Shown one piece after another: positions 1-64,000 of a stretch of 64,000 bases of DNA (position 1 is the stretch's first letter; each line of letters starts with the position of its first letter). The DNA lies in NCBI GenBank assembly GCA_977017575.1, contig CDRNVI010000139.1:62001-126000 (forward strand), given 5' to 3'. A program made the position numbers and the translations under genes. A model generated the notes under the pieces. The model searched no databases. It saw only the letters and a program-made list of their open reading frames with translations, and was not told the origin of the DNA. The DNA is from Paramoeba atlantica (lineage: Eukaryota; Protista; Discosea).

Positions 1-3000
1 CTATTTTTTTTTTTGCAGCCGACCCTTTTTTTTTTTGAATTCCACTTGCAGGAAAAAGTGATGCCACATGTTTTGTATAACTATTCGGATATCTTCTTTC
101 TGACATATGACCATAAACTGAAACTTGAAGTTGTATTTTTTTATTTTTCCGATCATAATCGTTGTTTCTTACATTGCTTTTATTATAGAGTTCGGAGATA
201 ATGAGAGTTTTAATCGAACGCTATTCAGAAATGCAAAAAAAAGAAGTTGACAAGAAAGAAGAAGAGATCGAACCATGGATTCCTCCTGCACTTGAAGAAC
301 ACCTTCGTCGTTCAATTCAAAATCGCTTGAATATGTCTGACTCTTCCTCTTCTTTCTTTTCCTTTTTCTCTTTTTTTCTCACACAAAAGAGCAGAACACG
401 AATGTCAAGGCTGCTTCGAGTTCTTGGTGGGTGGATTGATCGACGACCTGCTTCCTTTTTGAGTTCTTCTCAACTTATGGCGCAGTTATTAGGGTTTTTA
501 CAAGCGGAATGTGAGAGTCCTTATCCTGTGGTTGCCCAGAGTGCTGTTGAGGCGAGAAGATCTTTGTTTCAGAAAATTTTCAAGTTTTTCTTTTGTATTT
601 TATTTTGAAGTTAGTTGTCAAGATTTCGGTTTTGACTGGGGAAAAATAGGGAAGATGAAGGAGGCGCGGTTGTGCCAACTCTGGATGACGAAGAAGGAGA
701 GATGTACTCAATCTTTTTTCGATTTAAACCAAAAAAGATTGCTGACCAAGTACTTTTTTCCCTTCTTTATACCCAAAATCTTGCTCATTGACATTTACAG
801 TTGACATGGATTGATGCCAATATAATTTTCCCTTCTTTTTCTTCGGAAGATATTCTGTTAATGAGGTCCTTTTCTTTCTTTTACTCCTTCTTTCTTGTTT
901 TTATCTCATGCATTTTTTTTTGAACAGGTCACCAGAGAAAGTTCCAAAGAGGTATATGGCACTTTCGTGTTGGGTTGAAAAAGAGCTTCTTGAATGTCCT
1001 CCGTCCCAACGTTTGAGAATGACTGAAGCGATTATCGAAGTAATGCACCATCTCTTCACAATGAGGAATTTTTTTTCTTACAATGCATTTAAGGATGCAA
1101 TGGGGGACAAGTTCTCATTTTTCTCATTTTTTCATTCATGAAAATTGAATCTGATTTATTTTTTCTCTGTGGGTAGACCACTCCGAAGTGCAACTGGAAA
1201 TGTTTGGGAGAAAGGGACAAAACTTCGACCAGCTGCTCACGCTCTTTGGTCCCCTCTTCGGGTTCTTTTTCCATTTTTTTTTTCTGATTCAGAAATGAAA
1301 AAGATAGCGGTGTGAGGGGACCTTTGATTTAATTTTGTTTTTCTTCACAGGCACCAGAAATTGTGGATTTGTATAAACCCGCAAAATTTAATGCTTATTT
1401 TGAAGCTGTTTCGTTATTTTCGTTATTTGATTAATTTTTCTTCTGTAAAATTAATGCTTTTTTCTCAATTCCAGCAAAAAGATCCAAAATTACCATTTGT
1501 TGGATCTTCATTTAACAAACTCGTCTTTGTTGGTGAAAAATATAAGGCTTATGCCCCACCACGCGATGGACTCTTACTGTTTGAGCGATGTCGAGCAGAG
1601 GGTGAGCTCTCTTTATGGTTGATGAAGGTGTTTTCGGTTGCGAATCGAAAATATCATCTCACTGTGATCCCTGAAATTGTACAACATTTAATTAATGTCA
1701 AGGTTCAGATCCATTTTTTTTTCATTTTCATTCAATTTTTTCGGATTTCGTTCTCAAAATTTGGATGTAGGGCTTTCGATCAGATGTGAAACAGCACAAA
1801 AAGATTGCAAGAAATTTTGGAAAGCAATTGCAACAAGATGTTGGTCCTGATGATGATGATGTATCTCCTTCTGAAATTGGTGGGTCATCTCTTCTTGAAA
1901 GCTCTGCTGATGAAACTCGTGTTGACGTTGAGGTAATATTTCTTACTTTTTCAAAAAACGAAAAAGAGAATTTTTTGTGACCAACTTGTATTAGGTGACA
2001 TTACTAACTGGTCGCGCATCTTTTGTCTCTTTGTCGGATCGTTTGCGGAATGAAGTTTGGAGTGAGTGGTTGGCACATATTACAAAGGAACATCTTGCAG
2101 CAAGGTCTGATGTCACAATGAAAGTTCCGCGAGAGGATGCGTCTTGGGGAGACTTGAAAAAATATTTTTCGACTTTGAAGCAGATTGTGAGGTGTTCTCC
2201 TCTTCTTCGTGATCAACAGTCCCCTGTTGGATCGTTCACACATCTCCTTCTTCAATCAGAGGGTAAATTAGCCTCTTTTTTTTTGTTTTCCAAGTCATGT
2301 CATATTCGTTTCTGACGATTTGGTTGTTTGTAGCTCTTGAAGTGACGGCAGCTTCTCTCTTATCGTTGTTTCCGAAGGAGGAGACACTCAGGAAATTTAC
2401 AGATATTCTTGTTTTGATCTTTGGGGGATCATTTCCAGTTTTGTTTTTTTATCTTTTATCTTTTTCTCCTTTCTTTCTTTACTGAATTAAAGGTTCAAAG
2501 GCGACACAAATGACCCAAGCAATCTCGGAGGTATTTTCTCTTTTTCTCTCTCTTTCTGTCCTCTATTTTCAAGAATAAGTCTTATTTTTCTCCTGGTAGC
2601 TGATTGAATTTGGAAATAAAATGAGCTCAATCAAAGATTTATCACGGAATGTCATCTGGAAGTTTATTTCTCTTATCAAACTTTTTCAACCACTCTTCAT
2701 TCTCTCTGAGGTTTCTCTTTTCTCATTAATAACAAAATAAGTTTTTCGAATTTCGATTTTTGACAGGCTTTTTGAATAGACATGTTTTGCCAACATTGAA
2801 AAATGTTGGAGATTATTTGTGATGCTGTTCGAGATGATCAAAGTGTGGCAGAAATCAGGTCTCCTTTTTCTTTCTTGTCTTTTGTGTTCTCCTTTTTCTT
2901 AAACCCTTTTGCAGATCAAAACCGATCTCAAGAATTAAAAGATGCTGTTTGGGACGCATATCAAATCTCTTCGTACTGGAGCCGGGTTTTAGAAGATGCT

Positions 3001-4747
3001 TATCTCTCGTATTGATCTTTTTCTTTTTTTTTGGTAGTGGATGGAGGATGGATCTTCTCGAGTTTTTTCAATTAATTTCACTTTATCTTTGCCAGAACCG
3101 TTTGTAATATTCCTCCATCAGCTTTGAATTTTCCTGAGGTTTCGAGTTAATTTTTTTCTTGTGTCTTGAAGTTGTCTGAATTATTTGGTCATAGATGAGA
3201 AAACTTTTGAAATTGACTTCCGATTCACAAAAAAAAGATCGTTTGGCACTTCTCGAAAAAAATAAAGCGGCTGGTTCTCTCTCTCTCCGGATCTTTCCTT
3301 TTCCTTCTCTTTTTTCTAACAAAGGATTGTAGGAATGGAAATAATTGCGTTGGTTTCGGACCATCTCGGAGAAATTAACCTCGAGATTGCAGAAGCAAAA
3401 GGAGAGGAAACGAAAGGGGAGGAGACGGAGCGAGTCTCAAAGGAGACAATGAATCTTCAGTTTGATGAAATGGGAGGGGATCAATTGTTAAAATTGATTA
3501 AGAAAACAACAAAAGCGTATTTGCAGAGTACTCGAGCCATTGTTCAAGAGGAAGAAGAGGGATCTGGATGGGAGGCTGTGTGTCGCTTTTTTGATGAGTT
3601 ATCTGTTTTGGTGTGTTTTTCATATTTTTTTAAATTTTCAACTAAGAAAGAGATCTGACTTTTGAATATGTAGTTGAAGGAGAGAATGAGATCTTTTTTG
3701 GCCCTCTGTGATCTTGTTGAAGATGTGAAAAACACCCTCCATTCGGTAAATTTCAGCTTTTCTGTCATATTTTTTGGTTTGTTTTTACTCACAAGAGGTT
3801 TTTTCAAGATGGTCAGTAAAATGCTTGAAGAGACATATGAAGGATTCAAAGCAGACCCCGAATCTCGTCACAAGGATCGTGATTTCTATCTTCGCACCCT
3901 CAACAGGTATTTAATTAATCTTTTGATCACAATGAAAAGGGGGAGGATGTTGGGATTGAAAACCAAATCCACCAGAATCGGGCAACTTGGACTCAAATCT
4001 GAAAGTGAAGAGGACTTACGATTCTCCACATCTGTGGATGGGGCGCTTTCTTCAGGTCCAGTTCGCAGAAATTTCCAACATCGAAAAACGTATCTTATTT
4101 TTTTCTCTTCTGTCCATCTCTTTCTCCTTTCTTTCTCTCCGAACAACCCTCTGTAAAACCAAGAAACTTTTCACCAAAAGGCGCTGTGGCGGAGTGGTTA
4201 ACGCGGTAGACTGCTAATCTATTTCCCTCTGGGAGCGTGAGTTCGAATCTCACCGGCGTCGTTTATTTTTTTTCTCATTTTTTTTGAAACTCATCTTTTC
4301 TTTTTTTGACAGACTCAATGATTTTGCATCCTATCTGGAGAATCCAGGTGGAGCTCCACCTATTGGCCAAAAAGCCAATGATCCAGAAATTGGCGCTACT
4401 TCAGAGCCGAGGTTCTTTTTTTATTTTTTAAATCATGAAATTTCAGAGCTAAATTTTTTAAAAATAAGTGTTGGTGATTTGGGGCTTGGTGATCTCAGTG
4501 GTCCTTCTCCTGGTCTTACTCCACCACAGAACTTAACTCCTCTTTTTGGACGAAAAAAGTTCTCATTTTATTTTTGATAAAATTTTAATGAATTTTCTCA
4601 TTCAAACATTTTCACAGAACATCTTCGAAGAAGAGCCTTTTTGGAAAAAAGAAAAAGAAGGGTAAAGAGGATTCTAAAGCGATGAAAAAAAAGAAGGAAG
4701 CTGAAGATAGAGGGAGAGAAGAAATGATCGATATGTTTTTTTCTTAA
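1..4747 (+). CDS. RasGEF (REM + CDC25 domain) with a long C-terminal extension; multi-exon, 5' end outside the window
   Basis: REM-like SDIFFLTY..IMRVLIERY and RLLRVLGGWIDRR. CDC25-like IADQ|LTWIDAN, LSCWVEKELL..MHHLFTMRNFFSYNAF, KLPFVGSSFNKLVFV, YHLTVIPEIVQHL. Spliced last exon (phase 2, starts 4618) ends ..EEMIDMFFS* with TAA at 4745-4747. Confidence 0.8.
4180..4261 (+). tRNA. tRNA-Ser(GCU): tRNA-Ser, anticodon GCT, long variable arm, no tRNA intron
   Basis: Acceptor stem GGCGCTG/CGGCGTC, D-arm TGGCGGAGTGGTTAACGC, anticodon arm GTAGA-CTGCTAA-TCTAT, variable arm TTCCCTCTGGGA, T-arm GTGAG-TTCGAAT-CTCAC, discriminator G, then a T-run (Pol III terminator). Confidence 0.97.
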
Positions 4748-4823
4748 AAAGAAGAAATCATAAAATTTGAACACAGATTTTGGGCATTTTCATTAATGTT
4801 TTGATCGATAAAAAAATTCTGAT

Positions 4824-6494
4824 TCACTCAAAGGTGATTTTAGAGACCTTTAAAAGCCATTCCCTCCACATCAAATCAAATTCTCTGATAGCTATTTCTT
4901 GAGTTTTTTGCTCTAACGCCTCCAATGAATTTTTTGCAAAGGTATAGAGATCTGCAAGACTCAATTCCCATTGACAAAAGACTACCATCCAATCATATGT
5001 GACGAGATCATATCCAAACATTCCTGGGTCATCAGAGGAAATGGTTAATTTGACCCCATGGCGATGGAGAGCTCGAGAAGGATGGACACGGAGATCAGCA
5101 ATGTAACCAAGAAGATGATTTGAGATTGGGCAACACTCAAGGATGGTGTTTGCTTTTTTGCACATCTGAATCAGAGTTGGGTGATGGATGAGAGCAAAAC
5201 CATGACCAATTCGAGGACACTCAAGGCTGAGTGCCGTATAAAGCTCATCATTAGCAGGCAATATCGATTCCCCTTTTGTTTTGTTCAGTTTCCAAAAATC
5301 ACAGAATCAAAAAAACACAAAAAAAAACAAATACCAGCATGCATGACATATTGAGCATCGATTTTCTTTTCTTTTGCTTCTTCAAGAACTCGATGAAGAT
5401 CCTTTGCATAATCGTGAAGAGGTCTCAAAGAATCTTCATGTCCAACAAGATCAAATCCATCCACATAATTGGGATAGTCTTGTTTAAGTTTGGCATAGAC
5501 TCCCGCCCACTCTCCAACCTTTTCTAAAAAAAGATATAAAGAAAAAGTTGAGAAATAAGACTAAAACAAGTCTCAAACCTGGAGTTTCAAATTTCAAACA
5601 ACAAAAAACAAGGCGAGCTCCAACAAATCCTGGATGTTCTTTCTTGAATAGATCCACAACTCTTGCAAACATTTTCATCAGATCATCTAATGAAACAATT
5701 TCCTGTTTCCCTTCTGGTGTATATTTTTTGTAAGGGAGAGACATAATTGTCTTCACCATGACAAAGATAACACCTTCTGAGAATTGAGCTTCAAGAAGTT
5801 TCCAGAGCAATCCTCCCCTCTCTCTCTCCTCTTCAGTTTTTGCGCTTTCTTTCCCACGAGAATGACCAAACCAAAAGTCAATGGAGTTGGCAATAGATTT
5901 TGCTCTTCCCCAGACATCATTGAAATCACTCCATGGGTATGGCGCGGTTGTTGGTCGTAAAGGAGAAGAATCTGGAATCGAGGTTGCCGAAGGGGGAGCA
6001 AGAATGAAAAAATCTCTCACATCACCCACAGGGAGTTCAGTGATCGGAACCCATCCTTCTTTTTCACAATTTCCTTCAACTCTGTATTCAATTGTTCCTC
6101 GAAGGACGACTTCTTCTTGGCCCCAAAGGTTGATGGTCTCTCTCTCATGGCCCATCCAAACACGAATAAGAGGGTCAGTGATCAAAGACTCATACCACAT
6201 CTCGAAAGAAGCCGCAGCAACTGAATGGATGTGGAGGTGAGCACCTTTTGGCATCTCTTTCAAAGTTTGGAAGAGTCGGCTTTCTTTCATCTTCACAAAG
6301 TTATCGAGCTTGAAGAGATGAGCATCAGACTCGATGGCATTGAGACGCAATCGTTTGAGAACCTCAAAAGCAGACGCTTCCAATTCTTTCTGGTCTGGGA
6401 GGTGCTCAGAAGAATGGTGAGAGACAAGTGTTCGATCTTCAAGCCTCAAAGCATCAATAGTTTCATGAATCTCACGCAAGCCAGCGACCGCCAT
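4824..6494 (-). CDS. Adenosine deaminase, ADA2/ADGF (CECR1)-like; 3 exons
   Basis: GAHLHIHS, GFDLVGHED (spliced exon 2), MHAG|ESI, RIGHG, ECCPISNHLLGYIADLRVHP, ISSDDPGMFG. All metal and catalytic residues are present. First ATG at 6494. Confidence 0.92.
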
Positions 6495-6747
6495 AACGCA
6501 CAAAACCACGCCGAACGAGCAAACGACAAAAAGAGAAAAGGTGAGAGGAGAAAAAGATGCGAAAAAGGAGAAAAAGGGATGAAAAAGGGGGTTAAATTGA
6601 AAAATATGGATAATTTTTTTCCAGACTAAAATTGGATGTAAATTTTTATTTCCATATTATTTGAATCTCTGTGTGAAAAGTCGAGGAGAGTTTTGTTTCT
6701 TTTTGTGTCTTTTGGTTTGTTGGTTTGTTTTTTTTGGGGTGGTGGGG

Positions 6748-9700
6748 ATGAATGGGATTTGGTCTTTGCTTCTATTTGTTCCTCCTTTGTATCTTTTGTT
6801 GGAGGGTCCTCGATATGGGGTTTCTCTCCCAACAGATCCTTTCTTCAGGTAAAGAGAAAGAAAGAGAAGAAGATTTTTGCAAAAAGGTCCTTTTCACAAG
6901 TTTTAACTCAAGATTTCTCAGTGAATGGGCAAATTGTGGGGTTCTCTTTTCAATCATTCGAATCTTGATCTCTGCTTTTGTCTTTTTTACGTTTGTTCTT
7001 TCTTATTTTTGCATTGTTGAATTTTGTGTCGTCTCACTCTCTCTTCTTTCCTTTTCAAGATTCTGGGGTTCTTGTCTTTTGATTCTTTCATATCGTCGTT
7101 TCTTTCTCCGACGATTATTTTATGCCTCTTTCCCTCAGGTTTGAAAACAAGAGGAAAACACAAATGAAAAAAAGAGATTCAATTCCTGAAGTAAACACTC
7201 TTTCATCCTTCTAGATTCTCTTAACCTTCTTTGGAGTAACTCTCTACACAATCCTCTTTTCCTTTTTCATTGCAACTGAACCAACTCAATCAAACCAAGG
7301 TTTCTTTTTCTCTCATTTTTATTTTGAATCAAAATTATGGAATCAAAGTATTGATGAGTTTGATTGATGAGTTTGATTGACAAGTTTGAATTGATAAGTT
7401 TGATTGACAGTGGCGAGAAAATGGAGTGAGTTGTTATTTTTGGCGGCTGTTTCTGGTCCATTTCACTGGACCATTTTTCTTCAATTTTATTTTTTTATCT
7501 TCCCAAAATACATCAAAGCGCAGCAACAGGTCTTTTCCAATTTCATTTCCTCATTCATGTAACTCATGATTTTTGAACCGTAGGTTCGATTCTGTGAAAA
7601 AGTTCGAATTGTTTACAGTGATTCCTCCAATGTTTTGAATTTCTTTTCTTTTTCTCATCTTTTTCTTTCAATTTTAAAATTGTAAAATTAAAGAAGAGAA
7701 TTTAGGAACCCAAAGTAGAAAATTGGTCTGGAACCCATTCTTCAGAAAATTCAAAACCCGCTTCTTCCCCATCACTTTCTCTTGCAAGGGTTCTTTTAAG
7801 CTTTTTTTCTTCTTTTTCTTCTTTCTTTTTACTTTTGTTTTAGGAACTGTCTCAAAATAAGATTTTTGATGGATATGATGTTCAGTTGACAACCATGAGG
7901 TTTTTAAAAGAAGAAAAAGAAGAGAAATTGGGGAAAACAAGATCACACTAAAATATTAAATAGAGAATTTTCTTCTCTGGGTTTGGTTGGGAGTGGTGGT
8001 GATACTCGAATCTTGGATGGAGAAGAGGGAGAAAATGGTATTTGTTTATTGCTCTTTATTCTTGATCAATCTCAGGCTGTCTTTGAGAACGGAGTCTGGT
8101 TCTTTTTTGCTTTATTTATTTATTTTTTGTTTTAATTTACTGAGATTGATTCGCAAGTCGTTGGTTACAAGGAGAAACGAACTCTCGAATATTTGAAGGT
8201 TCTTTTTCTTTTTCTTTTTCTTTCTTTAAAAACTCTTTTCATCTTTTTGTTCAAGGAACACATGTTGGATATGAAAAGAATATCGTTTACACAGCTGAAG
8301 GGCAGAGAAGAATTGATTTAAATCGGCTCAAATATTCGATATTTGGATTCAATAGCTCCCTTGCGCCTGTCTCTTTTTCATTTGAATCAAAATTACTTGA
8401 TGAAATTCTTGTTGATTTTTCTCTTTTGCAGAGTTCTCTAGCTGATGAAGGGACTTTTATTCATGACTGGTTGGATGATGTTGGTTTATTTTCATTGACA
8501 AGAGCCTTCCTTAGGTTTGCAATTTTGTTACAGGTGTTTCTTTCTTGATTAAAATATTTTATTGATTTTTTTTTCAGGGCTCGAGAGTGGCCGTCTCAGG
8601 AATCAGGTTTTGATCAAAATCACTTTTTTTGAAAAAAAAAAATCTCATCATTCAGTTCAAAGATCAATCTCGAAAGAGTCGGTTTACTGAATGGGTTGGT
8701 TTCCTTGAACAATCAATGAAAAAATTTGTTGTAAACCCCCGTTCACCAACCTCGCGTCCTCTATCAGAGAGTGACCCATATCTCATTGATGAAGTCTTGA
8801 CCTGGGCTCTGAGCCCTCCTGGATTAGGTTTCTTTATTTTCTTCTGTTGTATTTTTGCAAACCATCTTCTCATGTTTTTTATTATTTAGGACGGGAAGTT
8901 TTAAAGATCAGGTTTGAAGATGTTTGAAGGACCACTTCTTTCCAATGGTTGACTCAAACAAATCCTTGCCTTTTATTAGAAACCGACCTCATGAATTGGA
9001 TGTCCATTCATCCCATTTATTTCTCTTTGCTGTGTTTTCTTCATATCGGTTCTTTTTCTCTTCGATTTATTGTGATGACGAGTTCTTGTTTAAAATGACA
9101 ATAGATGGTTTTATCTCCGAACTCAAATTTCCAATTGGGGAGAATCTGTTTTCGGTTTTGTGTCACCAATTTTTAACCTACCTTTTATTCCAAAATTCTT
9201 TTTTTTCTTGTTGTTCGTTTTTACGGTGGCTGTAAATCTATTGGATGCAACTCAAATTATCTCGATTGACTTCCCAGAAACAATTGACTTCAACAATATT
9301 CCGTTGGGAATATTTTTTGCAATCCGAATCCTCTTTACCATTGGACTAACCTGGACATATGTGTTTTTAGTGGAGGTAATGTTTCATTCTTGTAACTCAA
9401 TGAAATCTTAAATTTAACGAAGTTTGTAGCTTAACATTCTAGGATATTTTTGTGATTCATGTCGAGCTGGTGTGCCACATGACCATTCCGATCCTAACTC
9501 TTCCTCTTCTGATATTGTAGAAGATGATGCTGAAGAGTTGCAAGATGACGGACCTTTGACAGATTTTGCGACGTTCTACCCGACCATTTCTCCTCTTCCT
9601 CCCTCCCTCTCTCCAAAGTACGAAGGCAAGTATGATTTGGAAATGGAAGGAGAGAAGGCATGGCCTACAAAGGGTGAAGTTGAGAGTGAATTGGACAAAC

Positions 9701-11138
9701 GATTTGTTAATAATACGTATGCTTATCAAATAAAACCAAGTTTAGGTTTCAGTCGATTTTACTCGCATGAAGTGGCTCTGAGGTTGTGGGATTATTTTTA
9801 TAGCTCTTTCGGAAAGAATCTGAACAACAAAATAGGGATTTTCGGGAAACAAGCGTTGCTTGGACGAGCGATCCAGCCACGGGTGCCATATATTTCTTTG
9901 GAAGTAGCATGCAAGATGGTCAAACTGAAGAAGAGCAAGAGGAGGAGAAAGAAAAGCTCTCAGTTTTTGAAGACGATCCCAGAGAGGTTGCGCGAAATGT
10001 GGACCTTGTTCTGAGTAAGTTGCAAAGTGGTAAACCCATTCCGTTGGAACTACGAAGCCTTCTCTCTTGGAAAGTGTGGCGGCGATTGCTTCAGGTTTTT
10101 TTTTTTGGATCAATTTCGTTAGAATTGTTGCTAATATTGTTATTCTTCCCATTTTTGTGGTAGACTCCAATTTTGTTATCTCCAAAATTAGAAGATCAAC
10201 TTCACAAAAGGTGGGATGATATTGTTCTTAATACTCAGAAAGAGATCCAAGAAAATGGGCTGATACTGATGCCTGATGACCTCTTTCCTCCTGTTATTAT
10301 TTCAGCACTCCAAGACGCATATTTTCGAGTTTTGGAAGAATATTCAGGTCCTTCCATCACTCCTTTTCTTTAATCCTTATTTTTTTTTGGTTTGTTATTG
10401 AGCGAATGAACAGGACCTGAAGGATTAACTCAACCCTTTGTGACATGGAATGAAGAACCAATTGGTCGTTACTTAAATCATCAAATGACTCCTTTTATGC
10501 GACGGATTGTTGGAGATAAAGTTTGGTTTCCTTTCTGACAATCTTTGAACAGTTTTATTGATTTGATTAAAAACAGATTCTACATCCTGGGTTAACTCTC
10601 GCAATTTGGAATGGCGGAAAAGGGTTCCCCTTTCACACAGGTTGAACCAATCTTCTTTTAAAATATTTTTTTTTTTGTTTTCATCAATTACGAGAGGAGT
10701 AACTTTTTACAACAGACACAATTCCCCCTTTTGATATTACCCTGGATATTATGGTTTTACATCAAGGTTTCTCTTGATTATTGTAATTTAAAATCATTTT
10801 TTTCTTGAACTTAATGTTGTAGGTCCACATTTGAGGCCAATTTATTTTCTTGTTCGTGACAAAAATCACCGAACAATTCCCAGAGTTGCAAAGGTTTTCT
10901 CTCTTTCTTTCTTGATGTTTTTCTGTGCCTCAGTTTAGCCATTGTCCAGGTTGAACTTGATAAACCAGGATCTTCTGCCCTTTTCATTGGATCACATCTT
11001 CCTCATTTTGGTGGTGATCTTCCCAAGTTTTTTTCTTTTCTTTCTATTCGCTTGCTCTTCTGTTTTTCTGAGTTTTTTGGGAAAAGGGGATGTACACAAG
11101 CCGTTCTTCTTTTGACTTGGTCTTTTGTGGAGGATTAA
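6748..11138 (+). CDS. Polytopic membrane protein with C-terminal 2OG-Fe(II) oxygenase-like domain, paralogue A (about 20 exons)
   Basis: Starts MNGIWSLLLFVPPLYLLLE, followed by several hydrophobic exons. Spliced C-terminus FPFHT|DTIPPFDITLDIMVLHQ|GPHLRPIYFL..|VELDKPGSSALFIGSHLPHFGGDLP|KGCTQAVLLLTWSFVED*. Collinear with paralogue B throughout. Confidence 0.75.
7351..7410 (+). repeat. 13-bp intronic minisatellite (TTGATGAGTTTGA, about 4.5 copies) ending at the 3' splice site
   Basis: Units start at 7351, 7364, 7377, 7391 and 7404; the last unit supplies TTGACAG| (acceptor). Confidence 0.85.
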
Positions 11139-11269
11139 TATTTTCAAACATGTTATTTGTGACATTTTTTGACAAAATCATATTTTCATGATGAGACAAC
11201 AAACTTTTGCACGTTTTACTCACAAGTAAAATCCAAATATTTCAGATATACATTTTTTGAGCAGAAAAA

Positions 11270-11667
11270 AACTTGTAGTCAGGGAGTGCCTGAATAAGAG
11301 CTGCCTTCCTTGTCAACCCTTTCATGTTTCTTTTTTGGCTCAGCACGAAGTTCTTTGACAGTCAGAGAATCCAGAAATCGTTCTTCAGGATCCTTCTCTC
11401 CCTCTAACTCTCCCCTTTTTTTTCTTAGGCAATGTTGCCTCAGAGACAAACTTGTTAGCCTCCTGAGTATGACCTCTTTTCTTGGGACATGAAGAAGAAA
11501 ACCTATTTTTAAATTGAGAAAAGAAAAAAAGACCAACGGCAAAGTTGAGTCTTTTCAGACCCTAAACCGCCATGACTTTTGCATGCACAGGTGAAAGAAG
11601 TCAACTCTGTTGGTGAAAAGGAAACTGAACACTCGAAAAGAAGCTTGTTGCGCTGTTGTCTCTTCAT
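11270..11667 (-). pseudogene. Short or degenerate gene with a frameshifted SAP/HeH-like motif and a possible degenerate SWIM-like Cys motif
   Basis: ATG 11667 MKRQQRNKLLFECSVSFSPTELTSFTCACK..LC, then a GT-AG intron, then ..LDSLTVKELRAE. A one-base shift in an A6 run (about 11331-11336) continues KRNMKGLTRKAALIQAL. Confidence 0.45.
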
Positions 11668-11760
11668 TTTAATAAAATCATCGAAATTTCAATGATGATT
11701 CGTTGAGAGAGCACAAAAATTTTTTCTCGTGATTTTTTTTGTTGTTTTGGTGAATTCTTT

Positions 11761-14700
11761 ATGTGGTGGGGTTGGGGTCTTCTTTTGATCCTTCCTCCTT
11801 TCTTCTTTCTTTTTGAGGTTTTGTTTTGTTTTTTTTTTATTATTGGAGATTTTTCTTTTTGGAGTGAGGGTTTTTTTTCAACTTTTTTTTTTGGAATTTA
11901 GGCTTCTTCTTTTGGTGTTTCTCTTCCTGTCGATCTCAGGTTTCAAGAAAGAAAAGAAAAAAGAGAAACAAAAAGAAAAAGAAACTGACTTTCGTCTCTC
12001 AGTGAATGGTCAAATGAAAATGGGATCTTTTACCTCTTTCGAATCTTTGTTATTCTCTTTATGATCTTCACGTTTCGTCTTTTTTTCTTCTCTATCTTTC
12101 TCTCTTTTGGGATCTTTTGTGTTGAGATTTCTCTCTTTTTTCTTTTAAAGGGTTGGAGACTCTTTGTTGATTTTGATTCAACATTACTTGAATCTACCAA
12201 GAAGAATGTTTTGTGAAACTCAAAAACAAACTTTTCTTTCAATCGGGATGCTGATTCTTTTTCTTCTTTTCGTTCTCTGTCTTGCTTTTACTGGTACAAC
12301 AACAACCCAAGAAGAAGAAACAGGTTCTTTTGTTTCCAGATTTTTTGTTTCTTTTTTTTTCTTCCAGAATTTGAGTTTCTTTTTTAGTTTCCCAAAAGAG
12401 TTGGAGCGGGATTATAACATTAGCTTTCTTGTCTGGGTTTTATCATTGGACCATTTTTCTTCAACTTTATTTCTTTCTTTATCCCCATTACATCAAAGCA
12501 CAACAACAGGTACGGAAAGAAAGAAAGAAAACTAATTTGGGAAAAAGAGAGAGAGAGAAAAGAAACTCACTTTAAAATGGTCAGGTCCGATTTTGTGAGA
12601 AAGTGCGAATTATCTACAATGATGCTCTTGACAACCCCCGCGTTTGCTTTCCTTCATTCGAAAAAAAACTTGTAAATTAGAATTCAATTTTAGTATATTT
12701 TCAAAAACATATCTTAACTATTTAATAAGGATTCTCATTCCAATCTTTTCAATTACAGTTGGAGAACGCTCCTCACTCTCACTCCACTGGAATATCACCT
12801 CACATCCCACAATGCAAATCCTTTGTCCTTGCTCAGGTAACCTTTCCATTTAAATCATCTTTATTGTTCTTTTTTAAAATTCGAAACAATTTAATAATAT
12901 TATGAGGGAAATAACAAAAAAATTATCATATGATTTATTCAATGAGTGATATTGGTAGGAACTTTCTCGGAATAAAATATTTGATGGTTATGAAGTTCAG
13001 TTAACTTCAATGAGGTAAAGACCAATGACAAAATTAATGTTTTCTTTTTTTCTTTCTCTTTTGATAATTCTTTATGTCAGAGATTTTAATCCAATGGGTC
13101 TGGTTGGGAGTGGTGGTGATACTCGTGTGTTGGATGGAGGGGATGACCAAAGCGGAATTTGTTTATTGCTTTTTGTTCTTGATCAATCTCAAGCTTCTTT
13201 TGAAAATGGAGTTTGGTTTGTTTTTTTGGACTGAATTTGTAGTGATCAATTATCTTAATTGGCTGAAAAATAGTCAGTGGCTCCAACATGAAACAAACTC
13301 AAGAATTAATGAAGGTTTCTTTCTTTTTTTGACATCTTAAGAAGAAATTTTAATCCTTATTCTGTAGGAAAGTACTTTGGTCATCGCGAGAATATCGTTT
13401 ATCTTCCAGCAGGGCATCGAAGAATCGATTTGGGACGTTTGAAATATTCTGTTTTTGGATTGAACAGTTCTTCTGCTCCAGTAATTCTTTCACTTTTATT
13501 CTCCTCCATTTCAAGGTTTTTTTTTCAGATTTGGGGTTAATTGGTATGACAGAGCTCGAGTTCAGATGAACCAATTTTTATCAATGATTGGCTTGATGAT
13601 ATTGGCCTCTTTTCGTTGACTCGAAATTCACCTGGGTTGGTTTTTTATGGATATCTTTCATGATTTGGATATTTATTTACTTTTATTTTCACATTTCCTC
13701 TGATAGATCTTTAAATTGGCCCTCTTTTGAATCTGGTATCTTTTGAAGCTCATTTTTTCTCATTCAATTGTATTTTCTGATTTCATCTTTTCCTTTCAGA
13801 CGAGGATCGCCAAGAGAGATTTGAGGAATGGGTTATTCTTCTTGAACAATCAATGAAATCACTTGTTTTAAATCCAAAAGCAACATGTTCTCTTCCTGAA
13901 AATGAGAGTGACCCTTATCTTTCTGGAGGAGGGGATTTTCTGTTTTGGATCACTGTTCCTCCCAATGATAAAGGTCTTCCTCTCTCTTGTTAAAAATTTT
14001 TAGTTTCAATTCTAAATTTTGGTTGAAAGGGAGGGAGACGGTCAAACTTCGGTTTTTTTTCAAATTTTTGGTGATATTTTTTCGATTTGTTGATTTTTTA
14101 ATCTTTGGGTTAGCAACCGACCACATGAGAAAGATGTTCATGGACATCATCTCCTCCTTTTTGCACTTTTTTCATCTTACAGGTAGAATCATCTTTTCTT
14201 TTCTTTGAATTCTGTTGCTTTCTCACTGCACATTTTTTCTTTTCAGGTGGTTTTATATTCGATATTTGTATTCAAGATGTCAAAGCCATTGCAATGACTT
14301 TGTTGGTCCAATAATCGGTCTCCCGAGACAGTTGATTTATTCCTTCCTTTTTTTTGTGATTGTGGTTCTTTTTATCAATGTACTTGATCATTTTGGGGTT
14401 ATATTCTTCCCGTTCGACAAGAGTGTTGTCCTCTTTGGGATTCCACTTGGTCTTCAGTTTGGTTTTCGGGTCTTTTTGAGTTTGCTTGTTCCGATCGTTT
14501 ATTCAATACTCGCTGAGGTTTCCAGAATTATATTTTTCTGAAAATAGAATTTATTCACAATTTAGTTTTAGTTGGAAGAGCAAGGATTTTTTTGCGAACA
14601 TTGTCAAGATCATTCCCATGAGCACGACCACGAATCTGAACCTGGAGAAAAGGCGGATCAAATTGACACACTTGCCCAAGATGCAACATTTTATCCAACC

Positions 14701-16274
14701 ATTGCGCCCCTTCCACTTTCTCTATCTCCTTATCGTGAAGGGAAATTAGATCTGGAGAAAGAAGGAGAACTTCTTTGGCCAAGTCAAGAGGATGTTGAGC
14801 AGGTCTTGAATGAGAGATATGTTAATTTGACATATTGTTATCAACCAAAGGCAAATGTTGGATTTAGTCGATTTTATACTCACGAAATTACTCTTCGGTA
14901 TCGTTTTCTTCCTTTCTTCCAAGTTTTTTTTATTGATTGTGGTTTAACTTTTTGAAAGGGACTTCCATGATAAGAGTTTGGGTTGGGTGAAAGATCCTGC
15001 AACTGAAGCAGTGTATTTTTTTGCTTCCTCTTTTTCTTCTCAATTGCCTGATGAAGGAAATGGAAAAGAAGAAGAGACAGACGAAGATATGACACGCAAT
15101 GTCGATTATGTGATGAGTAAGTTGGAACCAGGGAGGAAGATCTCTCCTGAACTCCGCCGTCTTCTTCCCTGGAAAATTTGGAGGAGATTTCTTCAGGTTT
15201 GTTTTTTTTTTTTGCCCCATTTTGGTTTTTTATTTGGTACAAATTAAAATTGAATTTTTATTTTATTCTTTTAGGCACCAATATTTACTTCTCTGGAGTT
15301 GGAGGACCAAATAAAAAATCGATGGGAACAAGTGGTTGTTGATGTGAAGAAAGGAATTAAAGAGAATGGGTTGATTATAATGCCAAATGATTTCTTTCCC
15401 CCAATTATTATTTCTGCTTTGCAAGACGCTTTTTTTCGTGTGCTTGATCGTTTTGGAGGTTATTTTTCGCTTTTATTCTATGGATGAAATTTACATTTCC
15501 GATCTTTAATTTGATTTTCAGGGATTAGTGGACTGGGAGCAGTCCAGACATGGAATGAAGAACCAATTGGACGATATTTGAACCACCAATTAACACCATT
15601 TATGAGAAAAATATCAGGAGAACAGGTTTATTTCTCCCCCTCAATGACTTTTTTAAGTCACAAAATGGAAAGTAAAAATTTTATATTTCACTTTAGATAT
15701 TGCATCCTGGTTTGTCACTTGCAATTTGGAATGGTCCTGGGGAAGGATTTATTTTTCATACGGGTATTTATTTTTTGTTTTGTTTTGTTTATTAAAGACT
15801 TTTTACTCTCCATTTATCTTGTTTCTCGCAGATACAATCCCTCCATTTGATATTACTTTGGATATTATGGTTTTTAATCAAGGTTTCTCTTTTTTGTTCC
15901 TTCTAAAAATGCGTTTCATGAAAGAAAGAGCTTTAACTGAATTTTCTCTTCAGGTCCGGTGGTTAGGCCGATTCATTTCCTTGTTCGTGATAAATCAAAT
16001 CGTCTCATTCCACGAGTTGAAAAGGTTTGGTTTTGTGTTTATTTGTTTTGTCTCCAATATTTTAATTGATTTTTTGAATAGATTGAGCTTCATAAACCGG
16101 GTTCTTCTGCATTATTTATTGGTTCTCATCTTCCCCACTTTGGTGGTGATCTTCCTGAGTATTTTTATTCTTTCTTTTTCTTTTTTATCAATTTTTTTTT
16201 ATTAAATATTTCTTGTTAAAAGGGGGTGTACACAAGCAGTTCTGCTCTTAACATGGTCTTTTTTAAAAGATTAA
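11761..16274 (+). CDS. Polytopic membrane protein with C-terminal 2OG-Fe(II) oxygenase-like domain, paralogue B
   Basis: Starts MWWGWGLLLILPPFFFLFE|ASSFGVSLPVDLS|EW. C-terminus FIFHT|DTIPPFDITLDIMVFNQ|GPVVRPIHFL..|IELHKPGSSALFIGSHLPHFGGDLP|EGCTQAVLLLTWSFLKD*. Confidence 0.75.
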
Positions 16275-16305
16275 AGAGAACCTTGAAAACAGAATATTAA
16301 TTGTT

Positions 16306-17534
16306 TCAAGAATTTTTTACAAATCGCAACCCCCCTCCTTCAGACTCTTCGACTCTCTTTAAGGTATAAGAACCATCTCGTACTAATTCTATAAACTCTT
16401 GTTTGGAATGTTTGTCCTTCACTTTTACAAAAATTGCCTCCACCCCTTTTGCTGAAACTTCAACTTTGTCACTGTATTGTAATATTTTTTTGTCATAAGG
16501 AATCAAACGGATGTGGTCATGTTGATTGTATGTTTTGATTGTTACTTCTGGTGTTGCATAATTTGTGATGAGAACACTCCTCTTGACCTATGAATATATA
16601 AATATTTGTTCAACTTTCGTAGGTGTTGAGGAGAGAAAGGAAAGGGAAAAAAAGAAGAACCTTTACTTTTTTCTCGTCAGAAACCGGGAGATCTTCAGAC
16701 ATGAGTTGGACAAGATTCTCTGTTCGAGCTGTGGCAACGATTGAAGGAATTTCCTCCTCAAAGAGAGTTTTTATTCCTCTAAAATTTTAGTGAATATTGA
16801 TATTTTCTTTCGAAAGGAAAGGGGAAAAAAAGAGAGGAAACCTGCCCGTTAACGCGCTCACTTCAACATATTTACATCCGATTCTGTTGGCAACTTCTTG
16901 AGCTTCTTCTAAACTCACAAGTTCTTCTTGCTTCGAAAATGAGAATGAGTGGTGCTCTTCTTCTCCTTCTGGTCGATCTCTTTTGTCGGCATGTGATCCA
17001 ACAAGAAGAAAAAGACAATCTCTTTTTTCGAGAGATTTGTTGATCTCTGGAAGCCAAAAAGACTCGATTCGAGAGAGAGTTTTCTTCTTTTCGATCGAAA
17101 AACACAACAAGATAATTTCACTGGTTCGAATGTGCCCTTTTTTGAATTTAATGAGCAAAAGAAAAGGAAGGAAGAAAAGAGGAAAGAAGAAAAGAGGGAA
17201 AAGAAAACCTTTGCTCAGAATCGAACCGACGTTGGTTTGGAGATGAAGACGGAATGGCTCCCATTGTTTTGATTGTGGGATTGAAATTGGATTATATTCT
17301 GCTGTGATTTTTCTCTCTGGTAAACTCTTTCTGTTTCAGAATCAGGTTTTCAGGTCTGAAAAAAGGAAGACAGAAAGAAAAAAAAAAGGAGAAGAGAAAA
17401 AACCGAAAGTACTGATGAAGGAGGGAAGCTTTCCCCACAGAAACATCGCCGATTATAAAACAATGACAATCTTTTGTCAAACTAGATGTTGAATTTGACT
17501 TCATGACATGAAATTCATCCACTTCATCCGCCAT
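16306..17534 (-). CDS. Atypical Ras-superfamily small GTPase (probable pseudo-GTPase) with a C-terminal extra domain
   Basis: IIGDVSVGKASLL (G1), FRLHLQTNVGS (G3 position), IILLCFSI..SRIESFWLPEI, LLVGSHAD (G4), ANRIGCKYVEVSALTG (G5). About 90 extra residues end ..LRFVKNS*; no CAAX. Confidence 0.8.
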
Positions 17535-17821
17535 GAGTGCCAATCAAACTCACAAATTCTCTCCACAAAAGAAAAAGAGAAAAGAAACAAAAAAAAGGTT
17601 TAGCTTTTTCTCGCAATTTTAGAGATCTAACGCTTTTTTAAACCCCTAAATAAATTGATTTTTCCTTCATTTTTCGATCGTTTTTCGATTGTTTTTCGTT
17701 TGTTTTCTGCCTTTTTTCCCTTTTTTTTTTCTCTGCTTTTTCAATCCACTCGCGTGGGGAAACTCTTTTTCCAAAACTCACTTTCGAAACGTCGAGTTTT
17801 TCCTTTCAAAGTTTTCCAAAG

Positions 17822-19783
17822 ATGAAGAGAGTCGTGGTTGTTGGGGGTGGATTGAGTGGGTTAAGATCGGCGGATCTTCTTTTGAAAGAGAAGAAGAAGA
17901 AGAACCAATCTTGTCAAGTTGTTGTGTTGGAGGCCATGGATCGAGTTGGTGGTCGTCTTTACGGAGTGGATTATAAACACCAAAGGAATGGGAAAGAGGA
18001 AGTTGTTCGTTTGGATTTGGGAGGGCAGTGGATTGGGCCTCCTCAACAGTATGTTTCGGAATTGGTTGAGGAACTTGGGATTCGGTGTGTTGATCAGTTT
18101 GATCAAGGAAAAGGAATTCTTCAGGTATTTTTTTTTTTTTGATGTTTTTTTTTTGATGAAAATTCAAGTTGAAGAATTTTTTGGTTTTTCTTTTTAAAAC
18201 CTGACCTGAAAAAACAAAAAAAAGTTGACTGGGAAACAATTTGAATTTTCTGGAAACATTGGGACACTCGATATTTTTGGAAAGGAAGGCCTTTTGGAGA
18301 AAGTTTGGGATCGCTTGGATAAATTGGCCTTCTCAGTTCCAATTGAAGATCCTTATCTCTCTCCTAATGCTGCAGAATGGGACAATCAAGTTCTTTGTTT
18401 TTCTCTCTCTTTTTGATTCAGTAGAATCATGAATTGAATTTTATTTATGTTTTTAGTCTCTTTCTGATTGGTTGGAGAAAAACGTGAAAAGTGAAGGAGA
18501 TGGGGGGTCTTCTGCAAAACAAGTCAAAAATCTGATCTCATGGTTTTCTATTGTTTGTCTTTGTGTCGAAACTGCTCACACTTCATTCTTGTACTTTTTA
18601 TGGTGGCTTCACACTGGTTCACAATCTCCTTCTCTTACTTCCTTCAAACAAAACTCATCTCCAAAATTTTGGGATTTTTTTTAAATTCTTGAAAAAAAAA
18701 AAGGTGGGGGTTATCAACCTTTAGTGAATATCAAACAAGGAGCACAACATTACTGGATCCCCAAATCTGCCCACCATATTTCAGGTTTTTGTCTCTTTTT
18801 TTTTGTCTTCTCCATGGTTTTTCTCTTTTCTTGTTAACAATTGCTCCCTTTTTTTAGAACTCTTGGCAAAGAGGGTCGTGGAAAATGGTGGGAAGGTTCT
18901 CTTGAACTCACAAGTTGTTCATGTGAAGCAGGATTTGGAGAATAAGAAGACAGAAGTCACGTACATGGATCGCACAACTGGATCTTATTCTACTCTCTCT
19001 TGTGATAAAGTTATTATGAGTACTCCTCCTGCAATCACAACCCAAGTTTTTCTCTTTCTCTTTTCAATTTTTTTGCTGAATGAACTTATCAAAAGGACAG
19101 ATCTCTTTTACTCCCCCGCTCTCTTCCACACGTGTTGGGATGTATCAACGAATGCCAATGGGTTGTGTCATTAAATTCGTTCTGGTTTTCAAGTTAGAAA
19201 TTCTTATTCATTCCTTCCTTTCATCAAATAGGCACTAAATTTTCTGAATAGGAATCCATGGTGGCGCGAGAGTGGCTATAGTGGAACCTACATCTCTGAT
19301 ACCGGACCAATTGGTGTCATGTATGACAAGAGTCTTGATGAAGAGGGATTTTACAGTCTCGTTGGGTTCTTCACTGCCAACACAGCACGGTATTGGAGTG
19401 ATAAATCAGAGCAGGAGAGAAATGAAACCATTTTGAATCACATGGAGAGGATCTACAACTCCAAGAAAGTAAGATCGGAGTTAGTGACAATCCTCTTGCA
19501 TGATTGGACAACAGAACAATTCACAAGAGGTTGTTTTATGTGTATTCCAGCACCCGGTAAGCTTTCTTTCTTTCCAAATATGATGGAATATTTCTGATGT
19601 CTCTTGATAGGGGGATTACAAGGAGGGATGAAACATTTCCGCGATCCATTCCATAATGTCCATTTTGTTGGAACAGAGACAGGAAATGTCTGGATTGGTT
19701 ACATGGATGGAGCACTTGAATCAGCTTCTCGAGTTGTAGAAGAGTTGACCGGAGTTTCCTATCGTCCAACAGCAAAATTATAG
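17822..19783 (+). CDS. Flavin-containing amine oxidase (monoamine oxidase-like), multi-exon
   Basis: VVVVGGGLSGL, VLEAMDRVGGR, DLGGQWIGPPQ, DWTTEQFTRG, HFVGTET..GYMDGALESASR; ends ..PTAKL* (TAG 19781-19783). Confidence 0.93.
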
Positions 19784-19839
19784 AAGAACAGTTACATTGA
19801 TTATTGAATAAATATTCTTTTTTTTCTTGTGTCTTAATT

Positions 19840-22800
19840 TTAGTTTGTATTTCTCCTTGGTTCAAGTTGAAGGGAGATTAAAAATTGTTCTCGAATCCCC
19901 ATCATCGGAGAGAAATGAAGTAGCATCGCAATTACTCTGGGGACTGGTGTAAATTTGTAAGGAGCAATTTTGAATGAGAAAAAGTCCTCCTATTAAAAAG
20001 ATTACATTGAGGTCATTGGCGAAAAAAATCAAATAGAAAAACCATCAAATCAAAAAGGATTTCTTGTTTTGAAAAATTGACGACAGGACCAGAGTCATCC
20101 TCTTCGAAAATTGTGTGGAGAGAATCTTGCGTTTTCATTCGAAATGCTAAGAATGGTGTAACATGAGGTACTCTTGGTGTGTTTCGGTCCACTAAAGAGA
20201 ACATGAGTGAGAAAGGAATTTGAGAGAAAAAAAAGGGAAAGGAAGGTTACATTTGCGATACTCTGCACTAAACTTTCGAAAATCAATCTCTGTTAAAGCT
20301 GTGAATTCTTGATGGAGTTTTGAGGCACGTTTGGAAAGAAGGGCAAAAGTGCGAGAGAGTCGAGAAATAGGGCTCATGTGAAGGCCCAGCATTATTGCTG
20401 AAAGACCTAAAAAGATGATACTGGTTGGAAATAAAATCCCAAAAATTGGATATAATAAAAAGAAACCTGCAAAGTTATGAAACTTTCGTAATTGACTCGC
20501 AATGTCCAGAAAATGCGTGATGAGTTTGGCTCTCTCTTTTGGGCTTGTTAACAGAATAACCTATGCCAAGAAGTAAGTTTTTAGGTTGGATCACTCAATC
20601 CCAGGGATAAGAGAAAGAACTCACACCTCTGTGCTGACCCATTTGGCAAGAAAGAAAAATCTTTTGGTCACAGCTAAAATATTGGGAGTGTGTTGATGTC
20701 GTGAAACACTCGGACCATAATAGCCAAATTCATATCTATTATCAATCAATGAAAAATCCAAGAAGTAGACCCTCTTAAGAAAACAGTCACCTTCGGATAT
20801 TGGAGATATAATGCCAATCAATTAAGCACATTTGACGGGCGATTTCAATGACTGGGATCTCTTTCCAGACACAAACACGTCCAATTAAAGAGGCAGATGG
20901 TAATTTTGGTCGGTATTCCTATTAAATAAATAGGATGAGTTTCAAGTAACAAAATACTTCTAAAAACCAAAAAAATTGAACCAGCTTTTTTGTTGATTTT
21001 CGTGGAGAAAAGAATTCCTTCTCTGGCGGTCTTTCGTCGCTGACTCCACCAATGATCACATCGCGCTCTCTCTCTTCTTCATTCTCCTCCACCACTTCAA
21101 AAAGAGAAGTCGTTACACATTTTCCTTGTGTTAAGTCGCTTGATAAGAAGACAGATCTCTCTTCGTCTTTCTCTTTCTCCTTTTCTCCTTGCTCTCCTGC
21201 TTCGAGAGCTTTGAAATAGGTCTCTTCAATATCATTAATAATTTGGTAATAATGAAACTTCCGAGCACTTTCAAGGGAACAAAAACGAGATCTCTTCCAA
21301 GGAGGTAAACACTCTTCCGGCAAGCAACAGAGAAAAAAACGAGAATGGCTTTGTTTGAGCATATTCCGAATCTTTCGGACCAGGAAAAGAACTAGTGGAT
21401 GGTCGGGAAAATCTAAAGGTGATGCAATTAAAAAATAATTCTCCTCAAAAAGAAAAAAAAGAAAAGAAAACTTAACCTACAATGAGCTGCGATCGTGCAA
21501 AATGCAACAACTGAAGAGCTGCTGTTTTGTCAAACTCAGGAAAACATGAAAGAGTAACCCATGCATTTAAAATCATCACAACTTGAAGTCTGTTCTCACT
21601 ACTTTTTTTGGAAAGATTGAGTTGTGGTGAGGTGGGTCGCTGTGGAGAAGAAGGAGAAGGAGATGGGGATGGTGTGGGAGAAGGAGCTGAGGAGGATAAA
21701 GAAGTTGAAGAAGATGAAAAGTGGTCAGAATCTTCTTCTTCTTTGATCAAAGCAAAGTACCACCCTTTCATGACAAGAAGTACTTCGGTGTATCTATTCC
21801 AAAATGAGAATGAAGAGAAGATGTTTCAAAAAATGAAAACTTACTTGAGAAAAGAGCGATGTGTAGTTAAAAAGATATCACGAAAGCGATCATCCCCAGA
21901 AGAAACCAAGTATGAAAATAAATTACGAACACTAGCAGACTTTAGAACCTGATAAAGGTAATGATATTCAGCATTAGATTTAGACCACAAGAGATTGAGA
22001 AAAGGTTGAACCTTCTCTTGTTCGATTCGCTTGAATACAACTTTTGGGCAATTGATTAAAGACGCCCCCAAATTCAAGAGTCTCTCATCACTCCAAGGTT
22101 TATTTTGGACGAGACAATGACCCTGAACACTTTCTCGAAGCTCACATTCATGCAAGCTCTACAAAGGAATTATTATCATGAAAAGTTGAGAGAGAATCAA
22201 ATGAAAATATTAACCTCATCAGCACTCAATTCCATCCAACGTTTACAAGTTAACCCAGCAGAAGAGAGGGAATCACGGTCTAATAACTTAAAGATGAAAA
22301 ACATGACATCGGTTGGGAGATCGAAGATTGTTGTCACTTCTGGTTGACTCTGCATTGATCCCCATTCTGAATCTTCTTGGAGTAGATGAAGAGTTGAAGG
22401 TGTTCTATTTTGTTTTGAAAGAAAATCAAGAAACGACCAGGGAATAAAATCAAGGGGAAAATATGAACCCAAAGTAAATCATTGGCGCGTCCAATGAAGA
22501 ACGGAGAGGGGAATTTGGTCTTCTTTGAGGGGAATTCAATTCTCCTTCTAACTGCTCTGATCGTCGTTCATTGGTATCATCACCCAATAATCTCATTTCT
22601 GGCGAATTGGGTGGTGTGAGACGGAGTGGTGGTGGAGATGCAACAACCTTGGACTCATGAAATTTGGAAATATTTCTAAAGAACAAAATCATGACTTTTG
22701 CAATTCTGATCAAGACAAAGAAAAAGCCAACAAACCGAAGTGGATTTTTAGAAAGATCAAGATGGCAAAGAGATCGACCAAGAGGACCAGCAACAGTTCG

Positions 22801-23850
22801 GATCCCCTCTTCTTCGAAGCTGAAAGGAGAACCATCAAACATGTGTTCTGACAATTCTGTCAATTTGTTTCCCCTCAATGTCAACACTTCAAGCTATTTT
22901 TTTTATGAAATCTTCAGTTTCTTTGCTAACCTGGTGAATAAATAATCACAAATGTAATAAATACCTTTGGATGAGGGATGACTGATTTTGCTTGTTCTGA
23001 AAATAAGATTTCAGGAAGAGAGGGAATTGAATTATAGTCAAGATGGAGTCTTTGAAGAGAGGAAACAGCACAGAGAAGCGAAAATGGAAATTGAGTCAGT
23101 TGGTTGTGTCTCAAACTGATAATTCGAAGTCTTTTTGGTGTTTGAATGGACTCATGTGATTTTGAGCGAGAAAAGAAAGAAGAAGATGGTGAAGAAGAAA
23201 GAGAAGGAGAAGAAAAGGGTGAGGAAGGGGAGTTGGGAGGAGAAGAAGCTCGAGAGGATGGAAGAGAGAAAAGGGTGACATTTTCAATCTTATTTCTATC
23301 AATATACAATTCCTCCAATCCTTCAATAGTAAAAACCTCTGAAAGAATGAAAATCTTTAAAAATGAAGAAACTCACAAGAAAAAAGAGAGAATTTGAAAT
23401 GGACCTTGAGGGAAAGAGGAAAAGGAGTTGTTACAAAGTGAAAGAAATTTGAGATTTTTCAGAGGACAAGGAAAGATTGGACCAGAAAAAATCTCCAAAC
23501 TTTCAAAAAAGGTTCAAAGTCAACACAAAATTTACTCATTCATTCTTTTTTCCTTTTTGCAAAAAGAAACAAACCGATTTCGCTGAAGAGAGATGTGTTC
23601 CACACAGTCAGCAAGGGAAGTGTTTCCTTTTGCTATTTTTTTCCAAACGGAATCCAATCGATCAAGTTGATTTAATCGTAAATCCAAATGGACTTTTTCT
23701 CCTTGGCTGAAGTTTCAGGGAAAAAAAGATACAAACAAACAGAAGAAAGAGGAAGGTGGTGAAGAAGAAAAGAAAAGAAGAGAAATACCAATTCGCCTCT
23801 TAGAAATTTGAGAGAGACAAGAGAGAAGATTCGAGCACTCTAACCCCCAT
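19840..23850 (-). CDS. LRR + F-box + RasGEF (REM + CDC25) multidomain protein; 5' boundary uncertain
   Basis: LRRs (VHLDLRLNQL, LKFLSLCNNSF, LRIISLRHNQL, LQRLHLDYNSI, LCHLDLSKNPL). F-box TIFDLPTDVMFFIFKLLDRDSLSSAGLTCKRW. REM SASVRNLFSYLVSSGDDRFRDIFLTTHRSF and VVMILNAWV. CDC25 GLSAIMLGLHMSPISRLSRTF, ending YKFTPV..SLQLEPRRNTN*. Confidence 0.82.
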
Positions 23851-24313
23851 CCACTCAAATTAATTGTTTTGGAGTCGGTCATTGGATCCAAAGAGAAAAG
23901 AAAGTGGATTCAAAAAGAAAACGACAATAATTTTTCGCTTTTTGTTGTCAAGAAGGCCCCTCAAATTAAGAGACCCAGAAGTAAAGTAATTTTTTACAAA
24001 AGGGAGAAACGAATCATTCGTTTTTCTCGACCAGAAAGCACAATGACCACCCAAGACGAAAAGGGATGACCTTTTTCAGACCCCCGATCTTGGACAATGA
24101 GAACCACAAAACAGAAACTCCGAAAAATACCTTGAAAATGTCTTGGGGTATTTTTGATTATTTTATTTTTGTGTAAAATCAATACTAAATTTTTTTTTGA
24201 AAGAAAATTCACTCCTTTTTTCCTTTGTTTTTTTTTTTCCTTTTTCGCCTCTTTTTTCGTTTTTTCGTTTTTTCGTTCTTTTGTTCGTTGGAGAAGTTGT
24301 TCTTTCTTTCATC

Positions 24314-27300
24314 ATGCTTTTCCCAATTGAATACGACTCTGTATTCTTCGCACTTGCCACTGTTGGAGCAATCTCTCTCTTCTTGTATCAGCGATACAAC
24401 CATAATCAACCACAATCTCAGGTAAGGAATGAGTTGTCAAAATTTGGAGTATCCAAGCTAAATTTTCGAAAATAGGAGAGAAGAGAAAAGCCTGAGAGTC
24501 GGGAGAGAAGCGCGCAGGAGATGAGGGAACAGCGACTTCAGAGATTCCGCTCTCTCACCCCAGAATCGCAAGCTGACCCTCCTCCCTCTGCTTCTCCGGC
24601 TCCTCCTTCCCCTTCCCCTTCCCCATCTCCTTCTCTCCCAGTCCCGCCATCTCCGTCCCCTTCGCCTGGACCTTCTCTCTCTGTTTCTCCCCCAGCATCC
24701 CCTTCTCCCTCTCCTCCCACACTCTCTGAGTCACCGTCTCTCCCTCCCTCTTCAAATTCCTCAAATACTCCTTCGTCCTCTTCTCCGTCATCCTCAGTCC
24801 CAAGTTCTCCTGTTGAACCACCAGCTCCTTCCTCTTCTTCCTCATCTTCCTCTTCCTCTTCATCCTCTTCATCCTCTTCATCCCCTTCCTCTTCCCCTTT
24901 TCCTGCTGCTCCATCCTTATCAAAGTCAGAACAACTCAAAATCCACCGAACAATTTGTACCATCTTCAATGTGACACTTCATCCGTCAGGAGAACTCCCC
25001 CTTTCTGAAATGCTTCTCATGACCGAGCCAGCTCACCTTTCTTCTCCTCTCTTTATGTTTGATATCTTCGAGTCAAAGGCGCTGGAGGCAGAAAAGAAGG
25101 GGGAAGACGTAGAGAAGTATCTTTTCTGTATTGAAGAGATTGATCTTATTGCTCTTGATTTGTCAGGTAATTGGGTTGATGGAAAGAATGAACAAACTTC
25201 AGCAACAGATCGAGTTAAACACCTTTTCACATGTTACACCACTGCCAACTCTCTGTCTTTAGACAAGCAATCCGGAGCACATCAGGAATGTCTTTCAATT
25301 TGTAAAGGCTCAATTACTACTGCAATGGCCATTTTACTTGAAGCAGAACCTCTTGCCCTTGTCCCATTTCTCATTGTTCAATCACTTCACGTTCCAAAAG
25401 GATTTTGTGATCAATTTGCATTTCATTTGATGAAGTCAGGTGATGAGGATCTCCACAACGCCATTTTTGGTCCAATTCTTCGGGATTTGATAAAAAAATC
25501 ACGAGAATATCGTCTCTTGGACAATTTTGGATCTCCTCTCTCGGCAATTCAGAAACTAACAGGGGTTCCTTCCCTTGCTGAACTTGCTGTTCTGGAGTGT
25601 TGGGTTCTCTCAGCACCTCAGAGAACTGAGTTTGTGGAGCAGCCTCTCTCTGTTCTTCAAGAGAGGGTTCCACTCGCCACTTTTCCATTGGACGAAATGA
25701 ACCGAATGACTGGAAGAGACCTGATTTGGACTTTTCTTGGAAGCTATATGGATATCTCCTCGATTGGAGATCAAAATCTGTCAAAACAGTTTTTCTCTGA
25801 ACCATCAAAAAGAGTTCTCTCTGAGGTTATGGCGAACACTCAGATGCTGCGACACAGACTCGGTCTTTTGAAGAGTCATTTGGCTGGAATAGGTCTTTTT
25901 TTTTATTTTGAGTCTCTCTTTTTGATTTACTTTACTGAAAAAAGAAAGGATAGTGGGGAATTTGCTCAAACAACGGCAAACTCGCGCGGCAGTGTTTGAT
26001 TGGATTGTAATGGTTATTAATAAGAACAAAGGGAGACTTCAAATGCAATCTCAAGACCCATCAGTTTCAGGAGATAGTTTTCTCTTGAATCTGTCTGGTG
26101 TCCTTTTGAAGGTTTGAATATTTTTCAAAATGATTTCAATTTGAAAATTGCAAAGGTTGAGAAACCCTTTTTTCTTCTTTTTTGTCAGGTGCTGGAAGAA
26201 CATCTTTATCCTTCTAGTGCATCAGCTTCTGAGACCTTCGCAAATTTAGATGCCATTGATGTTTGGTATTGTTCAAAGGCAACAGTTCCTGCTGATGACC
26301 GAGATCCCAATGAATCTTACTATCCAGCACTGAACTTGTCTCAGGAGACAAAAGTTTCTGCGACTTCTCAAGAAATTTTGGTTGGTTTTTTTTTTTGAAA
26401 GGTCTCTTTCTTGGAGATTTTTATTTCTGATTTTATGATGAAATTCAGGAGGCTGTGAAAGAACAGGAAAAAAACGTAAAGGAGGAACAAGAGGAGTATC
26501 GTTTTGAGAACTTTTCGAAATTCTTTAGTGAGTTATTTTTTCAAACTCACAGCGCAATGCAAATGGGACCCCTTCGGACAATTCAGAATTACCTTCGATT
26601 TCTCCAATCTCTTCAAAGAATCCAACAAAGAAAGGACCAGCTCACAGCAAGATTACAACAAGGTGGGGGAGGACCTCAATCCGTGATGTTGAATGTCGAA
26701 TTGAATCGCCTCAAATCCCAATTCGAAGGGATGCTTGCTCATAAATTAGAAGTGGATACACATCTACTTGATCCCAGTTTGAATGCAATTGGATTTTACT
26801 CTTTCACTGCAGCTTGGCTCCTTCGATTGGCTGAGGTTGATCGCCTTATCAAAAGTTCTTCCTCATCATCTGTTTTTGATGTTTTTGCAACTGCAAAACC
26901 TCCTCCAAGATTTTCCTCAGTTCCTGAGCTTCTGATTGAGAATATGGCTGATTATTTGTTATTTGTTTGTCGAGTTGATTCAAAACGGCTCTTGTTGAAT
27001 GCAACTGTGACCCCAATCGTGGAGCTCTTTGTGCTCATGTTGGGAAATAATAATTATATCCGCAATCCCTACTTGAGGTCCAAATTAGCAGAGGTTCTCT
27101 ATTTGATGTCCTGTGCAGATGACGAGAACCAAAATACCAATATGATTGGCAGAGGGTTGTGGTGCTTTTTTGAGAATCACAAAACAGCCAAGACGTTTCT
27201 TGTTCCTTCGTTGTTAGCTCTCTATGTTGCGATTGAAACTACTGGAAGGGATGGCCAATTTTATGAGAAATTTTTCGTGAGAAGGAATATCGCAATCTTA

Positions 27301-28651
27301 CTCAAGCACCTTCGAACACTCCCACATTACGCTGCGGCATTGAAAGAAGAACCTGCTCGAAATCTCCAATTCTTCTTGAAGTTTGTCCACCGTTTGCTTG
27401 ATGATTCGAATTATTTGTTGGATGAAGTTTTCTCGAAACTTAAGGAAGCAATGGAATTGGAACAAGAGTTAAGGACCCCTGGAATGCCTAGACAAGCACA
27501 GGTCGAGACCACATCCCGTTTAACTGAGACTTTAAATTCTGTGCATGCTTACTCTCGATTGGCAACGGAAGTGTTTCAGTTGCTTCATTTTTCAACAGGT
27601 TTTTTTGATTGTTGGTTTCTGATAATTTTCTTGAATCTAATTTCTTACTTTTCCCTCCTCTTTTAGAAGCAAACACGAGTTCTTTTGTCAGACCTGAGGT
27701 CATTGATCGAATTACTGTCTTGTTAAATTATTTCTTGGCAAAATTGGTTGGCCCAAATGCAGTTCCGATCACAGAAAAGGCAAGGAGTCGTCTTGCCTTT
27801 GATCCGAGTACCTTTTTGCAGCAGGTTCAATTCCTTTTCTTTCAAAATCAAAGAGCCACATCTTTCTCATCCTCTCTTTCCTTCAGATTTGCGAAACTTA
27901 TGTTCACTTTGACCTACACGAAGATTTTATAAATTCTGTTGCTTCTGATGGTCGATCTTATACTCCAGAAGTATTTCAAGCTGCTCTACAAAGAGTTACT
28001 TCAAGGTTTTATCTTTTTTCTTTTATTCTCCTTTTCTTGGTTCTTTTCTTCCCAGAAAAAATTTCTCATTTTTAATTCTCAAGGTGTCTTTTGTCGACTC
28101 AAAAACAAGTAACCTCTTTTGAAGCTCTCACACTTGCGTTGGAGATTCGAGCAAAAGAGGTTGCAGAAGAAGAAGAGAGTGGTGATTGGGATGATGTTCC
28201 TGATGAATTTCTTGATCCAATTATGTCAACCATTATGAAAGATCCTGTTACTCTCCCTCCCTCTGGGCAGGTGTGTGATAGAGCGATTATTACTCGTCAT
28301 CTTTTGAGTGAAGATACTGATCCCTTTAACCGTCAACATCTTTCAGAAGATATGTTGGAAGAAAATGTTGAGTTGCGAAAGAAAATTGAAGAGTGGGTTG
28401 AGGAGAAGAAGAAGACTGTTGCAAGAGAAAAGAGAGAAAGACAAGAAAAGAAGAGAGAAAAAGAAGGCAAAATGGAAGAGGATTCTTTTGCTGACGAAAA
28501 GGCTAATTCATATGCTAATCTTGTGAGTGCAACAATGGCAAATGACGGAGGTGCTGATTTGGAAGGAATTGGTGCCTTTGATGAGCCAATGCCCATTGTT
28601 GGACAATCTATGTTTCAACCAAAACAAACTGGAAAAGAAGAAGAACAATAA
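24314..28651 (+). CDS. UFD2: UFD2/UBE4-type U-box ubiquitin ligase (E4)
   Basis: [69 protein letters not shown], and U-box [41 protein letters not shown]. Exon 1 (24314-24421) splices in phase 0 to the main exon. Confidence 0.93.
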
Positions 28652-28744
28652 AACCACCACCCCATTTCTCACACAATCTCGAAAAAGAGTCCTTTTTTTA
28701 GCACCCCGATTTTTTTTTTGTTTTTTCGTTTTTTGGGTTTTTGA

Positions 28745-30845
28745 ATGACTTGCCATGCTCCGTTCTTTCTTCTTCTTTTCTTGATCTTTCTTTTCTGTCC
28801 CAATCCCTTTAATTTTGAAAAGAATTCAACAAAAAAGAAAGTTGAATTCGCAACTGAGCGCCATGATTCCAAAATCGCGATCTGTTTGGTGGGTGAATTA
28901 CGTGCTTTTGAGATGACAGGTGAGCTGTTTGGCTTCAGATGAAAGAGAGAGAGAACTTTTAGATTTTGGGATTGACTTTTTGAGATATTGGTAGTTTATG
29001 GCTTGTTACGCAATCTTGTTGGAGTGATTGCGCAAAGAACAAAGCTTGTGGATGTTTTCTTTTCTTCTTTTTTGAACCAAGATTCGTTCAAGGTTTTCCT
29101 TTTTTCCTTTCCCTTTTTTTCGTTGAAAAAGAATGATCAATTGAAAGATTGAATTTTAGATTGGGATTCTTCAAAAAGAATTTGAAAATTTTGTTTCTGA
29201 AACATCAATCCATAATGTAAAGATTGCGATTGTCAAGATGCCTCTTCAATCTCCTTCCTATTTCTCTTCAGGTTCAAATCCAACACGCCTTTTTTTCCCT
29301 TCTTTTTCTTCATTTTTCAAGAAATGGACAGTGCCATCAAAGATAATGCCATATGCAACCAGTGGAACAGAAGCAATGTATGGTCTCTTCAATCTGACAA
29401 GTACTTGCTCCAAGGTCTTTCTTTCTTTCTTTTTTTATTTTTTTATTATTATTGTTCAGGGGATGAACTCAATCTTCATTTAGTTGATACAAAAACATGA
29501 AGCAATCAGAAAATATCAATATGATATCAGTTTTGAATTTTTTGATTTCATTTTAAAAAGAATAAGAATTTATTTGAGAATTAATGAACAAACAGTTTTG
29601 AAAACAAGAGTGGATGGACTTTGGTATTTTCCAACGGTTGGTCTTCCTCTCACAAAAGGTTGATTTTATCTTTTCTTTCAACGGAAAAGAGTTCGGGAAA
29701 GAATTTTTGAACTTTTTTTTTCCAGAAGAGTTCAAAGGAACTGTTTTTTTGCCAAGAAAGGAAGGCTATGTCGGTTTTAATGATCGTTTCCTGATTGGAC
29801 CGTTCTCTCTTTCTCGGTTTTTGGGATATTTGAACAACTTACTTACAGGTTTCAATAGAAGGGATTTAATGTTGCCTGCAATGGATCGATTTCGTTTAAT
29901 TCAAATTGCTAACACAACGTTTCTTTTCTTTCTTTTTTTTGAATGATTTTCCTTGCTGAAGAAAACAATTTTCTAGAAAATCGATGAATAGTGAAGCTTC
30001 CTTCAAGAAGGAACTTGACGCAATCCAAATGAAAGTCACAAAAATTAAACCTGTTTCTCCTTCCTTCATTTTTTCTTATTTCCTTTTTCTCACCTTCAGT
30101 TTCAGTGTCCTTCTGTAGAAAGTTGTATGACACCATTTTGTGTTTTGCGCACAATTGAACCAGTATTTTTCATTTCGTTAAAATCCCATTTTTTGAACTG
30201 AACTCTTTTCCAAAGTCAGCCAATCCCTTGAGAGTGAAGAAACTGCTCATCAGTGATGTTTGTTGCTTTTTTAGCTGTCTTTTTACATTTTTCAAGAAAA
30301 GATTGAATGAATTGTAGGGAGGAGTTTGTAAGCCCTGTTGGGTAAATTGCCAGCAGAGTGGACTTGGAGCAAACTGGAGAAAAATCTTCGAGAAAGAAAT
30401 TGGTCCAACACCATTAATTCCTTTAAACACTTTAGAAAAACTGATTCTTCAATTCCGAAATATTCCGAGTTGTGTTGAAACTTTCAAGAAAAAATTCCAG
30501 TAAGTGATCTATTCTTCAATATTTAAATGAAAACTTATTTACTTGTGACCAAAGAAAGTTAAATTGGCGATCTGATGCTTCGATAGATGACCTCTGCATC
30601 ATTAGTTCGTTCTCTTTACTGACAAGGAAGAAACCACAAAGGATTACCAAACCTTCAGATAACCTAATCCAGATGATGTCAGATACCACCCTAAGGTTTT
30701 TTTCTTCTTTTTTTTCCTGTGATTTTAAGAAAGTTTTCTTGTGAAGTTTAATCTCTGTTTGATTAGAGCTGCTAAAGCTTGGAATTATGAAGAGGATAGA
30801 TGCCAACGCTTTCCAGATCTCTGCCATCAAATCCCTTTTGATTAA
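28745..30845 (+). CDS. DUF7796-like (putative glycosyltransferase-like) type II membrane protein, copy 1
   Basis: N-terminal hydrophobic segment, IAICLVGELRAFEMT, VFFSSFLNQDSFK, KTRVDGLW, GFNDRFLIG, NSEASFKKEL, PFCVLR, GGVCKPCWVNC; spliced end ..RCQRFPDLCHQIPFD*. Confidence 0.72.
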
Positions 30846-31224
30846 CCCTCAACCCCTTTCAATCGATCGAGGGTGAAAACAAAAATCGTTTTTGGTTGGA
30901 TGAGCAACTGAAAAAATCTGTTTGTTCAGAAGCAAAAACAGTACTCCAATATTATTGAGAGGACTTTGAACATGAAAAACTTGAACCCAAGAAATATGGA
31001 TTTTCCAAAGAAAGGTCCAAAAGAAACAATCAAACTTGCAAAGGGACAACAAAAAAATTAAGTTTGTCAAAATATCTTTCCCTCCAATTCCTCTCCCAAT
31101 TGGCAATGGAATAAATCTTCAAAACAGAACCTGGATCAGCCTAAATTGTCACAAGTTTTCTTGTTTTTAGCTCCTCATTTTTAGCGACCCAAATTTTTTT
31201 TGTTTTTTCGTTTTTGGTTTTTGG

Positions 31225-33342
31225 ATGACTTGCCATGCCCCGTTCTTTCTTCTTCTTTTCTTGATCTTTCTTTTCTGTCCTGCTCTCTTTTTTGAGAATT
31301 CGACGGAGGAGATTGAATTACCGAGGTTATTGAATTCAACAACTGTTCGCCATGATTCCAAAATCGCGATCTGTTTGGTGGGTGAATTACGTGCTTTTGA
31401 GATGACAGGTGAGCTGTTTGATACAAAGACAAAAGAAAAGAAGAAAAGAAGAAAGAAGAGAATCTTTTGGATTTTGAGATTGACTTTTTGAGATTTTGAT
31501 AGTTTATGGCTTGTTACGCAATCTTGTTGGAGCGATTGCGCAAAAAACAAAGCTTGTGGATGTTTTCTTTTCTTCTTTCTTGAACCGAGATTCGTTCAAG
31601 GTTTTCCTTTTTTCCTTTCCCTTTTTTCATTGAAAAAGAAGGATCAATTTAAAGATTGAATTTTAGATTGGGATTCTTCAAAAAGAATTTGAAAATTTTG
31701 TTTCTGAAACATCAATCCATAATGTAAAGATTGCGATTGTCAATATGCCTCTTCAATCTCCTTCCTATTTCTCTTCAGGTTCAAATCCAACACGCCTTTT
31801 TTTCCCTTCTTTTTCTTCATTTTTCAAGAAATGGACAGTGCCATCAAATATAATGCCATATGCAACCAGTGGAACAGAAGCAATGTATGGAGTCTTCAAT
31901 CTGACAAGTACTTGCTCCAAGGTCTTTCTTTCTTTCTTTTTTGATTTTTTTTTTATTATTGTTCAGAGGATGAACTCAATCTTCATTTAGTTGATACAAA
32001 AACATGAAGGAACACAAAAATATCAATATGATATCAGTTTTGAATTTTTTGAGATTTTTGTTCTTTTTTGTTCTCTAAATTGAGAGGATTAGTTTTGAAA
32101 ACAAGAGTGGATGGACTTTGGTATTTTCCAACAGTTGGTCTTCCTCTCACAAAAGGTTGATTTCAGATTTTCTTTCAACGGAAAAAAGTTTGGGAAAGAA
32201 TTTTTGAACTTTTTCTTTTCAAGGAGATTTCAAAGGAACTGTTCTTTTGCCAAGAAGAGAGAGCTATTATGGGTACAATGATCGTTTCCTGATTGGACCG
32301 TTCTCTCTTTCTCTCTTTCTCAGTTTTCTGGTGTGTTTAAACAACTTACATTTTTCAACAGGAGGGGGTTGATGTTGCTTGCAATGGATCGATTTCGGTC
32401 AATTCAAATTGCTAACACAACGTCGTTTCTTTTCTTTCTTTTTTGAATTATTTTCCTGGCTGAAGAAAACATTTTTTTAGTCGAGCGATTAACAGTGAAG
32501 CTTCCCTCAAGAATGAGCTTGATACAATCAAAATGAAAGTCACAAAAATGAAACCTGTTTCTTTTTTTTCCTTTACTTTTTTTCATTTCTCTTTCTCACC
32601 TTCAATTTCAGTGTCCTTCGATCGAGAGCTGTGTGACACCTTTTTGTGTCTTGCGCACAATCGAACCGGTATTTTTAATGATTTCATTAAATCCCTCCAA
32701 TTCAAAACAAACTGAACTCTTTTTCTCTCCCTGAAGTCAGTCAATGCAATGAAAGTGAAGAAACATTTCATCACTGATGTTTTTTTTTTCATGTTTTCCT
32801 ACATTTTTCAAATAAAAGAGTGAATGAATTGTAGGGAGGGGTTTGTAAACCCTGTTTGGCACATTGCAAGTACAAGGGGCTTGGTCGTGACTGGACGAAA
32901 ATTTTTGAGGAAGAAATAGGTCCTGCACCATTGCTTCCTTTGTCTACTTTAGAAAACCTGACTCTTCAAATCCAAGATATTCCGAGTTGTGTTGAAATCT
33001 TCACTAAAGCCCTTCAGTAAGTGGTCTCTTTTATTAATTTAAATGAATACTAATTGACTGAGTTCAAAAGGAAATTAAATTGGCGGTCTGATGTTTCAAT
33101 GACTGACCTCTGTATCATAAGCTCATTTTCTTTACTGACAAGGAAAGAGTCATTCAGAATAACGAACTCTTCCGATCCAAGACTTATTCACATGTTGTCA
33201 GAGCCCGCCCTAAGGTTTTTTCTTTCTAATCCAAACTGTGTCAATATTAAACTCTTTGATTAGAGCGGCAAAAGCTTGGAATTATGAAGAGGACAGATGT
33301 CAACGCTTCCCAGTTTTCTGCCATCAAATCCCTTTTGATTAG
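31225..33342 (+). CDS. DUF7796-like type II membrane protein, copy 2 (tandem duplicate, period about 2.5 kb)
   Basis: Same exon structure and motifs as copy 1; ends ..RCQRFPVFCHQIPFD* (TAG 33340-33342). Confidence 0.72.
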
Positions 33343-33564
33343 GGAGGACACAAAAAAACTTGAAGACCAAGGGTCTAAGATATTGGGAACTCCGAGCCAT
33401 TGGCCAATGTTGTAGGGAGAAAAACTTTGGGAATGTGGGAATTGCAAACATCGAACACCAAACAGCAAAAATTGAATTTCTGCTTTTGATTTCCCCATTT
33501 ATTCCATCAAATTTGAATTTCAAATTTTTTTCACCTTCCTCTCCAAGATAAAGATGAATAAAAA

Positions 33565-35363
33565 TCACTCACGAATCGAAGACTGAACCGTGGTACTTTG
33601 TTCTACACTTCGAATCACATTTTGGTTGAGGATCAGCTCCGTCCACCATGTAAGAACAAGAGGATTTGAGAGATAGAAAACCACACTCATCACAAGTGGG
33701 AAGAGATAAAACAAAAACAGGTACACACAGAACAGTCCGCCGTCCGATCGAAAAACTCTTTCACATGGAGGTGGGTCAAATCTTGGGTTGGTTGCCACGC
33801 ATTGAATATAATCGATTATATTTTGTCCTCCCTCAAACCCAAAATTGACCCAGAGCCAAAAGACAAAGAAAAGAACAAGATAGACTTGTAGAAAAAGTCC
33901 CCTCCATTGGTAGTAAAAAATTCGCCAATTGATACTGAGAAGAAGTGCAATGGAAATAAGGACAATGAAAATGACAATACTTGCCAGAATGGTGATGCTA
34001 ATTCTGAAAACATCATCAATTTGGTGGAATGGATAAGCGGAATTGATGAACGGGGTTATTGCAACTATCGGTTCATCAGAAGGAGAGTCATGTGTGAAAA
34101 AATAAATAAAATATAAGAGAGAAAATGGGAGCGCGATGAGAAGACAAGACATGAAAACTCCAACTCTGATCTTTGTCGAGACTGGCTGCTCCACATATTT
34201 GTTGAAAAATTTCCATTTCGATCTTTCCAATCAATATGAGTGAACTCCTCTCCATCAATCCTCAAAAAAAGAAGAAAAAAAAAGAAGAAAAAAAACCGAG
34301 CAACAAAACAAAAGGTGTTAAAGGTTGTGACAACCCAAATGCAAGCGACAATTGTAAAAAGTGAGGAAGCCAGAGCCATTTGAACTCCTGCGACTGTTGA
34401 TCGAACAAAACGATTCCTTGCAACGAGAAAGTTTTCTTCATCTCCGCAAATATATTCTTCTGGTCCTCCTAAAGAATGGGGTTTAAAAAAATGCTAACAA
34501 TAATAATACTCAAACAATTCACCAAAAAGAATTGAGAAAGAAATAAAACCTGCAAAAACTGCGAAAGAGACTACCATATTCGCCACTGAAGTCAAGGTGA
34601 TGACAAGGGGAATTAAAAAATTTGGGTATCTACAAAAAAGTTAAAAAGTTGACTCTTTTCAAAAACAATCAAAAAAAATTCCTCACCTGAAATTGAAAGT
34701 CATCACCGCAAAGGGAAACAGTCCAAGAAAAGTTGTGATCACCCCAAACCACATCAATATAAAAAGAGTGATTCGAACTCCTCTTTCAAATCGCTCTCCA
34801 TAGACATATTGTAAACACTTCACAACACACTCCCCCCCAGAATCAAAAGTAAACGGATCAGGACAACACTGAATTGTTTCTCCATCCTCTCCTAAACAAG
34901 TTTCCACTTCAACTGGGTTTCTTGTTTCTTTTTCAATTTCTTTCGAAATTCTTTCAGTACATTCACTTTCTTCATCGAAGGGGGGAAAGACACAATCGAA
35001 AGTAATACCAAACCTTTCACATCTTTCATTCACCTGATGACATCCTTCGACTTGTTGGCAAAATTGTTCTTCTTCAGTTTCAAGATTCGGGCAGCGAGGA
35101 AAGAGTAATCCACAAGCATACCATAACAATGGCCTTCGACAAGTGGCAGAAAACATTCGCACATCAGAAATATTCAAACTGAATGAATCGAAGATCGCCT
35201 CTTGAACCGATGAGTTCACAAACACAAAACTTAAAAAGGAAGAACACTCATTTTGAAGTTCGTATTCAAAACATGGGATTATTGGGGTCGCTCTTGGCAC
35301 AGAGGCTATTTTGGCAACAAAAAGGCCTTGAAAACTCAAAAAGAGGATGAAAAATAACAACAT
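33565..35363 (-). CDS. Frizzled/Smoothened-like (class F-like) 7TM receptor with signal peptide and Cys-rich CRD
   Basis: Signal MLLFFILFLSFQG; CRD-like C..C..CRRPLLWYACGLLFPRC..C..C..V..C; linker CCPDPF..CVVKC; R|YPNFLI after TM1; further TM helices; Cys loop IIDYIQCVATNP..PPCE before the last TM. Confidence 0.8.
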
Positions 35364-35613
35364 GAATCTGATGAAAAAGAGAGGAGAGCCGCAAACGAAC
35401 GAAAAGGGGGAATTGTGCAACAAAAATTCATCGTTACATGTGGCTAAAAGTGTGGCTAAATTTTTTAACAGTACTATTTTTTATTTTCGTCCCTTTCTAT
35501 ATTGTGAAAAGAGAGAAAGGCCTTTTCCTTTTTAAACGAAACGACATTGTGTCTGTTTTTCTCTTTTGGTTTTCTCTTTTCGTTGCTGGTTTCTCTTTGG
35601 GCAAGAATCACAA

Positions 35614-38600
35614 ATGGATTATTTTATCCAATTTGGGGAAGGTTCCTCTCGCCTCTCCTTTCGAAACTTCCCACTTCGTGAAACATCAAGGGTTTCTTCA
35701 ACTGAGAGTCTCCAGACAACAAAGGGACGAGAAAAAAGATCCTCTTTTGAATCTCCTTCCTACTACACACCGCCTCCTCCCTCCTCCCCCCTTTTTCAGT
35801 CCTCTCCTCATTCCTCTCCTCATTCCTCTCCTCTGGATAATCAAAAAGGAAATGAGGAAGAACAAAGAACTGTCGGAATTTTAGTGGACATTCTGAAAGA
35901 CTTGACTTTTCAGAATTTGAAGCAATACCCAGAAACCAAGGAGGCTTCAGTATCTATCTTGCTTCGTGCGATTGACTCTCTTCAAGGACTCAAAAATTCT
36001 GCTCAGCTTGCAGCAGAAGAGCGAGAAAAGAGAGGGAAGAAAATGAGGGAGAAGGAAGAAATCAAAGGAGAAGAACAAGAAGAAAATAGGAGGGTTGAAA
36101 GTGATAAAGAAGAACGGAAGAATGAAATTGAGGCTGAGGAGACCAAACTTGAAAAGGAAGAGAAAAAAGAAAGGAGAAAGAAATTGCCGAAAATGGAATC
36201 TGTTTTGTGTTTGAACCATTTCTCAGTTGTTCCGATTTGTCGCATGTCACAGGAAAAGAAGAGTCTGTTTTTACAGAACGAGTGGCTCCCATTCTTGTCT
36301 CGTCTGCGCCTTGAATTAATGCAAATTCAAACTCGGTTTGTTTCTTTTTTCTTTTTCTTTGGATTTCTCTTTCTCTTCTCATTATCATCCCAGTTCTCTT
36401 GTCGTTGCAAAGCCACACATCTTGCCTCCCCAAAAACAAATCCTTTCACTGGCTGATGAATGCTTTGACTTAACTGAGAAATGGTATGGTTTTGGGCGAG
36501 GAAATATCTCTGCATTGTATGAATGGTTCATTGCTGCCTCTGAGTGGAGTGGAGAGGGTGGTTATCATTGGAAAAAGATTCGAAGAGCCCGTTCCCCTGA
36601 TTCTTATATTTTGTGTGTTGATGGGGTGATGAGGAGGAAGGCGTATGATGAGGGAAGGAAAGGAGGGGGGAAAGGAGGAGGAGCGAAGGCTTCTAAGAAG
36701 CTTCAACTCTTGACAGGTTTTCTCTTTCGTTTTTTTACTTGTCTGTGATTTGCCTCATTTCCAATCCCCCAGAACTCAAGACATCCGACCGGACGAAACT
36801 TTATGGAACAAGTAAATACATTGGAATAGAGGGACCAAATCATCAAGCCTTTGAATCTCCCATTGACAATACTGTTTTATCAAATGTGATGTCTCCCTTT
36901 GACGCACGACTCCTGATTAGTGGGAAGATTGTAAAGAATTTCCTTCTTTTTTTTATTGCCTACAGACAAAAAAAGTGGATGAGGTGGTTGTATAAAGTAG
37001 AAAGATGGGGCAATTGTCCATATGATGAAGACAAAGGAGCTTCTTCTTCTGTTGTTAAGTCGTCTGAAGTTGTTACTGCTTCTTTTCTTAAGTGGGCTGC
37101 GCTCAATAATGGTTTTTTTTCTTGTTGAAGCTTCTTAAAAACACAATAATTATTTACAAAATTAAATCTTTCAGGAGAAGAGCTCAAAAAAGTAGGAATT
37201 GATGTGGAGAGTTTTTCTTTTACCGCACTTCTTCAACCTGGGACTGTCACGGACAGAATAGAAAAGCTTGATTCTGAGCATCATGAAAAGCTTCATGAGT
37301 TAGTCGAAAAGAAACTCCGTTTGAGTATGTTGCAGACAAAGCGAACCTGTGCAAAAGATCTCCTTGATTTCTTGGAATGGTGTCAAGCACACCCAGGGAA
37401 GGTACATTTTTTACTTCATTTGAATTTCGTAATATATTTCTTAAAATCAACAAAAAAAAAGGTGTACAATAACAATCCAAGGATCCACAAAAAACTTCTC
37501 TTGTTAGGGTTGATGCAAAATCAGTTGGTGATTGTGAAAAGATCAACAATGGAATCAGTTACAGTTCACAGGTAAATTATTAGAGAAAAGTAGCATATCA
37601 CAGAAAAGGTTGTAGGTCTTCTTGGTTTCTCAAATCCTAAAAATAGGTATATTCCCGTAACATGGGTTCGAGCAATCCCGTTAGTCACAATCGAAAATGG
37701 AGAAGAAAAGACTGTTCGTTCTCCTGGGGATGGTGAACACAGGTTTCTTCTTTCTTTTTTGGTTTTCAAAAAGTATTATTTTCCTATTTTAAAACCTTTT
37801 CATAGCCGTTTCCGAAAAAACTCATTCCCCTATGGCGACAGCCATGGGATGGGAATTGCAGGAGGTGGGTTGGTTGAAGGAACAGGAAAGCATGGTAGTC
37901 TTAGATATGAATACGGTACTGCATTCTCCTCCGATCCCTCAGCAAAAGTCTCCAACTGGTTTGAATTCTATCTCAAAAAATAATTGCTTGGTTTTGGGAT
38001 TTAATTTCCGTTTCTCAGGTTTCTATCAGACATTGAGAAAATATGTCGGGAATGTGAAATTCTCAATCCTCCTGCTCATCGAGACCTTATCCTCCCAGGA
38101 GAGGTATTTTTTTTTCATTAAAAATGAACAAAAGGCCATGGTATCTCATGGTTTCTGTGGAGTAGGCTTTCCATGAAGTAGGGCAAAACCCAAAAGCTGC
38201 GTCATCTATTGGCGCGACCCAACACACTCAAATTAGTCGCTCGTCTGTGGAAGACTGGCCTCTTTTGATGGTTCACATTCTGGCTTCTTTTCTTTTATCC
38301 TTATTCCATAAAATGGATTATTTCTTAATACACTTCTTATTATTAGATGAAAAATAATCCTAAATGGATCCCTTCATTAAAATGCGAATTGGACATTATC
38401 CAAGTGGGAAATTCCCCTGATGCATTCTTTATCAAATTCGTCACAAAGCAATTGACTTCTCCAAGTTTTTTAAAGTCGATCTACCATTTGAGATTACATT
38501 TAATGAGGAAGTTGGATTCTCTTGGATCAGAAGAAGCTAAAGGGCGGGGGGTGGATTTCGTTCTCCATGCTCAACCTATTGCTCAGTCTGATGGTGTGAC

Positions 38601-39608
38601 ACTTTTTTTCTTTCAGGTTTTTTTTTATTTATTTGCCATTTCGTCAACGAGCCCTAGTGAGGAACTAACATTCAGATGCAAAGCCAATTTCGCCACTCCA
38701 AAAAGTCAACAAAGGTGGGAGATTGATTGAACAAAATCTTGACACTGGAGAAACCTTTGTTGAGGCGGACAGCCCAATCCCAAATATTGGGTCATTTGCC
38801 TCACATGGAAATTTATTGATCAGTGAGGGGTATCAAAGAGTTATCAATGAGAATGGCAGGGAGATGATGGCCAGTCTTTTTGATTTTGTGAGGAAGCCTG
38901 GGGCAAGGGCTGTTGCTGAGGAGTTTTTATTGAGGAGGTGAATTTTATTTTTTTTTTGCTTTTTTTAAATTTTTCTTTTAAATTTCCTTTATTTCGTTTT
39001 GTAGATATGGTTATTCATGGCCATCTGGACGTCTGGATTCCGCCAACACCTATCGGCTCTCAGCAAAGAAGGAATCGATATTTGGAGCTTCCCTTGAAAC
39101 AGCTGCTCCTATCTCGACTGCATCTGATTCTCCATTGAATCCCTTTTCACCACCAAAATCTCCAGCGAGGAAGTCATCGCCACATCCTTCCTTTCAATTA
39201 CCTCCCCCAAAGAAGGGGGAAGGGGAAGAAACAAAACAGACACAGAAGAAGGTGCAATTAATATTCCCATCTTCTTCTTCGCAATTAAAAAAAGAGGCGA
39301 AATCCATTTCCCCAGAAACAAAGAAAATGTCAGATCTTTTGAGTCCTTCAAAGAATGCAGCAAGGAGAAATTATCCAGGGTATTGCAGTCCTTATACTAG
39401 TCCTGGGTTTGGTTATCGAACTGGGACTTTTCAATCACCTCTTCCTCAGGTTTTTTTTTTTCTCTCTCTTTTCTCTCTTGACTCAATCTTCCCGGAAAGA
39501 TGGTCTCTAATGTTGTTGTGTTTTTTAAAGGCAAGAGAGGAAATTGAAAAGAAGAAGGACAAAACAAAACAAAAAGCTTCAATACGGACATATCTTGGTT
39601 TTCAATAA
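35614..39608 (+). CDS. Large multi-exon hypothetical protein; no domain recognised
   Basis: About 12 exons with coding-like composition joined by T-rich GT-AG introns, from MDYFIQFGEG to ..KQKASIRTYLGFQ*. Confidence 0.7.
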
Positions 39609-39690
39609 TATTTTTCTCTCCCAAAGACAAAAAAACATTCTTGACAAAAATAAAAGAAGCAAAAACTGGGAGGTTGAACAAAATGAGGAA

Positions 39691-39815
39691 TACAAACAAA
39701 GGAACAAAATTGAGCAACAATACAATACAAACAAAGGAACAAAATTGAGCAACAATACAATACAAAGATAGGGATAACAAATTGAGCAACAATACAATAC
39801 AAACATAGGGATAAG
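39691..39815. repeat. Intergenic minisatellite, 35-37 bp unit, about 3.5 copies
   Basis: TACAAACAAAGGAACAAAATTGAGCAACAATACAA at 39691 and 39726; a 37-bp variant at 39761; a partial copy at 39798. No spacers. Confidence 0.9.
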
Positions 39816-40032
39816 AAATGTGATAGATAAATACAACAGGGTTGAAATAATTGGACCAATTTTGGGTGGTTTTTTTTTTTTTTCGGTTTTTCGTTTTGTT
39901 GGTTGTGTGTTTTTTTCTCTTTTTTTTTTCTTTTTCTCTTTTGGGTTTTTTTGTGTTTCTCTTTGGCTTCTCTTCTTTCTTTCTTTTTTCTTTTTTCCCT
40001 TTCTTTCTTTTCTTCATGAGGCCCAAAAAAAA

Positions 40033-41130
40033 ATGAGAAAACCGTTTTTGGGGGCATTTTTTCTTTTGTGTTTTTGGGTTCTTTGTTGGGAGAAGAAGAA
40101 CTTTGTAGTGGCAGAAGAGAAACCTCTTGTTGCTGTTTGTTTGATTGGTCAGTTGAGATCTTTTGAACTCACTGGTTTCCTTTCCTCCCTTTCTTCTCCT
40201 TTCCTCTCTCTTTCGACCTCTTTTTGTTCTTTTCTTTCCTTTTCTTTCTATCTTTCTTTTTTTTCTTTTTCTTTCTTTTTCTTTCTTTTTCTTCATTCAT
40301 TAAACCCTCTCCTAGTGAGCGGCCTTGTTCATTACCTTTTGAATTACACCTCCAGAAATTCTAAACAAGTTGATCTCTTTATCTCTTCTTTTCTAAGCGA
40401 AGATTCGTTCAAGGTCTTACACAAAAATTGAAACATTAAAAATAAGAATCAAAAGAAAATATGAAAGGAGAAAAAGAACAGAAAGAACAAAAGAGAGAGA
40501 GAGAAATTGACATTTTTCTTTTCTTTCCTCAAGATCTTTCTCTTGGAACAACAACTTCGGCTCTTGAAAAACCAAAAGAGTGAAAAATTCAACTCCACAC
40601 ATCTGAGAGTTGTTTCGATTCGATCTCCTGTCCAATACCCCTCTTCTTCTTCCTCTTGTTCTCTTTTTTCAATTTTCTTTTTTCCAATTTCTTTTTCTCT
40701 TTTCTTTTTCTCTTTTCTTTTTCTCTTTTCGAAAAAGAGAAAAAATAACATCAAAAAAAAAATATGAACAGTTCCAGAATCTCAAATGCCAAAATCGACA
40801 AAAGGAATTCAAGGAATGTATGCTCTCTTTAATCTCACAACCGCTTGTTCATCAGTTAAGAGTTTTTCTTTCTCTTCTTTCTTTTCATTACTTCTTTTCA
40901 TATTTGTTGATGAAGAGATTTTTTTAGTTAATTCTTGAGAATGAGAGGAAAGAAAGCATCAAATATGATACAAGTACAAAACAATTTCATTCCTTTCTTT
41001 TTTTTCAATCATTTTGATCATAAGTTTCGTTCTAATTGAAAATACAAAAAAAAAATTGGAAAGTTTTAAAAGCAAGACTTGATAGTCTCTGGTATGCTTA
41101 CCCAAAAGGCCTCCCTCTTCTATACCATGG

Positions 41131-41167
<37 letters not shown>

Positions 41168-42466
41168 CTTCTACTTCTTTTTCGTTGTGGAACTAAAGTG
41201 AGTTTCAGGAAATTCAAATGACTGTTTGTATTGTCCAAAGGAGTATGATTTTTTTGGCTATAATGATCGATTCTTAGTGGGGCCGTTTAGTCTTTTCCTT
41301 CTTTTTTCTTCTTCTTTTCCTTCTTTTTTGTTCTTCTGTTCCTTCTTTTCTCTCTTCTTTTCCATTTTATCAAATTTTACTTCAAATAGGAGAGATCAAA
41401 TGATTTTAGCAAACAAGCGATTTGAAAGTCTTGTAATTGCAAACTTAACCAAAAGACCTGGAAATAGTGAAAATTCCCTCAAACAAGAACTGGCAGCTCG
41501 GAATATTTGTATGAAAACAATCACTGTTATTTCGTTCTCTTCTTTCTTTTTCTTTTCTCTCTCTTTTAATTTTATTGGTTGGCAGTGTCGATCAAAACCT
41601 ATCTTAGAGTGCCCAGTTCCATTTTGCCTCTTTCGTTTATCCATCTCGGTCTCATTTTCTCAAAATTAAGAATTTTCTCTTCCCCAAATCCTAATAATTT
41701 TTATGTCAATAGCCAACCATGTCAATGACCCATATAAATATCTTTGATGTTTTCTTTTTTCAATTTTTGTGTCATGCAAACCATTTCTAATTCTGAATTC
41801 TCTAGGGTGGTGGGTGCCGACCATGCCGGCGAGATTGCCATCACACAAAGGTTGACTCAGAATGGAAGAGCGTTTTTGTGAACTTTCGTGGTGGTCAGGA
41901 AGCAATTGTCCCTTATGATCAGTTACAACACTTCATTCAGACAGTGAAGAGCATCACTGAGTGCCACAAACTGTTGCATGATTCTCTCAAGTGACTCATT
42001 TATTTTTCTTTCGCTCTTGTTGATTATTGACTGAGTTGATTTTTTTCAAGGGGCATTGTTTGGCAATCTGAAGCTTCTTTTCATGATCTCTGTCTTCTCA
42101 GTTCTTTTTCTTTTCCAACAATGGCCAATATTACAAAGGTCGGAAATTTTACACAAGTTGGAAACAAGACCTACGAAAGCCCCATTTTTCGAATGTTGTC
42201 CAGTCCTTTAACCAGGTTATTTCTCTTTCACACCCTCCCCAAAAAGAGACACTGACACACCGCTACTCCAAAGGGGATTGAGAGCTTGGGATTTGGAAGA
42301 TCGATGTAAACTCTATCCAATCACCTGCCAACCAGAACAAAAAAAAGGCGATGAAAAACCCAACAATGAATCGAAGAGGAGATTACTTACAAAGGTTCCT
42401 CCCCCCAAAAAACCTCCCAAAAAACCTCCCAAAAAACCTCCCAAAATCAAGATCAAGGCTGGGTGA
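40033..42466 (+). CDS. DUF7796-like type II membrane protein, copy 3 (diverged)
   Basis: MRKPFLGAFFLLCFWVLC, VAVCLIGQLRSFELT, LFISSFLSEDSFK, GYNDRFLVG, NSENSLKQEL, PFCLFR, GGGCRPCRRDC; ends in a PKKP-repeat tail ..KIKIKAG*. Confidence 0.72.
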
Positions 42467-42550
42467 AATAAACTCTATTTATGCACAATTCTTCCGCTCT
42501 ATGATTTTCTTCAGAATGTAGTCTTTCATTCAAGTCACATAAAATTGGAG

Positions 42551-45500
42551 CTAAGGTTCATAACGAAGGCGCCCGGCTCTTCTTCTTCTTTTTCCCCCAA
42601 ATTGTGTGGGACATATTTTGTCAGAATGTCGATCATACCAACCTTCCACTAACCCCAGATCAACTGAGATAGGTAATAAATTTTTGGTAGATTGGAGATC
42701 AACCTACAAATGCAATTGTCAGTTCAAAATGAAAAATGAGGAATAGAAAGAGAGAGAGAAAAAGAACCACAGCAGATTCTTGAGGGAGGGGAGGTTCAGA
42801 AGTTGGGATGGTAATAAATGGGAATCGATCTTTTAAGATTTGCAGTCTTGAAATGGGAAATTGGAGTCTCTGAGCCCAACATGACTTCAAAGTTGTTTCG
42901 AAGAGTTGTTGTCTGTTTGAAGGATTAAAGAAAAGAAAGAAGAGAGGATAGTTGGGGTGGAAAAGAATACCTTTTTGCTAAACCACTTCGGCGACGATCT
43001 CCAGTTAAATATTTTGTCAAAATGTTTAAAATTAGTGCGAGGATTGTCTCGTCTTCTTGTAAAGATGGCTAATTTGAAAGAATTTTTAGAATAAAAACAA
43101 AGAAAATGAATTGGAATTGAAGAGAACCTGAGAAGAAACAACAATGTAAAGCCGCAAGAAAATAATCACAAGATTGTTCATCTGCTCTTCATCAACAATT
43201 GCACAAACATTTGTCAACAATGGTCCCAACAACCTCAACCGAAACAAGAGACCAATCTTCAAAAAGAGAGAGAAAGAGAGAGGGCGAGGAGAGAGTTTCG
43301 GGTTTAAAAGAGAACGGAAGGTTCTTTCTTCGAGAGGTTCCAAAAATTTAGTGAAATGATCGAGAATCAAAGGGACTAATTCTTTGTCTCCGCGAAAGAG
43401 AGAGGAGGAAGAGAGAATGAAAGGAGAGAGGAAAGAAAGAAAAGCATTTTGGGTTTGGTGTTCGAGAGATTGAATGTCTGGACCGGAGAAAGAGAGAGAG
43501 GGTTTTTCTTTTGAGAGGAGAGAGTGGCAAAAGCAGAGAGGAAGGGGGCAAGTTGTCCCATCTTGGAAATGGGAGAGAACAAGAAAGAGAGGAGTTGTTA
43601 AAGGGAGATGAGATGGGAGAGGAAGAGGAAGAGAGAGAGAAAAGGGCTGAAACATATCATCATAGATTTCTTTCTCTGTGACTTTGAGAGGAGGAAGAGA
43701 AAAATCAAATGTTTGGGAAGACAGAAAACTTTTTAACCAATGAAGAATCCCTTTTCCAAGAATCTCTCTCTCTCTTTCTCCTCCCTCTTCCTCACTTTTG
43801 ATACTCTTGAGAAAGAGAGAACCTCTCTGTGAGAAAGTAGTGCGAAAGTTCTCTTCCCCAGAAGACGAAGAAGAGAGAGAAGAAACGAGATAGTGCCCAA
43901 AGAGATGAATCAAAGATTTTGGAGAAAAATCATTGGAGAGAGAAGAGGGAGAACCCTTCTCTTTCTCTTCTTTCTCTCTCTTCTCATTTTCATGGAGAAA
44001 AAAAGAGACAAGGAAGACAGAAACGGGATGGCTTCTTTCTCTTTTCAGAGAAAGGGAGAGAAACCGACCAAGGTGAGAGGAAAAACCACCAGAAAATGAA
44101 CAAAGGCATTGAGAAGACAGAGATTGTTCAGAAAGAGAGCAAATGATATGCATGATTGCGAGAGATCTCTCTTTTGTGAAGAAAGAGAGAGGAAGAGACG
44201 AAAGATAGGGGAAAACGCACTGCTCTGCAATGTGAGAAAGAGCAGAGAAGATCGATTTTTGATGTTGTGAAATTCCTGGACAAACATGTGAGGAAAGAGA
44301 AGAAGGAGAGAGAGTTGGGAGACAAAGGGGGTGATAGAGAGAACAGAGAGCACGAAGAACTACCACTCCTAATTGAAGATGGGGAGGAGATTGGAAAGAA
44401 GGGAGGGAAGGGAGAGAGAGTGAGAGTGGGGGAAATGAAGAGAGAGGAGGAGGTTCAAGAAAGAAATGAGAGAGGATTGTTGAAATAACTTGAGATTGGG
44501 AGGGAGAAGAGAGAGATTGGCTATATTCAAGAAGAGGGAGGATGAAAAGAGAAAAGACATCCCAATAATCGAGAATGCTTTCTTTTATCAGAAGGAAGGA
44601 GAGGAATGAAACAATTTCAAAAACTTGGCTATGAAATGGAGAGAGAGAAGGAGAAGAGAGTAGTTCTTTCAAAAGAGGGAGAATGTCATCTCGGAGAGAG
44701 GAAAGGAGAACTTGCGGGAGATGAAGAGCAAGAGAAGAGATGTGAATTCTCCTCAACTGTTCACAGAAAATATTGGCTTGGTAAAGAAACTTTTCAGAAT
44801 AGAGAGAAACGGGTGATTGTTCTTCACACAAGATAGAGGAAGGAGGAACAGAAAGAGATGAACCATCTTCAGTTTTAAACCTTTTGGTACCTCGACTTCT
44901 TTGTTCAGGTGGATGTGAAGAAGCTTTTCTCTTTCTCTGTTCTCCATATTCGAAGATACAATCCGCAGTTCCCTTCAGCCAACACACCAAACCCAATGAA
45001 GAAGAAAGAAAATCTTGCGAATCTGAGGGTTGTTGTTTTTGTTGTTTTTGTTGTTGAAAAATTAATTCCTCCACTCTCCTCTCTCGAACCAAAGACAAGA
45101 AATTCGATTCCAAAAAATTTGCAATGAAGGGAGAAGAAATGTTTTCATCTTCATATTGCTCCCAAAGAGAAGAGGCGAGCACAGAAGGAAGTGAAGCGAG
45201 AGAAGGAGAGGTGAGAGGTTGGGGGGTGAGAAGAGAGAGATAAATGTGAGGATAAGAGTGCAAGAAACGGAGAGAAAGAAGACCAGGAAGAGATTGAACA
45301 AGCCATGTTCCGAGATCGGAGAAGTTTGTTGGAATAAAATGAGACAGAGCCTGGGAGGAAGAAGAAGAAGGAAGAGAACATAAATGCTGGTGCTTAATGA
45401 TCAAAAGCCGAACAATATTTCCAATCTGATCTTGTGACGCCACCACTCTTTGATGCTCACTCAATGTTTTCACACAGAAGAACATCACATCATTGGTAGA

Positions 45501-48500
45501 AGTTTTCTTTTCTTGAGTAGAAGAAGGAGAAGAAATAAACAGAGAACTTTCTCCTCGTTCTACAGGGAGAGATTCTAAGAGCAATTGAATCATTTCAATT
45601 AAGAGATGTGGGTTATCAGACTCATCAAATATTTTCACTAATTTTCGAAGAAGAGAGAGAGAAGGAGAAGAGGGGTTTTGTTCCGAAGAAAAAGCATGAC
45701 AGAGTTGACACCTTTCACCCTCTTCACAAGAAAAAGAAGTAACAAACAAATCTCTCTCAGAAAAAAGAGAAGGGACAAATGAAGAAGAACAAGGAGAGCT
45801 CACTCCTTCAAACGGACAAGGAGAGTCTTTTCCTTCCTCTCTCTCTCTTTCAGCTAGAAAATGGTGATACCAATCATTCACCCATTTGATCACATGAGAG
45901 GAAAGCCAGGAGGAGAATTGGTGTGAATAGTGGTGTGTTAATTTCGAAAGAATTTGAAAAAGGCGGGGAGAAATTTCTGTTTCTGTGATTTCCTAAAAAT
46001 AAAAGAGAAATCAATGAAAGGACATTGTTGAAGCAAATCAAAGAATAATAATATGAACCTTGAGCAAATTTGCGTGATGCGAAGGAACTTCACTGACCAC
46101 AGAACTCGCAAAGAGAAAAGCTGGAACAATTCTCTTCGCTTCAAACAACAAACTTCTCTGCAAATCTAACAAATACTTTGTGAAGACATTGGAACTTAAA
46201 ATCCAACTTCGTTGTGTTGTTAGTGTCTTGGTAATTGGATCTGGGGAGAGAGAACGAGATATTATAAAGGTTAATAAGTTGTGAAGGTGGAGGCGACGTC
46301 GGCAAGAGAAACACTTATAACAAGAGAAACGTTGCTTGGGAGAGAGTGGAGAAGAAGATTGTTCTGTTGTTTCGAACCGAGGTTCTTTTTGGCTTTCTTG
46401 GCGTTGGGCATATTGATAAAACTGAAGTGAATCAGTACACCACCATTCAGCTTCAACTTCTTCGAATGAGAGTGAGGATGTGACAATTCCTTTTGCAATG
46501 AGGCTCCGGAGGTACGTGTCATACGAGAAGAGCCCACCTTTAATCAGCTCTCGAAATAAAATTGATGTCTTTCTTTGAACCGAAGAAGGGGGAGAAAGGA
46601 GGAGTTTATCATCTTGGGGAGTCTCAGATAAGAAATCAGATTGTTCTTCGCGCATTAAAGAAAAGAATGTGTTTTCTAAAAAGAAATTCAATTCGCTCTG
46701 AATTGCCTTTGAAAAAGGAGACACAGTATTCGGGGCAGGAGAAGAAGAAAAAGGAGGAGAAGAAGGAGAAGAGGCATTTGGAGTTCCAGACAGAGACCCT
46801 CGAAGTGGGTGCGGAGAGGGACTCATCGAAGGATATGTTGGAGTATGGTAAAAAGAGGAAGGATGGGGAGAAGAAGAAGGAGGAGGAGACCAACCAGGAA
46901 GTCCACTTGAGCCTCCTCCCATCCCCCCTCCAGGAGTCGAAGTGCCAGGTCTCTCGCGAGTTGCTAAGTAGATTTTGGACTCTTTGCTCATGTAGTCGAG
47001 ATATTGTGCGAACCTGTGAAGGAGCGTGTTGCCAAGATAGGGACCAATATCAGAAGAAAGGGGACCAGATTTCTTTAAAGGTTTGAGTTGGTTGGGGAAA
47101 GTGACAGCCCATTCGGAGACCAAGTTAACAAAAACCCGTGTAACTTGTGCAAGAGAAAAAGGGCCTGAAGAGAGAAAAAGAGGATCTGACTCTCGAGGGA
47201 TATAACTTCTTACAAACTGCAGGAGATTCAAGAAGAGAGATTCCAACTCAGAGACTCCATTTGGTTCTCCTTCTTCCTCTTTCTCTTCTCCTCTTTTTTC
47301 TGTGTCAAAGACGTTCCGAGAGTGAGGACTCGCAGCAAAAGAATCGAGTTCAGAAAAAAATGCCATTCGAAGTGTTGCAACTGAATATTCCGCAAAAGGG
47401 TGTTGCAAAAATTGGATCTTCATTCTGCAAAAATTATTTTTGATGAGAAAAAGATGAAAAACAAGCAGAACATTCAAGTGGAAAGAACGAACCTCGTTTC
47501 ATGTTCTATTGCAAGTTGGCCTCTCAAGACTTGCTCAGCAGAAAGGGCAGCAGGTGTAATTCTTACATTCATCTCCTTTTCTTCATCTCTTTTTTCTTTT
47601 CGTTTTTTCGCTTCTCTGTCCTTGGGTGCTTCTTGTCGATTTATCACTTTTGAAAGAGTTGAATCCTTCATTGTGAACAGAGCAAAAGAAAGGGGGAGTT
47701 GAGTCACGGTCCCAGTGAGCGTACAACGAGACGAAGACGGGATCAAAGAATGTGAGAGAATTGAACGGAGTGGACGAGAAGGGAATACTGTCACCAGATA
47801 GTGCGGATCCATAGAAAAGAGGAAACGAATCATTTCGCAGAGAAGGGTCCAGCACTGTTGATGTGTCGCTTGCATCAAATACTAAAATTCAAACATATCA
47901 GAAGAAGAAAAAATAGGAAAGAAAACATTCACAAAAAGTTCAAACCATTTGTCTCAGCTTTTCATCATTATCCTTCTCTCCAAAAGACTCCCCAACCGGA
48001 GTATTTGAATACCCCGAAGGTGATGTTAACATTCCTCTTCCACCCAAAGAAGAAAGAAATTGAGTTGGATGAGGAGATGGTGTTCCTCCCCATGTTCCCC
48101 CACCACCAGGAGTCAATCCCCCACCAGAAGATTTCGGAGTATAACCTCCTTGCGCAGAGCCAGAAGAGAAAGAAAGAGGAGAAGCTGATTGTGGAGTTCG
48201 CGGGTTGGGGGAAGGTTGGAGAGAAGGTGGGAGAAGAGATGAAGAAGACGAAGAAGGAGGATAATCATCTGATTCTGATGAGGATAAGTCCATTTGAGAA
48301 GTGTCATCAATTAGGCTTTCATCTCCTTCTTCAACTTGCCCAGACCAAGAAGGGCAAAAAGATGGATTTACTGAGAGGAGGAAAAGCAAATGTTTTCGAC
48401 AAATCATGACCAACTAAAAGAGAAGAATCGAATTTTTAATAACAAAGACAGACGAGAATAAAATCAAAAATAAACTATCCAACCTTTCGAAGGAGAACTG

Positions 48501-50445
48501 GGTAAGAGGCAATGGCAGCCAAGTATGGAAAGAGAAGATATAAAAACACACAGAGTTCGTTGTAACCGCCTAGAGACCCTGAAGATGAGATTTTTCTCTG
48601 TGCTCCAGTCGCACATGCTTCATTATCAATCCTCTATTTTGAAAGTAAGAGAAAGGTTCTTCAGTTATGGAGAAGAAAAAGGAGACCTCAATTTGGGAGA
48701 TGAGGAGTTCAAAGAGTTTCTCTGGAGGCATCAGCAATCCATCACAAAAAATCCACTCCAACAATTGCTTCAAATAAGAAACTCTGAAAAGGAGAAAATC
48801 AATAAAAATGAAAAAACAAATGAAAAAAGATCAGAAAACAAACTTTTCATATCCTTGAGCCAATTTCCTTTGCAACTGAGATTCAGTATATGCTGTGGAT
48901 GCTCTATTACATTCTTCTGCGATTAAGGTGATATCATTTTGGATAAATGTTGAAATATAGTTCACAAGAGACTTTGCAAAGTCACTCATCTATAAAAGGG
49001 AGTTTTCTTTTATCAGTTTTGACCCAACCATCAATGAAAAACAAGAAATTTTACATTCATTTTGAGATTCCGATTCCCGATATCATACAGCAAGACAATC
49101 TTGATCCACCAAGCTGCCCGAAGACAAGGCACTTGATTCTACAATCCAAGTATATTATAAAAAGAAAGAAATGAATAAAAGGATAGGAGGTAAAGGGTAC
49201 CTCAGCAAGAGTTGCCCAGTGACTTTGGAGTTGAATTGGAAGCACGCCACTCACCAAACGATTAAATTTTGCATTTCCTGCCAGTTGTGCCAACCACTTG
49301 CAAAAAACAATATTCAATAATTAACTTTCTTTTGAAGGAGAAAATAAAAAGAAAGAAACTTTTTGTCTTGCGGTGTGGATTCCAATTCGAGGAAACGTCA
49401 CTCGAGTTCTTTTGTTGCGAAATCAGACATAAAAGGAAAGAGAGTTTTCTTAAAGAAATAGATAGTTACCTTCTATTTTCTTTCTCTTTTTCAGGGGACC
49501 GTTTTGGCTGAGCTTTTGTTCGCTTGATTGCAGAGACAGCTTCTGACAATTCAATCATTTTTGTGCGACAACTTCTTAGCTTTTCTCCAGGCATATCCCC
49601 AAATAAACTCCTACAATAGAAAAAAATAGTCAATATTTTTACATCTGAGAGGGAAAAAATAAGTAAAAAAACAAACAAATAGTCGGTTGGTTTGTGGATA
49701 ACAGAGTATCCATTGCAAGAGTATAAAGGAGTTAGTTGTTCAGGGCATTTTAGATCCTCTGTCTGAAAAAAGAATTCAATTTCTTTTTTTTTTTTGAGAT
49801 GAATTTATCTGGTCGAGTTGATCGGAAAAATCAAAAAAAGAAGAACCTCTGGTGGAGTAACACCGATATATCCTAACAGTGTTGAATTTTCTCTGTATCT
49901 GAAGATCATGTTAAACAGATTTCCTTCTTCTTCTCTCTTTTCCCTTCCTCTCTTTCTTCTCTGTTAATTTAATGGAAAAATTAGTCTTACTTGCGATAGT
50001 TGTGTAACTTGACCTCCCATTTTTCAACACTCTGAGAAGCTGAAGAAGGAGGGGGAATCCCCCTTCCACTTCTTCCTGCATATCTTTCTCTTTCTCTTTC
50101 TCGCGTGGTGGGGTGTGGAGCATGTGATGAGGAAGAATGATGAGAAGAATGAGAAGAATGGGAAGAGTGAGAAGAGTGAGAAGAATGATGAGAAGAATGA
50201 GAAGGATGAGAAGAGTGAGAAGAATGATGAGAAGAGTGGGAGGGATGAGAAGAGTGGTGAGAGGAATGATGAGAAGAATGAGAAGAGCGAGAGGATTGAG
50301 AAGAAGGGAATGAGGAATGAGAGGGCTGATGAGAAGAAGGATGGGGAATCCTTCGATTAGATGATTGATGACTTTGTCGAGAAGAAGGGAGAGGGTTTTT
50401 GGAAGAGGGAAGGGGTCTCCCACTTTTCCTCTCTCTCCCTGACAT
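42551..50445 (-). CDS. MED12: Mediator kinase-module subunit MED12-like
   Basis: LLGYIGVTPP..EDL, RVTFP, WLAQLAGN..VPCLRAAWWIK (Med12 domain), LVSEWAV (LCEWAV motif), ELIKGGLFSYDTYLRSLIAKG. Last exon ends ..RRRAGRLRYEP*. ATG at 50445. Confidence 0.85.
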
Positions 50446-50572
50446 TTTCTTCTTTCTTCCCCAAAAACGAAACACAAAAAAAGAAATAGAACGCTAAATT
50501 TAGCCTTTTCTGTGTTTTCGAGTTTGGTTGTTTTTGTTGTTTTCCAGAAAGTTTTTTTGGGAAACTCACGGA
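50446..50572. promoter_or_regulatory. Putative bidirectional promoter between MED12 (-) and formin (+)
   Basis: Only 127 bp separate the inferred divergent start codons (50445 and 50573). Confidence 0.5.
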
Positions 50573-53500
50573 ATGGAAGAGAAGAAAAAGAAAAAGAAGA
50601 CAGGAATCTTTGGAGGGAAGAAGAAAGAGAAAGAGAAAAAAGAGAAAGAAAAAGATAAAGTCAAGGAGAAAGAAGTTGAGAAAGTCAAGGAGAAAGAAAA
50701 GGAGAAAGAAGTTGAGAAAGAAAGTGAGAAAGAAAAGGGAAAAGAGAAAGAGAAGTCAAAGGAAGAAGACAAAGCAAAAAGAGAAAAAGAAGAAGCAGAA
50801 CTCAATGAATTAAATGTCCAATTTGCGGAGGTCATCCTCCTCACACACAAGTTTTCTTTTTCTCTTTCTTTCTTCTCTTTTTCCTTTCTCTCCCAAAAAC
50901 TTTTCTTCTCACTCTCCTCTTTCTCTCCTTCTCATCTATCCCTTCTCTCTCTTTCCTTTCTCTCTTTTAAAACAATAGTATGGAACCAGAAGAACTCGCA
51001 AAAATGTGGGGATGGTCGCAAGCTAAAAAATGGAAGTATGTCACTGAACATAAACAGAACCCCAAACCTGACCAACAACCAGGGTTCTTTTTCCTTTTTC
51101 TTTCTTTTCTTTCTTCTTTTTTTTTCTCTTCTTCTTCTTTCCCCTCTCTTTCTCTCCTCTCTTTCTCAAAAATTCATTTTCTTCTTTTAGAGATAAAAAC
51201 AAATGGGAAAAGTTCACAATTGAAGAGTACATCACAGAACTAAAAACAGGAGAATTTCAACCCTCTTTTCTTCATTCTCTTCGCTCGAAAATGAGAAGTA
51301 AATCTTGGACCAAAACTTTTGTCAAATTGGAGGGTGTTCTTTTGTTGTTGAATTTGTTGGCTGAATCGAGGCGAGAGAGGTTTTTCTTTTTCCTTTTTCT
51401 TTTTCTTTCTTGTGAGATTGAGGAGAGAGAAAGAAGAGAAAAGAGAATGAATCAATTTTATTTATTCTTTTTAAAACATCAGAAAAGAATTACTACGAGT
51501 TGGGCTATTAAAATCACTGAGAGCCGGATGCAATTTCTCAATTGTAACAGAAATATTAACAACTGAAATACATCTCAATGAATTAATATTATCACTCGAA
51601 TCCCCAAACGAAGGAGCAATTGATTGTCTTCTCCAAATGTTGATCATCTTTTCCGCAAAGGTCCAAAATGGAAAGAGAAAGGTCATCAGAGCTTTGTCCC
51701 ATTTTGCGAGAGAGAAGAGAGAAAAGAGATATGGGATTTTGTTGAGTTTGTTGAGAGAGGGGACTGTTGGAGTGAGAGAAAATACTGTTTTTTTGGTGAA
51801 TGAGTTGCTTGGTTCTGTTGAGGATGCTCAAGATGTTGTTGTTCGAATGGAGAAGAGGAAAGAGTTTTTGTTGCTTGGTCTTTTGGATGTTTTTGCCTCT
51901 TTGAAAGGGTTTTTTTCTCTTTGTTTTGGAGCCTTTCAAAATATGATTTTAAATCTTTCTTTTGGAACTAAAATGGAGTTTGTTTTAGAGAAAATGCTTC
52001 AGAGACTCTTCTTGGTCATATTGAGAGATTCGAAGAAGAAATGGCAGATGATAGAGAGGAAATGGACCAAAAGCTATTGGCGCAAGGCAAAGAAGTGAAG
52101 ATTAGTGATCCCATTTCCATTGCAAACTCCCTCATTTCACAAGTCCTTTTTGTTTTTTCAGATTTTTGAATTCTCCAATCTTTATTTTTTTAACCAAATG
52201 GAAAAAAGGCGGAAGTAGATCCAGCGAGATTCAATGGAATGATTGGAGTCCTTCACGGGATGCTCGAAATTCAGCCTCAATCTGAGACTGCAAAAAATGC
52301 TTTCCAAGTTTCTTTTTCTTCTTTTCTTTTCATTAATTGAGATTAAATCATTTGAAATTTTAGTTTATCGACAAATTTTTATACATGTTAAGAGAAGAGC
52401 ACATCACAATCTATGATGATGATGTCATGACAGATCAATTCGCAAAAGAATTGATGGTTAAAGCTGCTGAGGCTGGACCATCTGCTCCTACAATCGAGAT
52501 GATGAAAGATCTTAATTTTTTGGGGAAGTTCGAATTTAATTTTGATTGTCAAAGAGAGGAAGATAAGGAAGTCCCGAGAGGAAGAGAATGCAGAATTAAA
52601 GAGAGTTTTATTTCTGAACTTAAATTCAACAAACAGAGAAGTCGAGCAATTGAATAAGGAATTGGTTGGGCGAAAAGAAATGGATTTGGAATTTAAGGAG
52701 ATGAAAATCAAAATTGGAGCTCTACGCCAACAAAACGAGGTTTAGTTTTATTCCTTCCTTCTTTCCTTCTATCTTTCCCCTTTTCTTTGTTAAATTAACG
52801 GAATAAATTTATAATTTTTAGTCCTTGATTCGAGATTATGAAGCTGAAAAAGAAAATACAAATTCTGTGAAAAAAGATTTAGACGAAGAAAGAGAGAAAT
52901 TAGGTGAACTTGAGGACAATGTGGAGAACAAAAAATCTCAAATTGAGAACTTAAATCAAAGTATTTTTTTCTTTTTCCCTTTTTATTCTTTTCTTTCTCA
53001 CTCTGCCTTTTTCTTTGATGTAGAAATCGAAGAATTAGAAAGCAAACCCAAACATGTGACACCACGTGACGACCCACGAGTTGCGGAACTCTCAGCTTTA
53101 CTCGAAACAGAGAAAGAAAAGAGAATGAGAGTTGAGAATGATCTTTTGGAGAGAGGAAAAGAGGTTCAGAAATTGAAAGAAGATTTGGAGGTTCAGAAGA
53201 ATGAGATGGAGAGAGGAAGGAAAGCCTTTTTGTCTGAGAGGTTTTTTGTTTTTTCTCTCTCTTTTTTCTCTTTTTTTCTCTCTTTTCTCTCTTTTTTCTT
53301 TCTCTTAAATTTGGTTTTTTCATTTCATTTTCTCCAGAGAAATATTTCAAAAAGAAAAACAAGGATTTCAAGAATTACTTGATCGAATGTCAACTCAAGT
53401 TGATCTTGAAAAGAAAGAAGTGATTCGCTTGAAAGAAGAATTGGAAGAAAAAGAAAGTTTTGTTCTCTTCATTTTTATATTTTTGCAATTTGTTTTTTTT

Positions 53501-56500
53501 GATTTCTTTCTTTTTTCTCTTTCTCTCTTTTCTCCAGAGCAAGTCACTCTAGAAATGGAAAAACTGAGAGAAATGAAAAAAACTACTCCTGTCCACTCCC
53601 CCAATCCTTCTTTTTCTTTCTCTCCTTCTTCTTCTTTCTCTCCTTCTTCTTCTTTCTCTCCTTCCCCTTCTTTCTCTTCCACTCCTGGTCCACAAGAAAA
53701 AAAAGATAAAATGTCTGAACTTTCTCTTGATGAAGAGAAAGAAAGAGGAGAAAAAGAAAAAGGAGAGGGAGAGACGGGAGAGGGAGAAAGAGAAGAGGGA
53801 GAAAGGGAAGAGGGAGAGAGAGAAGTGGGAGAGAGAGAAGAGGGAGAGAGAGGAGAGGGAGAGAGAGATCCAAATGAACCTCTTCCAGCGAAAGAAGATC
53901 TGTTTTTGGAGAGACAATTGTTTTTGGAGAGTGAAGGTGCTCGCCTTGCTTTGTTGGCTGAGGAATTAACGGTTTTTTTTTTTTTCGAAACTCAAAGAGA
54001 AGAAGAGAGAGAAGATTAATAAAGAGAAGAAGCAATTCTTGAGAAACAGAGAGAAAAGAGAGAGAGAGAGAGAAAAGAAACTAAACAATATTTTTTTAGT
54101 CTGACATGGGGCAATTGCAAGAATCCAAAGAAAATCTTGAGAAAGAAAAAGAATTTATGGAACAGGAAAAGAAACGAGTTCATGAGGTTTTTTTTTGTTT
54201 ACTAAAATGTTTTATTAAAATTTAATTCATATCTGAAATTTTCTCTCATTTCATTCTATGAATTATTTTTATTTTTAGAATAAATATTTTTCTATTTTTA
54301 TTTTTATTTTTTCCTTTTTATTTTCTCAATATTGGTTTTTAATTTAGTTATTGTCATCATTGTATGAACAAAGAGAAATGTTGAATTCAGAGAGAGAAAA
54401 ATTAGTTGCCGAGTTTGAAGAAGCACAGGTGGAACAACAAAGGTATTCTTTTCCTCTTCTCTCTTCTCTCTCTCTTTTGAAATCTTTTTTTTCCTTTTTT
54501 ACTCTCAGAACTGCAATTGAAGATAAAGTGAAATTGGAAGAAAAAGAAAACGAATTCGAAAACCAAAAATCAGAAATGGAAAAATTGTTAACCGAAATAG
54601 GGGCTATTAAAAGTTCGCTCCAAAAATCACAAGAAACGTTAAAAGAGAAAGAAAAAACAATTGAAGAACAGAAGAATGGACTGGTAAAAGCAAAAGAGAC
54701 TTTAGAAGAGAAAGAGAAAGAGATAGAAGAACAGAAAGGACTGATGAAAAAGGCAAAAGAGGAAGCAGAGGAGAAAGAAAAGATGTTGAAAGAAAAGGAA
54801 AAAGAAGAGAAGTCTTCTGCTCCTCCTCCCCCTCCAGGTTTTTCTTTTTTTTTCTCCCAAAAAAATTGTGGAATTCATCAGTGTTTTTCCATATAATTTA
54901 TAATGCGAGAAATAATACAAGAACTACATGATCGATACTCATCATGATTTTACCACCACCAAGCGGAGGACCACCCCACAACAAACACATTAAAAACAAA
55001 ACAATATATTAATCACTCTTTTCAATATTCATAAAACATTAAAGAGAAAACAAAACAGAACAAAGCGGAGCACCACCACCACCACCACCAAGCGGAGGAC
55101 CACCACCTCCTCAACAAACACATTAAAAACAAAACAATATATTATCACTGTTTAAATATTCATAATAACATTAATTAAAGAGAAAACAAAACAGAACAAA
55201 GCGGAGCACCACCACCACCACCACCAAGCGGAGGACCACCACCACCTCCTCCTCCAGGAGGAGGTCCCCCTCCCCCTCCTCCCCCTGGTGGAGGTCCTCC
55301 TCCTCCTCCTGGTCCTTTTTTCTCTTTTCTTTCTCTTTCTCTTTCTCTTTCTCTCTATTTCTTTTCTTTTCTCCTTTCAAACCATCTGCTCTTAATCTTG
55401 TTCTTTCTTTTTGATTATTTTTCTTTTTTTTTTTTAAATATTTGTTAATTGATGTAGGAATGGGAGGACCTCCTCCACCGCCAATGGGAATGATGAGAGG
55501 ACCTCCTAAAATACAAACAAGGAAAATTGAATTTACAAGAAAATCGAAAGATAAAATGCAGGTTTTTTTTTTGGTTTCATTTTTTTTTGTTTTCATTTTT
55601 TTGTTTTATTCATTTTTTGAAAATCAATTTCTTTTGATTTTTTTTTTGTTTCTTATCTTTATGAAAACAAGGGATTTTATTGGGCGAAATTGCCAATGGG
55701 GAAAATTAAAGGAACAATGTGGGAAGCAAAACCAACTTTTGATAAAACTCAACTTCCAGTTCCTTTCTATTTCCTCTTTCTTCTTTTCTCTCTCTCCTTC
55801 TTTCCCTTCTCTTTCATTTTGTTATGAGTATCTTTTTTGATTTTTGTTTTCAAGGTGGATGAACTTGAGGAAATGTTTACTTCTGTTGAGAAAAAAATCG
55901 ATCCTGGGGCAGAAAAGAAAGAGAAAAAGAAGGTTTTTAAAATCTTTTCCTTTTCTCTTTTATTTCTTTTCAATTTGAATTTTATTTTATTTTTATTCAA
56001 ATTTTATTGAAGGTGGCGCAATTAATTGATCCAAGAAGATCACAAAATTTGAGTATCTTTTTACAAACATTGAAACGATCTCCATATGAGTTAAAAGGAG
56101 ATATTTTGTCTGTTAATTGGGAGGTTCATTTTTTTTTTAAACTTCCAAGAAAAAAGAATTTTTTCTCCTTTTCTTGAAAGTGATAATTTTTCTTTTTCTC
56201 TTTTTAGGTTTTAAATTTGGAAGTGACAAAACAATTGAGAATGTATGTCCCAGCCAAAGATGAACTCGCCCTTATTCACGAGTGGAGAGAATCAAACTCC
56301 CAAAAACCAGTTCGTTTTTTCAGAATTATTCTTCAATTATTCTTAATTTAAATTAAATTCTAAATAATGAAGAATTATTCTTCATTCAGAAATATTTTTT
56401 TCATTTCGTGATCATTTTCAAACCTTTGAACTCTCTTTTTCCCAATAGCCTGAAGAACAACTCGAGTTACCAGCTGCAGAAACATTCATGGATGTTGTTG

Positions 56501-58975
56501 GTGATGTTGAAATGCTCGCTGAACGTCTTCAGGTCTTGAGAAGTGAAGAGAGAGGAAGAGAAAAGAAAAAGGGGTGAAAGAGAAAGAGAAAGATTGGTTT
56601 GTTTTGTGCAATAATTGAAATGATTTATTTCGGTAGATTGTGGAGACGAGGTTACAACATGCTTTGCTTCTTGAACAAGTTCAGAGTGATATTTCTTGTC
56701 TTGAGCGAGGACTGAATGAGGTTTGTTGAACAACAATCCGAAAAAGTGCAAAAAGAGAAAAAGAAATTGATATTTTAACCAAAATTGAATTTTATTTGCA
56801 GATCAAACATTCCAAAAGACTCGAAAAGATCATGGAACTCGTTCTCCACATAGGTTCTCTTTCCCCTTTTCTTCATCATTTCCACTTTGAATAATTATAT
56901 TTTCATTCTGCTTCTTTATTATTTATTTATGAAATAGGAAATTATATCAATTCTGGGACACATCGAGGAAAATGTGACGGATTTAAACTTTCCACTCTTC
57001 GAAGACTTGCAGATTTTCGCAGGTTTCGAACAATTGAAAAAGATTTTTATTCTTATTTTTTGGAAAATGAAACTTGGCTTTTCCTAATTTCTTGGTTTCT
57101 TTTTAGTAAAAAGAATCCGAAAATGAATTTATTGCTCTTTTTGTTTTCATTTTTGTCTAAGTCCTTTCCAGATCTCCTCCAGGTCTTCTTTTCTTTTTCT
57201 CTCTTTTGTCATTTTCTTCTCATTAACCAGATATTTTCTCTTCCTTTTTAATAGTTGGAGGAAATGGGAGAATCGGTCAAAGAAGCATCAAAAATTAATA
57301 CTGGTTTTGTTGGGAGCTCGATTAATTCCCTCTGCAGTGGAATGGACTTTATTAAAAAGGTATTTTTCTTTTTCTTCGCTTCGCTCTTTCTTTTCTCTCT
57401 TTCTAAAACATTTTGCAAGGCACTCCCGAAATTTTCCAACCAGACGGACAAATGTGTCGAATTGATGAGTTCTTTTTTCCTTTTATCTTTTTTAAAAAGT
57501 CTCAGAATTTGATGATATTCGAACAATAATAGGTCCTTGGGTGGAAGGAAACGAAGAAACATTGGCTTCTGTTGTCAAATATTGGGAACGAGTCCAACAA
57601 ATCCACAAAGATGTTTAATTTTTTTTTGAAAAAAGAGAAAGAGAGAGACAAATCGAAAATGAAACGAGAACAAATCTAAATTTGTTTTTTTCTTGGACAG
57701 CTCTGTGTTCGATTGGGCGAAGATCCAAAATCTTTTGACGCGCAAGAATTATGTGAAGGCGTCACAGCCTTTGTTCAGCAACTCTCAGCTGTCAAACTCG
57801 TCTTGGAGAGGGAAGCAGAGAGAAAAGAAGCGGAGAGGAAGAGAGAGGAAGCAAAGAAGAAAAAAGCTGGTTTGATATTCTTTGAATGGAAGAAAGGAAG
57901 AAACACAAGAGCTGATTTTCTGTTTACAGAGGAAAAAGAAGCAAAAGAAGCGATTCCTGATGATGCTGTTGTTGATGATATTTTTGAGAATATTAAAGCT
58001 GGCAGACTTGGTGGCCGTAGAAGACGTTTTCTTTTTCATTTCTCTTTTTTTCGTTTTGATTGTGTTGTAATTCTTATTTGATTCTTCGTTAGGTGGAGAT
58101 AGAAAGAAAATCGAAGGACTTGAAGAAGAAGAAGAAGAAGTGACCCTGACAATTGCGAGAAGAAAAAGAAGAAATTGGGGAGAAGAAACAGAAGAGGGGA
58201 GTGGCATTTCAAGAAGAGATAGAGAGAAGAGAGGGAGTACACTTGAGAGCAGAAAGAGGAGAAGGGATTTACTTGAGGCTGCCGAAGCTGCGGTTGGAAA
58301 GAAAGAAGATGAAGAAGAAAAGAGTGAAGAGAAGGAAGAAGAAAAGAGAGAGGAGAAAGAAGAAGAAGAAGAAAAGAGTGAAGAGAAGGAAGAAGAAGAG
58401 AAAGAAGAGAAAGAAGAAGAGAAGAGAGAAGAGGAAAGAGAAGAGAAAGAAGTTGAAAGCGATGATGCAAAGGACGAGAATGTGAGAGATGAGATTGTTA
58501 AAAATGAGGGAGAGGGAGAAGAGAAAAAAGTGGAGGAGAACACAGAAGAAGAGAAAGAAGAGGAAGAGAAGGAAGAAGAAGAGGAGGAGAAATCAGAGGA
58601 GGGAGGGAGAGAAGAGAAAAAAGAAGAGGAGAACGCAAAAGAAGAAGAAAAAGGAGTGGAATTGGAGGATCAAGAAGAAAAAGAAACAAAAGAAGATGAA
58701 AAAGAAAAAACAGAATTGAGCGCAGAAGAAGAAAAAGAAAGACAGCGAGAAGCAAGAAGAAAAGAAAGAGAAAAGATTCGCCAACAACTCGCAGACGAAT
58801 CTTCCTCCACCAAGTATTCTTTTTTTTTCTTATTTTTCTTGTTTTTCATTTTTGGTCTTTCCTGAGAGCTCTTGTTTTCTTTTTTTGCAGAAATGGAGGC
58901 TCTCGAGTTGGAGAGTCTGCAGAAGAAAGAAGAGCAGCTCGAGCAGAGAGGAGAAAACAGCTTGGACTGGACTGA
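50573..58975 (+). CDS. Diaphanous-type formin (GBD/FH3, coiled coil, FH1, FH2, DAD) with an acidic C-terminal tail
   Basis: FH3-like GKRKVIRALSHF..LVNELLGS; polyproline FH1 exons; FH2 FYWAKL, LIDPRRSQNLSIFL, GNYINSGTHRGKCDGFKLSTL; DAD-like VVDDIFENIKAGRLGGRRR; ends ..AERRKQLGLD*. Confidence 0.92.
54952..55240 (+). repeat. Tandem repeat (about 136-bp period) duplicating the 3' splice site and 5' part of the formin FH1 exon
   Basis: ACAG|AACAAAGCGGAGCACCACCACCACCACCACCAAGCGGAGGACCACCACC at 55055 and 55191, a partial copy at 54952, and near-identical A-rich spacers. Confidence 0.9.
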
Positions 58976-59110
58976 TAGGGAAACTCAGAATAAATTTCAT
59001 TTACCTGGTATTGACTCTCTTTTTTTTCGTATCTCATTAAAAACAGCACAAGAAAAAATAACAAAAAAGTAGCAAGAACACACAAGTTACCTTTGATAAA
59101 TATTATTTCA

Positions 59111-60936
59111 TTAATTAAGATTCCGCTCTGGCCCACTCGCAAACTCATCCATTTCACAAATCGCTTCTCTCTCTTCTCCATTCTTCTCTTTTTCTTCCAT
59201 TTTTAAAATCGAGTGAACAAAATTTCGTCGTTGAGGGTAAGCAACATAAAGAAAACAATACGCCAAACATTGTAACCCCCAAGCGAAACAACCAACAGCC
59301 AGAAAAGCATTTCCAAGTGCTGTTGCATTTCGAACTCTTTCTTCCTCGGCTAAATCTTGGATTGCCACACCTTTACTTTCGTATCCAAATCCCTCCGCAA
59401 TATACCCCATTACCACACTCCCAATAGAACTCAAAACTCCGGCAATCGAAGTCACAAACCCGACTGAAGAAGATCTCAAGTTAGGGTGTACAATCTCTGT
59501 TAGAAGGGGCATGTCGCATGCTTGTTCTGAGAATGAAGCAAGAAAACCCATCACACTTGACATGGCAAACATCCCAACAACAGATCCAGTCTTGCCAATA
59601 ATTTTAATAAGAACAAAAACAACAGGAATCAGGAGAATTAATGACACCTGTGCAAGAATGATTCTCCCAAAATCTCTTCCCCATTTTGACTTGAAAAAAA
59701 GAAAATCGATCTCAGAAAAAAAAAATGAATGGCGAAAAGGAAAACAAAAACCTGAAGGCGAGAGAGTTTATCTGAGATAATACCTCCAACAAAAGAACCA
59801 ACCATAAAACCAACACCAGCAATAGAATAACTTAGAGAAGCTTCAAAGGCAGACATTCCATTGTATTGATACCACAAAATCAAAAATCCAAAACCCAACC
59901 ATGGAAGTTGTGAAAATAATTGAGTCCAAACGAGGAGAAACCAAGCATAATTAAGGTTGGATTCTTCTTTCTGATTCCCTTCTTCATCTTGAACAAGTTG
60001 ATCAGTGAAAAAGATGTGCCGAAGAGCCTCCCATTCAAAAATCAAAAAGGATTCATTTTCTTGGGTCTTAATTTCAGTTTGTTCTTCCTTTTCAGAAGGT
60101 TCTTCTAATTCTGTTTGACCTCGAACTGGTTCAAATACAAAGAAAATCGCCCCAATCGCTGTCACAACACAAACCATTCCCCATAAAACACATATCACAC
60201 GCCACCCAGCATAACCTGCGATTATTGTTGAAGAAAAAGTTCCCATCGAAATAATACCAACAATTCCCCCAACACCGGCACTGATACCTTGTGCTCCAAA
60301 AGCAAGACCTCTTTTGTCTCTTCGAAAATAATCCCCAATGTAAGAAACGATAATTGGAATAATCAAATCGAATGCAAGACCAGACACAGTTCGAATCATG
60401 AGAAAACTTAAAAAAGATTCAACAAGTCCCAAAACAATGGTCAAACCACCCAGGTAAATGAATGAATAAACAAGAATTAACCTTCGAGAGAACATATCAC
60501 AAAGAACAGAGCCAAAAGGAAGAACAAGAGCAGCAGTTAAATTTCTCAAGAAAGGAATCATTCCAAGTTGAGTACTTGAGAGTTGGAACTCTTCTTGGAT
60601 TGCCTTAAATCCTGATCCAATAATCGCTCTCAACGCGGTATTCACTGCCATACAGACGAGAAGAGCAGAGAAAGTCATAAATCGAATCCAAGAAGTGGGA
60701 AGACAAGAACAGAGAGATCCCTTCCAATCAGGAAAATTGGATGTCAAATTGGACGAAAGAGCGGGAAAAGGATCCATCAACTTTTCTCCGTACCATCCAT
60801 CTTTCATCCCCCGCAGAGGAGACTCGTTCCCCGGGATGGTTTTCTCACAAGCAAGAGGAGAAGACGTCGGAAGATCACCTTCCAAAGAGATCTCGTCGAG
60901 ATGAGGAGAAGGCGAGGAGACCTCCCCTCCCTTCAT
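59111..60936 (-). CDS. MFS transporter (Spinster-like), 2 exons; start may lie slightly upstream
   Basis: IQEEFQLSSTQLGMI, GSVLCDMFSRR, LMIRTVSGLAF, YIGDYFRRDKRGLAFG, GWRVICVLWG, GGIISDKLSR, EIVHPNLRSSSVG; about 12 hydrophobic segments. Confidence 0.9.
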
Positions 60937-61149
60937 TGCTCCTACCTTCTTCTCCAAATCTTCTTTCTCTCTCGCAACCAAACCCAAAAACGGACAACGA
61001 GAGGGAAAAAAGAGGGATTCTTTTTTTCAGGTGGTCCCGATTTTGGTTTTTAATCTCCCCCCTTTTTTGGATGAATTTTCTGGATGGATGCAACGCGTTC
61101 GCGCAAAGGAAGAAAGAAACGAGATTTTTGTTGGACAAATACGAAATAA

Positions 61150-61561
61150 GAAATCGAATGGATACGGGTGAGATGTCTTTTATGGGGAATGGTTTGTGTT
61201 GTAACAACTTCAAGATGAAGAAGGGAATCAGAAAGAAGAATCCAAACTCAATTATGCTTGGTTTATCTTAGTTTGGACTCAATTATTTTCAAGGATCAGC
61301 TTTTTTTTGAAATCTTCTTCCTCTTCAATAAACTCCGAATCTGACTTCTTCCTCTCCTCTCTCTCTTTAGTCGAAATGGTGGCGGGATTATGGGGATTAC
61401 AATTTTTTGTGTATTTTTTTCTCTCTTTTACCTATCCGGAACGACGAGATTATATTCAAACACAATTGATGGAAGAAAAAAAAGAAAAAGAAAAAGGGGT
61501 GAGAGAGAATATTTGTGATTTGGATGAGCTTGTGACCATTCCTGTTCCTGATGACAAATGA
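61150..61561 (+). pseudogene. Inverted, internally deleted relic of the adjacent MFS transporter
   Basis: 61178-61202 is an exact 25-nt reverse complement of 60164-60188. 61210-61291 matches 59911-59992 at 77/82 nt. The 3' piece encodes WGLQFFVYFFLSFTYPERRDY versus WGLQCLAYCFLYVAYPQRRNF in the MFS. Confidence 0.85.
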
Positions 61562-61618
61562 AACACTTAAAACAAAAAAGAGAAAAAGAAAAGAAATCAA
61601 AAAAAAAACCTTTATTTC

Positions 61619-63799
61619 TTAAAGTTTTCCATTGAAGGGAGGCCAAGGGGGAGATCTCTTCAAATCCCACTCATCAAACTTTAATTCTCTATCTTCAGGA
61701 AGATGCTCAAAATATTTTTGAACCTGACTTAAGAGCTTCAGAATTGGGTATCGGATAAAAAGAGAGATCAAACAAACCGCTTTTTGAGAGACTTCTGAGA
61801 GAGATGGAGGATTCCATTGTGGGTTGGGATCACGGGTAATTAAAGTTGCCTTCACTCCAGTAAAGAAATCCTTATTTTTCTATTTCCTCATTTGAGCCTC
61901 ATGAAATACACACCACAAAAAAGTTTTTGAGAGAGAAAAGAACCATAAAGGTTTGGGACATTCGATATTCCATTTTGAGACACTCAACAAGAGACAAAAA
62001 TTTCCCAGTTTGCAATGACATTAAAACAACCTGAAAAAAAATCAAAACCATTCAATCAAAAGGAAGAAAGCGAAAAATCTTACTTTTAAACTTGTTGGAG
62101 AAGCTTTGTTGAGTCCTTTGATGGCCAACGCAGCCCACTCTTCTTCTTTGTATTCATTCAATCTTTCCAAGATTTCTTCCACTTCAAGAGCCCCAAAACA
62201 TTTTTCAATTTTCCTGAGAATTCGGGAACATTCAGTGAACTTTGTCTAAAAAAAAATCCCCTAAAAGAGAGAGAGAGAGAGAGAGAAACTCAATAATGGA
62301 GGGTGAATATTTTGATTCTGGAAGACTTTCAGTATGTTTCGCCAAAGCAGCTTCCAAGTTGGCCTCATCATCAATTCCTAGAAAGAAAATTAAATTCAAA
62401 AAGGTTTCAAAAAAAAGGAAGAATCAAATGGGGATGAGACCTTTGAGTGATTCTTCCAGTTCTTGAGAATGTTCAGGACAATAATGAGTGGCAATTCCAA
62501 AATGAACAAGATCAGCCCCCTTCAAACGAGCTGGAAAATAACTCAAAAAAATATTATTTGAAAATAAAATGAAAATCAAGAGACCTCCAGTCAATCCAAG
62601 AAAGACTCCAAAGTTGTGAGGAAGACGAGACAAAAAAAACGACCCTCCAACCTAAGCAGCCCATTTGTTTTGATTAAAAAAAGAATCCAATGAAAAACAA
62701 CATTTGAAAAGAAAAACAAAACATCGCAAAAGAAGCCAATTGCAGTCTCAGGCATGGCAAAAACAGAAGAATTGAATGCAACTCTCACTTTTCCATGAAC
62801 AGAAAGACCAACTCCCCCTAAGATATTCATTTCAGAGATTGAAAAAAGAGGAGAATGAAAAAGAAAGAAAAGAGAACCTCCCATTGTAATCCCATCAAGA
62901 AGAGCGACTTGAGGAGTTGTAAGTTGAGCAATTCGATTATTTAATTTATATTCTTCATAAAAGAATTCTTTGGTGATATTGGGGTCAGATCCTTCTTCTT
63001 TTATTCCTGAGATTCTTCATCAATGATTTCCAAAGAAGAAAAAGTTCGAGTTCGAGTTCGAATTCTTATCATTTTGGAATCTTTTCGAAAATGAGGGGTA
63101 AAATGAAACCACTATCATAAATTGCCCGAATATCTCCTCCCGCACAGAAAGCCTGAGCAATAAAAATGCATATTAAAATGCAAAATTTTTTAATTTAATT
63201 CTATATATTCAAAAAAAATAATAATCAAAGTAAAGAGAAAAGACCTTTTGTCCAGTCCCTTGAAGAACAATCACTTTTTCTTGTGCGTCTTCCTCCCATT
63301 TCTATTCCCAATTGAAAATCAGAAAAACAAGGGAGGAAAAAACATCTTTCAAGAAAAAGAAAAAAGAAAAGAAGAAAAAGAAAACTTGATAGTTTGGATA
63401 AAGATATCGAATCTGAGGAAGGTTAAGAGCATTCAAAGCCTTTGGTCTTTAAATTTCAAAAAAAAAATGTTTCAGATCAGAGAGAGAGAGAGAGAGAGGA
63501 AGGAAAAAGAAAGAAAAACCGATTTAAGGTGACAAATCGAGCATTTCCCAATTTTTCTGTCAAAACTTCTCCCTCTGCTTCCTGTTTTGTTTTTTTTTTC
63601 ATCACCTTTTCTCTGTTGTTTCTTTTCTCTTTTTTTGCTTCTCTTCTCATCTTTTTCTTTTTTTTCGCTTGGAAAGTTTGAGAAAAACCCGAAGAGGGGA
63701 AGAAGTTGAAAAAGTGGCCATCAAACGACCAACCCTCAAGCAACTTCGAAGAGAAAGAGAAGAAGAAGAAGGCCCAAACAATGAACAAACTCCCAACAT
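61619..63799 (-). CDS. HIBCH: 3-hydroxyisobutyryl-CoA hydrolase, with a mitochondrial-type presequence
   Basis: VTLNR|[25 protein letters not shown]|[52 protein letters not shown]; Ser/Arg-rich N-terminus [22 protein letters not shown]. Confidence 0.93.
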
Positions 63800-64000
63800 C
63801 CCCCAAATTCGAAGAAGAGAAAAAGGAAAGAAAAAAGATACGGTTTTTCGATACCAAAAAAAAGCGATAAAATCCTTTTTGGTGGTGCCTTTTTTTGCTC
63901 CCAAATCGTTGGTAATTTTCTTTTTGGGCAACGGAAAAGGTTTGGCTAGTTCTGGCGAGCGTTCCAACGGAACTGTTCTCAGCCCTCGGCGGCCGGCGAG

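Follow-up and report, generated by a model that had tools for sequence, protein, structure and literature searches.

A tandem pair of amoeba genes for multi-pass membrane proteins with a conserved, possibly Fe(II)/2-oxoglutarate oxygenase-like tail

In a 64,000-nucleotide window of DNA from the marine amoeba-like protist Paramoeba atlantica, two tandem paralogous genes on the + strand (gene 1, 6748-11138; gene 2, 11761-16274) each encode a multi-pass membrane protein that ends in a conserved soluble tail. Both genes are expressed. They go back to an old duplication and are under purifying selection, which is strongest on the C-terminal tail. We propose that each product is a membrane-tethered metalloenzyme-like protein whose last ~200 residues form an Fe(II)-binding double-stranded beta-helix (DSBH), a proposal to which we assign about even chances. 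The protein would consist of a signal-like segment and about four helices, a soluble region of ~270 residues, two to three further helices and a C-terminal tail of ~400 residues. The last ~200 residues would fold as the double-stranded beta-helix, and His867, Asp869 and His928 (or His925) of gene 1 would bind Fe(II). Its substrate could be a protein side chain or a lipid close to the membrane, which it would hydroxylate with O2 and probably 2-oxoglutarate (2OG).

Complete GT-AG models could be built for both genes at the place where the first-pass annotation had put them, from the start ATG at 6748 to the gene 2 stop codon at 16272-16274. Gene 1 is an intact open reading frame of 951 codons in 25 exons (6748-6848, 6922-7138, 7215-7299, 7411-7529, 7584-7631, 7706-7789, 7844-7899, 7964-8098, 8158-8198, 8256-8368, 8432-8514, 8578-8606, 8663-8827, 8890-8911, 8980-9048, 9105-9375, 9430-9782, 9836-10094, 10164-10347, 10414-10520, 10577-10640, 10716-10766, 10823-10893, 10950-11026 and 11087-11138). 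Its introns are all GT-AG, measure 53-111 nt and occupy the same positions as those of gene 2 in a manually built and script-checked model; the last one (11027-11086) was placed solely by comparison of the two copies. The model of gene 2 comprises 931 codons in 26 exons (11761-11817, 11902-11939, 12003-12118, 12159-12323, 12388-12509, 12585-12641, 12759-12836, 12959-13014, 13081-13215, 13274-13314, 13368-13480, 13553-13635, 13707-13735, 13800-13973, 14030-14051, 14114-14182, 14247-14517, 14572-14897, 14959-15196, 15275-15458, 15522-15625, 15697-15763, 15832-15882, 15954-16024, 16082-16158 and 16223-16274). The earlier exon listing was incomplete, as 7706-7789 in gene 1 and 12759-12836 in gene 2 are also exons. 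The spacer of 622 nt between the genes (11139-11760, + strand) has zero depth in the RNA run, and no similarity was found between it and the regions flanking the other copy.

Contigs of the RNA run confirm twelve modelled introns. Ten belong to gene 2, where they appear as GT..AG joints between 13216 and 16081, and two to gene 1, with joints from 10520 to 10577 and from 10640 to 10716; the latter was mapped as 10636 to 10712 with a four-base ambiguity and is GT..AG. This second joint lies within the His867-Thr868-Asp869 motif of gene 1 (10634-10717, + strand), where intron 10641-10715 splits the Asp codon into G and AC. The model of gene 2 splits the corresponding Asp codon (residues 847-849, 15760-15833, + strand) into G and AT by intron 15764-15831. 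A spliced RNA contig of 1195 nt has a length that fits only without these 68 nt, so this intron is removed as well, and the earlier observation that an intron interrupts the HTD motif holds for both copies. The same contig covers 14398-16117 (+ strand), beginning in the gene 2 exon that encodes the last membrane helix and reaching the distal-His exon. Since it links the membrane part to the C-terminal exons, both parts reside on one transcript, which answers the concern that they might be transcribed separately.

The two proteins are 56% identical overall, but conservation is unevenly distributed. The last 201 residues share 73% identity compared to 43% and 36% in the first and second membrane block, respectively, in line with the claim that the C-terminal part is far better conserved than the transmembrane regions; the middle soluble region is 63% identical with a dN of 0.30. 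For the C-terminal 201 residues, a dN of 0.19 versus a dS above 2 gives a dN/dS of ~0.08. The tail is the part of the protein that changes least, and the suspected purifying selection on it was thus confirmed. Where dS remains estimable, dN/dS is ~0.2-0.3; across the protein it amounts to ~0.1-0.3, and synonymous sites are saturated between the copies. The motifs quoted by the first-pass annotation, GLVGSGGDTR, DVHxxHL...SSYRWFY, FHTD and KPGSSALFIGSHLPH, all occur in both copies. The extended motifs around both candidate ligand histidines, W-N-G-x-G-F-x-F-H-T-D and K-P-G-S-S-A-L-F-I-G-S-H-L-P-H-F-G-G, are invariant, and no other stretches of the protein are better conserved. The exon with KPGSSALFIGSHLPHFGGDLP (10950-11026, + strand) is 92% identical to its gene 2 counterpart.

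The reading frame of gene 2 is problematic near 12150. At 12119-12158 (+ strand), inside helix 2, it shifts from +1 to +2 when compared with gene 1, so that either a 40-nt intron or a 1-nt frameshift is needed. Our model bridges the spot with a 40-nt GT..AG intron that has atypical ends and is shorter than all others (53-122 nt); otherwise there would be a 1-nt frameshift near 12150, or translation would begin at a start codon further downstream. Over 12119-12158 the DNA contigs of run X3 show zero differences from the window. We consider, tentatively and at less than even chances, that only gene 1 is fully functional and that the 5' end of gene 2 is damaged or different. A downstream ATG would yield a protein without the first helices, and gene decay may be under way in some strains. 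RNA-run depth is zero over 11793-12389, for which reason the 5' exons of gene 2 are model only. Moreover, the lysine at the presumed co-substrate position is replaced by glutamate in gene 2, and a contig of run X4 carries a 4-nt GATC insertion after 15138, within an exon of gene 2. On the other hand, gene 2 is intact, spliced and expressed from exon 5 on, and has kept ~900 open codons despite saturated synonymous sites, which a gene released from selection would not have done.

Hydropathy scans place a signal-like hydrophobic N-terminus and about four membrane helices, with an Arg-rich loop after helix 2, in residues 1-168 of gene 1 (6748-7529, + strand). The existence of two membrane blocks was thereby supported, whereas the count of about three helices for the first block has to be raised to about four in addition to the signal-like segment. 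A middle soluble region follows (residues ~169-435, 7584-8979, + strand) that contains GLVGSGGDTR, ICLLLF.LDQSQA.FENG and a conserved N-S-S sequon. The second block (residues ~436-549, 8980-9375, + strand) comprises the DVHxxHL...SSYRWFY segment, whose His-rich motif is conserved between the copies and which is only weakly hydrophobic, and two strong membrane helices. Motifs of PAP2, CREST/PAQR, GT2 and fatty-acid hydroxylases were considered for this His-rich segment and dropped, since their spacing, judged by eye, does not fit. In total, at least six strongly hydrophobic segments form two blocks around the ~270-residue soluble region, and the candidate catalytic domain is located far C-terminal. 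The exon just past the last helix (9430-9782, + strand) encodes C-x-x-C, H-D-H, an acidic stretch, FYPT..PLP..SLSP, a conserved N-x-T and GFSRFY(S/T)HE. The positive-inside rule, with two true helices counted in the second block, would place both soluble parts in the cytosol. This would correspond to seven spans arranged as in a receptor, with the catalytic tail on the inner side of the membrane, a tentative topology derived from hydropathy.

The candidate Fe(II)/2OG-oxygenase domain corresponds to residues 751-951 of gene 1 and is encoded by seven exons (10164-11138, + strand). In oxygenases of this type, Fe(II) is bound by a facial triad His-x-Asp/Glu...His in which the distal His follows some 50-150 residues later. 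The candidate triad is invariant, with H867-T-D869 and H925/H928 in gene 1 and H847-T-D849 and H905/H908 in gene 2. The two candidate distal histidines of gene 1, His925 and His928, are encoded by exon 10950-11026, which also holds bases 1 and 2 of the Lys935 codon. Both copies thus show an HxD...H arrangement with the distal His in the expected range, and the two histidines lie 58-61 residues apart, as is typical of P4H and AlkB. By itself the pattern is weak evidence, and because the 201-residue domain has nine histidines, a bare H-x-D...H is not beyond chance. In a crude propensity scan the last 100 residues are beta-rich, and about eight beta-prone segments were recognized in the domain with the candidate ligands on segments 2 and 7, the places of strands II and VII. 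2OG oxygenases hold the C5 carboxylate of 2OG by an Arg or Lys ~8-12 residues past the distal His. This position is occupied by Lys935 in gene 1 (+10 from His925 and +7 from His928) versus Glu915 in gene 2.

Comparisons with known oxygenases gave suggestive registers at scores expected by chance. A 2OG-FeII_Oxy_3 (PF13640) profile was assembled from E. coli YbiX, three close YbiX homologues, eight plasmid PiuC and twelve cyanophage proteins. The homologues came from a word-indexed YbiX search whose matches were all YbiX at ≥80% identity, a set with too little depth to make a useful profile. Against the assembled profile hhalign scored 17.6 (P=0.059), a value reached by 15 of 200 column shuffles, and hmmsearch reached -0.6 bits, which is within the scores of shuffled sequences. 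Profile similarity to PF13640 over the catalytic core was accordingly without significance, and pairwise comparison of the tail to oxygenases yielded z-scores below 1. The hhalign alignment with this PiuC and cyanophage profile is collinear over 105 columns and, although its score is at chance level, lies in the expected register: HxD falls on HxD, the distal histidines pair up, and so do the Gly residues behind them. His928 is the residue that pairs with the YbiX-type distal His, and the 2OG-binding Arg of YbiX falls on Thr in both copies. The Atlas protein-language-model feature search with exon 10164-10346, which lies upstream of the core, returned PhyH for 53 and Gig2-like proteins for 15 of 100 named matches; with a score of 0.85 and 70-73 shared features, below the reliable level of the tool, this is a lead only. 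Scores for exons 9106-9375 and 9430-9780 did not exceed 0.76 and were uninformative. Pfam searches with 19 exon translations (E-value limits of 1 and 10) retrieved no oxygenase or convincing family, which is weak evidence because the exon pieces are only 21-117 residues long; matches to PF07418 and PF03810 at an E-value limit of 1 were sub-threshold and evidently spurious. A PDB sequence search with the exon alignments A2 and A4 gave chance matches only (a pyrophosphatase and a Mg transporter), and a tblastn match of exon 10164-10346 to a Ralstonia FAD oxidoreductase among plasmids was also due to chance. Overall, a 2OG-Fe(II) oxygenase (DSBH) fold of the tail is plausible but unproven. Of the proposed architecture, the membrane body and the conserved soluble tail on one spliced transcript, in two copies, were substantiated; the oxygenase identity of the tail is not established by hhalign (P=0.06), hmmsearch at shuffle level or the blank Pfam and PDB searches.

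Alternatively, the tail could be an orphan fold, such as a domain with a binding or regulatory role in a lineage-specific transporter or receptor, in which H-x-D...H is coincidental. We consider this rather unlikely. It would agree with every sequence test against known oxygenases at chance level, with the blank Pfam and PDB searches of exon pieces, with a 2OG-binding basic residue that is not conserved and with a His content that makes the motif alone weak. However, the extended motifs at both histidines resemble those of DSBH oxygenases and are the most conserved stretches of the protein, the best profile alignment lands in the ligand register, and the Atlas lead is PhyH and Gig2 rather than an unrelated fold. 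That the tail is a metal-binding DSBH or cupin that does not use 2-oxoglutarate, i.e. a 2OG-independent oxidase or a pseudo-enzyme sensor of oxygen, metal or a metabolite for the membrane part, seems improbable to us. In its favour, the triad is kept while the last-strand Arg/Lys is missing or variable (K935 versus E915; Thr in the hhalign register), and a second conserved Cys/His cluster, CxxC...HDH, is found beside the membrane and also in a metagenomic relative. Against it, the missing Arg/Lys is not decisive because several true 2OG oxygenases, such as those of the JmjC/FIH type, hold the co-substrate by residues of other strands.

Our preferred reading as an Fe(II)-binding DSBH tail concerns a protein with hardly any detectable relatives. 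A profile search with exon 9430-9780 among 1.84 billion representatives found only open reading frames of the species itself (P0001 and P0002) and one foreign relative, P0003, an exon fragment on a metagenome contig (E 8e-6). This contig of 6.5 kb, which carries P0003/P0124, belongs to JGI metagenome 3300059473 and is also found in GCA_041447075.1. P0003 shares CxxC, HDH, FYP, NxT and RFYSHE as well as the same exon end, and exon 9430-9782 is the sole part of the protein with a foreign relative. Word-indexed searches with A2 and with P0124 gave self matches only. Two pattern scans of metagenome contigs were blank, in the second of which the known relative itself failed tblastn confirmation because the amoeba exon had been placed first, and three scans of viral contigs were blank, too. 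Two scans of bacterial and archaeal genomes returned nothing in the first and a single match in the second, from Thermoguttaceae (L004); this match is in the wrong frame and on the opposite strand of a CCA-adding-enzyme-like gene and is thus due to chance. No known family with such an architecture emerged from the Pfam, PDB, profile and pattern searches run. If the fold holds, the two genes would represent an orphan family with a new architecture. A more far-reaching and in our view unlikely extension is that they belong to an undescribed eukaryotic class of multi-pass, possibly 7-span and receptor-like proteins of paramoebids and a few uncultured protists, in which a conserved juxtamembrane CxxC...HDH metal site would couple a cytosolic Fe(II) dioxygenase tail to the membrane body to form a membrane-embedded sensor-enzyme for oxygen, metabolites or metal.

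If the tail is a real DSBH, the combination of a polytopic body and a large extra domain would constitute a new membrane placement of 2OG chemistry. This would suggest the hydroxylation of lipids or membrane proteins, or oxygen or metabolite sensing in direct connection with a membrane protein. Should the tail be no oxygenase, the family of ~940-residue proteins is still expressed and under selection, with almost no relatives among 1.8 billion cluster representatives, and this near-absence points to membrane biology in paramoebid amoebae that is yet to be explored.

To our knowledge, every membrane-bound 2OG oxygenase is held by one anchor helix. P4H-TM, plant type-II prolyl 4-hydroxylases, ASPH and OGFOD3 are Fe(II)/2OG oxygenases anchored in membranes of the secretory pathway, with one N-terminal anchor helix and a luminal catalytic domain from known catalytic families. 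The amoeba proteins resemble them in the membrane-tethered oxygenase-like domain and in HxD...H with similar spacing, but differ by two multi-helix blocks, a large soluble insert, the C-terminal position of the domain and the lack of a Pfam match in exon pieces; the single-pass layout of an N-terminal signal-anchor followed by a luminal catalytic region does not fit their hydropathy. With PKHD-type/PiuC enzymes (E. coli YbiX) and cyanophage PF13640 proteins they share an N-terminal beta-alpha start and (Y/W)-x-x-G-x-x-(Y/F)-x-F-H-x-D, then a beta-strand pair and P-x-G-x-x-x-(L/F)-(F/Y)...H-x(7)-G...W in one hhalign register at chance level. Those enzymes lack the membrane part, the amoeba proteins have no PKHD_C domain, and the 2OG-binding Arg corresponds to Thr in the amoeba copies. 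PhyH (PF05721) and Gig2-like/DUF1479 (PF07350) proteins are nearest by Atlas features at the domain start (exon 10164-10346) with the score of 0.85 below the reliable range, but these enzymes are soluble. LpxO of Salmonella, a membrane-bound Fe(II)/2OG enzyme that hydroxylates lipid A and belongs to the Asp/Asn beta-hydroxylase type, offers a precedent, by function alone, for a membrane-embedded 2OG oxygenase that acts on a membrane lipid, although it is bacterial and has a different membrane anchor. Finally, Dictyostelium RpkA is a GPCR-PIP kinase, a fusion of a 7TM receptor and an enzyme in amoebae. If the N-out 7-span topology is right, the proteins described here would likewise join an enzyme tail in the cytosol to a receptor-like body of several spans, yet with no detectable GPCR similarity, with a ~270-residue insert between spans and with another type of enzyme.

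Comparison of positions 6600-11400 with 11400-16400 by tblastx revealed some 25 conserved forward-strand blocks in collinear order. Gene models were built from these blocks together with GT-AG rules and reading frames. Gene 1 (6748-11138, forward strand) comprises 25 exons and 951 codons, and its tandem paralog gene 2 (11761-16274, forward strand) 26 exons and 931 codons. Intron length ranges from 53 to 122 nt, if a doubtful gene 2 intron of only 40 nt is set aside. Starting with the exons at 7844 (gene 1) and 12959 (gene 2), the two genes share all exon phases and very nearly their exon lengths. An RNA-like sequencing run of the same organism, X1, holds spliced contigs of the pair with GT..AG joints for two introns of gene 1 and, between 13216 and 16081, for ten of gene 2. 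Models and RNA joints thus confirm the tandem pair noticed in the first-pass annotation. The splitting of the H-T-D motif by an intron, likewise proposed there, is borne out by the gene 1 joint 10640|10716 in an X1 RNA contig, which interrupts the Asp codon. One 1195-nt X1 contig of gene 2 starts in the last membrane-helix exon (14398-14517), crosses six more exons and ends in the exon of the distal His. Its coordinates add up only if the 68-nt intron within the H-T-D codons was spliced out. The contig places the membrane part and the tail, i.e. everything after the last membrane helix, on one transcript and therefore rules out separate transcripts for the two parts. X1 RNA depth is zero over the spacer (11139-11760) and over gene 2 exons 1-4.

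Most splice donors between 6748 and 16274 read GTTT or GTAT instead of GTAAGT, which held for every RNA-confirmed intron, and intron lengths of the pair cluster at 53-78 nt. Both patterns may aid gene modelling in this genome. The intron-rich structure fits an origin in the amoeba nucleus rather than in an endosymbiont.

The gene 1 protein begins with a signal-like hydrophobic start, followed by about four helices (residues ~40-166) with an Arg-rich loop after helix 2, and by a soluble region of ~270 residues marked by GLVGSGGDTR and an N-S-S that is conserved. Next comes the second membrane block, a His-rich segment of weak hydrophobicity (D-V-H-x-x-H-L ... S-S-Y-R-W-F-Y) and two strong helices (481-499 and 521-545). 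The tail opens with C-x-x-C (554-557) and H-D-H (563-565); an acidic stretch leads to a conserved block with G-F-S-R-F-Y-S-H-E at its end, and the last 201 residues hold H867-T-D869 and S-H-L-P-H (924-928). If the second block consists of two helices, the positive-inside rule would place both soluble parts in the cytosol and a very short N-terminus outside; counted as three helices, the same block would put the tail outside. Both paralogs (9430-9782 and 14572-14897) and the sole foreign relative, P0003, share the juxtamembrane C-x-x-C and H-D-H as well as an N-x-T sequon. They could bind a second metal or be glycosylated, the latter being informative about topology.

Identity between the two proteins is 56%. 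With synonymous sites saturated in every region (dS > 1.6) and introns no longer alignable outside the conserved exon blocks, the duplication is old. Purifying selection has acted on both copies. The C-terminal domain is indeed better conserved than the membrane regions: identity is 73% (dN 0.19) in the last 201 residues compared with 43% (0.51) in the N-terminal and 36% (0.72) in the second membrane block, and reaches 63% (0.30) in the middle soluble region and 51% (0.45) in the linker. No third copy was found in the 64-kb window.

Within the second helix, near 12150, the gene 2 frame is displaced by one base relative to gene 1. Our model spans this change by the 40-nt intron (12119-12158), the shortest of all and with atypical ends. 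In the DNA-like run X4, the sole contig across 15138 has GATC duplicated in tandem after this position, in exon 14959-15196; the 4 extra nucleotides would shift the frame. Runs X1-X3 agree with the window. Given both observations, gene 2 may be partly damaged or differently started. Over its other ~880 codons, gene 2 keeps an open frame and is spliced and expressed. An assembly error near 12150 is unlikely since DNA contigs of another run match the window there.

A same-species contig (ENA ERZ24900291 ctg3979l) is 99.3-99.5% identical to window positions 1-24956 and differs by ~30 small indels per 20 kb. Gene 1 exons or splice sites are hit by some of these, which would break the frame (7044-7052, net +1; 9835, -1). 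In appearance they match errors that a long-read assembly makes at homopolymers or microsatellites; genuine strain differences are a possible alternative. Pfam matches on ORFs of this contig identified an adenosine-deaminase-like gene upstream (~4820-6509, reverse strand, PF00962), to which the 341-residue ORF 5484-6509 belongs. ORFs at ~17860-18200 and ~22230, on the forward and reverse strands, match amine-oxidase/NAD-binding (PF01593, PF13450) and F-box (PF00646) families. Nothing evident connects these ordinary neighbours with the pair.

When 1.84 billion representatives were searched exhaustively with a profile of exon 9430-9780, three proteins emerged. Two of them are fragmentary ORFs from this very locus on the 99.3-99.5% identical ENA contig. 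The third, P0003/P0124, comes from JGI metagenome 3300059473 (GCA_041447075.1), where a 6.5-kb contig carries it. It retains CxxC, HDH, FYP, N-x-T and RFYSHE, its exon ends at the corresponding point, and it therefore represents a relative in another intron-bearing eukaryote. Motif pattern scans of metagenome and viral contigs and a first scan of prokaryotic genomes gave no match. The sole match of a second prokaryotic scan, HLPHFGGD in a Thermoguttaceae MAG (L004:3001-3060), was accepted as a relative by tblastn, yet is a false positive: a chance match in a frame other than the coding one of a GC-rich bacterial gene, which lies on the other strand.

The first-pass interpretation is supported in part: the proposed architecture, a membrane body fused to a conserved C-terminal domain, holds, whereas the enzymatic identity of that domain is putative and its similarity to 2-oxoglutarate (2OG) oxygenases stays at chance level. 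The candidate domain is spread across seven exons. Its H-T-D and S-H-L-P-H blocks are the best-conserved parts of the protein, and the His-to-His spacing of 58-61 residues is typical of P4H and AlkB. A propensity scan, complemented by eye, found about eight beta-prone segments in the last 100 residues, with H-T-D ending segment 2 and the S-H-L-P-H histidines on segment 7. For the domain-opening exon, a language-model feature search returned mostly PhyH and Gig2-like clusters (score 0.85, a lead only). We compared the two spliced tails by hhalign with a profile of E. coli YbiX, three close YbiX homologues, eight plasmid PiuC homologues (37-58% identity) and 12 cyanophage 2OG-Fe(II) oxygenases. 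The top-scoring alignment spans 105 columns in one collinear stretch and pairs H-T-D with H-x-D, His928 with the distal His and Gly with Gly, but is non-significant (P=0.059; 15 of 200 column-shuffled queries reach the same score). Likewise, hmmsearch scores fall within the range of shuffles, pairwise z-scores against oxygenases are below 1, and Pfam and PDB sequence searches with exon pieces were blank. The position expected for a co-substrate-binding Lys has Lys in gene 1 but Glu in gene 2, and in the hhalign register Thr of the tails aligns with the 2OG-binding Arg of the YbiX/PiuC-type profile. Should the double-stranded beta-helix fold fail, the pair would be an orphan membrane protein family. 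A 2OG oxygenase, compatible with all observations, is the best available reading of the sequence, with the tail a candidate member of the family. If the fold holds, the pair would add a new form to the membrane-bound Fe/2OG oxygenases, with a polytopic body in place of the single anchor.
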